The translations under genes and the position numbers were made by a program. The notes under the pieces are model-generated. The model did no database searches. It saw nothing but the letters and a program-made list of their open reading frames with translations, and was not told where the DNA came from. A DNA stretch of 64,000 nt. Origin: the human T2T-CHM13v2.0 reference genome, Homo sapiens. Below are positions 1 through 64,000 of the stretch, one piece after another. Within the stretch, counting starts at the first letter, position 1. Every line of letters begins with the position of its first letter. The stretch lies in the NCBI RefSeq assembly GCF_009914755.1, contig NC_060929.1. The stretch is one strand, 5' to 3'.

Positions 1-3000
1 TATAATTAAAAGAAATGAAAAGAAATGAAGAATTCAAAAATAATCGTTAGGAATTTCAATACTCCACTTAAAATACTGATAGAACAGCTAGACTAAATAT
101 GACCAAATAGAATACTTGAAGAATACTATCAACTAATTCAACCTAAACTGAAATATAGACAGTGCTTCTCCGTTGATTGTAGAATATGTATTATTTTAAA
201 GCAACAGAGGAACATTTTCAGGATACACTATATACTAAGGTACAAACATAATAAATTTTAATATATTAAAATCATATATAGTATTTTTTTTTAACCACAA
301 CAGAGTTGAATTCAAACCCAGCAAGGAAAATGAATCGTGAAAATCCCCAAATCTTTAGAAATTAGGCAACACACTTCTGGATAATTGGTGGGTTAAAGAA
401 ACAATCTTGAGAGAAATTGGAAAATAATTTGAATTGAATGAAAACAAAAAGACAACAATTTAAGACTTACTGGACTTGTCTAAAGCACTTTCTAGAGATT
501 TAAATGGCTTAATCAGAAATAAGAGATAGGATTCAATAATTTAATCCTCTACCTTGAGAATATTAGAAAACAAAGTTTAGCAAACTAAACCCAAAGCAAG
601 CAGAAGAAGAAACATATAAGGATTGGAGCAGAAATTAGTAAAACACAAAACATACAAATAATAGAAAAAATTAATAAAACCAATGTTGGTTCTTTGAAAA
701 GATCAACAAACCTGACAAACCCTTAGTTTTATTTTCCCTTCAAGAAAAGAACAGAAGACAAACATTACCAAAATCAAGAGTGAAATAGGAGACATCAGTA
801 TGTGCCCTGGAGAAACTACAAGGCTTATGATGAATATTATGAAAAATATTATGCCACCACATTAAATAACTTAGATGAAATAGAAAAATTCCTAGAAATA
901 ACCAAATTATTGAAAATTGACCCAAGAAGAAATGGAAAATCATAATAGACTTACAGCATAAGTAAAGACATTGAATCAGTAATTAAATTTAAAAAAATGC
1001 CCAAGAGCAGATGACTTTATTGGCAATTTCCATTATATACTGAAAGGAGAAATAATATGAATTCTTTACAGATTCATTCAGGAAGAAGAGACACTTTACA
1101 GCTCATTATATCAGTCCAGCATTATTCTGATACAAAATGTAGAAGACATCACAAAAGCAGAAAACTACTGACAAATATTCCTCATAAACATAGACAGAAA
1201 AATCCTTAACAAGACACTGGCTGGCAAATGAATCTGCAATATGAAAAAAATAAATCATTACCAAATAAGAATTATCCCAAGAAAGCAATGTTGGTTTGGG
1301 AACAGAAAATCTATTAGTCTAATACACAATATTAACAGAATAAAGGGCAAAACCACATGATTATCTTAATAGATGTTGAAAAATCACTTATTAAAATCCA
1401 GCACTCATTCAAGATGAAAACTCACACAAAATATTATCAATAGAAGTAAGCTTTTTCAGTCTGATAAAGAACGTCTGTGAAAAACCTACAACTAACATTA
1501 TAATTAATGGTTAGAGAATGAATGCTTTGCCCTTAGGATTGAGAAGAAAGCAAAGGGTGGTTTACTGTCACCACTCCTATTCAACATTGTACTGGAGGTT
1601 CTTAGCCAGTATAAGGCAAAATTAATTAATTAATTAATTAAAGACACTTTTTATTGGAAATGAAGCAACTGTCTTTAATTCCAAAACATGATACCATATA
1701 TGAAAAGTTCTAGGGATCCACAAAAAGAAAAATTACTAGAACTAATAAATGAGTTTAGTAAGATTTCGGTGTGCAAGATTAATAATACAAAATTGTATTT
1801 CTATATACTAGCAATGAACAATTTGAAAATTAAAATATTTCATTCACGATAGCATAAAAAATGTGGAAATGAATTTAACAAAATGAGTACAAGACTTATA
1901 CACTAAAAACTATAAAATGGTACTGAGAAAAATGAAAGATCCAAATAACTAGTGAGATAAATAGTCCATGTTCATAGATGAGAAAACTCAATATTGTTGA
2001 GATGGCAATTTTCCCAATATTAATCAATAAATTAAACATATTCCCAATCAAAATCTTGTCAGTCTTTCTTTTTGGTAGAAATAGAGCAGTTGATCCTACT
2101 AGTTATATAAAAAATATTGAGACATTTAACAGTAACTGAATTTAAATTTTGTTATAATGCAATAGTGATCATAACAGCGTGCCGTTATTTCAAGATAGGC
2201 ATAAAGATCAGGGGAATAGAATAGGGATTACTTACTTTTATGGTCAGTTAATGTTTAACCAACATGTCAAGGTAATGCTGAGAAAATTGAATATAATTAA
2301 TTTTAAAAAACAGTTTTATCTTATACCATACACAAAAGTTAACTTAAATTTTATTTTGGCACTAAATGTAAAAGCTAAATATATGAAACTTCTCATGTAA
2401 AATATAGGAGGAAAAAAATTCATGAACTTGGGTAGGTAGAGTGACTTTAGACATAAAACTAAAAGCGTAATCCATGAATACAAAATTAATAAACTGAAAT
2501 TTATAAAAATTGCAAATTTGTGTGCTTCAAATGACAACAAGAAGTCAATGAAAAAGCAAGTTATAGACTGGGAGAAAAATAGTCACAACCTATATAGCAG
2601 GTAAGGACTTAAATCCACAAAACATAAAAACCTCTTACAACCTTATTATAAGGAGACAATTCAATTAAGTATAGATATTACACCAAAGATATATGAATGG
2701 CTAATAAGCACACAACAAGATGCGCAACACCGTTATTATTTAGGCAAATGCTAATTAAAACCACAATGGTGTATCACTACACGTACCCACTAGAATGATT
2801 ATAATCACAAAGACAGAAAATGCAAAATGTTAAGGGTGTGGAGAAACTGGAACACATATAGTCAGATCGGGGTAATATACAAGGTTACAGCCATATTGGA
2901 ACACAGTTTGAGAACTTCTTAAAATTTTAAACAGATTGACCATGTGATCCAGAAAATTCAGTCCTAGGAATTCAGTGAAGTGAAAATACAGGTCCATAGA

Positions 3001-3488
3001 AAGTCAGGCATGTGAATATTTATAGCAACAATGTTTTTAATAGTTCTAAACTAAAAACAATCCAAATGTCCAAATGTCCACTGGTGAATTGATAAACAAA
3101 AGGAATATATTTATACAGTGAAATATTATTCAACAATTAGAAGGGATGTGCTACTGACAATTTTGCAATATGGATGAACTTCAAAAACACTATGCAAAGT
3201 GAAAGAAGCTAGAATTAAACAATTACATATTTATAATTCCATTTATATGAAATGTCCAAAAAGGGCAAATTTACAGAGTCAGAAAAATGTTTAATGATTG
3301 CTTGAAGCTGGAGGTGGGGGCTGGATATACTGTACACAAGCACAGGGGAATCTCGTAGGGTGATGAAAATATTTTAAGACCAGATTCTGGCGATGGCTGT
3401 ACAACTCTTTCCATTTACTAAAAATCACTGAATCACTTTCAATGGGTGAATTTTATAGTATATAACTAATACCTCAATAAAGCTGTTT
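1..3488 (+). mobile_element. Old LINE-1 (L1M, probably L1MC/MD/ME class): degenerate ORF2 and 3' UTR
   Basis: A-rich L1 ORF2-like motifs (ggttctttgaaaagatcaacaaa, ctattcaacattgtactggaggt) and a typical L1M 3' end (atgggtgaattttatagta...cctcaataaagctgtt); many stops; subfamily uncertain. Confidence 0.85.
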
Positions 3489-3499
3489 AGAATTTTATT

Positions 3500-5900
3500 T
3501 TTCAGTTCATATGATTGTAACTGCTTTGGAATGATTTGTACATTACTATTATTTAATACAAAATTTCCTAGACCTTCAGAAAAATAGATTATAAAGCTAT
3601 TGGGACTGAGTTATTTTGGGGTGGGAATATCTCAGACCAATATATCAATTGGATTAATGTTTATTGACCTGTGTAACAAATGTAGTTATCTTATACTTTT
3701 TCATAGTCATATATGCAATTTGGTTTTTGTAATGTATTAGCATACTGATACTGATGAAATGCTTTCATCGTATTAATGTCTCAATATTTATATGGTAGTT
3801 TTTAATTATCATTCCATATATTTTTACTTTTCATATTACTTGTCTCTTTGGTCAGTCCTACTAGAAATCTTTTATATCAGGTTGTTTGATAATATACTCT
3901 GTTGTTTCTGTTTTCTATGGTGTTAATTCCTGTTTCTTTATGTTTGTTCCTGTTCATTTTACAATGGGGTTGAGGAATACTTTATTCTTTAAATTTAATT
4001 TTTAAAAAATTTATGACAAATATTTTTGAAGATATTAATAATTATACATCTCAGGATTTATACTTTAAGTATTTCTATTTATCATTATTTTCCAAACACT
4101 TCTTAATTTCTCTACCCCTAATGTTATTTAGTAATAGATTATCTAATTTTCAAATATGTGGAACTTTTAAATATTTTATATTAGCTTTTAATTTTATTAA
4201 ATTTTGGTCAGAGAATATAAATGATGTAGTATTGATTATTTGTTATTTCTTAAGACTTTGTGACCTCACAAATATTCTGCTTTTATGAATGTTTTATATA
4301 TTCTTTTTTTTTTTTTTTTTTTTTTTTTTTGAGACGGAGTCTCGCTGTCGCCCAGGCTGGAGTGCAGTGGCGCAATCTCGGCTCACTGCAGGCTCCGCCC
4401 CCTGGGGTTCACGCCATTCTCCTGCCTCAGCCTCCCGAGTAGCTGGGACTACAGGCGCCCGCCACCTCGCCCGGCTAATTTTTTGTATTTTTAGTAGAGA
4501 CAGGGTTTCACCGTGTTAGCCAGGATGGTCTCGATCTCCTGACCTCGTGATCCGCCCGCCTCGGCCTCCCAAAGTGCTGGGATTACAGGCGTGAGCCACC
4601 GCGCCCGGCCTATATATTCTTAAAAAATGTTTATTTTCTGTTTCTTGGTTGTAGTTGTCTATAAAAATCTAATGGCTTAATATTCTTTTTTTTTTACTTA
4701 ATATATAAATTTCTGAGAAGTGTTTGCTTAAATCTCTAACTCCAGTTATTGATTTATTTAAGTCTATTACATTCTGTTTGTTATTGTTTGACATATTTAA
4801 AGTCTATATTATTAGGTGAATATATGCTCATGATTGTTATACTTTCTTGTTCTTGTTCTTGTCATTTTTTACTTCATATATTGTCCTTCTTTGTCACTTA
4901 TGATACATTTTTGGACTCAATTCTAATTTTTAAGTGTTAATATTGCTGCATATGCTCTCTTCCTCTTCATTTTTGTCTTGTATATTTTTATTATCTTACT
5001 GGTTTGATATTTGCATGCCTTTTCATTTTAATTTTTCTCAATACATGGGTTCTTTTTTAAACATCAAATTACCAATTGTCTCTTAATTTGTAGGTTTAGC
5101 ACATTTATATTTATTGTTATTTCTGTTATAGTGAGACTTGGTTCTTTCATTTTTAAAATATTTTCGGTTACTATATTTAGTAGTTTCTTCTTTCTAGCTT
5201 TTTTTGGGTGGTGATTTATTTTTGTTCTTATTATGACTATCCCTAAACAAATAGCCATACTTTTGATTATTTATTCTATTGCTAATATCTGTGTCTATTG
5301 TCAATTTCTTTGTCTTCTCTCCAAATGTATGTTAATCCACTCTCCATATATTTTCTGTAAATATAATTTTGTTATTAACTTGATTTTAGCTTAAAATTCT
5401 TATTGCTTTTCTCTTTTATTCTTTTTTTGTTAATTATAGAAATTGTTCCTTTCTTCAGATATTTCTTTCTATATTTATTTCCTTCTTTTGGAGACTTCTA
5501 ATTCTATTTTAAATGTTCTTTAGCTTTTCCTTTTTTAGAAAAATTGTTTCTTATTTCCATTGCCTTCTAGGAGAATTCCTTGATCTGATCATCTGGTTCA
5601 CAAGTTCATTATTTATTTGTACCTATCCCATCTTTATTCTTTATATTGCTAGATTTATTATCATTTGAATATTTTCCATATACAAAATTTCCACTTTGTT
5701 CTTCCTTTATAACTTCTTTCTTGTTATTGTTTTACATTTGTTTATGCAGATATCTTCTCTTATCTCTCCATAACATAATTAGACTTGATAAAATATTTTT
5801 CTACCCATTCCAATATTTCTACTTCAATTAATACATGTTGTTTAGTATATTCTATTTTTTACTTGTCAGATATACAGATATTCTTATTGTAATATTCCAT
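3500..5900 (-). mobile_element. Highly decayed antisense L1 fragment(s), interrupted by an Alu
   Basis: T-rich composition with L1-antisense-like motifs (tggtcagagaata, gtctatattattaggtgaata); boundaries approximate. Confidence 0.55.
4304..4610 (-). mobile_element. Young AluY, AluYe-like
   Basis: Full dimer with most CpGs intact, pure poly(T) tail, TSD TATATATTCTT at 4295-4305 and 4611-4621. Confidence 0.95.
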
Positions 5901-8106
5901 AATGGCTGTATTTATTTTTTCTGCTAAATTCAGTTAGGTAGTGTTCAATGTCAAGCTTCAGTCTGTAGCCCTTCTGGTGAGTATAAGGATAGAAAAAGAG
6001 ATAAGACCCAGTGCTGGAGGTTCTGAATCCCCTCTTTTCCACTCCAGCTTGCTGCCACTTCACCAGGTCAGGAATCTATCTGTAAGGTCTCAGGCATTGT
6101 CAACATTAGGAAGAGGTGTTTTCTGTAGGTTGTGATCCACCACCTAGGGGTTTGGAGGGGAAGGAGATGGAGTCATATATCCTTGCGCCTGTTTTCATCA
6201 TCCCCCAGCTGGCCTTTTGACTTGCTCTGTCATTCCCCTCTCTACACCTGTGACCTAGTTAGTACGTTGCTGTTGATTTTCTGGGGAAGGGGGATAGTAG
6301 TGATTGTTTTGAGTTAATTACTTTGATCTGTAATTTCCCTATGCTTCTGTAGTATCTTCAGGAATGATTTTTGAGAGAAAACCAAGAGCCATCCTGCTTT
6401 TTCTTTATGCTTCGGTCACATTTCCCTTCTTTCTGTCCATTCCTTAAAAAGGACAGTCTAGTTTCCACCACAAATCCTTTGCAATTGCCGTTCTCTATGC
6501 CCAGAATGTTCTTCCCTCAAATGTTTTTGCCACTATATCTAAAATAGTCCCCATTCTGGTCACTATTGTATTTTTCTGTTTATTTGTGAGAGCACTTACT
6601 ATAATTTATAGTTGTTGTGCATATCTGTCTCTTTCTATCAGAATGTAAGCTCCTTAGAATATGTATTCCATTTTTTTCTCTCTCTCTCTTTTTTATTTTA
6701 TATTTTCTGTGGCAGCTTCACAGTCCAGAAGAGTGCTAAAATGTAGTTAATATGTAATAAATTTTGTGGAATAAATGAACAAATGAATGAATGAAATAAC
6801 TTATATGGCCACTGCTTATCTTATTTTCAATGTATTTTTAACTTCTTTCTAAACATATGAATAGTGGAGTATGTTCTTTAGCTTTTCTTTTCTATTTTCA
6901 GTTCTTTTCCTTCTAGATAAGAGTTTCTCAACCTGATCTTCTGTATCCTACTTTTATTCTTTATATTATGTGACATACTGATACATCATAGGTCTACATT
7001 CTAAGTGTTTCATATTTATCATTAAAATGTCTTTATTTTGACAATGATAACATGAAGTTGTATTTTGCAATGTGATATTCTAAAGAAAAATTATCCAGTT
7101 TTATTATTTGGTTTTAGGTAAAAGTTAAAGTCAAGTTAACTCTATATCTTTTTTAGCTAGGTTATGTCACAATAATAAGTTGCCAAATAATGTTTCATAA
7201 GAATTCACTTGATCCTTATTGCAAATCTGGAATGTAGGTAGGGTGTGAATTTCCATTTTTCTGATGAGGAAAGTGAGGTGCAAAGAGGTGAAGTGAGTGG
7301 GTGGCAGGTCTGAGACTTGAACACTAGTCTTCAGTTATTACTTTGTACATTTGTTTTTCTTTACCATCAGGTTTGTTCCTAAGTGTATGTCACATTATTA
7401 GAATAGAGATTTGGGCTTTCTCCTGCCGTACCTAAAAGATGTTTAGTTTACTTGGCTTGTCAGTAGAGAAAACATTGAAAATAACAACAACAACAACAAT
7501 AAATGGTTCTGTGTCAGGCACTGTTCCAAGTGCTATACATGAATTAACATATGTAAATCCCTATATAGTCCTGAGAGTTTGACAAAATTATAACCATTTT
7601 GCACATGAGGACACTAAAGCATAGAGGTGTTAAATAACTTGTCCAAGTCCCATAGCTTAAGTGGCAGACTTAGAAATATGAAACAAGCAATCCTGCTCTT
7701 AATTACTATTCTAATCTATAATAATAGAAACTTTGCTGTAGTTTATAGTTTACTTAGAGCTTTCATATCCGTAATCTACTGGGCCTCACTACTACTCTGT
7801 GGAGAAGGCAGGCAGGATTGGACAGACGAACAACATGCCAAGTTTCAGAGTGGTGACGTGGCCTACTTCACCCAGACAGCAAGTGGCTGAAGTAATACTG
7901 AAATTCTTTCTTTTGAAATCTAATTTTATCTGTTCTTGGATCATGTTTTATTGCCCATAAATTTATTAGCTCAATGTAGCCTTCATGATATGTTTTTCTT
8001 CTCCAGCAATTTACATTATTGTGGGCTTAAAATGTTAATCTATTTATACATCTAAGGACTATTTTGTTTCTTACATTTTGACGTTCCTTGATCATGTCTT
8101 TTGCAG

Positions 8107-8234
8107 CTGAATTGTGATGATTTTAAAAAAGGAGAAAGAGATGGGGATTTTATCTGTCCTGATTATTATGAAGCTGTTTGTGGCACAGATGGGAAAACAT
8201 ATGACAACAGATGTGCACTGTGTGCTGAGAATGC
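8107..8234 (+). CDS. SPINK5: SPINK5 exon 5, Kazal domain 2 core (128 nt)
   Basis: ttgcag|CTGAATTGT...AATGC|gtgagt; LNCDDF...[26 protein letters not shown]. Confidence 0.98.
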
Positions 8235-10243
8235 GTGAGTATTCTCTGAAGTAGGCTTTCTCCCTAAAACGTGTTCTCTCTATAATTACATGACACAATT
8301 TTCCCTACAGTCTTTAAGCTAACGATTCATTATGTGGGAGTTAGCCATTCCTAAATTATTAGTACCACTTCTTTTACTACTCTTAAGACAAATAAAGGTG
8401 TATAGCATAACACTTTATATTTTACAAAGCACTTTTATGTATGATTTATCAGATGGTTATCACTTTATGAAGTAGACAGAATAGGGAGATTATAGATTAT
8501 ATGTTCATAATCTATAAAATGTTATAGATTTTATATTTAAAATGTATAATAAAATATAGCTTTAATATAATAAAACAGATTTAATATTTTAATAAAATAT
8601 AGACTTATGATTTTATAATCTATAAGTTATAGATTATATGATTATCATATATAACAGATTATATAATATATTTACACACATACATACATATATACATATA
8701 TATACATACACACATCTATCTTCTATCTATCCATCATCTATTATCTATTTGTTTATCTATGTGTATACCCTTTTTCACAGAGAATTATTTCATCATCAAA
8801 TTATGTTTATTAAGTGCTTAATAATTTGTAATATTAGAGTAGATAATTGAGACTTTCAATATTAAATTTCTTCCCATCTCTCAACATTTACCAAATAGCT
8901 AAGGCATCTTACTGTCCTATATCTTGTCCCTGTTTTGTTCTTTCTCTACCTTCAATGCTAGATTTGGTTATCAATTGTCTTCACCAACAAGATGACATAC
9001 CTGCTTGGCGGGTTCTGGCTTGTGATCTCAATCTTGAATTGTCTGGTCTTAAGGTTTTGCAAATATGAAAACCAAGGTGTGTACAGGCTAATGAGGGGTA
9101 TTATAATTATTCACTTTTTGAGATCCTGCAAGCTTTAGCTCTCCTTGCAATAAATATTTTCAGCAAAATAAAACTGCATTAAAACACTCTCATCTTTTGC
9201 AGGATGGTATTTTCAGAAATTCACTTTAAAATTATGTCCTCAACTCTCACCAAGGGTCAACATAGAGAAACCGAAAACAAACGTAGATATATGAAGAACA
9301 CACAGATTTTTATCAGATATATATTGTGTAGCACAAGTATGAGCATGCTATATATTTAATTCTTACTGTGTCTTATGTGGGGAATCCCATTATAAATCTT
9401 TAAATCTCTGGTCCAGGTGAAAGTTTCTCTCCCCTAATTTCTGGTATATTTCTTTGTACTATGTACTTTGTACTATGCGATGAGAATCATACTTCTCCTT
9501 GTGTTGTTTCCCTTGCAGCTCTAGCTGCTAGGAGGCTCTACAATAAAATTGAAAATTTTATTTTTATAGTGCCCCTCAGCTGATATCCTTTGAAATAACT
9601 TTTTTCTTATCACTTTTAAATATTTAGTTTTTTTCTTTATATTGTTTTTACTAAATTTTTATTGTTTTACAGATGTTATCATTGTAATCTGCTTTAACTT
9701 TTTACAAATTAGGAAATATGTCTTACATTTGCGGTTCTGTGTTTTCAGATATACTTTAAAGGTCTACGAGACTGAACAAAATTAATTATCAAGACTTTAT
9801 GTACTTTCTATGAAAAATAAAATACTAGTCTTCATAACCCAAATAAAGAGTAGTATAGTGGGATGTTAGATAATACAAATTTGACTTTGTTTATTTAAAA
9901 CAACAAAGTTCCTTGGGTGCTGAGTGTTATCTATTATCCAGTTACAAGCTTTACTTTTCCCCATCTTCTGATGTGGATCCCTCCTCTAAACAAAGGTTAA
10001 AAAAAGATTTCTATAAATAACATTTACAAGTCTGAATCTTTACCATCTCTTCCATGTTAACTACATTTCTTTGACTTGAAGTTATAAACAGTGACTTTTA
10101 TTAGAAAAAGTAATAAAATAATACTATGTGGCAGCTGTTTTCGGGAGTAAAGGAGAATGACAATGCAATGTAGAGCAGTTAGGTTTGAATGGTGGGAAGT
10201 TCTGTGATATTAAACTGCTGTGTCTACTAACTTTTGATTCTAG

Positions 10244-10307
10244 GAAAACCGGGTCCCAAATTGGTGTAAAAAGTGAAGGGGAATGTAAGAGCAGTAATCC
10301 AGAGCAG
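10244..10307 (+). CDS. SPINK5: SPINK5 exon 6 (64 nt), end of D2 with its 6th Cys
   Basis: ttctag|GAAAACC...GAGCAG|gtgagg; KTGSQIGVKSEGECKSSNPEQ. Confidence 0.98.
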
Positions 10308-11195
10308 GTGAGGTCAATTGTCAGCCTGATGGGAAATACTGGGAGGCTAACTTCAAATAGTAAGTAGGTGCTCTCCTCTTCCTTCTTAGGTGGGAGCCTT
10401 GGAAGGAATTAATTCTTGCTTTATGTGAAATGGAATACCCAGTACTGCCCACTAATATGAAAAAGCTAATTATAGTCTCTGAAACTGGATCAGATTACTT
10501 TGGTGGTTAGATCTTTCAATCTATTGCTGCTTTGTATAAAAAAAAAAAGAAGAAGAAGAAATAAAAAGGAAACTACATGTGTAGTAGAAAGGGCACAACA
10601 CTTCAGTCACTTAGCCTGCGTTAAAACCCCAGCAGTGTCACTTGCTGTTTGGAGACCTTGGACAAATTACTTAACCTAAAATGAGATTTGAACTAAATAG
10701 ATTTTTTTTCTATGATACAGTTTTGTGAGCCTGTGATGGTAGGGGAAGGGGAAGGAAGAAAGGATCTCATACATGTCACACTTGTCTTTTTCCAGGTGAA
10801 TGATTTTCCTAATTTTCAAGGTCTGATGCCCTTTTTATAAGCTTCCAGAGCACCTGAGGTGACTTGCACCAAGTCATTTAGCATCATGCAATTTTAAATG
10901 TCTCTTTTTATCACCTAGGAGATTGGGAGCAAGTTGATGGCAAGGACTGTGCTCTGTCTGAGTTCTGGCACATAGTAGGTTATCTGTTTACTAAATAAAT
11001 GAATAAACAAGTAAAAAAGTTTTATATTTAACCACATGAATTATAGAGTACTTACTGAGCTACATCTACACAGCTGGTACTGCTCTAAGTGGCCCATAGC
11101 AATGTCAGAGGGACTGAGTTCAATAAAATTTCTGAAAACAGTGTTGTCAGCATTACAATCTTGGTAAGTTTCAAGTTCTTTTCCCTGTTCTTCAG

Positions 11196-11323
11196 GATGT
11201 ATGCAGTGCTTTTCGGCCCTTTGTTAGAGATGGAAGACTTGGATGCACAAGGGAAAATGATCCTGTTCTTGGTCCTGATGGGAAGACGCATGGCAATAAG
11301 TGTGCAATGTGTGCTGAGCTGTT
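11196..11323 (+). CDS. SPINK5: SPINK5 exon 7, domain 3 (128 nt)
   Basis: ttcag|GATGTATGC...CTGTT|gtaagt; DVCSAFRPFVRDGRLGCTRENDPVLGPDGKTHGNKCAMCAEL. Confidence 0.98.
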
Positions 11324-12866
11324 GTAAGTAGCATCATCCCCAGGTGGACTTGATGATGATGCACTTGGTTGCTGTCCCGAGAATCACTCAGCAGAGAGAT
11401 AAAATCCTTTTCATGAAGCATGCAATTCTTTGTCTTTACACTGTGAAATAGCCTTTCTCACAGAAAGGCTTCTTTTCTTTTTCTTATTATCATTGATTGA
11501 AGTTTCTTAAAAGAAGAGAATAAGGTGGTCATGTTAGTTATTAAATTCAAGACTCTCATTTCTTTTAAATTACAGTAATTTGAAAATGTATAGTGTTTTA
11601 TAAGGCACAATATTTTAAAATTTAGAAAGCACTTTCATATGGAATGATCTAGGTCAGTCGTCTGACATCCATTGCTTCATTTGGGCATATGTAGAGACCC
11701 TTCCTGAGTAATGTGAGGCTAATTAAAATAATAATAGTAATAATGCCATGTGTCTGAATCTATTTATTAGCTTAAAAAGTGGAACGCGGATCATTACAAA
11801 AGGAAGGGCTATTGGGTTAATCTTTATCTGAGTGCCTGGCAGTGCTTGGGCATTAAAGACGCAGATGTGGATAAGATCTAATTAGTCTTTCATATTCTGG
11901 CTGTTAAACAAGGTTTAGACTCTCTAATTCACGTGCCAGCAAACCTTAAATTGCTATATTTACATCACTGGAACTTTAAAATCAGGACAGAGATTTAACT
12001 GATTAGCAAACAAACGTCACACCTGCCTTTGAAAATTACAGTTAGTCCTTGTAGAATTCAAGGACATGTCCAATCAGGTTTACAAAACAGTGATGATAAC
12101 TGGTTTCCAGACAGGAAATCAGCCTGATTTCCACTTTCTTATCTAGGAGACATGTTCTCTCAATGTTCAAATCTGCCCTAATTCTGTAGGGTTTTTTTTT
12201 CTTTTTATGCATTATGTGAAAAGGGGAATTTGACCTCTCTAACTCCTGGTTTCTTACTCTGTGGAACTGAGATAGCCACACCTATCTCCGGAATGAGACG
12301 CTAATCAAATGATAGATGTGAAAGGGCTTAAAGCTCAATTCAAATGTAGCTTTCATTAACAACTTAGTACTTTTACATGAAAGCAAACAAATACTTTACA
12401 AGGTATACAAAGTTATACTTAAGGGTGTGGATGGCAATGTCTCAAATGCTCAGTTTGGTTTCACCCTTGTCACAGCATTATTTTAAAGCTCTTGGTTCTG
12501 CCTGTTAAAGGGAATTTTCCTGACAATCTTCTGTTTGTCAATCAAGGTGTCACACCCATTCAGTTTTACAGAACAAAGCTTCTAATTGACTGTCAGTGAG
12601 TCAGTTTCACACCCTTTCTTACTATAGGCAAGAAAGCTAATTTACAGAAAGCAAGTTTCCCAGATAAGCTATTGCCGTCTTTCTTTCTTTCCTTATCTTT
12701 GGCAATTTCTCTGGCTCAGGCATTGAAGACGGAAATGCTTGTCTCTTGTAAGAGGATCATTTTCAGCAATTCGTAGCAGAGGATATGAAAGTGTTTAGCA
12801 CAGGACTGAGGATACTGAAAATATGATTGAGTCATAAACTGACCAACTGTTTACTTTTCTTAACAG

Positions 12867-12930
12867 TTTAAAAGAAGCTGAAAATGCCAAGCGAGAGGGT
12901 GAAACTAGAATTCGACGAAATGCTGAAAAG
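12867..12930 (+). CDS. SPINK5: SPINK5 exon 8, linker (64 nt)
   Basis: taacag|TTTAAAA...GAAAAG|gtaaaa; LKEAENAKREGETRIRRNAEK. Confidence 0.97.
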
Positions 12931-15713
12931 GTAAAATGACTCACCAACGCAATTTTGTTCTTGTGGCCATATTTATTAACAAATGTATGCCTAAACCTTT
13001 GAGTAATGAAATAAAGTCATTGTCTTTTATTATTATATAGATATTTTTCTTAATATCAAAATTCCCCAAATTGACTATTCCTAGAATATTAATCATTAGA
13101 TTCAGATTTAAAACAGCATTTCCTACCTAAGGCCCAAAATGTGCAGTTTCCACCTGTGTTTCTCCAGTCCTCTAGCCCCCAAAAGAAGATATAAGATAGA
13201 AAGTTTGTATAAACCAAATTCTGCTTAATTTCTAGCAGCCTTCTTTTTGGTTTAGTGTAAACCCATTTTACTCTGTATAAATTGTTTAAAATTGGCAATG
13301 AAATATAAATTAAACAGGAATAATTTTAAAATAGTGAGAGTGTTTTAAACACTATATCCACTAGTGCATTTTATGTGCAATTAAATTGACACAAGTTGAA
13401 GTTATTCACTTTGCCATTGTGATTATTCTGTTCAGAAAAACCTGCATTTATAAAGGTCTTGATTCTGCTTTAAAAAAAAAAAAAGACAAATTTTTAGAAT
13501 GTGTTTTAAAAAAATCCTTAAAATTATTTTTTTGAAATTACTTGATAATTTAATTATTCAATCTAGTATAAAAAGTTTTGAATAAGCACTTTAGGTAATG
13601 CAGCCTGGATTTCTTAAATCACCTACTTTCAATGAGAGGGATAGCAGTTTCTTTGCTAAATGGCTAACCTTTTGTTGAGAAGTCAGAACGCCTGAGTTTT
13701 AGCCTTGGTTTTGCCATGCTCTGGGTGTGGGAGACTAAGTAAATAATCATCCTGGGCCTTAATTTTCTTGTCAGCAAAGTAAAGAGGTTGGATAATGACC
13801 TGAATTTTACCTTCCTGTTGGACTGTGATTCTACATCCTGCACACTTTTGTACTAATACAAGTGCACTCCTTTTTGCAGATCGTAGGGCTTATGTTTTCC
13901 TAAAGGAAGAAACAAGCCCACCTTTTGGTAGTCAAGAGCTAGCCCTTCAGTTCGTAATGCTTATTTAATGAAGCAAAGCTCTCAACCTAAATAGGGTATT
14001 GAAGGTTTACATTTAGGAAAACTAAGTATTCAGAACCATCTACAGTTTATGCAACACTTGCCAAGGATTGAAAAGGAATTCTTTTGTGGTGGTTGTTAAA
14101 TTTCAGTCTAAAACTTTGGGTCATCCTGTGATAGTTAACATTTTATTACTTCATAAACACAGAGAGTTATTTTCCTTTGTTTTTCATTAGGTCTCTGTAC
14201 TTCCCTCTTCCTCTCTGTGGCTAGGGTCATTGTTTTGGTGGGGTCACCGGGCATGATGGTGTGAATAGGACTGCTTTATTGTGATGGCTCAATATGTTCC
14301 CTATAATTAACTTGTCACTAGGTTGCAAACACAGTGTTTCTTCAGAATCTCCTTGGCTGAATCACAACTTATAAACTGAAATTATCATTGTTTCTTTTAC
14401 GAGAATCATTGAGCATTAATTTTTTATACCATGCTATGATTATCAGGTGACTGTCTTCTGCTTCTCTATTTCTAGGTTGTTACAACCATGAGGTTTGGAG
14501 CACATCCATTGCTCCTCCAAAAATAAATATCTTCTTAATAGGAAGCAGTTAGGATTCTCTGTTAAAGCATCCCAATGGAATTTGAATTATTTTTTAAAAA
14601 ACCAAAGAATGCTAGATCTAGAAAAGGTCCTACAGAGCATCTGTTCCAAAAACCTCATTGTAGAAGTAGTAACTGTGGTTCCAAAGGAGAAGGGACTTTG
14701 CTGTGGTCTCCCATTTGGGTGAGAGGGACAATCTAGTGGCCCAGGTCATTTGACTCCTAGCCATGCTCTTTATGCCCATGTTTTCTTGCCTGAAATTGAA
14801 TGACGAAGGTCACACAGTTGAAAAGAAAGTTATAGACCAGGATTTTTTGTAGGTCATATTATAGTACTATATCTCACCACAAAATGTTTAATGACATAGA
14901 GATCCCCAAGCCTAGAGTAGCTTAGAGTATCATTTTTTTGGTAAAGTTTAGCCCTCCTCACATAGTAGAGTTTTCAAAACACAGAAAGTAGCCTGAAAGT
15001 ATTGAACCAAAGCATCAGGAAATCTGAAAACAAATCTTTCTTGGATTTTTTTTGGTGGGGGGAAGTCACTCCTTTTTAGCTTTTCTAAATGAGTATCAGT
15101 CTTGATGATCTATCTGTCTAAGGTGAGGGTGAAAGGAAATTAGATCTACTCTCTCTCTACAATGTCAGAAATTATTATGGATAAAGAAGGCAGAATACAC
15201 AAAAATTATCCACAGATCCATAGAGAAAATCAACTAAAGTAAGCATAACACTGTTGGATAACATCTTGTTTCTTTATACTTACAAACTTAGCTGGATTAT
15301 TCTTGACTTGATCCATATTAAGTCACTTTTAGACATCTCATCTTCTCACAACTTTTTTTTCTTTTTTTTTTTGTGATTTGGCTGCTGCATTTTGTTGTGT
15401 TTGTGCTGGAACCTCATGAAAGATATCCCCTGACCCCTATTGATCTGAAAGTTAAAAAGAAATACCTAGTTTTAATCCAAGAAAACTCTTGGTCAGCCTT
15501 ATTTTTTCCGAGGCTGTTTTTTATCTTTTAATAAACCTACCACATAACAGATACAAGTGCCAAGTAGTTGACAATATAATTACTGTTTCTTAGTAATCCT
15601 CATTAATATGTTGTATGTATTTGCCAACTTCTAGACCTGATGTTTTGTGGTAATAAATCTATTATAAAGTTTCCAGATTAAAACGTAGAAAAATGGTAAA
15701 TAAAATTACTTGT

Positions 15714-16006
15714 TGGCTGGATGTGTTGGTTCATGCCTATAATTTCAACACTTTGGGAGGCCAAGGCAGGAAGATTACTTGAGCCAAGGAATTCAAGACC
15801 AGCCCGGGCAACATGATGAGATCCAGTCTCTACCAAAAAGGAAAAAATTTAGCCGGGTGTGGTGGTGCATGTCTGTAGTCCCATTTAGTTAGGAAGCTGA
15901 GGTGGAAGGATCTCTGAGCCTAGAGGTTAGAGGCTTCACTGAGCTATGATCATTCCCCTGCAATCCACCCTGCGCAATGCAGCAAAATCCTGTCTCAAAA
16001 AATAAA
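15714..16006 (+). mobile_element. Old Alu (AluJ-like) ending ~50 nt upstream of exon 9
   Basis: Diverged Alu dimer, ggctggatgtgttggttcatgcctataat...tgtctcaaaaaataaaa. Confidence 0.9.
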
Positions 16007-16055
16007 ATATCCTGAAATGAAATGAAGTAAAATAAATATAATTGTCTTTTCAAAG

Positions 16056-16183
16056 GATTTTTGCAAGGAATATGAAAAACAAGTGAGAAATGGAAGGCTT
16101 TTTTGTACACGGGAGAGTGATCCAGTCCGTGGCCCTGACGGCAGGATGCATGGCAACAAATGTGCCCTGTGTGCTGAAATTTT
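16056..16183 (+). CDS. SPINK5: SPINK5 exon 9, domain 4 (128 nt)
   Basis: ttcaaag|GATTTTTGC...ATTTT|gtgagt; DFCKEYEKQVRNGRLFCTRESDPVRGPDGRMHGNKCALCAEI. Confidence 0.98.
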
Positions 16184-17519
16184 GTGAGTATAGAAGTGGT
16201 TTTTTCAGAGTGATTCAAAGGGTGGGAGTGGAGATTGATTGGATTGATGAGTAAAAATAACTTTGAAAGGAAGCTTTGTTGTTGAGAACCATCTGAGCAG
16301 TTTTATGCCCTCCACAAATCATAATGCCACCTAGTGAGCAGGCACTACTGATGTTTGTCTATTTCTGAAGAGAAATGGATTCCATTTTCCAGTTGAAATA
16401 TTGACTTACAGCATAGCACACTTCTTAACATTCCCCTGTGACTGTGACCTATGTGAAACTGTTTGTGAACTAATTCTAGTATAGAATGGGGGTAAAAGCA
16501 GGTACCACGACTTCGATTGTTTTTCTTCAGTAATTATCCCATGGTAACAGTGTTGATGCAACACTCTCAGATACTTCAGGTTTATACATTAATTGGATTA
16601 CTCTTATCTTTTTATCTGGGACATATGACCTTGGGAGAAGGGCAAATCTCACAACATACAAATTATCACATTTATGAAAATGTCTTAGATGACATCTCAT
16701 GACACTTTCGGCTTCTCTAGCTCTACAAGCCCTTTCCTGTGTCCTGTCCTATGCCAGTTCCTCCCGGTCTTGGCCAGATGATGTCCCCTCCTCTTGTAGA
16801 TTACATTTCAGATTATCTTTCCTTGGACAAGAACTCCTAAAGTCCTTCCCTAATTGAAATTAAATTCTCATAATCCTTAGTAATTGTCTTTTCTAACCAC
16901 CATCACAGTTGGCAATTATACAATTATTTCTCCAAGTTTTTGTTGACTTTCAGTCTTTTCTACCAGCCTCAAGAACTACAAGAGGGCAGGGTATGTGTTT
17001 GTATTATATACTCCTGCATGCCCAGGGCCCAGCCAACACTTGCCCAAAAAACCATAATTACTCACTAAATGAATGAATGAAGATATGAATGAAGATCTCC
17101 CACTCTCAAGAAGCTTAAGTTCAGTAGCAGAAATAAGCCATGGACATGTGCACATATTTATATATTGCAAAATAGAATAAAAACTGCTGTATAAGAGAAG
17201 ACTATTCGATACAAAAACACAGCAATAGACATAGCGCTCATTTGTATTTGGGAACTGGAATGTCTTCTTCAAAAAGGTAGAATTTAAGCTGCAGAGTTTT
17301 AAATTTCTTTTAAGAAAGGGAGATGAGAAAAAAGATCATTTTAGTGGAAGTAAATGGTATAAAGGTGAAATTAAAGGGTCTTTTTGGGGATTTGAGGTGT
17401 TTTTAAAGTGTTTGTACTAAAACTCAGGACAACTTAGATATTTTTCCATCTATACCTAATGACTGTTTTGTAACATGAAGATCGGAAGCATCTCTACTCA
17501 TTTATTTTACTTTTTCCAG

Positions 17520-17607
17520 CAAGCAGCGTTTTTCAGAGGAAAACAGTAAAACAGATCAAAATTTGGGAAAAGCTGAAGAAAAAACTAAAGTTAAAAGAGA
17601 AATTGTG
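17520..17607 (+). CDS. SPINK5: SPINK5 exon 10, linker (88 nt)
   Basis: ttccag|CAAGCAG...ATTGTG|gtgaga; KQRFSEENSKTDQNLGKAEEKTKVKREIV. Confidence 0.97.
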
Positions 17608-18409
17608 GTGAGAATCAGTTTGATCAATCTAGTTACAACTTGTGTGTGTGTGGGGGGGTGCGTGTGTGAGAGAGTGCATATTACATAGTATGCACTTTCA
17701 ATATTGTTTAATATTTTCCACACTACTAGTAGGTTTGCTGGAAACTAATTTCTAGTTATTATTTTGTGAAACTTAGATTAAAAAATTATGGCATTACAAT
17801 TTCTAGCTGTATATGGAGGCAATTAATCAAGTCACATTAATAATGTAGTTTTGCACTCCTAAATGAAGGTGAAATATCAAAACATTGTCTGAATTCAAAG
17901 TGTGATATGTAGTCTTCGATGTGTGGTAGCTATTGTGAAGGTATTTACTTCAAAAACAATATCAATGTTGAATTTTAATGTGCTTCCTTTTAAATTATAC
18001 TGTTCTCTGCTTTCTAAGTATCTTTTAACTAGTCACCTGTCTGTTTTTCTACTGCTACCCTCTTAGCTCAGACACTTAATAGTTTTCTTTTGCATTGACG
18101 TATTGGCATTGTACCTGGTTTGTACACTGTTGGTCTCCATCTTTCTCAATCTTCAAGATTTAATTCATCCTCCATGTTGTTTTCATATGTCATAGAATAT
18201 GAGAACAAAAACTATGGTTCCACGAGTCAGCGATGCTATAAAATTCCAATGTTTGAAGATATTCTAGAGTATATTCAGACCATTTCACTTCTTATAGAAA
18301 CCCTAACTTATTTCTTACAGACAGTTTTCCAGACTTCTATGATGTGCAGTCAACAGTTCTCCTAAGTAAGCCACTCCATCAGGCCACCCTCTGCCAGTAT
18401 AACTCCATT

Positions 18410-18625
18410 TTCTTTCTTTCTTTCTTTTTTTCTTTTTCTTTTTCTTTTCTTTTCTTTTTTTTTTTAAGACAATTTCTTTCTTTCTTTTTTTTCTCTGTCA
18501 CCCAGGCTGGAGTGTAGTGGTGGGATCATGGCTCACTGCAGCCTTGACTTCCCACTCTCAAGCTATCCTCACACCTCAGCTTTCCAAAGTGCTAAGATTA
18601 CAGGCATGAGCCACTACACATAGCT
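18410..18625 (-). mobile_element. Alu monomer / truncated AluJ (FLAM/FRAM-like) with T/C-rich tail
   Basis: ctctgtcacccaggctggagtgtagtgg...caaagtgctaagattacaggcatgagccac. Confidence 0.8.
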
Positions 18626-19568
18626 TAAGCCTCATTTTGAACTGCTTTCTTCCCCTCAGTCCTAGGTTACCAAGTCCTTTTAATTTTGATATTCAAATAT
18701 CTGTCAACTACTATTTTATCATTTATTTCCAATTTTTCTCCTTCCTTCCCTTTCTTCCTTTCCTTTCTCCTTTTTCTTTTTCTTCTCTCTATTCTTTTTT
18801 CTCTTTTCCTCCCTCTCTTTCTCTCTTTTTTAATAATATAATTACTGTTCTAACTTCAGTCCCTAGTTAATCAAATCCTCCACACATCTGGTTGATAACC
18901 TTTGTAAAACAAAGATTTGATTTTGCCATTTTCTGCTATAAACATTTATAATTTTCCCATTGCCTAAAAGTAATATCCAAATTCCTTTCAAAGTTTAGTG
19001 GTCTTTGATTTTCAAGGTCTCCTTTTGACCATTTCCCAAATATTATTCTCTTTATCCAACTAATTATTTAGCCACTATATTCATAAATATGTTAGATTAC
19101 CTCAAAATAGCATGTTCTTTCACACCCCTGTGTGTTTGTCCATTTAATTCCTCTTGGATGGCCTTTTTCCACATTATGTTCCTGAATATATTCTCAAGAT
19201 AGAACTTAGACATAAGTTCCCTGAACTTCCATGAATTATTCTTTTCATTGTACTTGTACACACTTAATTCAGACTAGTGTTATATTTCTTAGCTTTTTAT
19301 ATTGCAATTACTTATCTTTTCCATTTGACTGATAAAGAACATAAATATAAATAAATCATATTTCTATTTATATATTCCTAACTTAAGCATTCGTTGAAAA
19401 TGTAAATGGATATTACAAGGAGAGAAATATCACAATTTTTGGATGGTCCTAAATCTTAAAAGTTTTATTTTTCATCCTTAATTTCTCTTTTTTCTTTGTA
19501 AAATAACATTTAACATTCATACATAGAAAACAGAACTATATCTCAACTTTTTCTTATTCATTATTCAG

Positions 19569-19696
19569 AAACTCTGCAGTCAATATCAAAATCAGGCAAA
19601 GAATGGAATACTTTTCTGTACCAGAGAAAATGACCCTATTCGTGGTCCAGATGGGAAAATGCATGGCAACTTGTGTTCCATGTGTCAAGCCTACTT
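19569..19696 (+). CDS. SPINK5: SPINK5 exon 11, domain 5 (128 nt)
   Basis: attcag|AAACTCTGC...TACTT|gtgagt; KLCSQYQNQAKNGILFCTRENDPIRGPDGKMHGNLCSMCQAY. Confidence 0.98.
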
Positions 19697-20935
19697 GTGA
19701 GTATAGAGTTTTAGAATGTCAAAGAAAGAAGGGATCTTGCAGGTAATTTAATAGAAACAGCTTCTTTCATAGATGGGGAGACTGTGGCTCAAGACAGGGA
19801 AGTGAGTTGAAAACATTACATGGAAAATATCAGTGATAGAGCTGGGAGTAAGTACCTAGAGTTATTTGTTTTAAGACGCCTTGTTCCTCTGACACTCCCT
19901 CTTTTAGCACTGGAATGTCCTGACAAACATGAACTTGTACAAATAGTAGATGCCCCCTTACTCCTGAAACTTCACACGTTAGCCTGTTTTAGCAATTTAT
20001 AGGTATCTCATCTTCCATGGGAGTTAAGAGTCCAAAGGTGATGCTTAATGTAGAAATGGAATAAAGTCAAAATTCCCATGAAACAACACTAAACTCCTAT
20101 AAAATTACAATGGGTATTATTTTATGTAATGCAATATTTCTCAATAAGTTAGAATGGACAGTTTTCTTTCAAGATTTACGATAGCTCTTTATTTGGCTGA
20201 GCTCAAATTAAGTATTTAACTTATATTTAGAATCTATGGCTTTCTTTGTTTTGATTGACAACTACATATGGTTGAAATATCATCAGTTAACTGTACATAC
20301 TGTGCAATTCCATTGTACAAAGCAAATTTAGGCTTATTTGTTTTATCAGTATATGGAAATTATTGTGGTTTTTTTTTTCACATCTTGTCCTTTAGATGAA
20401 ACAGCTATGAGTAAGCAAAATATTTAAGTTTAAAGCAAAGCTAGGGTACACATGGTGTGATAGATAGACCATGGTCTTGAGGGAGGAGACCTTGGTTGTA
20501 GTCATATCCTGAGATGTAGCAAAGACCCCCTCTACCTCTCATCTTCTCTGATTAACAAGGGGATGAGTAGATGTGCTTTGTTAAGGCCACTTTCAGCCTT
20601 CAGGTTATGCCACCATGATTTTAGTTTTGGTGCCTCTGTTATGAACATTGATCATGCTCCTTTTCTTACTATGGGCAAGAAAACTAATTTACAGAAAGCA
20701 AGTATCCCAGATCCACTATTGCCGTCTTTCTTTCAACATTAAACAGACATTATGAAGAAATCATAGCACCATACTATCCTGGAGGATATTTTGTTGCTTC
20801 TCATTGATATGCAGTGATAAAGGGACAAAATTGTTCCACTCTAAGGAGGGAGAACAGTTAACAGTGCAAGGATGTGGAGAAATCATGGCATGTGTTTGTT
20901 CCTAATGGATCTGCTTCTTTTTCCCTCTTATTCAG

Positions 20936-21017
20936 CCAAGCAGAAAATGAAGAAAAGAAAAAGGCTGAAGCACGAGCTAGAAACAAAAGAGAATCTGGAA
21001 AAGCAACCTCATATGCA
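20936..21017 (+). CDS. SPINK5: SPINK5 exon 12, linker (82 nt)
   Basis: ttcag|CCAAGCA...TATGCA|gtgagt; QAENEEKKKAEARARNKRESGKATSYA. Confidence 0.97.
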
Positions 21018-22155
21018 GTGAGTGGAATCCATCCAATAAATCCTATTTGGTGCTATAATTTGAACAAATTTTAAGAGCCTAAAGGGTGAGATTTTGCCCT
21101 GCAGAAATCCCCAGAATATCTTAACTCTTCAATCTGGGGATGGTATTGAGATGAATTATATGGGAAGATTGATCCATTCTTGCTGATTAAAAACTAACTC
21201 TGCAAAAAAAAAAAAAAAAAATTGTTTAAAAGCTGAAAAACTGAGTTCTACTTCTAGTTTTATCACTTATAGACTGTTAGCTTTTGCTAACTACTTTCCA
21301 GAGAAATTCTACATGTATGCTTTCTACATATGAGTTTCTGATATTTCACATCTAATTTGAGATAAAAAATACCTTGATTCCCCCACCAACGCATGATTTT
21401 TATCCCTGAAATATTACAATATTAGTTTCCAAAGCCTTAGCTCAGTTATCATCACCAATGGTTTTGATGATAAAAGTCTCCTAATTTTCACTCTGGATTT
21501 TATCCTTTCCCTTGCCCAACCAGTCTCCCTAACATAGTTGGAGTAATGTTTCAAAATGTAAATAAGATCATAATATTGCTCTTAAAACCCACAAGCAGCT
21601 CATCATCATATACAGGATATGCTTTAATCCTGTTATCTCTCCTCTTATTTGTATCCTTATCTCCATTCAGAAAATCATGCTCTGCTATGTGCCATGTCTT
21701 TTCCTACCTGTGTTTTTCAGCTAGTTTTATTTTCATAAACCTGTGTGCGTATTTCCCAATTCACTTTTTTTTGCCCAGTCAAATCCTATTTACACTTCCA
21801 CAGTCTCACCTAAATTGTTCTTGCTCCCTGACACCTTCCCTGGTTTCCTTTGAGTTCTCAGATTTTATTGTACCCTGTATGTTCGTACCTATTTTATTCT
21901 GTTTAGATTATAGTGGAATTTGCTTATATATTGCTTGTATTATATGGGGACATTGTGCTATGTTTTATTTTTTCCTATCTCTTGGCATATGATGTTTTTC
22001 TTGTTGTCAAATTGAATTTTACATTTGAGAAAAACACAATTAAAATCCTCAGCTCAAAGAGATGTAACATTAGTTTCTGCCAATGTAGATGTTTGAACCT
22101 TCTGCTTTAAGTAGAAATGAAATATATGGCCAACTTACTTCTTCTATCTCGGCAG

Positions 22156-22283
22156 GAGCTTTGCAGTGAATATCGAAAGCTTGTGAGGAACGGAAAACTT
22201 GCTTGCACCAGAGAGAACGATCCTATCCAGGGCCCAGATGGGAAAGTGCATGGCAACACCTGCTCCATGTGTGAGGTCTTCTT
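22156..22283 (+). CDS. SPINK5: SPINK5 exon 13, domain 6 (128 nt)
   Basis: ggcag|GAGCTTTGC...TTCTT|gtgagt; ELCSEYRKLVRNGKLACTRENDPIQGPDGKVHGNTCSMCEVF. Confidence 0.98.
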
Positions 22284-23056
22284 GTGAGTAGCCCTGCAGC
22301 TGGGAACATGGAGGAATGATTTTGTTCTTTCTATTTCATTTCCATGTTCAATTATGGGAGGGCCACTTCAACATAAAAATGAAAGAATTAAGGCATATTT
22401 AGAGAAACTGTCTGATTGGAGACATGTATTTGAAAATCCATGTCCTTTGAAGATTGTCAAGACTTCACACTTAAGCAAGGAGAAAGTCATAATCTTGAAA
22501 TATTCAAGTAGTTTTGTCTTTTAAGTGTGGAAACAGGACAAGTTCTAGCTTATCTCCGTGAATAAAAGTGAGGCCAGTGGGCCAAAGAATGAAAGGTCTG
22601 GAAGACAGGTTCCAAGTGGATGCCAGGAAGAACTTCCTAACAGTTTGCGGATTTCAAAGATGGATGATTTACCATGGAATTCCAAGGATGATATCAGTAC
22701 AGACTTTACAGGCAGATTAAAGCAAAGGCTTGGGAGTCATTAGAGATACAGTAATGAGCATTGGAAATTTAGAAAACCACCTCTGGACTAGGGTTTAAAT
22801 CCCAAGTCTGTACTTATTATTTCTATATCTTCAGGTGAGTTATGCATTCCGTCTGTCAGTTTATTTGTATGTTGGGGTTATAATAATAGTTTTGTAATGC
22901 AATTGTGAGGATTTCACAGTGTAAGCACAGGGTTAGGCACATCACATTCAAAGAATTTAATCGTTGTTAAGTGTAAAATTAAATTATATTTGAGATCACT
23001 TCTAATGTGGCGATTCTATGATTTTTACTTATCTCTTCTTAACCATCCTTTTTTAG

Positions 23057-23138
23057 CCAAGCAGAAGAAGAAGAAAAGAAAAAGAAGGAAGGTAAATCAA
23101 GAAACAAAAGACAATCTAAGAGTACAGCTTCCTTTGAG
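23057..23138 (+). CDS. SPINK5: SPINK5 exon 14, linker (82 nt); carries Lys420 (AAA at 23094-23096)
   Basis: ttttag|CCAAGCA...TTTGAG|gtgagt; QAEEEEKKKKEGKSRNKRQSKSTASFE. Confidence 0.97.
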
Positions 23139-23482
23139 GTGAGTTTATATCCTCCAGCAACTCAGAGGGATATGGCCCTGAGGATCCACAGATCATGTTC
23201 AGGGAACACGTGCATTCCTTAAAACTGTATGAAACAATTGTACAGTTTGTGTTTTCATATGTGTTTTCATGTGTGCAGTTATACATGTGCATATGTGACT
23301 ATTTCTTGGTTGTTGGGTTCATTGTTTTTATCACTTAAAAAATCCATGCCTTCAAAGTTAATCATTCTAAAATAAGCCAATTGCTAATCCTCGTTTAAGA
23401 AAAAAAGTACAAGCTTTAGCTATTTTTGCAATCTGATTCAGCCTATGTTCAACACTTTCAACTTCCTGCCTCAATTTCACAG

Positions 23483-23610
23483 GAGTTGTGTAGTGAATAC
23501 CGCAAATCCAGGAAAAACGGACGGCTTTTTTGCACCAGAGAGAATGACCCCATCCAGGGCCCAGATGGAAAAATGCATGGCAACACCTGCTCCATGTGTG
23601 AGGCCTTCTT
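23483..23610 (+). CDS. SPINK5: SPINK5 exon 15, domain 7 (128 nt)
   Basis: tcacag|GAGTTGTGT...TTCTT|gtgagt; ELCSEYRKSRKNGRLFCTRENDPIQGPDGKMHGNTCSMCEAF. Confidence 0.98.
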
Positions 23611-23799
23611 GTGAGTAGAGCAGTAGCCCCATAGCGTCTGAGGATTGAGCAGTGGGAATTTCCATGGGAAGTTTTCAAACCATTGTGAATAATGCATTTT
23701 CTTCTTCAGTGTAGCATTCAGTCTTGGGTGTCATATTTAAATGGACTAAAAACAAACAACAGCAACAATAAAACAAGTGGAGGGCTTTCTATTATGATA

Positions 23800-24240
23800 T
23801 AAAGAGATGCAGAATAAGCCAGACACAGAAAAACATATAATGTGTGATGTCTCTTATATGTGGGATCTAAAAAAAGCTAACTCATAGTAGAGAGTAGGAT
23901 GGTGCTTACAAGAGAATGGGAGTAGGGAAGGGTGAGGGTTGGGAATGAGGAAATGTTAATCAAAGGGTGCAAAGTTTTAGTTAAGCAGGAGGAATAAGTT
24001 TATGGGATGTATTGGACAGCATGGTGACTACAGTTAATAATAATGTATCATATATTTCAAAAACATTAAAAAAGTAAATCGTAAATGTCCTTACACCTTC
24101 CCAAAAAAGATAAGTATCATGAGACAACTATGTAAATTGCTTGATTTAATCATCACAATGTATACATATACCAAACATCACACTGAATTCAATTAATATG
24201 TACAATTATTATATGTCAAGTAAGAACACAATTTAAAAAA
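23800..24240 (+). mobile_element. L1MA-type 3' end fragment
   Basis: aataagccagacacagaaa...aaagggtgcaaagttttagttaagcaggaggaataagt...gtgactacagttaataataatgta. Confidence 0.8.
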
Positions 24241-26315
24241 GTGAGGTGCAGAATAATTTCTTCTATGACATTTAAAAAGTAACCTAGAATCATTCACCCA
24301 GAGAAGAGAATACTTCATGATAATTATACTAATTGCTTTTAGTTTTATGAAAACATTATCAGATGAAATAGGAAATACATATGATTACACATAAAATATT
24401 ACAATGCATGGAAAATTTATGGGATTTTTTTGTTCACTATCTTTCTTCCTACTTATTCTATGTGATTTTAAGGAATATAATTAAAATGGAAAAGAGCTAT
24501 AGGAAGAAAGATTTGGGCTCATGATGAAGATTAACTTTGTAATAAAGCAGAAAAAGACAAGAATGGAGATTTTATTATGTAGGAGTTGGGAGCCTATTGA
24601 TAGGGTGCCTAAAATAGGTCTTTAGGATGAATGTCATGGTATGGCCGGCCCTTCAAAAACGTGACTAGGCTTTTCTTAAACTCTTGATTTTTGACTAAAA
24701 AAACCCCCATTTTATTTCCCATGTGCCAAGAATCTTAGAAAGGACTTAATTTATTTAGTCTTCCCATATAGAAAGCAATATAATCCAGCATATTTTCCCA
24801 TAGCATTTGAGGCTTGGAGCACTAAAAATCTATTAGAAGGAAAGTTGAGATCATGACCATATAATTATCACAACAAACGTTTGTTGAACGCATATAATTA
24901 TGTGACACTTGCTCAGAGATTTGTTGCCTAATCTCATTTCATCTTCACAACAACCATATGAAATAGATGAAACCAGATAAAAAGCAAGAACAAAAAACAA
25001 AACTAAGGCCCAGAACAGTTGAGAATGACGGAAAAGTCAGGACAGGATATGGGACTTACAGATGAAGGAAAAGTTAATGTATTTCTTGTTGTGGGGTATA
25101 ATCACTTAGTGAAGTCTTTCAGCCTGTTTTTTGTTCTCCCTTACATTAATTTTTCAGTAGCAAGAAACTAATTCTGCCACTTAGTGGTCATCTTTGCTGC
25201 CTCCTCTGACAATTTTCCATTGGGGAAAGAAAATGCTGCTTAAATGTTTTAGTCAACTTAGACTCGTGATAAAGGTTAGATCGGTTTTCATATAAAGATG
25301 TATGAACAATCCCATAATTTTAGATCTATTTTAGTCAGTTTATTTCATAAGTATATAAATTCTTTATTGAAAAGAAATAACCTTTATCACCTCATGTTTT
25401 ATAGATATGTTAACAAAGGTGATTGATTTTTTTTGAGAATTATTCTACCCTCCATAGTTAGTTTTTGCACACTTTCATACCATGTGAAAACAGTCTTTTC
25501 AATTTTTAAAAAAGTTTTAGTTTGATCTATGTGCAAGTATTTTGTTGATTGGGACACATTAAAACATTTTCACAAATTATGTAATTTTTTTCTACATTTT
25601 GAACTATTTGTGTTATATATCCAATTATGCTGTAGATCCAATCCACCAAGCTCAATTTGCAACACTGTTAGTTATCCAAAATGTAACAGCTATCACTTTC
25701 ACTTCATTTCCATCATATGCCTAGTTTTGGAAGGAAAGTTTCCTTTCAATAATGACAATAATGATTATGTCAATCTCTTATAACAATTATATCAATTATT
25801 TTATTTTGTACCAGGTACTGTTCTAATTGCTTTACATGTAGCAACTCATTTAATGCTCTTAACATTCCAATAAGAAAGGTACTTTTATTACCTCTTCTAT
25901 TCCTCCTAAACACACACTTAAAGATGAGGAAGGCACAGAGAGGTTAAGGTACTTCTTGTCTTCCTTGCAGAATTTGGCTCCAGAGTCTTTCCTCTTAACC
26001 ACCATGCTATACTGCCTCTCAGAAGATAAATATTACCTCTCCATAAAGAGTAATCACACATGCAAAAGAATCAGCAAATAAGAAAGTACTATTGCAGTAC
26101 ATATACTGGGAAGTTAAACAGGTTTACTCCCTAATTCAGGGGCTTTCTCTTGCACACCATTCTCTTGAGGTAGAGTGAATCATAATTGTTTATTGTCTAA
26201 TAAAAGTATAAACTACTATGGGTGGATATTTGGCAGTGTTTGAGAATAGTCAAAACAATAAATGATCAAGCTATGAAAGTTAAGGATCTAGTCTACTATA
26301 TTAAGATCCATTTCT

Positions 26316-26711
<396 letters not shown>

Positions 26712-27304
26712 TCAGGAATGCTGATGCTGTGCCCTGACATTTTTCATTTCTTTATAATTCTTTACTTATCCTATTAGAATAAATGTTTTCTGTTTAATTT
26801 TCATGCCTGAAATAAATGAAGAACATTTTTAACCTGAACAAAAAGGGTCCTGATAAGAAGTGTCCAGAGTACCAATTTTATTTCACAATTATTCAAATTT
26901 TGAGGTTTATTTCATAAAAAGTGGAATGTTAACTTTTTGTAAGGAATTTTCCCCATATTTGGCTTTTATTAGATTTCTGTTGTTAGAGTATTAACTTATG
27001 CCATTTACTAATTTCAATTTACATTATTCATATCTCTGTTATTTCAAATAGAGAGTATAAGATCTCAATCATTCCAATTTACAAAACGAAAGCACATATA
27101 TTATCATATTTGAGCTTTGTCACCACCCAGCTATGGAGCAAGTGGTGGTTTTCTTGCACCCAATTAAGATTATTAAGTTGGGCCTCTGACTTTCCAGTTA
27201 TTTTTATTCCACTCTCCATGCTTTTATAATTTTATACATAGCAGAGTCAAATTTATCTGTGTGGAGATGTTGAATTATTCTCATATAATAGCTACATACA
27301 AGAT

Positions 27305-27625
<321 letters not shown>

Positions 27626-28019
27626 TGTTTATTCTATTTCTTAACAATAGCCACAACAGTACAAACCTCATCATTACTTGGGGAAAAGTTGACACAGTTT
27701 AAAATTTGCCTTCTTACTGACTCTTTTTTTTTTAAATAAGTGTTTCTACTAGGTGAAACTATCTTTTCATTGATCATTTAGAATTGAAAATGTGTTTTCA
27801 TCCATTATGTTTGATCAGCTGCCAAATCCTCTTAGATATTTCCAGTGGTATTAACATATTCCTCCTTCTCTCCACTCCTATTCTTACCCTCTTGCTTCAA
27901 ATCCACATCTCCCATTCCTGGTTTTTAATTTTTTTAAATCAATTTACTCCCAGAAATATGTTAGTTTCTCCAGGGATCAGACTTATTCTCTTCTCTATGT
28001 ATAAAGATATGTCTTTTTA

Positions 28020-28336
28020 AATTTATTTATTTATTTATTTTTGAGTCAGGTCTTACTTTGTTGCCCAGGCTGTAGTGTAGTGGTGCGATCAAAGCTCACT
28101 ACAACTTCGAACTCCTGGGCTCAAGTGATCCTCCCACCTAAGCCTCCCAAGTAGCTGGGACTACAGGCACACACCACCATGCCTGGCAATTTATTTTATT
28201 TTTTTATTTTGAATTTTTCTGTAGACACAGAGTTTTGCTATTGTGTCCAGGCTTGTCTTGAACTCCTGGGCTCAAGCACTCTTGCAGTGGCCTCCTAAAG
28301 TGTTGGAATTACAGGTGTGAGCCACCATACTTGGAC
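28020..28336 (-). mobile_element. AluJ (antisense)
   Basis: (TTTA)n tail, ctcctgggctcaagtgatcctcccacc (J-type). Confidence 0.9.
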
Positions 28337-28738
28337 AAAATATATATTTATTTCTTAGGTTAAGCATGTTTTTTCTCTTCTTTCTCAGACCCCTAAAGAC
28401 AAATCACAGGTAAGCAATATTCTCATTTCCTCCAGGAAGGCTTCTCATCTAAGCCTGCCTATGGAATCTTCCCACCTCTGATCTTTCCTAGCTTTTACAG
28501 ACCATGCTATGCAACACAACACACACGTATGTTTTTGATGATAAATATTTTCAGATCTGCTATAATGATGGGACAATTCTGATTGATGACGGAAGCTTTG
28601 TAAATACTTACTGATTTACTACTATGTGTTATCACTTTTGTTTTTACTTTTTACTCTACGTTACATATTCCTCATAATAGGAAAAGATGCAGGAAGGATA
28701 GAAAACTACTCTGAGAAAATATTTTCTTCATTTCCCAG

Positions 28739-28866
28739 GAAATCTGCAGTGAATTTCGGGACCAAGTGAGGAATGGAACACTTATATGCACCAGGGAGCA
28801 TAATCCTGTCCGTGGCCCAGATGGCAAAATGCATGGAAACAAGTGTGCCATGTGTGCCAGTGTGTT
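28739..28866 (+). CDS. SPINK5: SPINK5 exon 17, domain 8 (128 nt)
   Basis: tcccag|GAAATCTGC...GTGTT|gtgagt; EICSEFRDQVRNGTLICTREHNPVRGPDGKMHGNKCAMCASV. Confidence 0.98.
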
Positions 28867-30454
28867 GTGAGTGTCCACCCCATCTCTCCCACTGAATTTC
28901 TTCATCCATGATCGCCCCTGAGTCTCAGATCCTTCATGCATGTGTAGAGTATAGACCGTGAGTTATATATTAGAAAGGTTTACAAGCAGATGGATAAGAC
29001 ATTAAGTAATATTGAATCATATAGTGACAATACTATTATTTATTCAATTATCCTTCTATTTTCCAATTAAGTCAAGGGAAAAAGCTCAATTTAATGGTTT
29101 TTTTTTAACACTTGATAATCTTCATTTGTGAAAAAGAGAGAGCAGAAATTTCATGATTTGGATTGGATGATCTTTTTGATGTCTTTCCCACTCCTGACAT
29201 TTTATGATTTGTTAGTCTATTCAGATAGGAGCTAAGGAGAAGCCAGCTGGATGGAGGTCTGTGGGGTCAGTACATAAAGACTATTAAAATAGCCTGAACA
29301 ATAAATGGAATAGGAAGGATTGTTATTTATCCTTTCAAGGACATTACTATATAATGCAAACATTCATAAGTGGTTTAGTGTGGAGTAAAACCTTTAGGAA
29401 ACAGGCTCATACCCTAAATGTTTACTAAAATGTCTCCTTGTTAAGCCAGGTTCATGGCCTTCTAAGGTCTTTGTTTTGCTGAGTGGTGTAGGTAAGCCTG
29501 TGACTACAGCTCCATCGTGTGGGACAATATAGAGGTTAATTATTATCACTTCTAATTCTCCTTTTTAGGCTCTTAATCTGCTCCTGAACTTAACCCTAAA
29601 ATAAATGCCGAGAAAAACGCTTATTTAAATAATACCTGCTGAGGTGCAAAGTTAATGTCTCCTAACTTTCACATGTCTTGATCCAACCTTAAGTGGATGC
29701 ATACAATTCCCTAAAAGGAGAGGTTGACAGAGTAGAGCACTAGAAGAAAAGTGGCCTGAAATTCAAGAAGCCAGGGTTTTTCTCTCACCCGTTCAATTTG
29801 CTGGTGTTGTGGTAATGACTAAATGTAGTAAATGCTAAGGATTTTCCAGCATTAACATGCTATATGTCAGTAGAAAATGGCAAGAATACCAGAATATTAG
29901 GCTTGTGTTCAACCCCCAAAGATTAGCAGTTGAATCTAACTGGACTTAAATCACTACTGCAATCTAAACCTTGAATTTCAACTTCAATATTAGCTCCATT
30001 GAAATAATATTTAAAATTTTTAGTTTAAAGTAAAACATGGTTTATTATGATTTTGAGCCCATCATCTGACTTAGCATCACCCTTTGCCTTTATCACGGAT
30101 ATGGTAGTTACTTGGAGAGGAAAGGTTTAAGCAGTGAAATAAAATCAAGACAATTGTAGCTTTATTCGGAATGTTAATTAAAATTAGCGACGTACAAAAA
30201 ATAAGATCACCTGAGGGCCACAGACTGATAAAGATGCATGCTTGTTTTGTAATTATTCTTCTTTAGAGGGGGAATGTAAACAGCTAAGTTTATCTGTACT
30301 ATTGGTTAAAGCAAAAGCACCTCTCAGACTAGATAAATTTGTATTGAAGACTGAATCTGACTGTTGGTTTGGAAGATCCTCATTCCTTTTAAAAATGTAC
30401 TACCAAAAAGAGTAGGGAATCATATTCAGCCTATATCTTCTTTTTCTATTACAG

Positions 30455-30539
30455 CAAACTTGAAGAAGAAGAGAAGAAAAATGATAAAGAAGAAAAAGGG
30501 AAAGTCGAGGCTGAAAAAGTTAAGAGAGAAGCAGTTCAG
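30455..30539 (+). CDS. SPINK5: SPINK5 exon 18, linker (85 nt)
   Basis: ttacag|CAAACTT...GTTCAG|gtagtt; KLEEEEKKNDKEEKGKVEAEKVKREAVQ. Confidence 0.97.
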
Positions 30540-32296
30540 GTAGTTGTTTGAGATCATCAGAGCCACATAAATATTCAACGATCACTCTCCCTAGGGAGGG
30601 CTCCTATTCCCTCCTCCTCATTCCAGTATTCTTAGTTTCTTTGCAAACTGGGAAAATGTGTTTGGATCCCCATATACAAGAGTACTCCCCTTTCCTTATT
30701 CAATTTATTCACATTAAATCTATTAATTGCTCGTGCAGGAGAGAGATCAATCACCATTTTCTCCCCTGATTGTGTCAATTATATTACCTAAGAAAGAAGT
30801 ATATATAGATTGTTATCTTACTGTCTGAATGCAGACTAATAGAGACAGATGTTCAGATTTTTCTCAAGTACATTTTTGAATATGAATATTTACCTTAAAA
30901 ACAGCAACAACTAGGGATCCCACTTAATTATCTGTGAGATTTTGAGGAGATAAAAGCATCTCTGAGTCTTGAGTTTGCATTCTTTAACATCTCACATGAT
31001 GGTGATAACAATGATAATTGTACATTCGTTGCTACTGTATGCATCATGGCATAAAGTTTTATGACTGATATTTGTAGTAGCCATTGAAGGGACATATTAT
31101 TATCTGTGTTTTATAGAAGAGGACTTGGAAGCTGACATAAGAAGTTAAGAAATATATTTAATTAGTTACATATAATACAATTATATACTGATATATTATT
31201 TACTATATATTAACATAAATATTATATGATACAAATAATATCATATATAATTATAATTATATGTAGTTAGTAACTTGAGAACCAAGAATTGAACCAAAAG
31301 TTCTGGCTTTAAGGCCCATGATGCACTTTAGATTTTACACGCTTCTGCCATTTGTATTATTCCTGCAGACTATGCCTTAGGTCCTCATTATTCTTTTCTT
31401 TTGTCCTTCTGTGATTTAGAAGAGCTCATTTCTACTGCTCTTACCTTTGCTCTCTACAATCTACTCTCAACTCTTAAGCCAAAGTAATTATTTAAAACCA
31501 TAAGGCAGGTCGTGCTACCCAGTGGCTTCTCACCTCACTCAAAGTAAAAATCAAGGTCCTTGTAGTGTCTGGAAGTGCCATACATGGTCTGATCCCTGCC
31601 ACTTTTCATAGGTCACATTTCCTATTATTCTACATTGTTCTCCATGCACCAATTATACTGGCCACCTTTTGGTTTCTGGGACATCCCAAGCATTGATTCA
31701 TGGCTTTCTATCACGTGGTCACAAAAACAATGTGGTTAAAAAACTGGACTCTAGGCTCAGACTGTCAGGGTTCAAATCCTTGCTTCATTTCCCTACCAGT
31801 AAGGTCCTACAGTTAACATCTTCATATATTAGCTTTCTCACTTATAAGATAAGGACATTATTATTACGTATATTATTTTTATGAAGTCCCAAGAAACTTA
31901 TTAATGTATAACAGCACAGTGTCACACATATCTTAAGTAGTCACTCTTTAATATTATATTTATTGCTGTTAATGTCATTATTGGTCTAATCTCATTGTCC
32001 AGTGGGGTGTTCCATACTGGAGAGTTCACCAATTCTTCAACATACAATGAACTTTACCTTCTATATGCCATTACTCACAGTCAGAATATCCCTCTTGTCT
32101 ACCAAAATTCTGGCCACTTTTCATGGCTCAGACTGTGTGTTAACTGCTCCCTAAATATTTTCCCATGTGTGCAATATACTTAATAACTCTATCACTTGTT
32201 ATGCCAACAATTTAAAAAGTATTTTAGTTATATTATTCATTGTATTATAACTTATAGTTGCCTCTATGTGTTTTCTTCAAAGAAATTAAAAACTCT

Positions 32297-33180
32297 GTGC
32301 TAGTTTTCTATGGTTGCGATAACAAATTAGCACACTTTAGTGGCTTAAAACAACATAAACTTCTCATTGTTCAACTCCCACTTATGAGAACACATGGACA
32401 CAGGGAGGGGAACATCACACACCGGGGCCTGTTTGGGGACTGGGGGAAAGGGGAGGGAGAGCATGCAAATATCTAATATTAGCCCCCTCATGCAAATATC
32501 TAATGCATGCAAATATCTAATATTATTAGCCCCCTCATGCAAATATCTAATGCATGAGGGGGCTAAAAACCTAGGTGACGGGTTGATAGGTGCAGCAAAC
32601 CACCATGGCACATGTATACCTATGTAACAAACCTGCATGCTCTGAACATGTATCCCAGAACTTAAAGTAAAATAAAACAAAATAAAATAAAATAAAAAAC
32701 AATGAAAACAACAACAATAACATAAACTTCTTATCTTATTTCATAGGTTAGAAGGCTAAAAAGGATCTCACTGGGCTAAAATCAAAGGGTTGGCAGAGCT
32801 GTATTCCTTTTCTGGAGTTTGCAGGCGACAATCCATCTCTTTTTCTCCAAATCTAGAGGCCGTCCATGTTCCTTGGTTCTTGGACCCCCCTTCTCTGTCT
32901 ACAAAGCCAGCAATGTTATATCTCTCTGACTGTTCTTCTGTGGTTACATCTCCCTCTCACTCTGTCTTCCATCTCGCTCTTGCAGTTTTAAGGACTGATC
33001 CTTGTGATTGAGCCTTACACTGAGCCCATTATGGCAATACAGGATAATCTCTTCATTTCAAGGTTATTAACTTAATTATATCTGAAAAGCCCTTTTTGCC
33101 ATGTAAGGCAGCATATTCTCAGGTCTCAAGTATTAAGACTTAGACGTATTTGGTGGAACGGTATTATTCTGTATACCACA
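32297..33180 (-). mobile_element. MaLR LTR (MLT1-like), split by an L1PA insertion
   Basis: tagtggcttaaaacaacataaa|L1|ttatctta...gggctaaaatcaaagggttggcagagctg...ggtattattctgtataccaca. Confidence 0.75.
32365..32718 (+). mobile_element. 5'-truncated, 5'-inverted L1PA 3' end with an internal rearrangement
   Basis: TSD AACATAAACTTCT at 32352-32364 and 32719-32731; the first 24 nt are the reverse complement of L1 ctcataagtgggagttgaacaatg (twin-priming signature); ends tatcccagaacttaaagtaaaataaaa. Confidence 0.9.
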
Positions 33181-33469
33181 GATTCCTTTACCAATTTAAG
33201 AGGCCATACATTTTTCTTCTCTGTATCTTTCACAGTGCCTAGTGCAGAATAATATTTGACCTGAAGGTTTTCTAATGAGATAAATAACAGCAATCCATGT
33301 TCCAAATGTGTGACCTAGTTCTCTGAAAAGCATTTTGGTTACTATCAACCTTCAGCATCACCTTTTCCATGCAATCATTATGTTTTAGTTTTTAAAGCAG
33401 TATTGTGGAGGAAGATTTCTAGTGTTTAGTTATTGGACTCTTAAAACCTGCTTCTGCTTCATTTGGCAG

Positions 33470-33597
33470 GAGCTGTGCAGTGAATATCGTCATTATGTGA
33501 GGAATGGACGACTCCCCTGTACCAGAGAGAATGATCCTATTGAGGGTCTAGATGGGAAAATCCACGGCAACACCTGCTCCATGTGTGAAGCCTTCTT
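33470..33597 (+). CDS. SPINK5: SPINK5 exon 19, domain 9 (128 nt)
   Basis: tggcag|GAGCTGTGC...TTCTT|gtgagt; ELCSEYRHYVRNGRLPCTRENDPIEGLDGKIHGNTCSMCEAF. Confidence 0.98.
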
Positions 33598-34094
33598 GTG
33601 AGTGGGCGGCAGCCACTGCTGCTACTGAGTGTGGGAGAAGATCAGCATCGGGTGGGCAAGAGGGGTGACATTGGAAGTTTTCTCCAGGAGATAGATAATA
33701 AAGGCTGTCTTTGCACTGAGTTTGGAAATTTACTATTATAAAGCCATATATTCAGCCCATTTATTTCTGGTGTTCTTCAATAGTCTGAGAGGTACTTGAA
33801 TCACCATCAAGAAAGGACCATGTGCTAAGAGCAAAATTACACTGGAGTTAATGGCATAAAAGGATTAGGACTTCTGTTCTCTGCAAGCATAGGTCACTGT
33901 CAAATAATCCAAAGGTGTAATCATTAGGTGCTAATAAATTGAAAATGAGTTAACATCTAATTGATATCTTAGTTTATTTCTGGGGAGAAGAACAATATCT
34001 TTATTTTTCAAAAGAGATATAGTCATAAAAGTTTCTTCACTGGTTTGCTATGGCATGTGCGTCTTATTCTTTAAACAACCTTAAGAACAAGAAC

Positions 34095-34402
<308 letters not shown>

Positions 34403-34569
34403 AGGACAAGAACAATGATGTAGAGAGATGTGTGTTTACCTTTCCACTCCAAAGCTAAGTTGGTGGAGGTATAGAAGTAATGGACCATTTTTATGTAGAG
34501 ACATTTCTCCTTTAGGGTAGTATGTATTGGGTGCTAGGAATGATTGTTTTGTCCTCCCTTTTCTTATAG

Positions 34570-34636
34570 CCAGCAAGAAGCAAAAGAAAAAGAAAGAGCT
34601 GAACCCAGAGCAAAAGTCAAAAGAGAAGCTGAAAAG
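34570..34636 (+). CDS. SPINK5: SPINK5 exon 20, linker (67 nt)
   Basis: ttatag|CCAGCAA...GAAAAG|gtagta; QQEAKEKERAEPRAKVKREAEK. Confidence 0.97.
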
Positions 34637-34754
34637 GTAGTAATCCTGAATGTTTATACTGCAATGAAAGGATGAGATTTTGCAGTATCTCTGTAAAAAT
34701 AACTATGGAATTACTGAAACCCCAGTTGTGAGGGAACTAGGGGTTCATTTAGTC

Positions 34755-34975
34755 CAGGGGTTGAGAAACTTTTTCTTAACAGAACAGATAGCAGATATTT
34801 CTGTTTTTGTGGCCATAGAATCTCTGTCACAACTACTCCACTTGGCTGTTGTGACTGTAAAACAGCCCTAGACTGTATACAAACATATGGGCATGGCTGA
34901 CTCCAATACAATTTTATTTATAAAAACAAACGGCTGGCCAGATGTTGCTCACAGGTCACAGTTTGCAAACCCCTG
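34755..34975. mobile_element. MER58-like non-autonomous hAT DNA transposon
   Basis: Terminal inverted repeats CAGGGGTT...AACCCCTG; 8-bp TSD atttagtc/atttattc; 221 bp. Confidence 0.85.
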
Positions 34976-36063
34976 ATTTATTCTGTTCCCATATATTAAT
35001 ATTAAGATTTAAAATTCAGAGAAAAAGAAGAACTTGCATGTAAAGTTAATGGGAGTATGAGTATCAGTACCAATAGCTTCATATTTCAAAGTTCTGGAAC
35101 AATAGAATTCAATCCTAGACTTCCTGATACCACAGCCAGCCTTCTTTCTAGTACACTATTTGTTTTTGGATTACCACATTTGGTCAACACATGTGTTCCT
35201 TGCTTTACCTGTGGTTATATTTTGGTGCCAGCATTTAGGAAAAAGATTAAAAAGTAGCATCCCCAAATAATATTTTCTTGGATTCAAAAAGGCTGGCTCC
35301 AAGTAGTTTATTCCAAGTTGTGGTCATTTCCCTGCCCCCATCAAAGACTATTGAGATTAAAAATAACCTCTAAAGAAGTATCGCCCTGGAACTCTGTATG
35401 TTTGGCTTGTTTACAGTTGTATTGCACAGTTGTAATAATTCTAAATTTAAAAATAATAGCAGTTCATATGAAAAATAGATTCACTCTTCAACATCTACAA
35501 GAGAAAATTCTTCAGTATGAGCTAATTTCTGATTTCACATTACTACTACAGACAAACTCTCCTCTCATTATTTTTTCTTTTGCTAAATATAACTAGTTAG
35601 GGGATCTGGCAATGAACCTTTAAGCAGAGCTAGGAGAAAAATTCCCTCTTTCATCCTCATTGAATTTCAACTTGAACTAAAGAATTCAGAATAAAATACA
35701 AAATCAATTGTAATTGCCATTTGTAATTAACTCTTTGAACTTCAGTGATTGCTTATTCTGTCTCAATTTCTCACGTAACCCTAAACAAGGAGTGTGCCCA
35801 GTCATCAGAGAACTAAGTTTATTGAGAGTCTTGTGTATGGTTGCAGGTTTAGTCTGGATTTTGGGGCTATCAAGGAAAAAGAAATACAGCCACCTTCTTA
35901 AGTCCTTTGTGTTTAATATAAATTGAACACTATAACTGCCAGAAAAAAAATTCTCAGGTCATTTTCTCTCTCTTTTTTTTTTTTCTATAAAGCACTTAGT
36001 AGGAACCCAGTAAACTAATTTCCCAGAAGATACTCAAGCTTTCTCCTTTTCTTTTCCTTTTAG

Positions 36064-36191
36064 GAGACATGCGATGAATTTCGGAGACTTTTGCAAAATG
36101 GAAAACTTTTCTGCACAAGAGAAAATGATCCTGTGCGTGGCCCAGATGGCAAGACCCATGGCAACAAGTGTGCCATGTGTAAGGCAGTCTT
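36064..36191 (+). CDS. SPINK5: SPINK5 exon 21, domain 10 (128 nt)
   Basis: tttag|GAGACATGC...GTCTT|gtgagt; ETCDEFRRLLQNGKLFCTRENDPVRGPDGKTHGNKCAMCKAV. Confidence 0.98.
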
Positions 36192-37524
36192 GTGAGTGCA
36201 CAAAGAAAACCACTACTGTGGGATGGTGGAATTGGGGAAGCAATGAGCCAGGCAAATAATATGTATTGTGTTTGTCCTTTCCTTACATGTAATAGAAACA
36301 GAAGGTTATCTGTAAAGCATTTGAAATAAATCTTTTCTTTATAATGGCCAAGATTCACAGTTCTAGAAATAAAATAAATACAACTAAGCTATTACATTCT
36401 CTGTTAGTTCTGGGGTAGACCCTGCCAGTAGATCACACTTCCTTGATAAAATTCTTAAGTTATTTGCTATCAAGTGGATCCTTTCTCTGGATTATCTCGC
36501 AACTCATGTTGGAAAGAAAACACACAGATTTTAATGTCAAAGTCCTTACCTACATTGTTGAAAATAACACATTTTCAGAAAATGAAAAGTAGGTCTTTAC
36601 ACAAAGTTTGGAAGTACACCTAGAATATTTAAGTCCTTCAATAGCATTTACCAAACATCTACAATGTACAATGTGTATAATGTGTATAATGATTATACAA
36701 AGGTGAATGAAATAGATAATCTTCTCAGAAATCATATAGTCCACTGATATTAGTCACAGACGTAAGGTAATATAATACAAAGGAGGGACTGTTGAATGAA
36801 AAATTTGTCTGTGGTATGTTACAGTACTTCAAGAAAGGGATAATTAATAGAAAGTTTTATGGTGGGATAAAACTAGACCTTATAATTTGGATAAAATGTG
36901 GACATGACAGAAAGTAATGAGAGGAGAAGAAGGGAACAGCAAGAGTAAGGATCTAAAATTAGGAAAAAAACAAGTCATTTAGTTTAGTCAGAACTTACCA
37001 ACTTTATCAACCTTGAATGCACACCAGAGATTTCGAGGTCAATTCTACATGTAATGGGAAGCTGCAAAAGTTGTTCAGATAGGACAGTAAGTGGCATAAA
37101 TATTGTTCCTTTAGGAAGATTCATTTGTTAGCAGTAAACAGGAGAAAAAGAGAAAGAAAGTACTAAACTTAAGAATTGCTACTCATGTAGAGGGAGGAGC
37201 TGCAATAAATAACCCAGGAAGAGGCAGCTACGCAGAGCAAGGAGGTAGGCTAGAAGGCGAGTGGATCAAGGTGGGGGATGCTGTGAAGGTGAAGTCAATG
37301 TCATGTGGTGACAGCTATGCAAGCTGAAGGACAGTAAGCAATTAGAGATGATTCCACTGTTTTGTGTTTGTTTTTTTGTGAAAGGTAGAAAATCCAGGAG
37401 AAAGAATACATTTGGTAGAGAAGATAATGATTTTGGGGCCTCTTGAACATTAGGTATTGGCGATAAACACAGCTGGAGATCCCCAGTGAACATTTATGAA
37501 GTGTTAGTTAATTGCTCACCTTGT

Positions 37525-37821
37525 CTTTTTTTTTTTTTTTTCTTATGGAGTCCCACTCTGTCGTCCACACTGAAGTGCAGTGGTGTGATCTCAGCTCACT
37601 GTAACTTCTGCCTCCTGGGTTCAAGTGATTCTCCTGCCCCAGCCTCCCTAGTAGCTGGGGTTACAGGCATGTACCACCACGCCTGGCTAATTCTTGTATT
37701 TTTAGTAGAGACAGTGTTTTGCCATGTTGGCCAGACTGGTCTCGAACTCCTGACCTCAGGGATCCACTCACCTCAGCCTTCCAAAGTGCTGAGATTACAG
37801 GTGCAAACCAACACACCCAGC
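37525..37821 (-). mobile_element. AluS (antisense)
   Basis: Alu dimer flanked by the direct repeat ctcaccttgtctt. Confidence 0.92.
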
Positions 37822-38071
37822 TTTACTCACCTTGTCTTGTTTATGGTGATATATATGTGGTGTTCTTTTATTTTAATGAGACCCTTCCTGGCAAAGGACT
37901 CCATATAATTTATATTTTTATTTTTAGAGAAGGCCTGCAGCATAGTAGATGTTAACTCAATGCTCGATAATTCTGTACATATGTGATTTGTTCATATAAT
38001 GAGAAACTCAAAGAAATGCACACCACTCTCTGTAATCTATTGTTCCCTACCTCCCACTTTCTAATTTCCAG

Positions 38072-38168
38072 CCAGAAAGAAAATGAGGAAAGAAAGAGGA
38101 AAGAAGAGGAAGATCAGAGAAATGCTGCAGGACATGGTTCCAGTGGTGGTGGAGGAGGAAACACTCAG
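38072..38168 (+). CDS. SPINK5: SPINK5 exon 22, linker (97 nt) with a Gly/Ser tract
   Basis: ttccag|CCAGAAA...ACTCAG|gtgaga; QKENEERKRKEEEDQRNAAGHGSSGGGGGNTQ. Confidence 0.97.
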
Positions 38169-39102
38169 GTGAGAGCAACCTCTAATTTCAGTAACTGGGG
38201 CGGGCTCAACTCCTTGACAATAGGACTGTGAATAGCGTATATAGTCTATGGTAAAGGCAGTGCTAAGTCCTTGAGAGAACAGAGAAGTTTCTCCTTAAGG
38301 TTGCAGGGTAAGATATCAGCACATTTTCACTGCTCTGGGGTTCATTTGGATTTCTTTACACCTTGAAATAATTAACAATATGTAATGACCTTATCCCAGT
38401 CTCCTGAGCCCTCTTTATGGTAATCTAGACCTCATATCAATAATCGTTCTCATCAGTATCACATGCTCTTCATTTTCTTTCATTATTCTTTCTTGCCTTG
38501 GACAGAGCCACTTTTTTTAGGTGTCTTTTCTGTTGATCCAAGGCAGCATGATAGGACAAAAGAGCACAGGCTTTGGAGTCAGATTGGGTTATGATTCTGC
38601 TCCTACTACCTGGACTTGTGAGACATTGAGTAAATTACTTCCTCTCACTGAATTCTACTTTCCCTGATTTAGCAGTACTCTTCCAGGGATAAAAGAAAAT
38701 AATTTAGGCAAAGGTTTAGCATGTTTCTTGAGGCATTTTTAAGTGTCAGCATGGCAATGTTGCACATAAGGTCACTCCTTGGGTCTCTGAACACAGTTTC
38801 ATAAAATTGCAGTCGCCTTATTTATCTTTTTACAACCTTGGAATATCAAAACCATGTCTTCACTTCCAGATCTGACAAAGGCCCAATATTTACCTTTGAT
38901 AAACTCTGGCTATTCTGTTTTTTTCCCATCTTTTTTGCTTTAGGAGGCTGAGTTCTCCCTTTTAAGGAATAGCCCTGTTGATTAGAATTGTCTGATAGAC
39001 ATTTTGTGTGTCTTGTTCATAACTTGGTCAAACCTACCTTCCTTGACATTTTGCATAACTTTGGGTTTTCCTCCAGCATTTTTCTCTCTCTTCTATCTGC
39101 AC

Positions 39103-39560
39103 TAGAGACCTGCACATTTTTTTCTGTATAAGGCCAGCTAAATATTTTAAGCAATGTGGGCTTTGTGGGTCATATGATGTCTGCTGCAACTATTTTACTC
39201 TGCCATTGTTGTGGGAAAGAAGCAAAAAAATAATATCTGAATAAATGAGTGAGGATGTGTTTCAGTAAAACTTTATGTGTAAGAACAGGAAGCAGGAAAG
39301 ATCTTCCCTGTGGGCTATACAATTGAACCTTGAACAACATGGGTTTGAATTTCCCAGGTCCACTTGTACTTAATTTTTTTTCAACCAAACTTAGATAAAA
39401 AATACAGGATTTGTGGGATGTGAAACCTGCATATATGGAGGGCTAACTTTTTGTATAGGTGAGTTGTACAGGGCCAACTGACAGACTTCAGTATACATGG
39501 ATTTTGATCCTGGAACCAATCCCCCAAGTGTACCAAGGGGAAACTGTAGTTTGCTGACAT
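39103..39560. mobile_element. MER58-like hAT element with a nested Tigger2/MER8-like element (39320-39546)
   Basis: MER58-like flanks; inner element caattgaaccttgaacaacatgggtttgaa...ggaaccaatccccc...aactg bounded by TA on both sides. Confidence 0.75.
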
Positions 39561-39705
39561 TTAATATATGCTATTAAATTCAGTCATATTTATAATTTCC
39601 TTGTGTAGATCCTTAAAAGCAACATTAGTAGCCATGACAACTCATCTCTTATAATTACAACATGGGTGATTCTGGTCCCCTTTTCTCTGCAGATGCCAGA
39701 CCTAG

Positions 39706-40017
<312 letters not shown>

Positions 40018-40138
40018 AATGTTATGTTTCTTATAAAGAGAGGTGAAAGAACTTCTCTTACTCAGACTGTTAAAACAATTTACTAAGAATACAGTAGACT
40101 AAGTAATCCAGGGGCTCTTCGTTCTTCTCTGTTTTCAG

Positions 40139-40266
40139 GACGAATGTGCTGAGTATCGGGAACAAATGAAAAATGGAAGACTCAGCTGTACTCGGGAGAG
40201 TGATCCTGTACGTGATGCTGATGGCAAATCGTACAACAATCAGTGTACCATGTGTAAAGCAAAATT
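40139..40266 (+). CDS. SPINK5: SPINK5 exon 23, domain 11 (128 nt)
   Basis: tttcag|GACGAATGT...AAATT|gtaagt; DECAEYREQMKNGRLSCTRESDPVRDADGKSYNNQCTMCKAK. Confidence 0.98.
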
Positions 40267-40687
40267 GTAAGTATTTCTCTCAACAGGCATGTCTAAAATA
40301 TAGTCACATTCCTCTTGAATGAATGGCTATTTCTCATTTGCTATGGCTCCTTCCATGCAAATTATTCTTTTTGCTAATTTCCAAATATTCTATTTTTTTC
40401 TCTTGCGTTCTCTAAGGAACAATGAGCCTTAGCAAGGGCAGCTAACCAAGTGGCTGATTTCTATTGTATTTTCTATTACAATTCTGTGAACTCTAAGTGC
40501 TATCATGATAGACCCTTGTTCTTTATTGTGCCAGAATCCTAGGAAGACTTTGTCACGGCCATTTGGAATCATTGACCAGCACAGTTGAAGAAAGCTGACT
40601 TCTTGTCATTTGCACGGGACACACTTAGTGCATAATCCAGGGTCAATATTTGTTAACAAGATGAATATTCACTTTTTTCTCCTCCAG

Positions 40688-40760
40688 GGAAAGAGAAGCA
40701 GAGAGAAAAAATGAGTATTCTCGCTCCAGATCAAATGGGACTGGATCAGAATCAGGGAAG
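40688..40760 (+). CDS. SPINK5: SPINK5 exon 24, linker (73 nt)
   Basis: ctccag|GGAAAGA...GGGAAG|gtgagt; EREAERKNEYSRSRSNGTGSESGK. Confidence 0.97.
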
Positions 40761-41094
40761 GTGAGTTATTTTTTGGGTTTTGGCAAGAATCGTCTTTCTG
40801 TGAGTCAGCAGTTGGCGATCAAAACTATAGAAGAAGGTGTCAACATGATCAAGCTAGAGCTTGCCCTTAGAAGGTCAGGAGTTACCAAGTTATCAGTGAC
40901 TCTCACTGATAACTTGTTCAGTGAAGAAACCTAATGCCAAGTGGACATCTTTAAGTCTGACACTTTACAAGGCATTTTTATAAATTACAGTTTATTTAAT
41001 TATTTCAACAGCCTGGTCAAATTTGGCCTTTTAACCTTATTTCGTAGATAGGGAAAATGAGGTTTTGCAAGTATACTGGGATTTATTTTTGTTT

Positions 41095-41600
41095 TTGCAT
41101 TATTTTGCTGCTAGTGTAAGTTACTATAAGCAGATGCGTAAAATAACACACATTTATTATCTTATATTTCTGGATTCCATAAGTTTTAAATGGTCTGATT
41201 GTGATAAAACCAAGATGTTGGTAATGCCGCATTCCTTTGTGGAGGCTCTAGGTGAGGATCTGTTTCTTTGCTTTCTCTAACTTCTAGAAGCTACCTGTAT
41301 TCCTTGGCTTGTGGCCACCCTTAAGCCAGTGATGGCCAGTCAAGTCCTTCTTATGCTTTATCATTCTCACACTGACTGTCCTGCCGCTGCCTCTCTCTTT
41401 AATGAGTAAGAACCTTTGTGATTACATGGGCCCCACTTGGATAATCCAGGGTAACTTCCCCATTTTAAATTCAACTGATTAGCAATCTTAATTCCATATT
41501 CAACCATAATTCCTCCTTGCCACGTAAAGCAACATATTTGGAGGTTCCAGGAATTAGAACATAGACGTCTCTCTCTGTGGGACATTATTTTGCCTATCAC
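41095..41600 (-). mobile_element. MaLR LTR (MLT1-like)
   Basis: gtgattacatgggccccacttggataatccaggg...gggacattattttgcctatcaca. Confidence 0.75.
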
Positions 41601-41710
41601 AGCAAGGTTACATGGCTGCCTGACTCTTGGAAAGAAATCCTCTGATTCTCAAATCCAATCAAATATTATGTAAAAACAGCACTTCCAATATAATCTTCCC
41701 ATCTTTTCAG

Positions 41711-41838
41711 GATACATGTGATGAGTTTAGAAGCCAAATGAAAAATGGAAAACTCATCTGCACTCGAGAAAGTGACCCTGTCCGGGGTCCAGATGGCAAG
41801 ACACATGGCAATAAGTGTACTATGTGTAAGGAAAAACT
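41711..41838 (+). CDS. SPINK5: SPINK5 exon 25, domain 12 (128 nt)
   Basis: tttcag|GATACATGT...AAACT|gtgagt; DTCDEFRSQMKNGKLICTRESDPVRGPDGKTHGNKCTMCKEK. Confidence 0.98.
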
Positions 41839-41996
41839 GTGAGTATGTTTCAAAATGAGCTTTTGACTGTGAGTCTTAAAGTACAATAATCATTTCTTAC
41901 CAGTTTGGGAAAATGACAATTGTTTTAGAAGCAGATCTGGTAATTAATGAGGCGTTTGTTCACTTTGATTGAAATGTTTCATTGTTTTCCCCCCAG

Positions 41997-42093
41997 GGAA
42001 AGGGAAGCAGCTGAAAAAAAAAAGAAAGAGGATGAAGACAGGAGCAATACAGGAGAAAGGAGCAATACAGGAGAAAGGAGCAATGACAAAGAG
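41997..42093 (+). CDS. SPINK5: SPINK5 exon 26, linker (97 nt) with an A10 run and an 18-bp tandem repeat
   Basis: ccccag|GGAAAGG...AAAGAG|gtaata; EREAAEKKKKEDEDRSNTGERSNTGERSNDKE. Confidence 0.97.
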
Positions 42094-42339
42094 GTAATAG
42101 ATGTTAGACACGCTAATACCTGAATTCAGTTAGTTCATTGTATGGTATATTTATTCAACAAATATTTGTGAAATGCTGACTCTGTCCCAATCATTGGTGA
42201 TATAACGGTAAACAATGAAGTCATGGCCAGATCTTGAAAATAAATAGCATGCTCTTCAGTTCCCCAGGAGTGACTCTGATGCAATTGTAGAACCAGTGAC
42301 AACTGTCAAATTATTGTAGTTAGCCAGTGAATTTCATTT

Positions 42340-42475
42340 TTGAATTTTTTCTTTCCTTTGAGACAGGGTCTTGCTGTTGCTCAGGATGGTCTCGAACTCC
42401 TGAGCTCAAGCAATTTGCCGGAGCTCAAGTCTCAGCCTCCCAAAGTGCTGGGATTACATGAGCCATCGCACTCTG
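42340..42475 (-). mobile_element. FLAM-like Alu monomer
   Basis: gagacagggtcttgctgttgctcagg...cctcccaaagtgctgggattaca. Confidence 0.8.
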
Positions 42476-42564
42476 CTGTTTCTGAATTTTTTAAACAAAT
42501 AAATATCAAGCAATCAGATGCCAAAAATTACAAAGAAAATCAGTATCAAAAATTTGGAGTTTGA

Positions 42565-42886
42565 GGCCAGGCACGGTGGCTCAGGCCTATAATCCCAGCA
42601 CTTTGAGAAGCTGAGGCGGGCAGATCACGAGGTCAGGAAATCGAGACCATCCTGGCTAGCACGGTGAAACCCCGTCTCTACTAAAAGTACAAAAAAATTA
42701 GCCGGGCACGATGGCGGGCGCCTATAGTCCCAGCTACTTAGGAGGCTGAGGCAGGAGAATGGCGTGAACCTGGGAGGCGAGCTTGCAGTGAGCTGAGATA
42801 GCGCCACTGCACACCAGCCTGGGCGACAGAGCAAGACTCTGTCTCAAAAAAAAAAAAAAAAAAAAAAAAAGGAAAAGAAAAAGAAG
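42565..42886 (+). mobile_element. AluY (sense)
   Basis: Y-type gagaccatcctggcta, long A tail, TSD aaaa(t/g)ttggagtttga. Confidence 0.95.
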
Positions 42887-43377
42887 AAAAGTTGGAGTTT
42901 GAGATAATAAATTCTTGATCTGGCATTTCATTGCCACCTAGTGTTCAGTTTTGGTCCTTATAAATAGTATTCAACACTACAACACCAACACGTAGAATAT
43001 TACACAGCACAATCTTTTAATGCACCGACGGACTCCAATTAGAAAAGATAAATAGCGAAATTTCCCTGGGAAGATTTTTCCTATTAGTAGGGCAACTTTT
43101 CATTAAGCCTGTAGTGGCTAAAGAAAATGAAACCTTATTAGTAATTATCATTATTTAAAAATATTTTGGGAATATCTGTTGTGTGTTACGGTAGATGAAA
43201 TGGCTTTGAGAAAATAACCTTATTGCACAACTTCACATGATCTCTAAAGGACATCTATTTAAAATCTTGGTAAATTTTTAATTTTATGATCCTTATTTAA
43301 AAAATTTTGAACAGAAAAATGCTATATATATTTATATATAGAAAATACTGAGTAAAAAAAAAATAAAGAAAATATGG

Positions 43378-43686
43378 AGGCAGGGTGTGGTAACTCACTC
43401 TTTTAATCCCAGTGTTTTGGGAGACCAGAGCAAGAGAATTGCTTGAGCCCAGGAGTTCAAAACCAGCCTGGGCAACATAGTGAGACCCTGTCTCTACAAA
43501 ATAATAATAATTAAAAAAAAAATAGCCAGGCATGATGGTGCACACCTGTAACTCTAGCTACTTGGGAGGTTAAGGTGAGAGGATCACTTGAGCCCATGAA
43601 TTCAAGGCAGCAGTGAGCTATGATAGCATTATTGCACTCCAGCCTGGGCAACAGAGTAAGAACTTGTCTTAAAAAAAAAATAAAAA
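43378..43686 (+). mobile_element. AluJ (sense), followed by a (GT)n microsatellite to ~43728
   Basis: Diverged dimer, gcttgagcccaggagttc. Confidence 0.9.
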
Positions 43687-44766
43687 TATTGAGATTGTGT
43701 GTGAGTGTGTGTGTGTGTGTGTGTGTGTCAAATAGAGAACTACCGTTTTATCTACACATGCAACGTTAAATAAGGTTTACCAATAATTATATTTAAACCT
43801 CCCCAAAATCTATTCAGTGGTGATATTGTTCCAATTTTTTAGAATTCAGGAAAACTTAAGAGAAGTGAACTACACATAATTAATGAATAGAAGAGCCAAA
43901 GACTGAATTGGAGGGTTGCAATACAGTCAGAGGAGTGCTATTATAAAAATATGTGGTATTGTGAGCACCTGGAAAAGAAAATACTTCCAGTAATTTGTGA
44001 AAATGGTGGTTGTGAGACATTTAATATGTTGATAGGTATTTAATTCCAGAGAATTTTTTAAAATGCTGCAATTAAAAGTAAGGCCTGGAATTGTTTGTTT
44101 ACGGACATCACAATTTAAAGAAAGAAGGGTAAGTACAATCTAGGTTACTGTGTTATTTTTTAAGGTAATGTTTCCATATCACCACTTTGGCTCTTTGGGC
44201 TTACAGGAAGTTCCAGAGACTTCTGTAGCTCTCTGAAGATTTTAGTACATTCTAGATCCTATCTGTAGACTCGGTTCTATTGGCTTCTTTTTATGATCAT
44301 TATGTTTCAATGAACACAAAAGGCAGCTCCATATACTTATCCACACATAGGAGTTTTATTCTCTGACTTGTAAAAGCAAATAAGTAAAAAGGTATAACCT
44401 GGTGGTTAGCAGGTTTCTGATCACAAATTCAACACTGACTTTATTTAATAGCTCTGAGATTTATTTTTCTCATCTGTAGAATGGGGATGATGCGTATTTA
44501 TCTTATAAGATTTTTACAACCACTAAAGGAAATCTATTAAACCACACGATAAAGCACCTCGCACAATAATTTTTTTTTTTTTTTTTTTGGTAAATTGTGG
44601 TTGAGAAATGAAGCTGAAAGTTTACGTGTTTTTATGTTTTGCCAGAAGAGTGTCGTTTAGTTCATTCCAGGGCTTTTGAAGTAGACTTATGTGTGGAATA
44701 CTGAGTGCACTCATAGGGAGACAGGTTTGGGGCTCTGCCTCATAGAAAATGGTATTAAAATGAGAT

Positions 44767-45048
44767 GGGACAGGGCACTGGGGGCTCATGCCTGTAATCT
44801 CAGTGCTTTGGGAGGCCAATGCGAGAGGATCACTTGAGGCCAAGAGTTTAAGATCAGCCCAGGCAACACAGAGAGACTCCCGTCTCTACAAAAAATTTTA
44901 AAATATTAGCCAGGCATGGTGGCACATGCCTGTAGTTCTAGCTACTTAGCAGACTGAGGTGGGAGTGTTGCTTGAGCCCAGGAGTTGGAGGCTGCAATGA
45001 GCTATGATTGCACCACTGCACTCCAGGCTGGACAACAGAACAAGATTA
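44767..45048 (+). mobile_element. AluJ (sense) whose 3' end is rearranged into a palindrome
   Basis: Diverged dimer without a normal A tail; see the finding at 45007-45217. Confidence 0.9.
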
Positions 45049-45216
45049 TATATATATAACAAGATTATATTATATACATAACAAGATTATATATATATAT
45101 AGATAGATATAATATATTATATATATAGATATATATTATCTATCTATCTATATATATAATCTTGTTATATATATGTAATCTTGTTCTGTTGTCCAGCCTG
45201 GAGTGCAGTGGTGCAA

Positions 45217-45256
<40 letters not shown>

Positions 45257-45535
45257 CTTGCTTGCAATATATATATATATAGTTTTTAAAGGAATGGGCT
45301 GCTTTAGTGAAATTCCATTAGGGCAAGACAATCATTTGATAGAGATGCAATGGAGAAGATTCAAACTTCTTAGGTAGAGATTGAATAAAGTGCCTTTAAA
45401 ACATATTTCTTCTCTGAAATTTCACTTCTCTGTTTTTTTCCTGTGTTATGAGTTTATATCTAATCGGTCAATCATGTTATCAGGTTTGAAAGATTATACC
45501 ATGACAGTAACAACTTTTTCTGCTACTGTTGGTAG

Positions 45536-45663
45536 GATCTGTGTCGTGAATTTCGAAGCATGCAGAGAAATGGAAAGCTTATCTGCACCAGAGAAAATAA
45601 CCCTGTTCGAGGCCCATATGGCAAGATGCACATCAATAAATGTGCTATGTGTCAGAGCATCTT
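45536..45663 (+). CDS. SPINK5: SPINK5 exon 27, domain 13 (128 nt)
   Basis: tggtag|GATCTGTGT...ATCTT|gtacgt; DLCREFRSMQRNGKLICTRENNPVRGPYGKMHINKCAMCQSI. Confidence 0.98.
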
Positions 45664-45979
45664 GTACGTAAAAAGGTTTATCAATAAATTTGATAGTTGT
45701 GCCTGTTTGCTAGAAATTAGTTTTTGTTACTTTTAAAACCTAAGATACTTGGCATCACACATTAATGATATGATACCTCCTCTCTTTTGAAGAGACAATT
45801 TCCAAAGCACTTTCACAATAATTTTTTTATTTTGATGTTGAAAAGCATAATCATACCCAGAACCTCTGGGGTAGGAAGAGGTAGCTTATCAGCTAGGTAA
45901 CCTGGGACAGGCCAGTTCATTGTGCAGAGCCTCAGTTCCTCCTGAGGGAAAAATGACTGAACAATATAGTTTTGTGGAG

Positions 45980-46097
45980 ATTCAAGGACATTTTAAAAAT
46001 GTTTATGAACTTCAAAGCATTATACCTACGTAAATAACATTCAAGGACATTTTAAAAATGTTTATGAACTTCAAAGCATTATACCTATGTAAATAAC
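45980..46097. repeat. 59-bp tandem duplication (2 copies, 1 mismatch)
   Basis: 45980-46038 versus 46039-46097, differing only at cctacg/cctatg. Confidence 0.95.
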
Positions 46098-46467
46098 AAT
46101 CAATATTGTGAGTTTGGTTATAATTTAATTGGAAAAGTAAAAATGAGAATTATAGCAACTTTCTAGATGAGAGTCTTAAGTCTATTATATTAAGGAAAAA
46201 TAAAGACCTTTTAGGATCATATTTTTCTGGATAAGAGTATAGTAACAGCATCTATGAAAGTTGATAGCATTGCCACAAATATATTATCATGAAAATTCCA
46301 ACAATCAGAACTGATTAGCTTATAAAAATATTCTTAGATTTTTTTTTAGGTATAAGAAAACAGTGTTAGATTTGCTAATGTTTAGAATCGCAGAAATACT
46401 TGGTTAAAGACAATTCAGTAACAACCCTTGAAAAATTACCCTATCTTTTTTTTTAATTATTCTGCAG

Positions 46468-46540
46468 TGATCGAGAAGCTAATGAAAGAAAAAAGAAAGA
46501 TGAAGAGAAATCAAGTAGCAAGCCCTCAAATAATGCAAAG
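46468..46540 (+). CDS. SPINK5: SPINK5 exon 28, linker (73 nt)
   Basis: ctgcag|TGATCGA...GCAAAG|gttatt; DREANERKKKDEEKSSSKPSNNAK. Confidence 0.97.
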
Positions 46541-46625
46541 GTTATTTATTAAAGGATACCAAAATAACCATTTTACTTTTCACCTTCAGAATTTTGCATT
46601 CTTCTCCAGCTTTGGGAATAATAAA
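46541..46625 (+). terminator. SPINK5: Intron-28 read-through (V-I-Y-stop) and intronic polyA signal, giving the short 13-domain LEKTI isoform
   Basis: GTT ATT TAT TAA at 46541-46552; AATAAA at 46620-46625; matches the recalled 916-aa isoform. Confidence 0.85.
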
Positions 46626-47226
46626 TATATTAATATCTTAACTTCAAAGAAAATTGATTTTTCTTGTCTTGTCACTTTGTATCATAACAAGATTTTTGGG
46701 GGTTTGGGGGTTTGATACCTTTTTTGATTTTGTAGAAAATTCTCTGAGAGTGTGTGTCTATTATTGTTTTAGTCTTTCCTCCTTGGGAGAAATATGGATT
46801 GAAAAGTAGAGGGTAACATTCTTTACCAACTCAACTGCATGCTTATCTTTGACACTTTAAGTGTGAAACAAGGCTTTGGGTAGCTTGCTGATGTTTATTT
46901 TAATAATTCAGGCAATATAAACCAATCTAAGTCTCCCTTTTAGCTTCCCTTCTGTTTTCACCAGATGATTCTATCAGCATTAAAGAATCAGCAGTGTGCA
47001 TGCGTGATGCTTTCTTTTCTATTTATTTTTCAAGACTACAAAGAAGACATCTTTATTCAATTCTTTAACAGTAACAATCACATTTGTAGAGTTAGATCCC
47101 TGAGCAATTGTCCTTTTGTCAAAAGCATGCTTCATGGGGAAAATGGGGAAAGGAAGGATGGATGAACGGGAGAAAAAAACAGGAAGGTCTATCAAGTGTT
47201 GTTTTATGTTTCCCTACATTTTTCAG

Positions 47227-47316
47227 GACCAGTGCAGACAGGTTCAGAATGAAGCGGAGGATGCAAAATTTAGACAACCTGGGCGTTCCTTGGCCTCTGT
47301 TGCCAGGATGAGTACA
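47227..47316 (+). CDS. SPINK5: SPINK5 alternative 90-nt cassette exon of the long isoform (30-aa insert between D13 and D14)
   Basis: tttcag|GACCAGTGC...AGTACA|gtgagt; DQCRQVQNEAEDAKFRQPGRSLASVARMST; phase 0-0. Confidence 0.92.
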
Positions 47317-47425
47317 GTGAGTCTGAGCCCAGAGCTAAGAGAGGACTTCCTAAAACCAAGTTTGAAGAAATCACTAAGCCAAAAAGGGACAAAGCCATGT
47401 TCACTTTCCCTTTCTCATTTTCTAG

Positions 47426-47553
47426 GATGAGTGCAGTGAATTTCGAAACTATATAAGGAACAATGAACTCATCTGCCCTAGAGAGAATGACCCAGTGCAC
47501 GGTGCTGATGGAAAGTTCTATACAAACAAGTGCTACATGTGCAGAGCTGTCTT
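47426..47553 (+). CDS. SPINK5: SPINK5 exon 29, domain 14 (128 nt)
   Basis: ttctag|GATGAGTGC...GTCTT|gtgagt; DECSEFRNYIRNNELICPRENDPVHGADGKFYTNKCYMCRAV. Confidence 0.98.
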
Positions 47554-48011
47554 GTGAGTAAGAGGATTCTGCTCCCCCTGTAGCTAGCAGGGGAACTGCA
47601 TTTTTAGAAACTGCTGCTTGAATAAGTTTGTATATTTATGAACCCCATGGGATTTTAAAAATAAGTCTTTAGAATTAAAGCCCTCAAATTGAGAACACCT
47701 GATATAGTAGAAAGAACACTGAGACTTGGAGACAAAAATTCCGTATGTAAGTTCTAACCAAGATGTATACTAGCTGTGTCATTAAACAATTTGTTTTCAA
47801 CTTTCAGCATCATAATTAGAAGAAATTCTTCAAGATCTTTATTCCACAACTAGATCAGACTCAATTGAGATGCCTTTAAAAATAAATACAAATTTTTACA
47901 CCCCAAAATATATTATATCAGAATCTTGGGGCTATGGAATTTGTTTTTTAGAAAGAGTTTCTAGGTTATTCTAAAAAGCAAATAGAAATGGAGACCAATG
48001 GACATTATAAA

Positions 48012-48038
48012 TGATGATGATGATGATGATGATGATGG
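48012..48038. repeat. (GAT)n microsatellite
   Basis: atgatgatgatgatgatgatgatgatg. Confidence 0.9.
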
Positions 48039-48216
48039 TTGTAAAGCACACTGTGAACACAACAATAATCAAATTTCTTTAGCTTTTCATAGTGAGTGTT
48101 CTTTGAGGGGGAATTACCAAATACTACTCCCATTTTATGTTCTAGAAAATCAAAACTTCAGAACATTAACCCACTTGTCATCTGTTAAGTGATGAAAGTT
48201 CTAAACCAGCTCCTAA

Positions 48217-48619
<403 letters not shown>

Positions 48620-48685
48620 TAACTTCTCACTGGAAGTTATAGGAACTGTTTCTTATTTTAAATTATTTTTTATTTTCTTCTCTAG

Positions 48686-48782
48686 TCTAACAGAAGCTTT
48701 GGAAAGGGCAAAGCTTCAAGAAAAGCCATCCCATGTTAGAGCTTCTCAAGAGGAAGACAGCCCAGACTCTTTCAGTTCTCTG
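48686..48782 (+). CDS. SPINK5: SPINK5 exon 30, linker (97 nt)
   Basis: ctctag|TCTAACA...TCTCTG|gtaagg; LTEALERAKLQEKPSHVRASQEEDSPDSFSSL. Confidence 0.97.
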
Positions 48783-49271
48783 GTAAGGAGGACTATTTCT
48801 GAAAAGCTACTTATCAATTTAATTTTCTTGATTTTTTTTGACCTGTTGCTATTTGCTATTTTCATAGAAGGGTCTGAGGTTTGCTGATTCAGTGCAGCCT
48901 GAAGTCCTTTGAGGACTATATGCAGTTTATGCTTGGTGAGAGTTCTGGGATTTCTCATTAGTGCCTTATCCTGTGCCCTTTGAGATTATTTGCCCTGCTT
49001 CAATTTAGTACATTTTGAAATTTACAATGTGTGTGTGGAATAATTGTGACTAATTTCACATATGGTAAAATACATAGTCAGGTGCCTCAATTCTGTAATT
49101 TTAGCATACCTCTTGGTATTCTTAGCTTCCTCACCTAGCTTCCGCTTATTTCCCTCCTCCAACCAAATCTGTTTCTACATCCTGGAACTCTATGCCAAGC
49201 ATGCTCACAGGTATAAATTTCCGCCAATTAGCAATTCGCAGTAGCTAAAGCTTCTTGTTTAAAATATAGGC

Positions 49272-49552
49272 TGAGCTGGGTGCGGTGGCTCATGACTATA
49301 ACCCCAGCACTGTGGGAGGCCAAGCGGGCAGATCCCTTGGCCCCAGGAGTTTGAGACCACTGTGGGCAACATGGTGAAACTCTGTCTCTAGAAAACTTAC
49401 AAAAAAAAAAATTAGCTGGGCATGGTGCCTTGTGCCTGTAGTTCCAGCTACTTGGGAGGCTGAGGTGGAAGGATGGCTTGAGCCCAGGTGGTCGAGGCTA
49501 CCATGAGCCGTGATAGTGCCACTGCACTCCAGCCTGGGTGACAGAACAGGAC
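49272..49552 (+). mobile_element. AluJ (sense)
   Basis: Diverged Alu dimer. Confidence 0.9.
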
Positions 49553-50190
49553 CCCACCCTTCTCTCTTCCTCTCTCTCGTAGCTGATGGTCACCAGTAAT
49601 GTAAGTATTAGTCTACATTAGCATGATAAGATTTACTTTGTAGAGCCTTCACAAGATGAGGAGTAGAAAGGAGCAAAGAGGATATGAGAACATCAAGCAG
49701 ATTCTCAGATTGGGCCCTAAAAGGAAGATTTTAGCACCTAGGCTGATGACCCAGAAAAGGAGAAAGAAAGGTATCAAACATGAATTTTACTTCATTATTC
49801 ACCCAATTCAACTAGGGTAATAGATGAGTTACATACATGAAATATGCATTAATTACATATTTCTGGTAAATTGAGCTCCACATCAGGGATCCGAAGGCAT
49901 GGAGAAGAGCTATTAACAAAATATGTTTTTTTTTTTAAATACTAAAGTATAATAGTTACATAGAAGAAATGTACATATGCAAGTAAATAGCTAAATGAAA
50001 TATCACAAAGTGATCATACCTGTGATAGCAGCAAGAAATAAGATATCATCAGCAGACCAGTAGCCCCCTCATTCTCCCTCATAAGCTACAGTCTGCTTTG
50101 GAGCTATTTCTTTTGGAGAAATAAATCTTTCATTATTCATTTTTTTCATCAAGCCGGCAGTCCTTTTGTCAGTCTACAAATACTTACTGA

Positions 50191-50525
<335 letters not shown>

Positions 50526-52961
50526 TCCAGGCATTATTTACGTATGCTAGGTTAATAGCCATAAACAAAACAGATAGCGCTCACTACATGAAGTTCATAG
50601 TATATTGGAAAAGCAGATACAATAAATAATATGAATAAATGAAAAAATAATGCCAAGGAGGAAATAAGGCAGAAAAAAATGGTACAGTAAATTCTGAGAT
50701 GGGGAGGGGAGGGGATACAATTTTAAGTGACATATACAGAGAATAACTCTCTCAGAAGGTGACATTTACATCAAGACCTAAGGGTATTGATTCTGTAGGT
50801 ATATCTGAGGAGAACATATTCCAGAGAGAAAACATAGCAAAGCGTTTAGTGTTGTTGAAATAGAGCTACCTCAGCTGTAGAAGAGGAAGTCAGGAAGCTA
50901 ATGGGAGGCCATGTTATAAAGGGTTTTGTAGACAATTTTAAAGACTTTGCCTAATATTCTGAATGAAGGTTCTGAGAAGACTAATATGATTTGATTTATG
51001 TTTTAAAGGAATAACTTTGCCTGATACCTATTGAAAACACTGCAGGGAGGCAAGGGCTGGACAGCTAGTTAGCTATTGCAGTTGTCTACAGAAGAGATGA
51101 TGCTGGTTTATACCATGTTAGTAGTGGTGGAGCTCTTGAGAGGTGGTAAGATACTGGGTCTGTTTTGAAGGTGGAGTCAACAGAATTTTTTGAGTTGATG
51201 TACTATGTTAAAAAAATGAAGAGAGAGAGAGAGTAAGGAACATTGTAGTACCTTTTGAACATTATAGCACCAGTTACCTGAAAAAATACAATTGATATAC
51301 CTGGTTGAGTCTAACCTTTGCCAGGGTTTCATATAAGTTACTTATCTAAATTCTCTGTGAATATTTGTACCAATATGGAACTCACCACAATCTAAAGCAA
51401 TTCATTTAGGTGTTTGAATCATTTATCAAAACAAAGGAACAAGTACACAAATACTGCTTGACTCCTCCAAAATGAGTATTAGCAGATATAATACTATTAA
51501 ATTTTCTATGTCGTCTTTGTATCTGTTTTCAGTAAGTAGTTTTCAAGGAATTTATTAATTTCATCTATGTTGTCAAATTTTTTGGCATGTAGTTATTTAT
51601 AACATTTCTAAATTATTCTTTTAGTATCTACAGCTCATATAGTGATGACCTGTTATCTCTAATATTGGTAATATATGTTTTCTTGACTCTGGTCAATTTT
51701 GCAAATAGCTTATCAACTTATTCTTTTCAAGCAGCTAACTTTTGGCTTTGTTCTATTTTCTATTTCATCAATTTCTCCTCTTTATTACTTATTTTAAAAA
51801 ATTTTCTATGCTCATCATTGGCTAGCTCCTTCAGATGAAAGTTTAGATCATCCATTTTAGAACCTCTTTCTTTTCTAATATATGTATTAAAGTTATAATT
51901 TTCCCCCAAATTACTGCTTTGGCTGCTGGGATTTGATAGGTTGTATTTTCTTTGTGATTCATTTCATTTCTAAATTCTATGATTACTTTGAGTCATGAGT
52001 TATTTAGAACTCATCCTTTTACTTATAAATATATTTCTTATAAATATTATATAGTTGATTCTTTTTGTTCTTCCAGTTGGATAATTTCTGTCTTTTAACT
52101 GGAGTACTTACTTCTTAATATTCTATGTAATTACTGATACCATTGGATTTAAGTCTTCCATCATCCTATTTGCTTTTGAATACTTTTTTTATATTTTGGC
52201 TCTACTTTTTGCCTTTTTAAAAAACTAATCAAGGTCTTGGAATTATCATTAATTATTAAACTCATACTTCCAAAACACTACGAAGAGCAAATATGTTTCT
52301 TCTTTTACATGGAAAATATACATATGTTTTTTACCGTGGAAAACATACTAACAACTAAAATTTACTGAACACTTAGTATGTGACAGATACTGCGTTAAGC
52401 ATGAACTTACATGCATTATCTGTTTTAATCCCTTCAAGCAGTAATATAAAGTAAGGACTACTATTATTTATGATTTTCTGGTGAGAAAATTAAGGCTGAG
52501 AAAAGTTAGATAAGTTACTTCTCTAGTTAGTGGTAGAGCTAGGACTCAAAAACTCATGCAATTTATGAGTATTTACCTCTGAGTCTTTCCTTTCTAGGCT
52601 GTATATAACCAATACCTTCACTTAAAAAGGCGAATATTATTTCTGGCATGCCTATCATTCTAGATTTCTTCTTATGGGCAGGTAATTGTGTCACATATTA
52701 TAAAGGATATTTGCTTTCTTATTGCTTTGCTACTCCTTGTTTCTTTGTTTACTTACCTTGTCAAGTTAAAAATTGCCAAATACAGGAAGTTAAATCCACC
52801 TCATATGGTGCAAAATCAATCTTTGAGTTTGAATAACATATATCACACTCCTTTTACAACCATTTATTCAAGTTGGATTAAGGAACTCAAGAGGTTTTCT
52901 TAAGCCCACCCCTCTTCTTGAATGCCATAAAGTACGTCTGCTTTATTTTTTGCTTCTTCAG

Positions 52962-53092
52962 GATTCTGAGATGTGCAAAGACTACCGAGTATTGCCCAGG
53001 ATAGGTTATCTTTGTCCAAAGGATTTAAAGCCTGTCTGTGGTGACGATGGCCAAACCTACAACAATCCTTGCATGCTCTGTCATGAAAACCT
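52962..53092 (+). CDS. SPINK5: SPINK5 exon 31, Kazal domain 15 core (131 nt)
   Basis: cttcag|GATTCTGAG...AACCT|gtaagt; [43 protein letters not shown]. Confidence 0.98.
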
Positions 53093-55499
53093 GTAAGTAT
53101 TCAAGTTGCCCCATCATATCTTCCAGTTTAGAATTTCTCAGCTAGAGTGTTAACCCATAGTAATGCACTGATATAAATTCGAAATGTGTTGCAAGTAATT
53201 TATTCATCATAGAAGTTAAAAATTCAAAATTTGTGAATTATCTTTCTTATATGTAAAATAGAAAAGATTTAAGGCTATTCCTTTGGTAAATTGCTTACCT
53301 ACATTGTTATATGCTCTACTGAGAAGAAGAGAAAGAAAAAAAATAGTGGAGTTACAATTGCAGAATATTGGTATAATCCTGTGTACAGTCATGGGAGTGT
53401 GAACATCATTCATTCTGTGTGTAGTGGAGAAAAACAGTAGAGAACTACTGCTATATAACCCAGCCCAGTGTATTATATCTAAAAGGTCCTGTGACTATAA
53501 TATAGCTACATATTCCCCATTTCTTTAACCCTGCCTCTTGAAAGAAGTAGTACCTTGCAAAAGGAAAGTGCACTGTACAAAAGAAAGCCCAATAAATAAA
53601 TAGCTGATCTGATGTCTGCTCTCATATTTATGACTATCTGGGTATCTGGAGGCATATTATTTCATGATTCTGAATCTCACTCCCTTCATTGGAGAAATGG
53701 AGACAGTTCTCTGAGCTGCTGACTTCACAGATGATTGAAAAGAACTGCTAGATATGAAAATATTTTTATCTTAAGTTAAATACAAGGGATTCATTTTAAT
53801 ACTCTTATTATTGGCTTTAGTTTTGTTGTTGCTACTCTGCTCAAATGCTGTCTGAATTTTAAAATAATTTTTAAATAATTTCCCCTTGTCTCTATATGCA
53901 TCCCTTCCCTTCTCCTGGCCACCATTTGGCCAGCTTTCAAGGAGAGAATGGTGACAAACCTTGGTTTTCCCATCTCACCTGACCCCAGACCTACATTGTA
54001 GTACTACTTTATCCTTCTTAGGACACTATAAGCAAGGCCCAGAACATGAGGATAGGACTCCCTGATATCCTGCTTTTTAATCCTGGAAAAATATTTAAAA
54101 GAATTCATCTTTTAGGTAAGGTATGGTAGATATAGGTAAGGTATGGTAGGTATGGTATGGTAGGTATACTTCATCTATAGGTAAGGTATGGTAGATAAGG
54201 CACTTTCAGATTTCAGTCACTGAATCCCTGCAACCTGCTATGGAATGTTATTATCTTTATTGTTCAGAAGGTTAATCTGAGGCTCAGAGAGTCCAGGTAA
54301 TTTGTTTAAAGTTACAAAGCTAGGGAGTAAATCAGACAGGATTTTGACCTTATTGATTTGGATCTAAATACAGTTTTCTTTTTTCTCCACTAAACTACTG
54401 TTATTTCTAAGACAGTAGTTCCTTAAATTGTCAAAGACCAAAGATTCCTTAGATAATATGAAGAAAGTTACTCCTTTCAAGAAAATTTAAAAAAATGTGA
54501 TATGAACAATCCACACACATAATATTCATAGGCTCGTGGAGTACTTGAAATTCATCTGTAGACCTTATAGGTTTTTAAGAATTAAGAAATTCCCGTTTAA
54601 GGAATAAATATAACTGTCCAGGAATTCCATTACTATATATACCTTATCTCCAGCCCAGAAATCCTTTAATTCCTCTTTCTTATAAATGTCAGGGCCTAAA
54701 TTATCCATATAATTTTCTTCAACATTTTCATCAACTTTATAGACCCATAACAAGTGATCTTTTTAAGGGAAATTTAGCATAAGAAACTGAAATGATGAAA
54801 ATATTAAGAAAGCATACCTCAGGATAGTTTGTTTAGCTAAGGGAGCTGGGAGTAGATATTATAAAGAAGGATCAGGTTATCTGAGGCAAAAGGAAACAAT
54901 ATTCATTTCTAAGGTTTTAGAGAAAGTTATATGAGAGCAATTTCAATTTAAGCAATGCTAAAAGACAAATTGCACTGCCTTGATAGATAATGAGTTTCCC
55001 ATTACCAGAGGCAAACAAGTACATGTCTGATTCATAATATTTCTCCAGTGAGAGGCATTAAAATTCGTACTCCTTAAGATTCATTCCAACTACAAAACTC
55101 AGACTGTATCATTTGTGTCTTGTTATATTTTTCCCCAGGTCGTATTATTGGTACTCAATATAGTCAAACATCTCTCTGGGATCTGATTCTCGCATCTATA
55201 AATGCGAGATCACCTTTAGACCAGATGATCTCCAAGTTTATTTCCAACATTCTCTATGAATATATCAGTGAATGAAATGTGACAGGATAGGTCCAGGGCT
55301 AGGGGATGAATCTGGAGCAGAAGAGAGACAGCCTGGATGATACCTACTGAAAATGAAAGTAGTTGAATGCAGATCCCAGATCCTCCCTCTAAATACAGTT
55401 TGGTTTGATACCCAAGTGTCCTGCATGTTGGTCCTTATTTATTTTCTTATTATAACTGAGAACTTCCTCGTTGTTGAAGCATCCTCTGATCTGTTTTAG

Positions 55500-55590
55500 G
55501 ATACGCCAAACAAATACACACATCCGCAGTACAGGGAAGTGTGAGGAGAGCAGCACCCCAGGAACCACCGCAGCCAGCATGCCCCCGTCT
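55500..55590 (+). CDS. SPINK5: SPINK5 exon 32 (91 nt), end of D15
   Basis: ttttag|GATACGC...CCGTCT|gtaagt; IRQTNTHIRSTGKCEESSTPGTTAASMPPS. Confidence 0.97.
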
Positions 55591-58500
55591 GTAAGTACAT
55601 AAGTAGACTGGCCTCCATGGTTACGTTGTGAGGAGCACTGGGTTCTGGTTTTGTTCTCTTCCACTGAGTAATGGACATTTATCTGGCCAGAGAGGTGACA
55701 CTAGGTCAGGTGACCCAGAATTGGTCACATTTTCACTATAAGGATAATTAAGTAATTACTGAAATAAGTGGAAATAATGTAGCAGTTAATATTTTAAAAT
55801 ATTTAATGGGTCCATTAATAGATTGTTTATGAGCAATGTCTCCAACATAACGTTACTTATTTCAGGATAGGTTTTGTTTTCTGTGATCTATAATAAAAAG
55901 ATGAGACAGAGACCAAGAGAGGTCAGAGAGTGACAGAGTTGGATTTAAACAATTTCTATATAATGCCCATATTCTTGAACTTTACATTGTATTAAATTAT
56001 TTCCCAGCATTAAAAGTTGACCAATTTCATTTAAACTCCTGAAAGGATGTTTCAACGTACGTTACTGAATTTAACATTCTCCCTGGTGGCTATTTGAATA
56101 GTCATCCTCAGGGAGATGGTATGTAACATGAAAAAATAGGAATTTTCAAATAAGAGAAAAATGTTTTGTTATGGGATAAATGTGAGTGCAAATTTCAGTT
56201 TTTGCTGTGCTTATACGAGACTCTTGGCAAATCACATAAATACTCTAAACCAAATATCCCAATGACCTATGAAAATATTCAATAAATACTGACTTTTATG
56301 CATTTGGCACAGTGTCTGAAAAATTAATGTCACTATTATTATTATGCCTAAGACCAAAGTATGAATTTAGAAAAAGAGTCGAAAGTATGAACTTTTTCTA
56401 ACAGACCATGGTATAGTGCTTATTTATTTTTAATAAATTATTGTCAATTGTAGTTTGATAAAATTATGTGTAATAAACAATATTTTAATGCATTATATTT
56501 AATAAAGCTATTTATTATTATTCACATTCTCTTTGCTCCATTCCACTGCCACAAAAAGCTTTGGCAATAATGGAATCAGAAACTATTCAGCCAGATTTGA
56601 AAATCTTAGTCAAGCAATACTAGATAAGGCCATATTAAAAACGTCTGCCCAACAATCTTTGTTAAGGGAAATTGTGAAAACAAGAATCATAAGCTAGAGT
56701 CTTCCTAGTTTCACATTAGCAGCTGAAAGCAATGTAGAGGAAGCCGAGGACTGGAATGAAATCAGAAGACCTTATCTTTCTCATGTGGGCTTGACAAAGT
56801 TATTTACCACCCATTTAAAGACCTCTACTCTGGTTCTTTACCAGGATCCATAAAAAGGGAGTTTAAACTTTAACTCTAGTCCCTATATTGTGTTTGCTGT
56901 CTTATTATATAGAAATTCTTAGTAGTTTGCTCCCATTTTATTGACAGAATATACTGTTCCCCGTCCTCACAAACTCACCTTTACATATATCTCAGGAGAG
57001 AAAGGTCAAAATAGCTTTATGCCAGTCCAATAGACCACACCTTAGACCACACTTCCCTGTAACTCTCATCCTGTGTAGGCAACTTGGAAAAACTACTTTA
57101 TAAAGAACTTGCCATAGGTTTATACTGATAAGATGTATTTCTTTAAATAATGAAGAATGTTGCCGGGGCTTATCACACAGGGTGTTGTAAAAGAGTGCCG
57201 TTCTTCCATTTCTGAGTGTATGCTTTCCACTGGAGTTGCATAGCAGGCATTAATAATGACAGAAATTATTATGCTGTTAGTTAATGAAACAAAAATTAAC
57301 GTGTCCTGGACACAGGTGGAACTTCAGTCCCTGTGTAAGATTCAAGTGTGTGATCTCGGGTACAGTTGGTACAGACTGGTCATGGCCTAGCATTGTTCTG
57401 ATGACTAGTAAGGATGTATATATTGGGGTGGAAGCCTGTTGTTTGAACTTTATTTCTGGGTGGAAGTTTCTCTAAGAAAGTCTGGAATCTCAAGAATAGA
57501 ATAAGAGTCCAGGCAGTCACAAGTTTCTTGGAAAAGTAGGTTGAGTATCTTGGAACCCACTCTTTTGTTACTAAGTACATAATACTTTCTATTATGCAAT
57601 AACTATTATACAGTAACTACTAAGATTTACATAGGTCTTTAGAGTTTTATGTACATTTTCTGTTTGTACTCTTACAATAGTCATTTGATTAGGGCAGGGA
57701 TCACTGTCTTTCCCATTTTACAGAAAATCATCCTGGGGGAAACTGTCACTTATTAAAGTCCCTTAGTATAATATCTTGGGTTCAATGTAGATATCCTGAC
57801 TTCAATTCCAGTGCTCTACTACCATTCCTTAGTTGTCAGGAGATTCTGAAAACTAAGTGCTGTTGAGAAGGCATTATCTCAATTAAAAGATGATTTGCTA
57901 TATTGGAAGGAAATTTCTATATTAAGAAAAATACAAATATTATTTTGTGAGATAAATGACTATTCTTATCTATATCTGTCAATTTCATGACAGATTTTCA
58001 AGGATTCAGGAAAACCGAAGCTTGCTACTTTCAAACCAAAGAAAACCTCCTGGAGTTGATATAGGCAATGAAGTGGAGATTTGAGTTTGGAATGACAGTG
58101 CTGCTCGTGCCCCAGGTGGTACTAGTTGAAGATGTGCAGTTATGTGAAAGAAGACTTCCTGAGGCCCTCGCCCCCTTTAAGATTATTTTTAAATATTCAT
58201 TTAATGTTTTAAAGGCTGATTTCAAATATATGGATGAGTCAGGCAAAGGAAGACAGCTGATTACATTCTAGTGGTCTACAACAAACTATAGTAGAAAAAC
58301 ATTCATATTACAGGAAGTGAATTCAAGTTATGACCTAACATGACAGTGGCAAGTTACTAAACTTCTCTGAAGCTCAATTTCCTCATCTGCAAAATGGTGC
58401 TAATGACACCTACTTCTTTTTTATCAGCATGAAGGCTGCATGTAATCAAAGGCAGAATTAAGCCATGTTCATATTTGTGTCCACCTCAACACGTAGTACA

Positions 58501-58685
58501 TACTAGGTGCTCAATATTTGTTGTATCAAACTGGATAAAATGTGAAAGTGATTTTAAATTGCTACTTCTTTGCAGAATGCAGGATCTATGGATTTCTTTG
58601 ATTAAGATGTAGCTATAAATATACAGCCCACATTTCTGCAATATCTCTGGGTTCTAGCATCTAACCTACCCATCTTCTCTTCTAG

Positions 58686-58694
58686 GACGAATGA
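58686..58694 (+). CDS. SPINK5: SPINK5 exon 33 coding part (D-E-stop)
   Basis: ctaac branch motif, pyrimidine tract, ttctag|GAC GAA TGA. Confidence 0.95.
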   Translation, partial: DE

Positions 58695-58964
58695 CAGGAA
58701 GATTGTTGAAAGCCATGAGGGAAAAAATAAACCCCAGCTCTGAATCACCTACCTTCACCATCTGTATATACAAAGAATTCTTCGGAGCTTGTCTTATTTG
58801 CTATAGAAAACAATACAGAGCTTTTGGGAATGGACTCACTGATTTTCAGTCTTTTCCATCTCTTTCCTCCTAGACTCTGTGATCTGAGGGTATAAAGACA
58901 TGTCCACCAAGTCTGAGCCCTCAAAATGTCCTGATTACAATGCTGTCTGTCCAACTGCCTGTTC

Positions 58965-59054
58965 AATAAAAGTAAACTCAGCAGAACACCCTTTCTGGGA
59001 TTTCTTTGTCACTATCTGGATAATAGATATTTGCTTTTAAAGAAACTGAATAAA
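58965..59054 (+). terminator. SPINK5: Two tandem polyadenylation signals of SPINK5
   Basis: AATAAA at 58965-58970 and 59049-59054, each followed by U/GU-rich sequence. Confidence 0.85.
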
Positions 59055-59439
59055 CTCCTCTACCCTTTTGTCTTTTTGTGTTGCTAAACCCATTGGTGGA
59101 CAGAGAATGTTCACTTTTTTCCTGCTTAAGTTGCTGTCATAGCTGAGAAGGACTGTCTAGAAGAGAGGTGGGGAGATATGGGTTCCCATCAGCCAACAGC
59201 TATACAAAGTTAAACTAGCTATAAATCAGCTTCATCTTAACTATTCATTACCATACCAGCTCCCCTTTCTACATTTTCATGAATGGGATAACTGCCTCTC
59301 AGTTATTTAGGTCCCATCCAAACACATAAACCAGTAAGTTTTCATGTCTATTCATTAAGTTACCTCCTGACAATTTCCTTGTACCCATAATCTGGGAAGA
59401 ACTAAGAAAATTAATTACCAATTTGTGTAAGCCTCTAAA

Positions 59440-59722
59440 GTGGCACTCTCCAATAGAAATGTAATTTAAGCCATATATGCAATTTTAAATTTTCTAGAGG
59501 CTACAAATAATTAATAATTATAAAAATATTCATTTTAATAATACATTTCATTTAGCTTAAGATATCAAAACTATTAATGTAATCAATATAAACTTTTAAA
59601 TTTACTAAGTCTTTGATTTTGGTGTATATTTTACACTTACAGCACATCTCAATGTGGACCAGCCACATTTCAAGTACTCAAGAGATACATGTGGATAGAG
59701 GTCACCGTATTAGGCAACGCAG
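59440..59722. mobile_element. MER33/MER3-like hAT DNA transposon remnant
   Basis: tccaatagaaat...tatattttacacttacagcacatctcaat...agccacatttcaagtactcaa. Confidence 0.7.
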
Positions 59723-60041
59723 TGCTGCCATGAGCTAATGGACGTGGGAAATCAGAGGAGGAATGCAGACACTAGGTAGGGGTGGATGAAATGCTTGTAA
59801 GCACCTTCCTCTATGCTGAAACTCTGTAAATCCCTACTCTACCTAGTCGCTTTGTTCACTTGAAAATTCTGGGCTAGTTCTGAAAACACTCCATAGGGAG
59901 AAATTATATGGAAAATCCATTTTGCTGCAAGATGTTCTCAGCTCCAGAAGAACTAGCCTGATGGGACGGACTTACTTGGATTTGGGAAGTTAATTTGTTA
60001 TTTTTCTCCTCTTTTTTTTAAGTCTCTACTAGCTCAATTAA

Positions 60042-60113
60042 AATATCTCTGGGTTCTAGCATCTAACCTACCCATCTTCTCTTCTAGGATGAATGACAGG
60101 AAGATTGTTGAAA
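60042..60113 (+). repeat. 72-bp duplicate of the intron 32/exon 33 junction (58640-58711)
   Basis: 71/72 identical by eye; the only difference is GAC>GAT. Confidence 0.96.
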
Positions 60114-61221
60114 AATATCACCAAACCCTATTTTTCCTTTGTAACTGAGTGAAAATAAATTATCCCTTATGCTGCATTCTTTTCTATGTTACATTAAGAA
60201 AAAAAAAAGAAGGGCCAATAAGTAATTTTTTCAAGCATGAGAAATTCGGAGTAATTCCTGTTGAATTATTATTATTATTTGGCAATTTCAGGATGTACAG
60301 GATGGGTTCAGAGTGCCCATGACATATGAGATTTTATCTTCTTCCTGTTCACTTATAGGAAATCCAGAAAAACTCTTTTTCTGGCTAAAACATATGTTTT
60401 TCTGAGAAGGTGTTTTGTTATGTCATTTTGAATATTTGATTAGAATATAAACACAAACCCTTTATATTTATTTTATTATTATTAATATACTCAAAAGACA
60501 TTCTTATCCTGTCCTTAAGACTTAACCAATTCTTGGTAATCACTCCGAGTACAGAGAAAGAGTTTGGCTTAGGGATAGAGTGGGGTAGAGGATATAATAG
60601 TCTGGAATGGGATGAGACAAGGAAATGAGGAGAAGCGCAGTGACCTCAGGAGTAAGAATCAAAGGTGGAGGGCAGGGTGGGTGCAGAGGTCAGGAATAGA
60701 ACATGACCAAGGAAAATAAAGTAGAAAATACTGTGAGGCTCAAGGATTAGCGTTAAGAGAGTGAATGTGTAGAACACATTGCTTGTGATTTAAAAAGCTA
60801 AAAGTTGATTTATTTTGGGGTGTATACAAATTAGGAGTGTATATAAAATGGAATCTATGTCAAAATGGTAACAAATAGCTTCACTAAATATCAAGTAAAC
60901 TAATCTTTGGGTTACTTAAGTTATATCCTGATGGACAGGAGGTAAATGAAAACCAGACCTATCTCACTGAGGCTTCAAAACTAGATCTAAAATTCTAAAC
61001 CAGAAGGTGATGCTGAGATGGGACTAAAGAAAGCCAAAATACTTCTGTCAGCCCCATCTATCCACTACTACCAAATAGTTATGCATTTCTCTGTATAATT
61101 TGATCTTCAGATTTCATTTTGCATTAAGGGTGTTCAGAGATCTATCCCTTTGAAACTCTTATTTTCTCATATTAGAAGTCCTCCTGAAGCCTTCCCATTT
61201 CTTTCAGGCTTCAGAAATGCC

Positions 61222-61840
61222 TAAGGATGTGGAGAAAAGAGCACGTTTACATACTTTAGATGAAAATATAAATTATTTTAAACTCTGTGGAAAACAGTAT
61301 GTAGACATCTCAAAAAACTAAAAATAGAACTACCATTTGACCCAGCAATTCCATTACTAAGCATCTACCTAGAGGAAAATAAATCATTATATTAAAAAGA
61401 CACCTGCACTAGGATGTTTATCACAGCACAATTCACAGTAGCAACATCATGGAACCAACCTAAGTATCCATCAACAGTTGATTGGATTAAAAATGTGTTT
61501 TATATGCACCACGGAATTCAATGCAGCCATGAAAAGGAAGGAAGTCATGTCCTTTGCAGCAACATGGATGGAGTTGGAGGCCATCATCCTAAGTGAACTA
61601 ACTCAGAAACAGAAAATCAAAGATTGCATATTCTCAGTTATAAGTGGCACTCATAGACATAAAGACAGATAATAAACTCTGAGGACTCCAAAAGGAGCGA
61701 TGGGAGAGGGATGAGGGTCGAAAAATTACCTATTCGATATAATGTTCACTATTTGGGTGATAGGTACACTAGAAGTCTACCATTATACAATATACCCATA
61801 TAATAACATGCACATTTACTCATTGAATCTAAAATTAGAA
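61222..61840 (+). mobile_element. L1 (L1PB/L1MA-type) 3' end
   Basis: gaactaccatttgacccagcaattccattact...gcagcaacatggatggagttggaggcc...ttgaatctaaaat. Confidence 0.9.
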
Positions 61841-62564
61841 ATGAGACAAAACTTCAAGTTACCTCTGGAACCAACAGCAAATAATTCTGTAGTTGATTAG
61901 TAATTCCTGCCATAGGCACAGGGAGAAGTAAAAAAGGCAGGAACATCAGGTATTTGCCATCCCACAATAGGGCAGGTACTTAGGAACTGAGCAGATCTAA
62001 GCTCAAATCCTGACTTTGTCACTCACTAACTCTATGACAATGAAAATGCTACTTTATCTCTCTGGGTCTTCATTTCTTCTATAAAAGGGGGGCTAATAAT
62101 TTCTACCTTACAGGTTACAATTAGGATTATATTATATAGTTTATGAATGCCGTAAACTGAAGATCTCATATACATTAAGAGCTCAATAAATGCTTATCAT
62201 TATTTAATATAAAAACAGTAAGGTGTCAGAATTTTCCCTATTCAATAAGCTCTCTAATTCAATTAATTTCCCTGTGATTTTTTTTCTGTTTTAACCTCCA
62301 AAATATTTTTGACAACATAAATTTAAAAAAATTATAATTTTAGAAAATACAAAAGTATGCATGGTTTCTAATTTTCTTGAAACATACCATTTTCTTCACC
62401 AGTTTTTAATCTTTTAAGTAAGCACTCGTGTCCTGTGGATATCTTGGATCAGGATTTGCTGTTGTTTATTTGTACCTAATTTTCACTCTAATAAAATGGA
62501 TTGGATACTATAGCACAGTATTAAAGAAAAAAAAAGAAAGAAACTAAGGAGAGCACTTATCTAG

Positions 62565-62780
62565 ACTATGGATCTCCAAACCTTTCCTGTAAAGAGCCAA
62601 ATTGTAACTATTTTTGGTTTTGTGTAATATATATTCTCTTTTGTTGCTGCTATTGTATAAACAAATGCAAATAAATTTATATTATGTAAACATGTTCCCA
62701 CAGCTATGTACCAATAAAACTCTATTTACAAAGGTACATGATGGGTTGGATCTGACCCTGGGGCTGTAGTTTCCCTGGTG
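62565..62780. mobile_element. MER58-like hAT remnant
   Basis: caaacctttcctgtaaagagccaaa...ccaataaaactctatttacaaa...gggctgtagttt. Confidence 0.65.
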
Positions 62781-63004
62781 CAGACCAACTAACTCAGTAA
62801 TGGATGAATGTCTGGCTCTTGTCCTTATTTGCAACTTGTTTACGCTTTGCGCCTTTCCACACCTTCAAACACCAACAACATTCTTCATTTTACGATAATA
62901 ACAGTAATAATTTTTAAAAGTTCACTTTTATAAAAAACTTAATATGTGCTTGAAATCAAGAAAAACACATAGAGAAGCTCACATTTGTACCCCAAATCTA
63001 TGTG

Positions 63005-63390
63005 CTATTTTATGGATTGAATATCATTCCCCCAAAATTTGCAGGTTAAACCCTAGCCCCCACAGTAACTGTATTTAGAGATAGAGCTATTAGGGAGGTA
63101 ATTAAGGTTAAATGGAATTATAAGGGAAAGACCCTAATCTAACAGGATTGGTGTCCTTATAAAAAGAGGAAGAAACACCAGAGATCTCTCTCTGAATGTG
63201 CACAAGGAAGGGTCATTTGAGGACATAGCAAAAAGGCAACCACCTGTAAACCAGGATGAGAGCCTTCACCAGAAACGGGATTTTCTGGCACCTAGGTCTT
63301 GGACTTTTCGTCTCCAGAGTGTGAGAAAATACATTTTTGTTGTTTAAACCACCCAGCCTGTGGTACTTCGTTATAGCAGCAGAGCTAACT
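63005..63390 (+). mobile_element. MaLR LTR (MLT1/MST-like)
   Basis: tatggattgaat...gaggtaattaaggttaaatg...ggtgtccttataaaaagagg...tgtggtacttcgttatagcagc. Confidence 0.8.
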
Positions 63391-63889
63391 AGTGTAGTTG
63401 TGGCCTTCCTGATTGACTTTGACCAAGGTTACTCCAATATCTAACCCAGTTAGATTATGAATGAGTCCTCAAATGACACTCGCTGAGGACCTTACTAATG
63501 ATGATGTCCCAAACTGCTCTTTTCATAGAAAGAAGCAGAATAGGACATCCTGTTCTTTCCTGGGCACCATCCTGGCACAGAGATCCCCTTTTCTTTCCAG
63601 TACTGAAATTAATCTTTTAAGTAAATAACATATGACAATAAATCATTCTTCAAGCATGAAGAGAGAACAGAGAGAAAGATTGTCACTTTTTGATAGGTGC
63701 CTGGAAAAAACATCAATTAAAATATTTTTCTTTCTTGATAGAATTTTCATTTGACCATGTAAAAGTTTTTCTTGGATTATTTTGAGGGATGATGCGCTGT
63801 CTTGCTGCAAGTCATTCTAGGTACTTTATTTTAATTTGCTATAGTGCTTTTAACTATTTCTCAAGTCTATGGACATCTTGCATTCTACA

Positions 63890-64000
<111 letters not shown>

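What the first reader, a model, noticed from the sequence alone, without database searches (positions are those of the whole stretch)
47221..47445. The long-isoform cassette exon looks assembled from two decayed Kazal-exon starts
Seen: three acceptor+Kazal-start motifs in 200 bp. (a) cag|GAC CAG TGC AGA CAG GTT CAG AAT GAA GCG GAG GAT GCA AAA TTT (47227) aligns without gaps to exon 17's first 15 codons at 26/45 nt, keeps Cys1, and has D-A-K-F in the N-G-K-L position. (b) Inside the cassette, a pyrimidine-rich tract then cag|GATGAGTACAGTGAGTCT (47307) nearly copies (c) exon 29's tag|GATGAGTGCAGTGAATTT (47426); D-E-Y-S-E-S versus D-E-C-S-E-F, 15/18 nt. The cassette's donor GTGAGT is therefore the mutated S-E codons of copy (b). 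Just after it, GAGCCCAGAGCTAAGAGA (EPRAKR) recalls the exon 20 linker. Inference: the exon arose from abortive domain duplications and gives long LEKTI one unpaired cysteine, which could cross-link.
Basis: partly seen in the sequence, partly recalled or inferred. Interest (0 to 1): 0.7.

Follow-up and report, generated by a model that had tools for sequence, protein, structure and literature searches.

The report
Exon built from two domain relics
The known optional exon of the skin protease inhibitor LEKTI (SPINK5) matches the front ends of two inhibitor-domain exons and likely arose from two broken copies; it is kept in protein models across placental mammals and adds one leftover cysteine that would be free to cross-link the protein (untested).

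Summary
Confirmed in the main. 47227-47316 is the known 30-aa cassette of long LEKTI (Q9NQ38-3). Its first 45 nt and the acceptor-like start at 47307 are the only profile-HMM hits outside annotated exons at E<1 in 64 kb (E 0.012, 0.016; next 1.8). Orthologous proteins strengthen both: the cassette occurs in 50 other placental genera, four keep N-G-K-L where human has D-A-K-F, and the usual ending A-R-I-S-A implies that copy (b) once read D-K-C-S-E with its Cys intact. The donor is a latent GT present in most real Kazal exons; using it gives a 90-nt, frame-keeping exon. The lone Cys is kept in 50 of 51 genera (1 change against a mean of 8.4 per site), makes the Cys count odd and lies in a predicted disordered linker. 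Marsupials carry a fuller decayed domain (two Cys) at the same place; no intact extra domain was found. The 'exon 20 linker' resemblance is not supported. Cross-linking is untested. The isoform and a splice QTL are published; its origin and free Cys were not found in 10 searches, but key papers were unreadable.

The parts
47207..47226 (+). Acceptor (a): pyrimidine tract + CAG of the cassette exon
   Evidence: RefSeq exon start 47227; score 12.7 on a matrix from the window's 29 acceptors (range 5.9-19.7)
47227..47316 (+). Cassette exon of long LEKTI (Q9NQ38-3), 90 nt, phase 0-0, 30 aa
   Evidence: Annotation; peptide from it detected in plasma (PMC12695657); seen in 61 of 122 orthologous protein models, 50 placental genera
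47227..47271 (+). Relic (a): first 15 codons of a Kazal-type exon, in frame (Cys1 to the N-G-K-L position)
   Evidence: 18.9 bits, 0 of 300 null; nt 19-45 alone 0 of 3000; bat, cow and aardvark cassettes 0 of 2000 shuffles even without D-Q-C
47233..47235 (+). The lone cysteine codon (Cys1 of the lost domain)
   Evidence: Present in 50 of 51 genera; 1 parsimony change against a cassette mean of 8.4; odd Cys totals
47272..47286 (+). Middle of the cassette, origin not assigned
   Evidence: Not covered by either alignment; residues 16-30 do not fit the domain profile in frame
47287..47322 (+). Relic (b): a second acceptor (tract + CAG) and Kazal-exon start, read out of frame as the end of the cassette
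   Evidence: 27.2 bits against acceptor+start, null maximum 14.9; acceptor score 13.5
47317..47322 (+). Cassette donor GTGAGT, formed by the Ser4-Glu5 codons of relic (b)
   Evidence: 8 of 12 real Kazal exons have GT at the same place, 6 as GTGAAT; donor score 6.9 against at most 4.0 at those GT sites
47325..47342 (+).
   Evidence: 193 of 1000; Kazal register nt 19-45 p about 0.06-0.08; 105 of 300
47426..47553 (+). Exon 29 (domain 14), the intact Kazal exon (c)
   Evidence: Annotation; Pfam Kazal_1 34.1 bits
46468..46540 (+). Exon 28 (linker after domain 13), upstream splice partner with a weak donor
   Evidence: Donor score 3.9, third lowest of 28

Best explanation
The cassette is likely a chimeric relic exon, joined from the in-frame front of one decayed Kazal exon and the out-of-frame acceptor and first 10 nt of a second, and it likely works as an optional, predicted flexible spacer whose one conserved, unpaired cysteine would form a disulfide with another chain. 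Shown: the two similarities, the latent donor, the 90-nt phase 0-0 length, the odd Cys count and the conservation. Inferred: real Kazal exons run phase 0 to 2 and need a linker exon to restore the frame; once the linker was lost, only a 3n exon could survive, and acceptor (a) plus the latent GT of copy (b), 80+10 nt apart, supplied it. This happened before Afrotheria and Boreoeutheria split. Selection then let the Kazal-specific residues drift but kept Cys1, whose partner cysteine was lost. Inferred and untested: in the oxidising secretory route that thiol pairs with a second LEKTI chain or another protein, so that exon inclusion (tuned in people by rs2052534) sets how much of the C-terminal LEKTI fragment is covalently linked. 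My odds: two-relic origin 0.85; Cys selected as a residue 0.7; intermolecular disulfide as its job 0.4.
For: (both relics far above background; (b) also without the donor hexamer). N-G-K-L exact in 4 of 51 genera (two bats, aardvark, golden mole), Gly13 in 18 and Lys14 in 37 of the 40 cassettes parsed at 30 aa; ending Ile28 35, Ser29 34, Ala30 22 of 40. The variants at the last three residues are mostly one base from ATA, AGT, GCA, which in frame (b) reads D-K-C-S-E (inference from proteins; profile score rises from 11.4 to 16.7, true exons 14.6-25.8). Cys 1 change, site rate 0.27 against cassette mean 1.49, neighbours 6 and 12 changes. Cys after residue 25 is 64 in two models without the cassette, 65 in owl monkey, rabbit and golden mole, 61 in mouse and rat; owl monkey cassette lies in a pLDDT<50 coil; three marsupial proteins have a decayed domain with Cys1-x13-Cys2 here (0 of 2000 shuffles). 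PMC12695657: the exon is translated, secreted and under a splice QTL.
Against: No orthologous DNA was available, so ancestral codons are inferred from proteins. Asp1 is as conserved as the Cys (1 change), so closeness to the splice site may contribute. Gene models that show the exon are a biased sample; 9 carnivore and 3 xenarthran models lack it and the elephant seal copy has lost the Cys. The cassette as a whole changes as fast as the fastest linker (8.4 against 6.2-8.8 changes per site). Mandrill and pig have a second Cys in the cassette, and mouse-eared bat and aardvark models have an extra Cys elsewhere, making totals even. The marsupial insert scores no better on the cassette profile than ordinary marsupial domains and does not hit human intron 28: orthology rests on position alone. 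The long transcript is about 40-fold rarer than the main one in human keratinocytes (PMC8959125). No binding or disulfide evidence was obtained.
Confidence: 0.6

Rival explanations
1. Same origin, but the exon works only as a spacer or processing/glycosylation segment between domains 13 and 14; the Cys is kept by splicing constraint or is simply capped.
For: Predicted disorder; linker-like rate of change; Asp1 equally conserved; conserved Ser residues; losses or extra Cys in some models.
Against: Gln2 and Arg4 on either side change 6 and 12 times while Cys changes once, so it is not a block of fixed nucleotides; no conserved R-x-x-R site (Arg20 in 14 of 40).
Confidence: 0.25
2. The Cys acts inside the cell or within the chain: thiol-mediated ER retention or disulfide shuffling with domain 13 or 14 that changes secretion or processing of the long form.
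For: Odd Cys count; it sits in a D-x-C motif like the start of the neighbouring domains. Mechanism is general knowledge, not tested.
Against: A cassette peptide is found in plasma, so the form is secreted (PMC12695657); the model shows no folded contact (low confidence).
Confidence: 0.12
3. The cassette is one Kazal exon with internal deletions that kept its own native gtgagt donor; copy (b) is a coincidence.
For: 13 of 28 donors in the window are gtgagt, 9 of them on 128-nt exons; a weak match of 47287-47310 to exon columns 71-93 (15.0 bits, 6 of 300).
Against: No match to the end of the Kazal exon beyond the hexamer (97 of 300); the acceptor+start alignment of the same bases scores 27.2 bits; native donors are phase 2, this one phase 0; (b) is significant without the hexamer.
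Confidence: 0.06
4. An ordinary exonised intron stretch whose likeness to Kazal exons is chance or recent convergence.
For: The human Glu codon in frame (b) is recent; Pfam gives no hit for the cassette.
Against: the likeness rises, not falls, in distant mammals.
Confidence: 0.02

Closest known systems
LEKTI long isoform (SPINK5l, UniProt Q9NQ38-3)
   Same: This is that exon: a 30-aa insert after linker 13; peptide and splice QTL rs2052534 reported (PMC12695657 passages; PMC8959125 passage).
   Different: Nothing differs; what is added is its origin, its depth in mammals and the conserved odd Cys, which I did not find in the papers I could search.
LEKTI four-cysteine Kazal-like domain (128-nt exon; Pfam Kazal_1 PF00050)
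   Same: Acceptor, D-x-C start, spacing to N-G-K-L in (a); acceptor and D-x-C-S-E in (b).
   Different: One Cys only, no reactive loop, no C-x-x-C, no Pfam hit, predicted disordered: a relic, not a domain.
New alternative exons from tandem exon duplication (named as a main route in PMC2592719, passage)
   Same: An alternative exon derived from duplicated neighbours in the same gene.
   Different: Not a duplicate that alternates with its parent: a fusion of two fragments, the second read out of frame, with a donor taken from inside a coding motif, and at least as old as the split of Afrotheria and Boreoeutheria.
Marsupial SPINK5 insert between domains 13 and 14 (P0118, P0121, P0123)
   Same: Same position; decayed domain starting D-K-C; no C-x-x-C.
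   Different: 64-65 aa, keeps Cys2 and part of the reactive-loop motif (even Cys total); no specific sequence link to the placental cassette could be shown.

Membership tests
LEKTI-type Kazal domain | Four cysteines spaced C-x13-C-x18-C-x2-C | tested here: not met
   One Cys in 48 of 51 cassettes, two in 2, none in 1; marsupial insert has the first two only
LEKTI-type Kazal domain | Reactive loop C-T-R-E-N-D-P after Cys2 | tested here: not met
   Residues 16-30 score no better than shuffles in 10 of 10 cassettes tested; partly kept in marsupials (0-1 of 2000)
LEKTI-type Kazal domain | Pfam Kazal_1/Kazal_2 match | tested here: not met
   0 families for the cassette and for frame (b); exon 29 control 34.1 bits
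LEKTI-type Kazal domain | Folded helix/hairpin structure | tested here: not met
   Owl monkey model: residues 895-936 pLDDT<50, coil, while flanking domains reach 70-83; prediction only
LEKTI-type Kazal domain | Protease inhibition | not testable with these tools
   Needs an assay
Relic of a Kazal exon start (homology) | (a) acceptor plus first 15 codons in register | tested here: met
Relic of a Kazal exon start (homology) | (b) acceptor plus first 5-6 codons, independent of the donor hexamer | tested here: met
Relic of a Kazal exon start (homology) | (b) continues as a Kazal or linker exon past nt 18 | tested here: inconclusive
   Kazal register nt 19-45: 252 and 183 of 3000; rest 105 of 300; linker 193 of 1000
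Conserved coding cassette exon | Symmetric 3n length, translated, conserved across orders | tested here: met
   90 nt; 43 of 51 cassettes are 30 aa; peptide in plasma
Orthologue of the marsupial decayed domain | Sequence closer to the marsupial insert than to other domains | tested here: not met
   Insert scores -1.7 to 1.1 on the cassette profile; best ordinary marsupial domains 9-13; no hit
Intermolecular disulfide / free-thiol module | Odd cysteine in an exposed segment of a secreted protein | tested here: met
Intermolecular disulfide / free-thiol module | Reduction-sensitive covalent partner | not testable with these tools
   Needs non-reducing gels or disulfide mapping

The most novel reading that the evidence does not exclude
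A dead inhibitor domain was recycled, before the placental orders split, into a splice-controlled thiol anchor: its orphan Cys covalently ties the C-terminal LEKTI fragment to itself or to an epithelial scaffold, it is the standard form in mice and rats, and the common variant rs2052534 changes kallikrein control in skin and airway by changing how much LEKTI is anchored.
Probability: 0.2. Interest if true: 0.65.

Novelty: new variant of a known kind. Interest (0 to 1): 0.4.

Why it matters
The long isoform has been known since 2006 with no clear role in the papers I could read. Its origin points to one residue, the orphan Cys, as the likely functional element, and that is cheap to test. It matters because a common variant shifts inclusion of this exon in skin and oesophagus, and SPINK5 variants are associated with lung function and pancreatitis (PMC12695657). 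All 10 mouse-like rodent proteins retrieved carry the exon, so mouse models may mainly express the form that is minor in people. It is also a clear example of an exon whose donor comes from a latent site inside a duplicated coding motif read out of frame.

Tried and rejected
1. My own by-eye idea that (b) is a nearly full-length decayed Kazal exon running to about 47405: no signal (105 of 300). 2. Native-donor single-exon model: no signal (97 of 300). 3. Exon 20 linker resemblance: not significant; the residue before R-A-K in that linker is S in 14, P in 5, L in 3 of the 22 linkers the pattern caught. 4. An intact extra domain at this place: none in the 122 proteins (7 rows too short or anchored on the wrong domain); models with 16-18 domains have their extras upstream. 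5. Specific orthology of the marsupial insert: not shown. 6. Other copies in the human genome: only the self match. 7. A second ungapped hit at 46338 (26/45 to exon 9 only, stops in frame, no nhmmer hit) is taken as chance. 8. A region-limited protein search returned only two bat proteins. 9. The automatic cassette/skip classifier mis-anchored several rows and was not used; counts come from reading the table. Three cassettes mis-parsed were corrected. 10. The position of rs2052534 could not be found: the supplementary table and figures were too large to read. 11. No complex prediction was run: a single Cys in a disordered linker is not something it can judge. 12. Earlier findings were not available.

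Full report
Observation. The window holds SPINK5 exons 5-33; thirteen 128-nt exons encode Kazal-type domains and alternate with linker exons. The stretch 47227-47316 is an annotated alternative exon of 90 nt, 30 codons, ending at a gtgagt donor. A profile HMM from exons 7-29 (12 exons, exon 5 left out) recovers the true exons and then only these two places at E<1 (0.012 and 0.016; next 1.8). Because any donor resembles part of the Kazal start, I rescored (b) without the donor hexamer: 4 of 124,422 positions reach its score over -3..+10 (16 without exon 29 in the profile) and 0 of 124,388 over -20..+10. The claimed likeness of 47325-47342 to the exon 20 linker is ordinary (193 of 1000 random intron stretches).

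What is known. This is the insert of the long LEKTI isoform Q9NQ38-3. PMC12695657 (passages read; three supplementary PDFs searched, the tables and other files too large) reports a cassette peptide in plasma and a splice QTL, rs2052534, in skin and oesophagus. PMC8959125 (passage) says the main transcript is about 40-fold more abundant. PMC11000662 (passages) lists 145/148 kDa precursors and 65/68 kDa fragments; that the 3-kDa step is this exon is my inference. PMC2967472 (passage) gives 14 domains for mouse. PMC3014083, PMC11096370 and PMC12908204 (passages) said nothing on the insert. Ten searches listed no paper on the exon's origin or its free cysteine (in I saw only the top 10-20 rows). 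Tartaglia-Polcini 2006 and Deraison 2007 were not held, and Galliano 2005 and Fortugno 2011 were seen only as references, so prior mention cannot be excluded.

Orthologues. Three protein searches (the last listed 120 of 166 hits) gave 122 proteins. Reading the segment between domains 13 and 14, 61 placental models from 50 genera carry the cassette, in Afrotheria, Laurasiatheria and Euarchontoglires; 2 marsupials carry a longer insert; 7 rows were uninformative; most others skip it, which says little because the skipped form is a normal isoform. With human, 43 of 51 cassettes are 30 aa. At the human D-A-K-F position two bats, aardvark and golden mole have exactly N-G-K-L; Gly13 is found in 18 and Lys14 in 37 of the 40 cassettes tabulated. 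Against a profile of 1055 real domains, residues 4-15 of bat, flying fox, cow and aardvark cassettes beat all 2000 shuffles, human only 82 of 2000; residues 16-30 fit in none of 10. So relic (a) is real, older and better preserved outside primates, and ends at about codon 15.

Relic (b). The usual ending is A-R-I-S-A (Ile 35, Ser 34, Ala 22 of 40; human M-S-T). The observed variants are mostly one base from ATA, AGT and GCA, so the ancestral DNA likely read, in frame (b), D-K-C-S-E (D-Q-C-S-E if the Ile codon was ATC). This is inference from proteins. Scored with those two states, (b) rises from 11.4 to 16.7-17.9 bits, inside the range of true exon starts (14.6-25.8), against a best of 6.3 among 2887 other AG sites. 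The human Tyr and the human Glu at codon 2 are therefore both derived, and codon 5 of exon 29 changes 17 times on the tree, so (b) is a generic Kazal start and not demonstrably a copy of exon 29. The last 46 bases align to acceptor+start at 27.2 bits (null maximum 14.9) and not to the end of a Kazal exon (97 of 300); a weaker rival alignment to mid-exon scores 15.0 (6 of 300). Eight of 12 real exons have a GT at the same place, six as GTGAAT, one base from GTGAGT. Beyond nt 18, (b) has no firm homology.

How the exon likely arose. Kazal exons are 128 nt and end in phase 2; a relic that lost its linker exon could survive only as a 3n exon. Acceptor (a), 80 nt of relic and tract, and 10 nt of (b) up to its latent GT give 90 nt. 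Three marsupial proteins have at this place a 64-aa insert that fits the domain profile over columns 1-25 with Cys1 and Cys2 correctly spaced (0 of 2000 shuffles). This suggests that a decayed extra domain stood here in the therian ancestor, but the insert is no closer to the cassette profile than ordinary marsupial domains and does not hit human intron 28, so orthology rests on position only. No intact extra domain was seen.

The cysteine. It is present in 50 of 51 genera (elephant seal lacks it). On a tree of 50 genera it changes once, against 8.4 per cassette site and 6 and 12 at its neighbours; only Asp1 is equally fixed; domain cysteines do not change. Mature-chain Cys totals are 64 in two models without the exon, 65 in owl monkey, rabbit and golden mole, 61 in mouse and rat, 60 in two marsupials; mandrill, mouse-eared bat and aardvark models are even through an extra Cys (17 proteins counted). 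A model of the owl monkey protein from 50 sequences places the cassette in a coil with pLDDT about 27. That Cys1 pairs with the last Cys in four-Cys LEKTI domains is recalled, not from a call; that partner is absent here. An exposed, conserved, odd cysteine in a secreted protein most often forms an intermolecular disulfide (general knowledge), so I commit to that at about 0.4, with a plain spacer (0.25) and intracellular or intrachain thiol effects (0.12) as rivals. Gene-model bias may inflate the conservation, and carnivore (0 of 9 plus the seal) and xenarthran (0 of 3) models give no support.

Verdict. It is not a Kazal domain but a fusion of two relics of one. It is a variant of exon birth by tandem duplication (PMC2592719, passage). 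Interest 0.4: a modest evolutionary finding that yields one sharp, testable prediction tied to a common human splice variant.

Noticed in passing
P0118, P0121, P0123, between domains 13 and 14: Marsupial SPINK5 has a 64-65 aa insert that is a decayed domain keeping Cys1 and Cys2 and part of the reactive-loop motif, followed by a linker-like stretch; the two Cys might pair with each other.
   Followed up: partly
P0108, P0110-P0113, P0116, P0117, P0119, P0120, P0122: All 10 muroid rodent proteins retrieved include the cassette, so it may be the main or only form in mouse and rat.
   Followed up: no
Carnivore models P0002, P0017, P0025, P0050, P0054, P0075-P0078, P0021: Nine carnivore models skip the exon and the elephant seal copy is degraded and lacks the Cys: possible loss in Carnivora.
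   Followed up: no
P0115 (camel): The model joins domain 13 to domain 14 through L-M-S-A, which fits a predicted 10-nt exon from acceptor (b) to the cassette donor and would mean camel (b) reads D-E-C-S; gene prediction only.
   Followed up: no
window 46538-46546 and 46541-46552: Exon 28 has a weak donor (score 3.9, third lowest of 28); read-through adds V-I-Y and a stop, matching the published short isoform with three extra residues.
   Followed up: partly
window, nt 11-16 of exons 13, 15, 17, 19, 27, 29: All six Kazal exons with GT-GA at this place use GAA for Glu5, while the two that use GAG lack the GT; possible avoidance of a cryptic donor, too few to be significant.
   Followed up: partly
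window 47287-47309: Acceptor (b) scores as well as the used acceptor (a) (13.5 against 12.7) although no annotated transcript uses it; use would shift the frame.
   Followed up: partly
P0014, P0015, P0026, P0044, P0045, P0090: Ground squirrels, marmot, two bats and mole have 16-18 domains through repeats in the upstream half: domain gain and loss is ongoing in SPINK5.
   Followed up: no
window 46338-46382: A 26/45 ungapped match to exon 9 only, with stops in frame and no profile hit; taken as chance.
   Followed up: yes

What the first reader, a model, noticed from the sequence alone, without database searches (positions are those of the whole stretch)
60040..60200. Duplicated terminal-exon acceptor with its own polyA signal: candidate alternative last exon encoding the same C-terminus
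Seen: 60042-60113 copies 58640-58711 (71/72 nt). The copy holds a complete 3' splice module: branch motif CTAAC, pyrimidine tract, TAG|, then GAT GAA TGA (D-E-stop; the one change is synonymous). An AATAAA follows at 60154-60159, then U-rich sequence. The copy is bounded by the 8-bp direct repeat AAAATATC (60040-60047, 60112-60119), overlapping the donor's ends, as expected for a microhomology-templated insertion. Inference: splicing exon 32 to 60088 would give the identical protein with a ~85-nt 3' UTR instead of ~290-380 nt, changing miRNA/RBP control and backing up exon 33 acceptor mutations. It must compete with the upstream polyA sites, so use may be minor. I do not recall this being described.
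Basis: partly seen in the sequence, partly recalled or inferred. Interest (0 to 1): 0.8.

Follow-up and report, generated by a model that had tools for sequence, protein, structure and literature searches.

The report
Copied SPINK5 last-exon acceptor, probably silent
A 72-base piece spanning the start of the last SPINK5 exon was copied once to a spot 1.4 kb downstream of the gene, most likely as a small DNA-copying accident that leaves an intact-looking but probably unused splice site.

Summary
Window 60042-60113 copies 58640-58711 at 71 of 72 bases. The one difference is a CpG-to-TpG change that leaves Asp unchanged. These are the only two copies in the 3.1-Gb T2T genome. The ends are sharp and there is no hidden homology around them. 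An 8-bp direct repeat, AAAATATC, brackets the copy (chance about 1e-4). It is therefore a small templated insertion with a target-site duplication. It shows 6-nt and 2-3-nt microhomology at its two junctions. The most likely origin is a DNA template switch to a site 1.4 kb upstream. An L1-endonuclease-type event on SPINK5 pre-mRNA is the main rival, because the target reads TT|AAAA. Joining exon 32 to 60088 would give the same C-terminus...MPPSDE*. The AATAAA at 60154 is old flanking DNA, not part of the copy, and 9.8% of positions have one that close. Three AATAAA hexamers and an identical acceptor lie upstream and meet the polymerase first. None of the 4 RefSeq transcripts uses the copy. No RNA data and no second assembly were available, so use, age and polymorphism remain untested. 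My verdict is a real, ordinary mutational scar. Use as an alternative last exon is possible but unlikely.

The parts
58640..58711 (+). Donor: last 46 nt of SPINK5 intron 32 plus first 26 nt of exon 33 (acceptor AG 58684-85, GAC GAA TGA 58686-94)
   Evidence: exon coordinates from the hub's RefSeq table
60042..60113 (+). Copy, 71 of 72 identical to the donor; net inserted DNA is 64 nt (60048-60111) if the 8-bp repeat is counted as target
60040..60047 (+). Left copy of the 8-bp direct repeat AAAATATC (target-site duplication); its last 6 nt are also homologous to the donor start (microhomology). It is preceded by TT, so the target reads TT|AAAA
60112..60119 (+). Right copy of AAAATATC; its first 2 A overlap the donor's terminal GAAA (2-3 nt microhomology)
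60063..60087 (+). Copied 3' splice module: CTAAC (60063-67), pyrimidine tract, TAG ending at 60087
   Evidence: 16 of 20 pyrimidines, Y at -3, no upstream AG, CTRAC motif; within-gene PWM 12.0 bits against 10.1 for the native site
60088..60096 (+). GAT GAA TGA: Asp-Glu-stop in the frame left by exon 32
60154..60159 (+). AATAAA in pre-existing flanking DNA (not copied), with CA at 60175-76 and a T-rich stretch 60177-60190 downstream
58726..59054 (+). Competing native signals: AATAAA at 58726, 58965 and 59049 in exon 33, all upstream of the copy

Best explanation
This is a single small templated insertion, a mutational scar.

Origin. DNA synthesis at the site now numbered 60047 left its template with a 3' end reading ...AAAATATC. 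It re-primed on the 6-nt match AATATC located 1402 nt upstream, at the SPINK5 intron 32 / exon 33 boundary. It copied about 66 nt, then returned through a 2-3-nt A match to a point 8 nt behind where it had left. That back-step duplicated AAAATATC. This is microhomology-mediated template switching of the MMBIR / FoSTeS type.

Consequence. An intact copy of the terminal acceptor plus Asp-Glu-stop now lies 1 kb beyond the annotated end of the gene, and happens to lie 66 nt upstream of an AATAAA. I judge it silent or used only at trace level. The identical native acceptor and three AATAAA hexamers are transcribed first, and together they define the real last exon.

Shown: the copy, its uniqueness, its sharp ends, the flanking repeat, the microhomologies, the reading frame and the signals. 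Inferred: the polymerase path and the lack of use.
For: Copy at 71 of 72, with 2 places in the whole genome.

No homology beyond the 72 nt. Flank identity is 0.20-0.33 over 10-300 nt. The 1402 diagonal scores 0.2713 against a mean of 0.2714 (sd 0.0098) over 1001 diagonals, with the copy excluded.

The 8-bp flanking repeat has a chance of 1.1e-4 per position. The microhomologies can be read directly.

Donor and target lie on the same strand, 1.4 kb apart. That fits local template switching. Germline microhomology-templated insertions of 25 bp or more number about 100 per person, 103 and 99 in two individuals (passages of PMC8421209).

For silence: the competing AATAAA at 58726, 58965 and 59049; the mutual stimulation of terminal 3' splice site and poly(A) signal (passages of PMC5546720); none of the 4 RefSeq transcripts uses the copy (hub table); and 14 other unannotated AG sites out of 4193 score at least as high as the copy on a within-gene PWM, so good acceptor-like sites do go unused here.
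Against: The target reads TT|AAAA and carries a true target-site duplication. Both are hallmarks of L1 endonuclease and fit a simple template switch less neatly (class definitions in PMC5546720... see correction: class definitions are in PMC5110952).

The acceptor is as good as the native one: it is identical from -46 to +2, and scores 12.0 against 10.1 bits on the PWM. A plausible AATAAA, CA and T-rich arrangement follows it. Polymerase II commonly runs past poly(A) sites (established knowledge, not tested here), so some use cannot be excluded.

No expression data, no other human assembly and no ape sequence could be consulted.
Confidence: 0.6

Rival explanations
1. Same insertion, different origin: an L1 ORF2p-type event (target-primed reverse transcription). 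The endonuclease nicked the bottom strand at 5'-TTTT/AA-3'. The T-run primed on the internal AAA of unspliced SPINK5 pre-mRNA. The cDNA 5' end then joined the top-strand end ...AATATC through 6-nt microhomology. A second nick 8 nt away produced the duplication.
For: Target context caaTT|AAAAtatc; TTAAAA occurs at only 0.0017 per position. The 8-bp duplication meets the 5-bp-or-more criterion for class 1 templated insertions, and the preferred site is 5'-TTTT/A-3' (PMC5110952, abstract and class section). The copied piece is on the transcribed strand, in sense orientation, and includes intron sequence, so it would come from pre-mRNA. The 6-nt microhomology sits exactly at the 3' end of the left repeat, where a top-strand nick would leave it.
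Against: There is no poly(A) tract: at most 1 A beyond the target's own AAAA, against 10-40 in class 1. There is no AATAAA inside the copied 72 nt. A source only 1.4 kb from the target would be a large coincidence for RNA mobilised in trans. Once the donor ends in GAAA, the A-run at the junction is needed by the template-switch model too, so only the preceding TT is extra evidence.
Confidence: 0.25
2. One reading: the copy works as a genuine alternative last exon. Exon 32 splices to 60088 and the transcript is polyadenylated after the AATAAA at 60154. The result is LEKTI mRNA with the same protein and a 3' UTR of about 80-90 nt, at a level that matters for regulation.
For: The frame and C-terminus are identical. 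The acceptor is identical from -46 to +2 and scores no worse than the native one. AATAAA is followed by CA 16-17 nt later and then a T-rich stretch. The stop lies in the last exon, so nonsense-mediated decay is not expected (inference).
Against: The same acceptor plus three AATAAA are met first. The copy is unannotated in the 4 RefSeq transcripts (hub table). It is absent from the three isoform classes in print, and the SPINK5 searches found nothing. The AATAAA is a 1-in-10 coincidence. One difference in 72 nt says nothing about constraint. There is no protein-level benefit.
Confidence: 0.07
3. An old tandem duplication of the SPINK5 3' end, of which only a 72-nt patch stays similar because of gene conversion.
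For: One weak, nearly collinear patch: 58955-58998 against 60341-60384, 32 of 44, offset 1386. It was reached by 1 of 300 shuffles and 1 of 84 real-sequence controls. An upstream patch was reached by 2 of 300 shuffles and by 2 or 4 of 84 controls, but it lies 176 nt off the diagonal.
Against: Identity on the 1402 diagonal equals background (z = 0.00). The immediate flanks are at 20-33% identity. Gene conversion does not create an 8-bp flanking direct repeat. The target region 59700-60500 has no other relative in the genome.
Confidence: 0.03
4. An assembly artefact, or a variant private to the CHM13 haplotype.
For: Only one assembly could be examined.
Against: The structure is clean: a single copy, a precise flanking repeat, and one CpG transition that implies time since the event. 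The two copies lie only 1.4 kb apart in unique sequence, which is easy to assemble (inference). Being polymorphic would not make it unreal.
Confidence: 0.05

Closest known systems
Germline microhomology-templated insertions (MMBIR / FoSTeS-type template switches; 'MMB-TI' of PMC8421209)
   Same: An insertion copied from a nearby template, microhomology at both junctions, return to the original template, and no gross rearrangement. Such events are common as germline variants.
   Different: The template lies 1.4 kb away in direct orientation, and the return is 8 nt behind the departure point, giving a neat target-site duplication. The copied piece happens to be a complete terminal splice acceptor.
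Templated sequence insertion polymorphisms, class 1 (L1 ORF2p-mediated) and class 2 (break patch) (PMC5110952)
   Same: A short unique genomic or transcribed sequence inserted elsewhere with the donor left intact. It shares the 5-bp-or-more duplication and the TTTT/A-type site with class 1, and junction microhomology with class 2.
   Different: No poly(A) tract and no internal AATAAA, unlike class 1. It has a duplication, unlike class 2. The template is local, not distant. Whether it is polymorphic is unknown.
Alternative last exons and skipped terminal exons (for example calcitonin/CGRP; recalled, not from a call)
   Same: Two acceptor-plus-poly(A) modules in series downstream of one donor.
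   Different: Here the two acceptors are identical, the coding output is identical, and there is no evidence that the distal module is used.
Known SPINK5 / LEKTI isoforms (full-length, +30 aa, short; Tartaglia-Polcini 2006 as cited in PMC12695657)
   Same: They arise from alternative pre-mRNA processing in the 3' part of SPINK5.
   Different: They involve 46468-46653 and 47227-47316 (hub table) and change the protein. None involves sequence beyond 59088. The 2006 paper itself was not held.

Membership tests
Microhomology-mediated templated insertion (MMBIR / FoSTeS type) | Inserted sequence matches a template elsewhere, with the donor intact | tested here: met
   71 of 72 identity; the donor is still in place within the gene
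Microhomology-mediated templated insertion (MMBIR / FoSTeS type) | Microhomology at both junctions | tested here: met
   AATATC (6 nt) at the left junction and AA(A) (2-3 nt) at the right
Microhomology-mediated templated insertion (MMBIR / FoSTeS type) | Template nearby on the same chromosome | tested here: met
   1402 nt upstream on the same strand; no other copy in the genome
Microhomology-mediated templated insertion (MMBIR / FoSTeS type) | Arose during replication or break-induced synthesis | not testable with these tools
   Inferred from the junction anatomy only
Class 1 templated sequence insertion (L1 ORF2p) | Target-site duplication of at least 5 bp | tested here: met
   8 bp, AAAATATC (criterion)
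Class 1 templated sequence insertion (L1 ORF2p) | Insertion at a 5'-TTTT/A-3' type site | tested here: met
   The top strand reads TT|AAAA at 60038-60043
Class 1 templated sequence insertion (L1 ORF2p) | Non-templated tract of 10-40 A at the 3' end | tested here: not met
   Five A in all, of which four belong to the target repeat and 3 match the donor
Class 1 templated sequence insertion (L1 ORF2p) | AATAAA 10-20 nt upstream of the A tract, within the insert | tested here: not met
   No hexamer variant is listed between 60042 and 60113
Class 2 templated sequence insertion (break patch) | No target-site duplication; junctions with end-joining features | tested here: not met
   Microhomology is present, but so is an 8-bp duplication
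Alternative last exon | Functional 3' splice site in frame with the upstream exon | tested here: inconclusive
   The sequence is intact and in frame; use was not tested
Alternative last exon | Poly(A) signal with a downstream element | tested here: inconclusive
   AATAAA at 60154, CA at 60175, then a T-rich stretch; 9.8% of positions have an AATAAA that close by chance
Alternative last exon | Transcripts that carry the junction and the 3' end | not testable with these tools
   No RNA-seq or 3'-end data were available. None of the 4 RefSeq transcripts uses it (hub table), and the literature searches found none
Tandem exon / segmental duplication | Homology extends through the flanks of the duplicated exon | tested here: not met
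   Flanks at 20-33% identity; diagonal z = 0.00

The most novel reading that the evidence does not exclude
The copied acceptor is used in vivo. There are two possible routes. In one, a fraction of SPINK5 transcripts that escape the native poly(A) sites splice exon 32 directly to 60088 and end near 60180. That would give full-length LEKTI from an mRNA with a 3' UTR of about 85 nt that lacks the native UTR's regulatory sites. In the other, read-through RNA splices from the GTAAGT at 59334 to 60088. If the insertion also proves to be human-specific or polymorphic, it would be a natural experiment in which a single template-switch mutation created a new terminal exon. It would also offer a direct test of how two identical acceptors compete.
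Probability: 0.08. Interest if true: 0.5.

Novelty: new member of a known kind. Interest (0 to 1): 0.22.

Why it matters
If the copy is silent, it is one more example of the short templated insertions that litter human genomes. Its main practical value is as a mapping caveat: reads covering the exon 32-33 junction or the intron 32 acceptor have a 71-of-72 twin 1.4 kb away. This could confuse variant calling at the last SPINK5 acceptor in Netherton syndrome diagnostics. If the copy is used, it would show a terminal exon born in one step from a template switch, and would supply LEKTI mRNA with a much shorter 3' UTR. The junction anatomy (a duplication at TT|AAAA with no A-tail, and a local template) is also a useful borderline case between replication-based and L1-based models of small insertions.

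Tried and rejected
1. Hidden wider duplication. Sensitive blastn of the flanks gave best hits of 31.1 and 29.7 bits, reached by 1 and 2 of 300 dinucleotide shuffles. They were also reached by 1, 2, 1 and 4 of 84 real unrelated window segments. Identity on the 1402 diagonal equals background. I rejected this as an explanation of the copy; the 44-nt patch is kept as a side note.

2. Empty site from paralogous repeats. The target region 59700-60500 has no other match in the genome apart from the 72-nt donor, so no paralogue shows the pre-insertion state.

3. Known RNA families in 57500-62000. There were 2 sub-threshold matches, neither at the copy: 27.5 bits against a gathering score of 117, and 24.1 against 40.

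5. The original isoform paper (PubMed 16374478) is not held. I used what PMC12695657 says of it.

6. Literature. The searches 'SPINK5' + 'alternative polyadenylation' (4 papers), 'SPINK5' / 'LEKTI isoforms' / 'alternative' and 'SPINK5' / 'UTR' / 'polyadenylation signal' gave no description of a downstream duplicate or last exon. PMC6111597 lists SPINK5 among 'alternate terminator' events in a table without coordinates. That event most likely reflects the known short isoform, but it could not be resolved. Supplements were not opened.

7. Age or polymorphism. No other human or primate sequence is reachable with these tools. One CpG transition in 72 nt is not a usable clock.

8. I did not scan the prokaryote or viral collections for stray human DNA carrying the junction, because the yield would be negligible.

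Full report
What is there. Window 60042-60113 repeats 58640-58711 at 71 of 72 positions, in direct orientation, 1402 nt apart. The donor spans the last 46 nt of SPINK5 intron 32 and the first 26 nt of exon 33 (exon coordinates from the hub's RefSeq table). The single difference is 58688 C against 60090 T. It turns GAC into GAT (both Asp) and is a CpG-to-TpG transition, the commonest kind of substitution (the rate statement is established knowledge). A 42-nt core of the repeat is found twice in the window with up to 3 mismatches allowed, and never in 100 shuffles. A search of the whole 3.1-Gb assembly finds only these two places. Among all non-self pairs in the window at 93% identity or more (8 pairs), this is the longest. 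It is also the only dispersed pair longer than 31 nt; the two others above that length are tandem repeats.

It is an isolated patch, not the visible part of a larger duplication. Identity in the 10-300 nt next to either end is 0.20-0.33, which is background for this AT-rich DNA. With the copy masked, identity along the 1402 diagonal over 2 kb is 0.2713, against 0.2714 +/- 0.0098 for 1001 diagonals. Sensitive blastn of the flanks gave one 44-nt, 73% patch (58955-58998 against 60341-60384), 16 nt off the diagonal, and one upstream patch 176 nt off it. These were reached by 1 and 2 of 300 shuffles, and by 1, 2, 1 and 4 of 84 real unrelated segments of the window. At 73% identity the downstream patch cannot belong to the same event as a 99% copy. 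I treat it as marginal and unexplained.

Junction anatomy. The copy sits between two copies of AAAATATC, at 60040-47 and 60112-19. An 8-nt direct repeat at a spacing of 60-84 nt occurs at 1.1e-4 per position here. The last six bases of the left copy (AATATC) are also the first six of the donor. The first two A of the right copy overlap the donor's terminal GAAA. The simplest pre-insertion site is therefore ...CAATT-AAAATATC-ACC..., with 64 nt of net new DNA (60048-60111), an 8-bp target-site duplication, and 6-nt and 2-3-nt microhomologies. The target region has no other relative in the genome, so the empty site could not be checked against paralogues. No other assembly or species was available.

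How it arose. Two models fit.

(a) A DNA template switch. A 3' end reading ...AAAATATC leaves its template and re-primes on AATATC 1.4 kb upstream on the same strand. It copies about 66 nt and returns through A-microhomology 8 nt behind its departure point. Local template, same orientation and microhomology at both junctions are the marks of MMBIR / FoSTeS-type events. Such templated insertions are frequent germline variants, 103 and 99 events of 25 bp or more in two people (passages of PMC8421209).

(b) An L1 ORF2p-type event. The target reads TT|AAAA, the complement of the 5'-TTTT/A-3' nick site, and there is a true duplication of 5 bp or more. These are two of the class 1 criteria of Onozawa and Aplan (PMC5110952; abstract and class section read). 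The 6-nt microhomology lies exactly where a top-strand nick would leave a 3' end. Against (b): there is no A-tract of 10-40 and no AATAAA inside the insert, and the source lies only 1.4 kb away, which is not expected for RNA mobilised in trans. Once the donor ends in GAAA, the A-run is required by model (a) too, so only the preceding TT is extra evidence for (b).

I put (a) at about 0.6, (b) at about 0.25, and other routes at the rest. The insertion meets neither TSIP class in full. It fails class 1 on the A-tract and the internal signal, and fails class 2 on having a duplication.

What it could do. Exon 32 (donor TCT|GTAAGT at 55590/55591) joined to 60088 gives ...MPPSDE*, identical to the native join. 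The copied acceptor is identical from -46 to +2. It keeps CTAAC with its branch A 21 nt from the AG, 16 of 20 pyrimidines, Y at -3 and no upstream AG. Only 3 sites in the window have that full set: the native site, the copy and one unannotated site at 10390. A crude PWM built from the other 28 SPINK5 acceptors scores the copy at 12.0 bits and the native site at 10.1, because GAT is the commoner exon start in this gene. Of 4193 AG sites, 14 other unannotated ones score at least as high as the copy. An AATAAA at 60154-59 is followed by CA at 60175-76 and a T-rich stretch.

Why I think it is silent or nearly so.
1. The AATAAA is not part of the copy. It is old flanking DNA, and 9.8% of + strand positions here have an AATAAA 40-120 nt downstream, or 16.4% if ATTAAA is counted. 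The 'module' is a 1-in-10 coincidence, not a design.
2. The identical native acceptor is transcribed 1.4 kb earlier and is followed by AATAAA at 58726, 58965 and 59049. The terminal 3' splice site and the poly(A) signal stimulate each other (passages of PMC5546720; the titles of its references 108-110 were seen in its reference list only). The first complete module should therefore be defined and cleaved before, or while, the second emerges.
3. None of the 4 RefSeq transcripts extends beyond 59088 (hub table). The three LEKTI isoform classes in print differ at 46468-46653 and 47227-47316, not here (passages of PMC12695657; the 2006 source paper was not held).
4. Three SPINK5 searches found no mention. 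One paper lists SPINK5 among 'alternate terminator' events without coordinates, most simply the known short isoform.
5. There is no protein change, and exon 33 encodes only Asp-Glu-stop, so neither a selective benefit nor a meaningful 'backup' role is evident.

None of this is a measurement. Polymerase II does run beyond poly(A) sites (established knowledge), and trace use is quite possible.

Other points. A CCA|GTAAGT donor-like site at 59334 lies between the annotated gene end and the copied acceptor. A read-through RNA could splice 59333 to 60088. That would place the stop codon 639 nt upstream of an exon junction and so be prone to nonsense-mediated decay (inference). No Rfam family matches the copy.

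Verdict. The origin reading (microhomology-templated insertion) is supported and refined: there is a target-site duplication, and an L1-type rival remains open. The functional reading is untested and, on the anatomy, unlikely. I file it as a new member of a known kind of mutation, not found described in the searches named above. Interest is low to modest, with a practical note on read mapping at the last SPINK5 acceptor.

Noticed in passing
window 59334-59339 (+): CCA|GTAAGT donor-like site between the RefSeq end of SPINK5 (59088) and the copied acceptor (60088). A read-through transcript could remove 59334-60087 as a 754-nt 3' UTR intron, which would make it prone to nonsense-mediated decay.
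   Followed up: no
window 58955-58998 and 60341-60384 (+): Weak 44-nt similarity (32 of 44), nearly collinear with the copy (offset 1386 against 1402). It was reached by 1 of 300 shuffles and 1 of 84 real-sequence controls. It is too diverged to belong to the same event and remains unexplained.
   Followed up: partly
window 58726-58731 (+): An AATAAA only 32 nt after the SPINK5 stop codon, upstream of the two hexamers at 58965 and 59049. If used, it would already give a very short 3' UTR.
   Followed up: no
window 45980-46103 and 32461-32556 (+): Two short tandem duplications in SPINK5 introns: 65-nt units offset by 59 nt at 97% identity, and roughly 50-nt units offset by 44 nt at 94%.
   Followed up: no
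window 61318-61421 (-): Sub-threshold match to the mir-6130 precursor family (27.5 bits against a gathering score of 117, E 0.026), inside a stretch masked as repeat. Probably repeat-derived.
   Followed up: no
window 60088-60090 against SPINK5 acceptors: Many SPINK5 Kazal-domain exons start with GAT or GAG, so the copy's GAT scores slightly better than the native GAC on a within-gene acceptor PWM (12.0 against 10.1 bits).
   Followed up: partly
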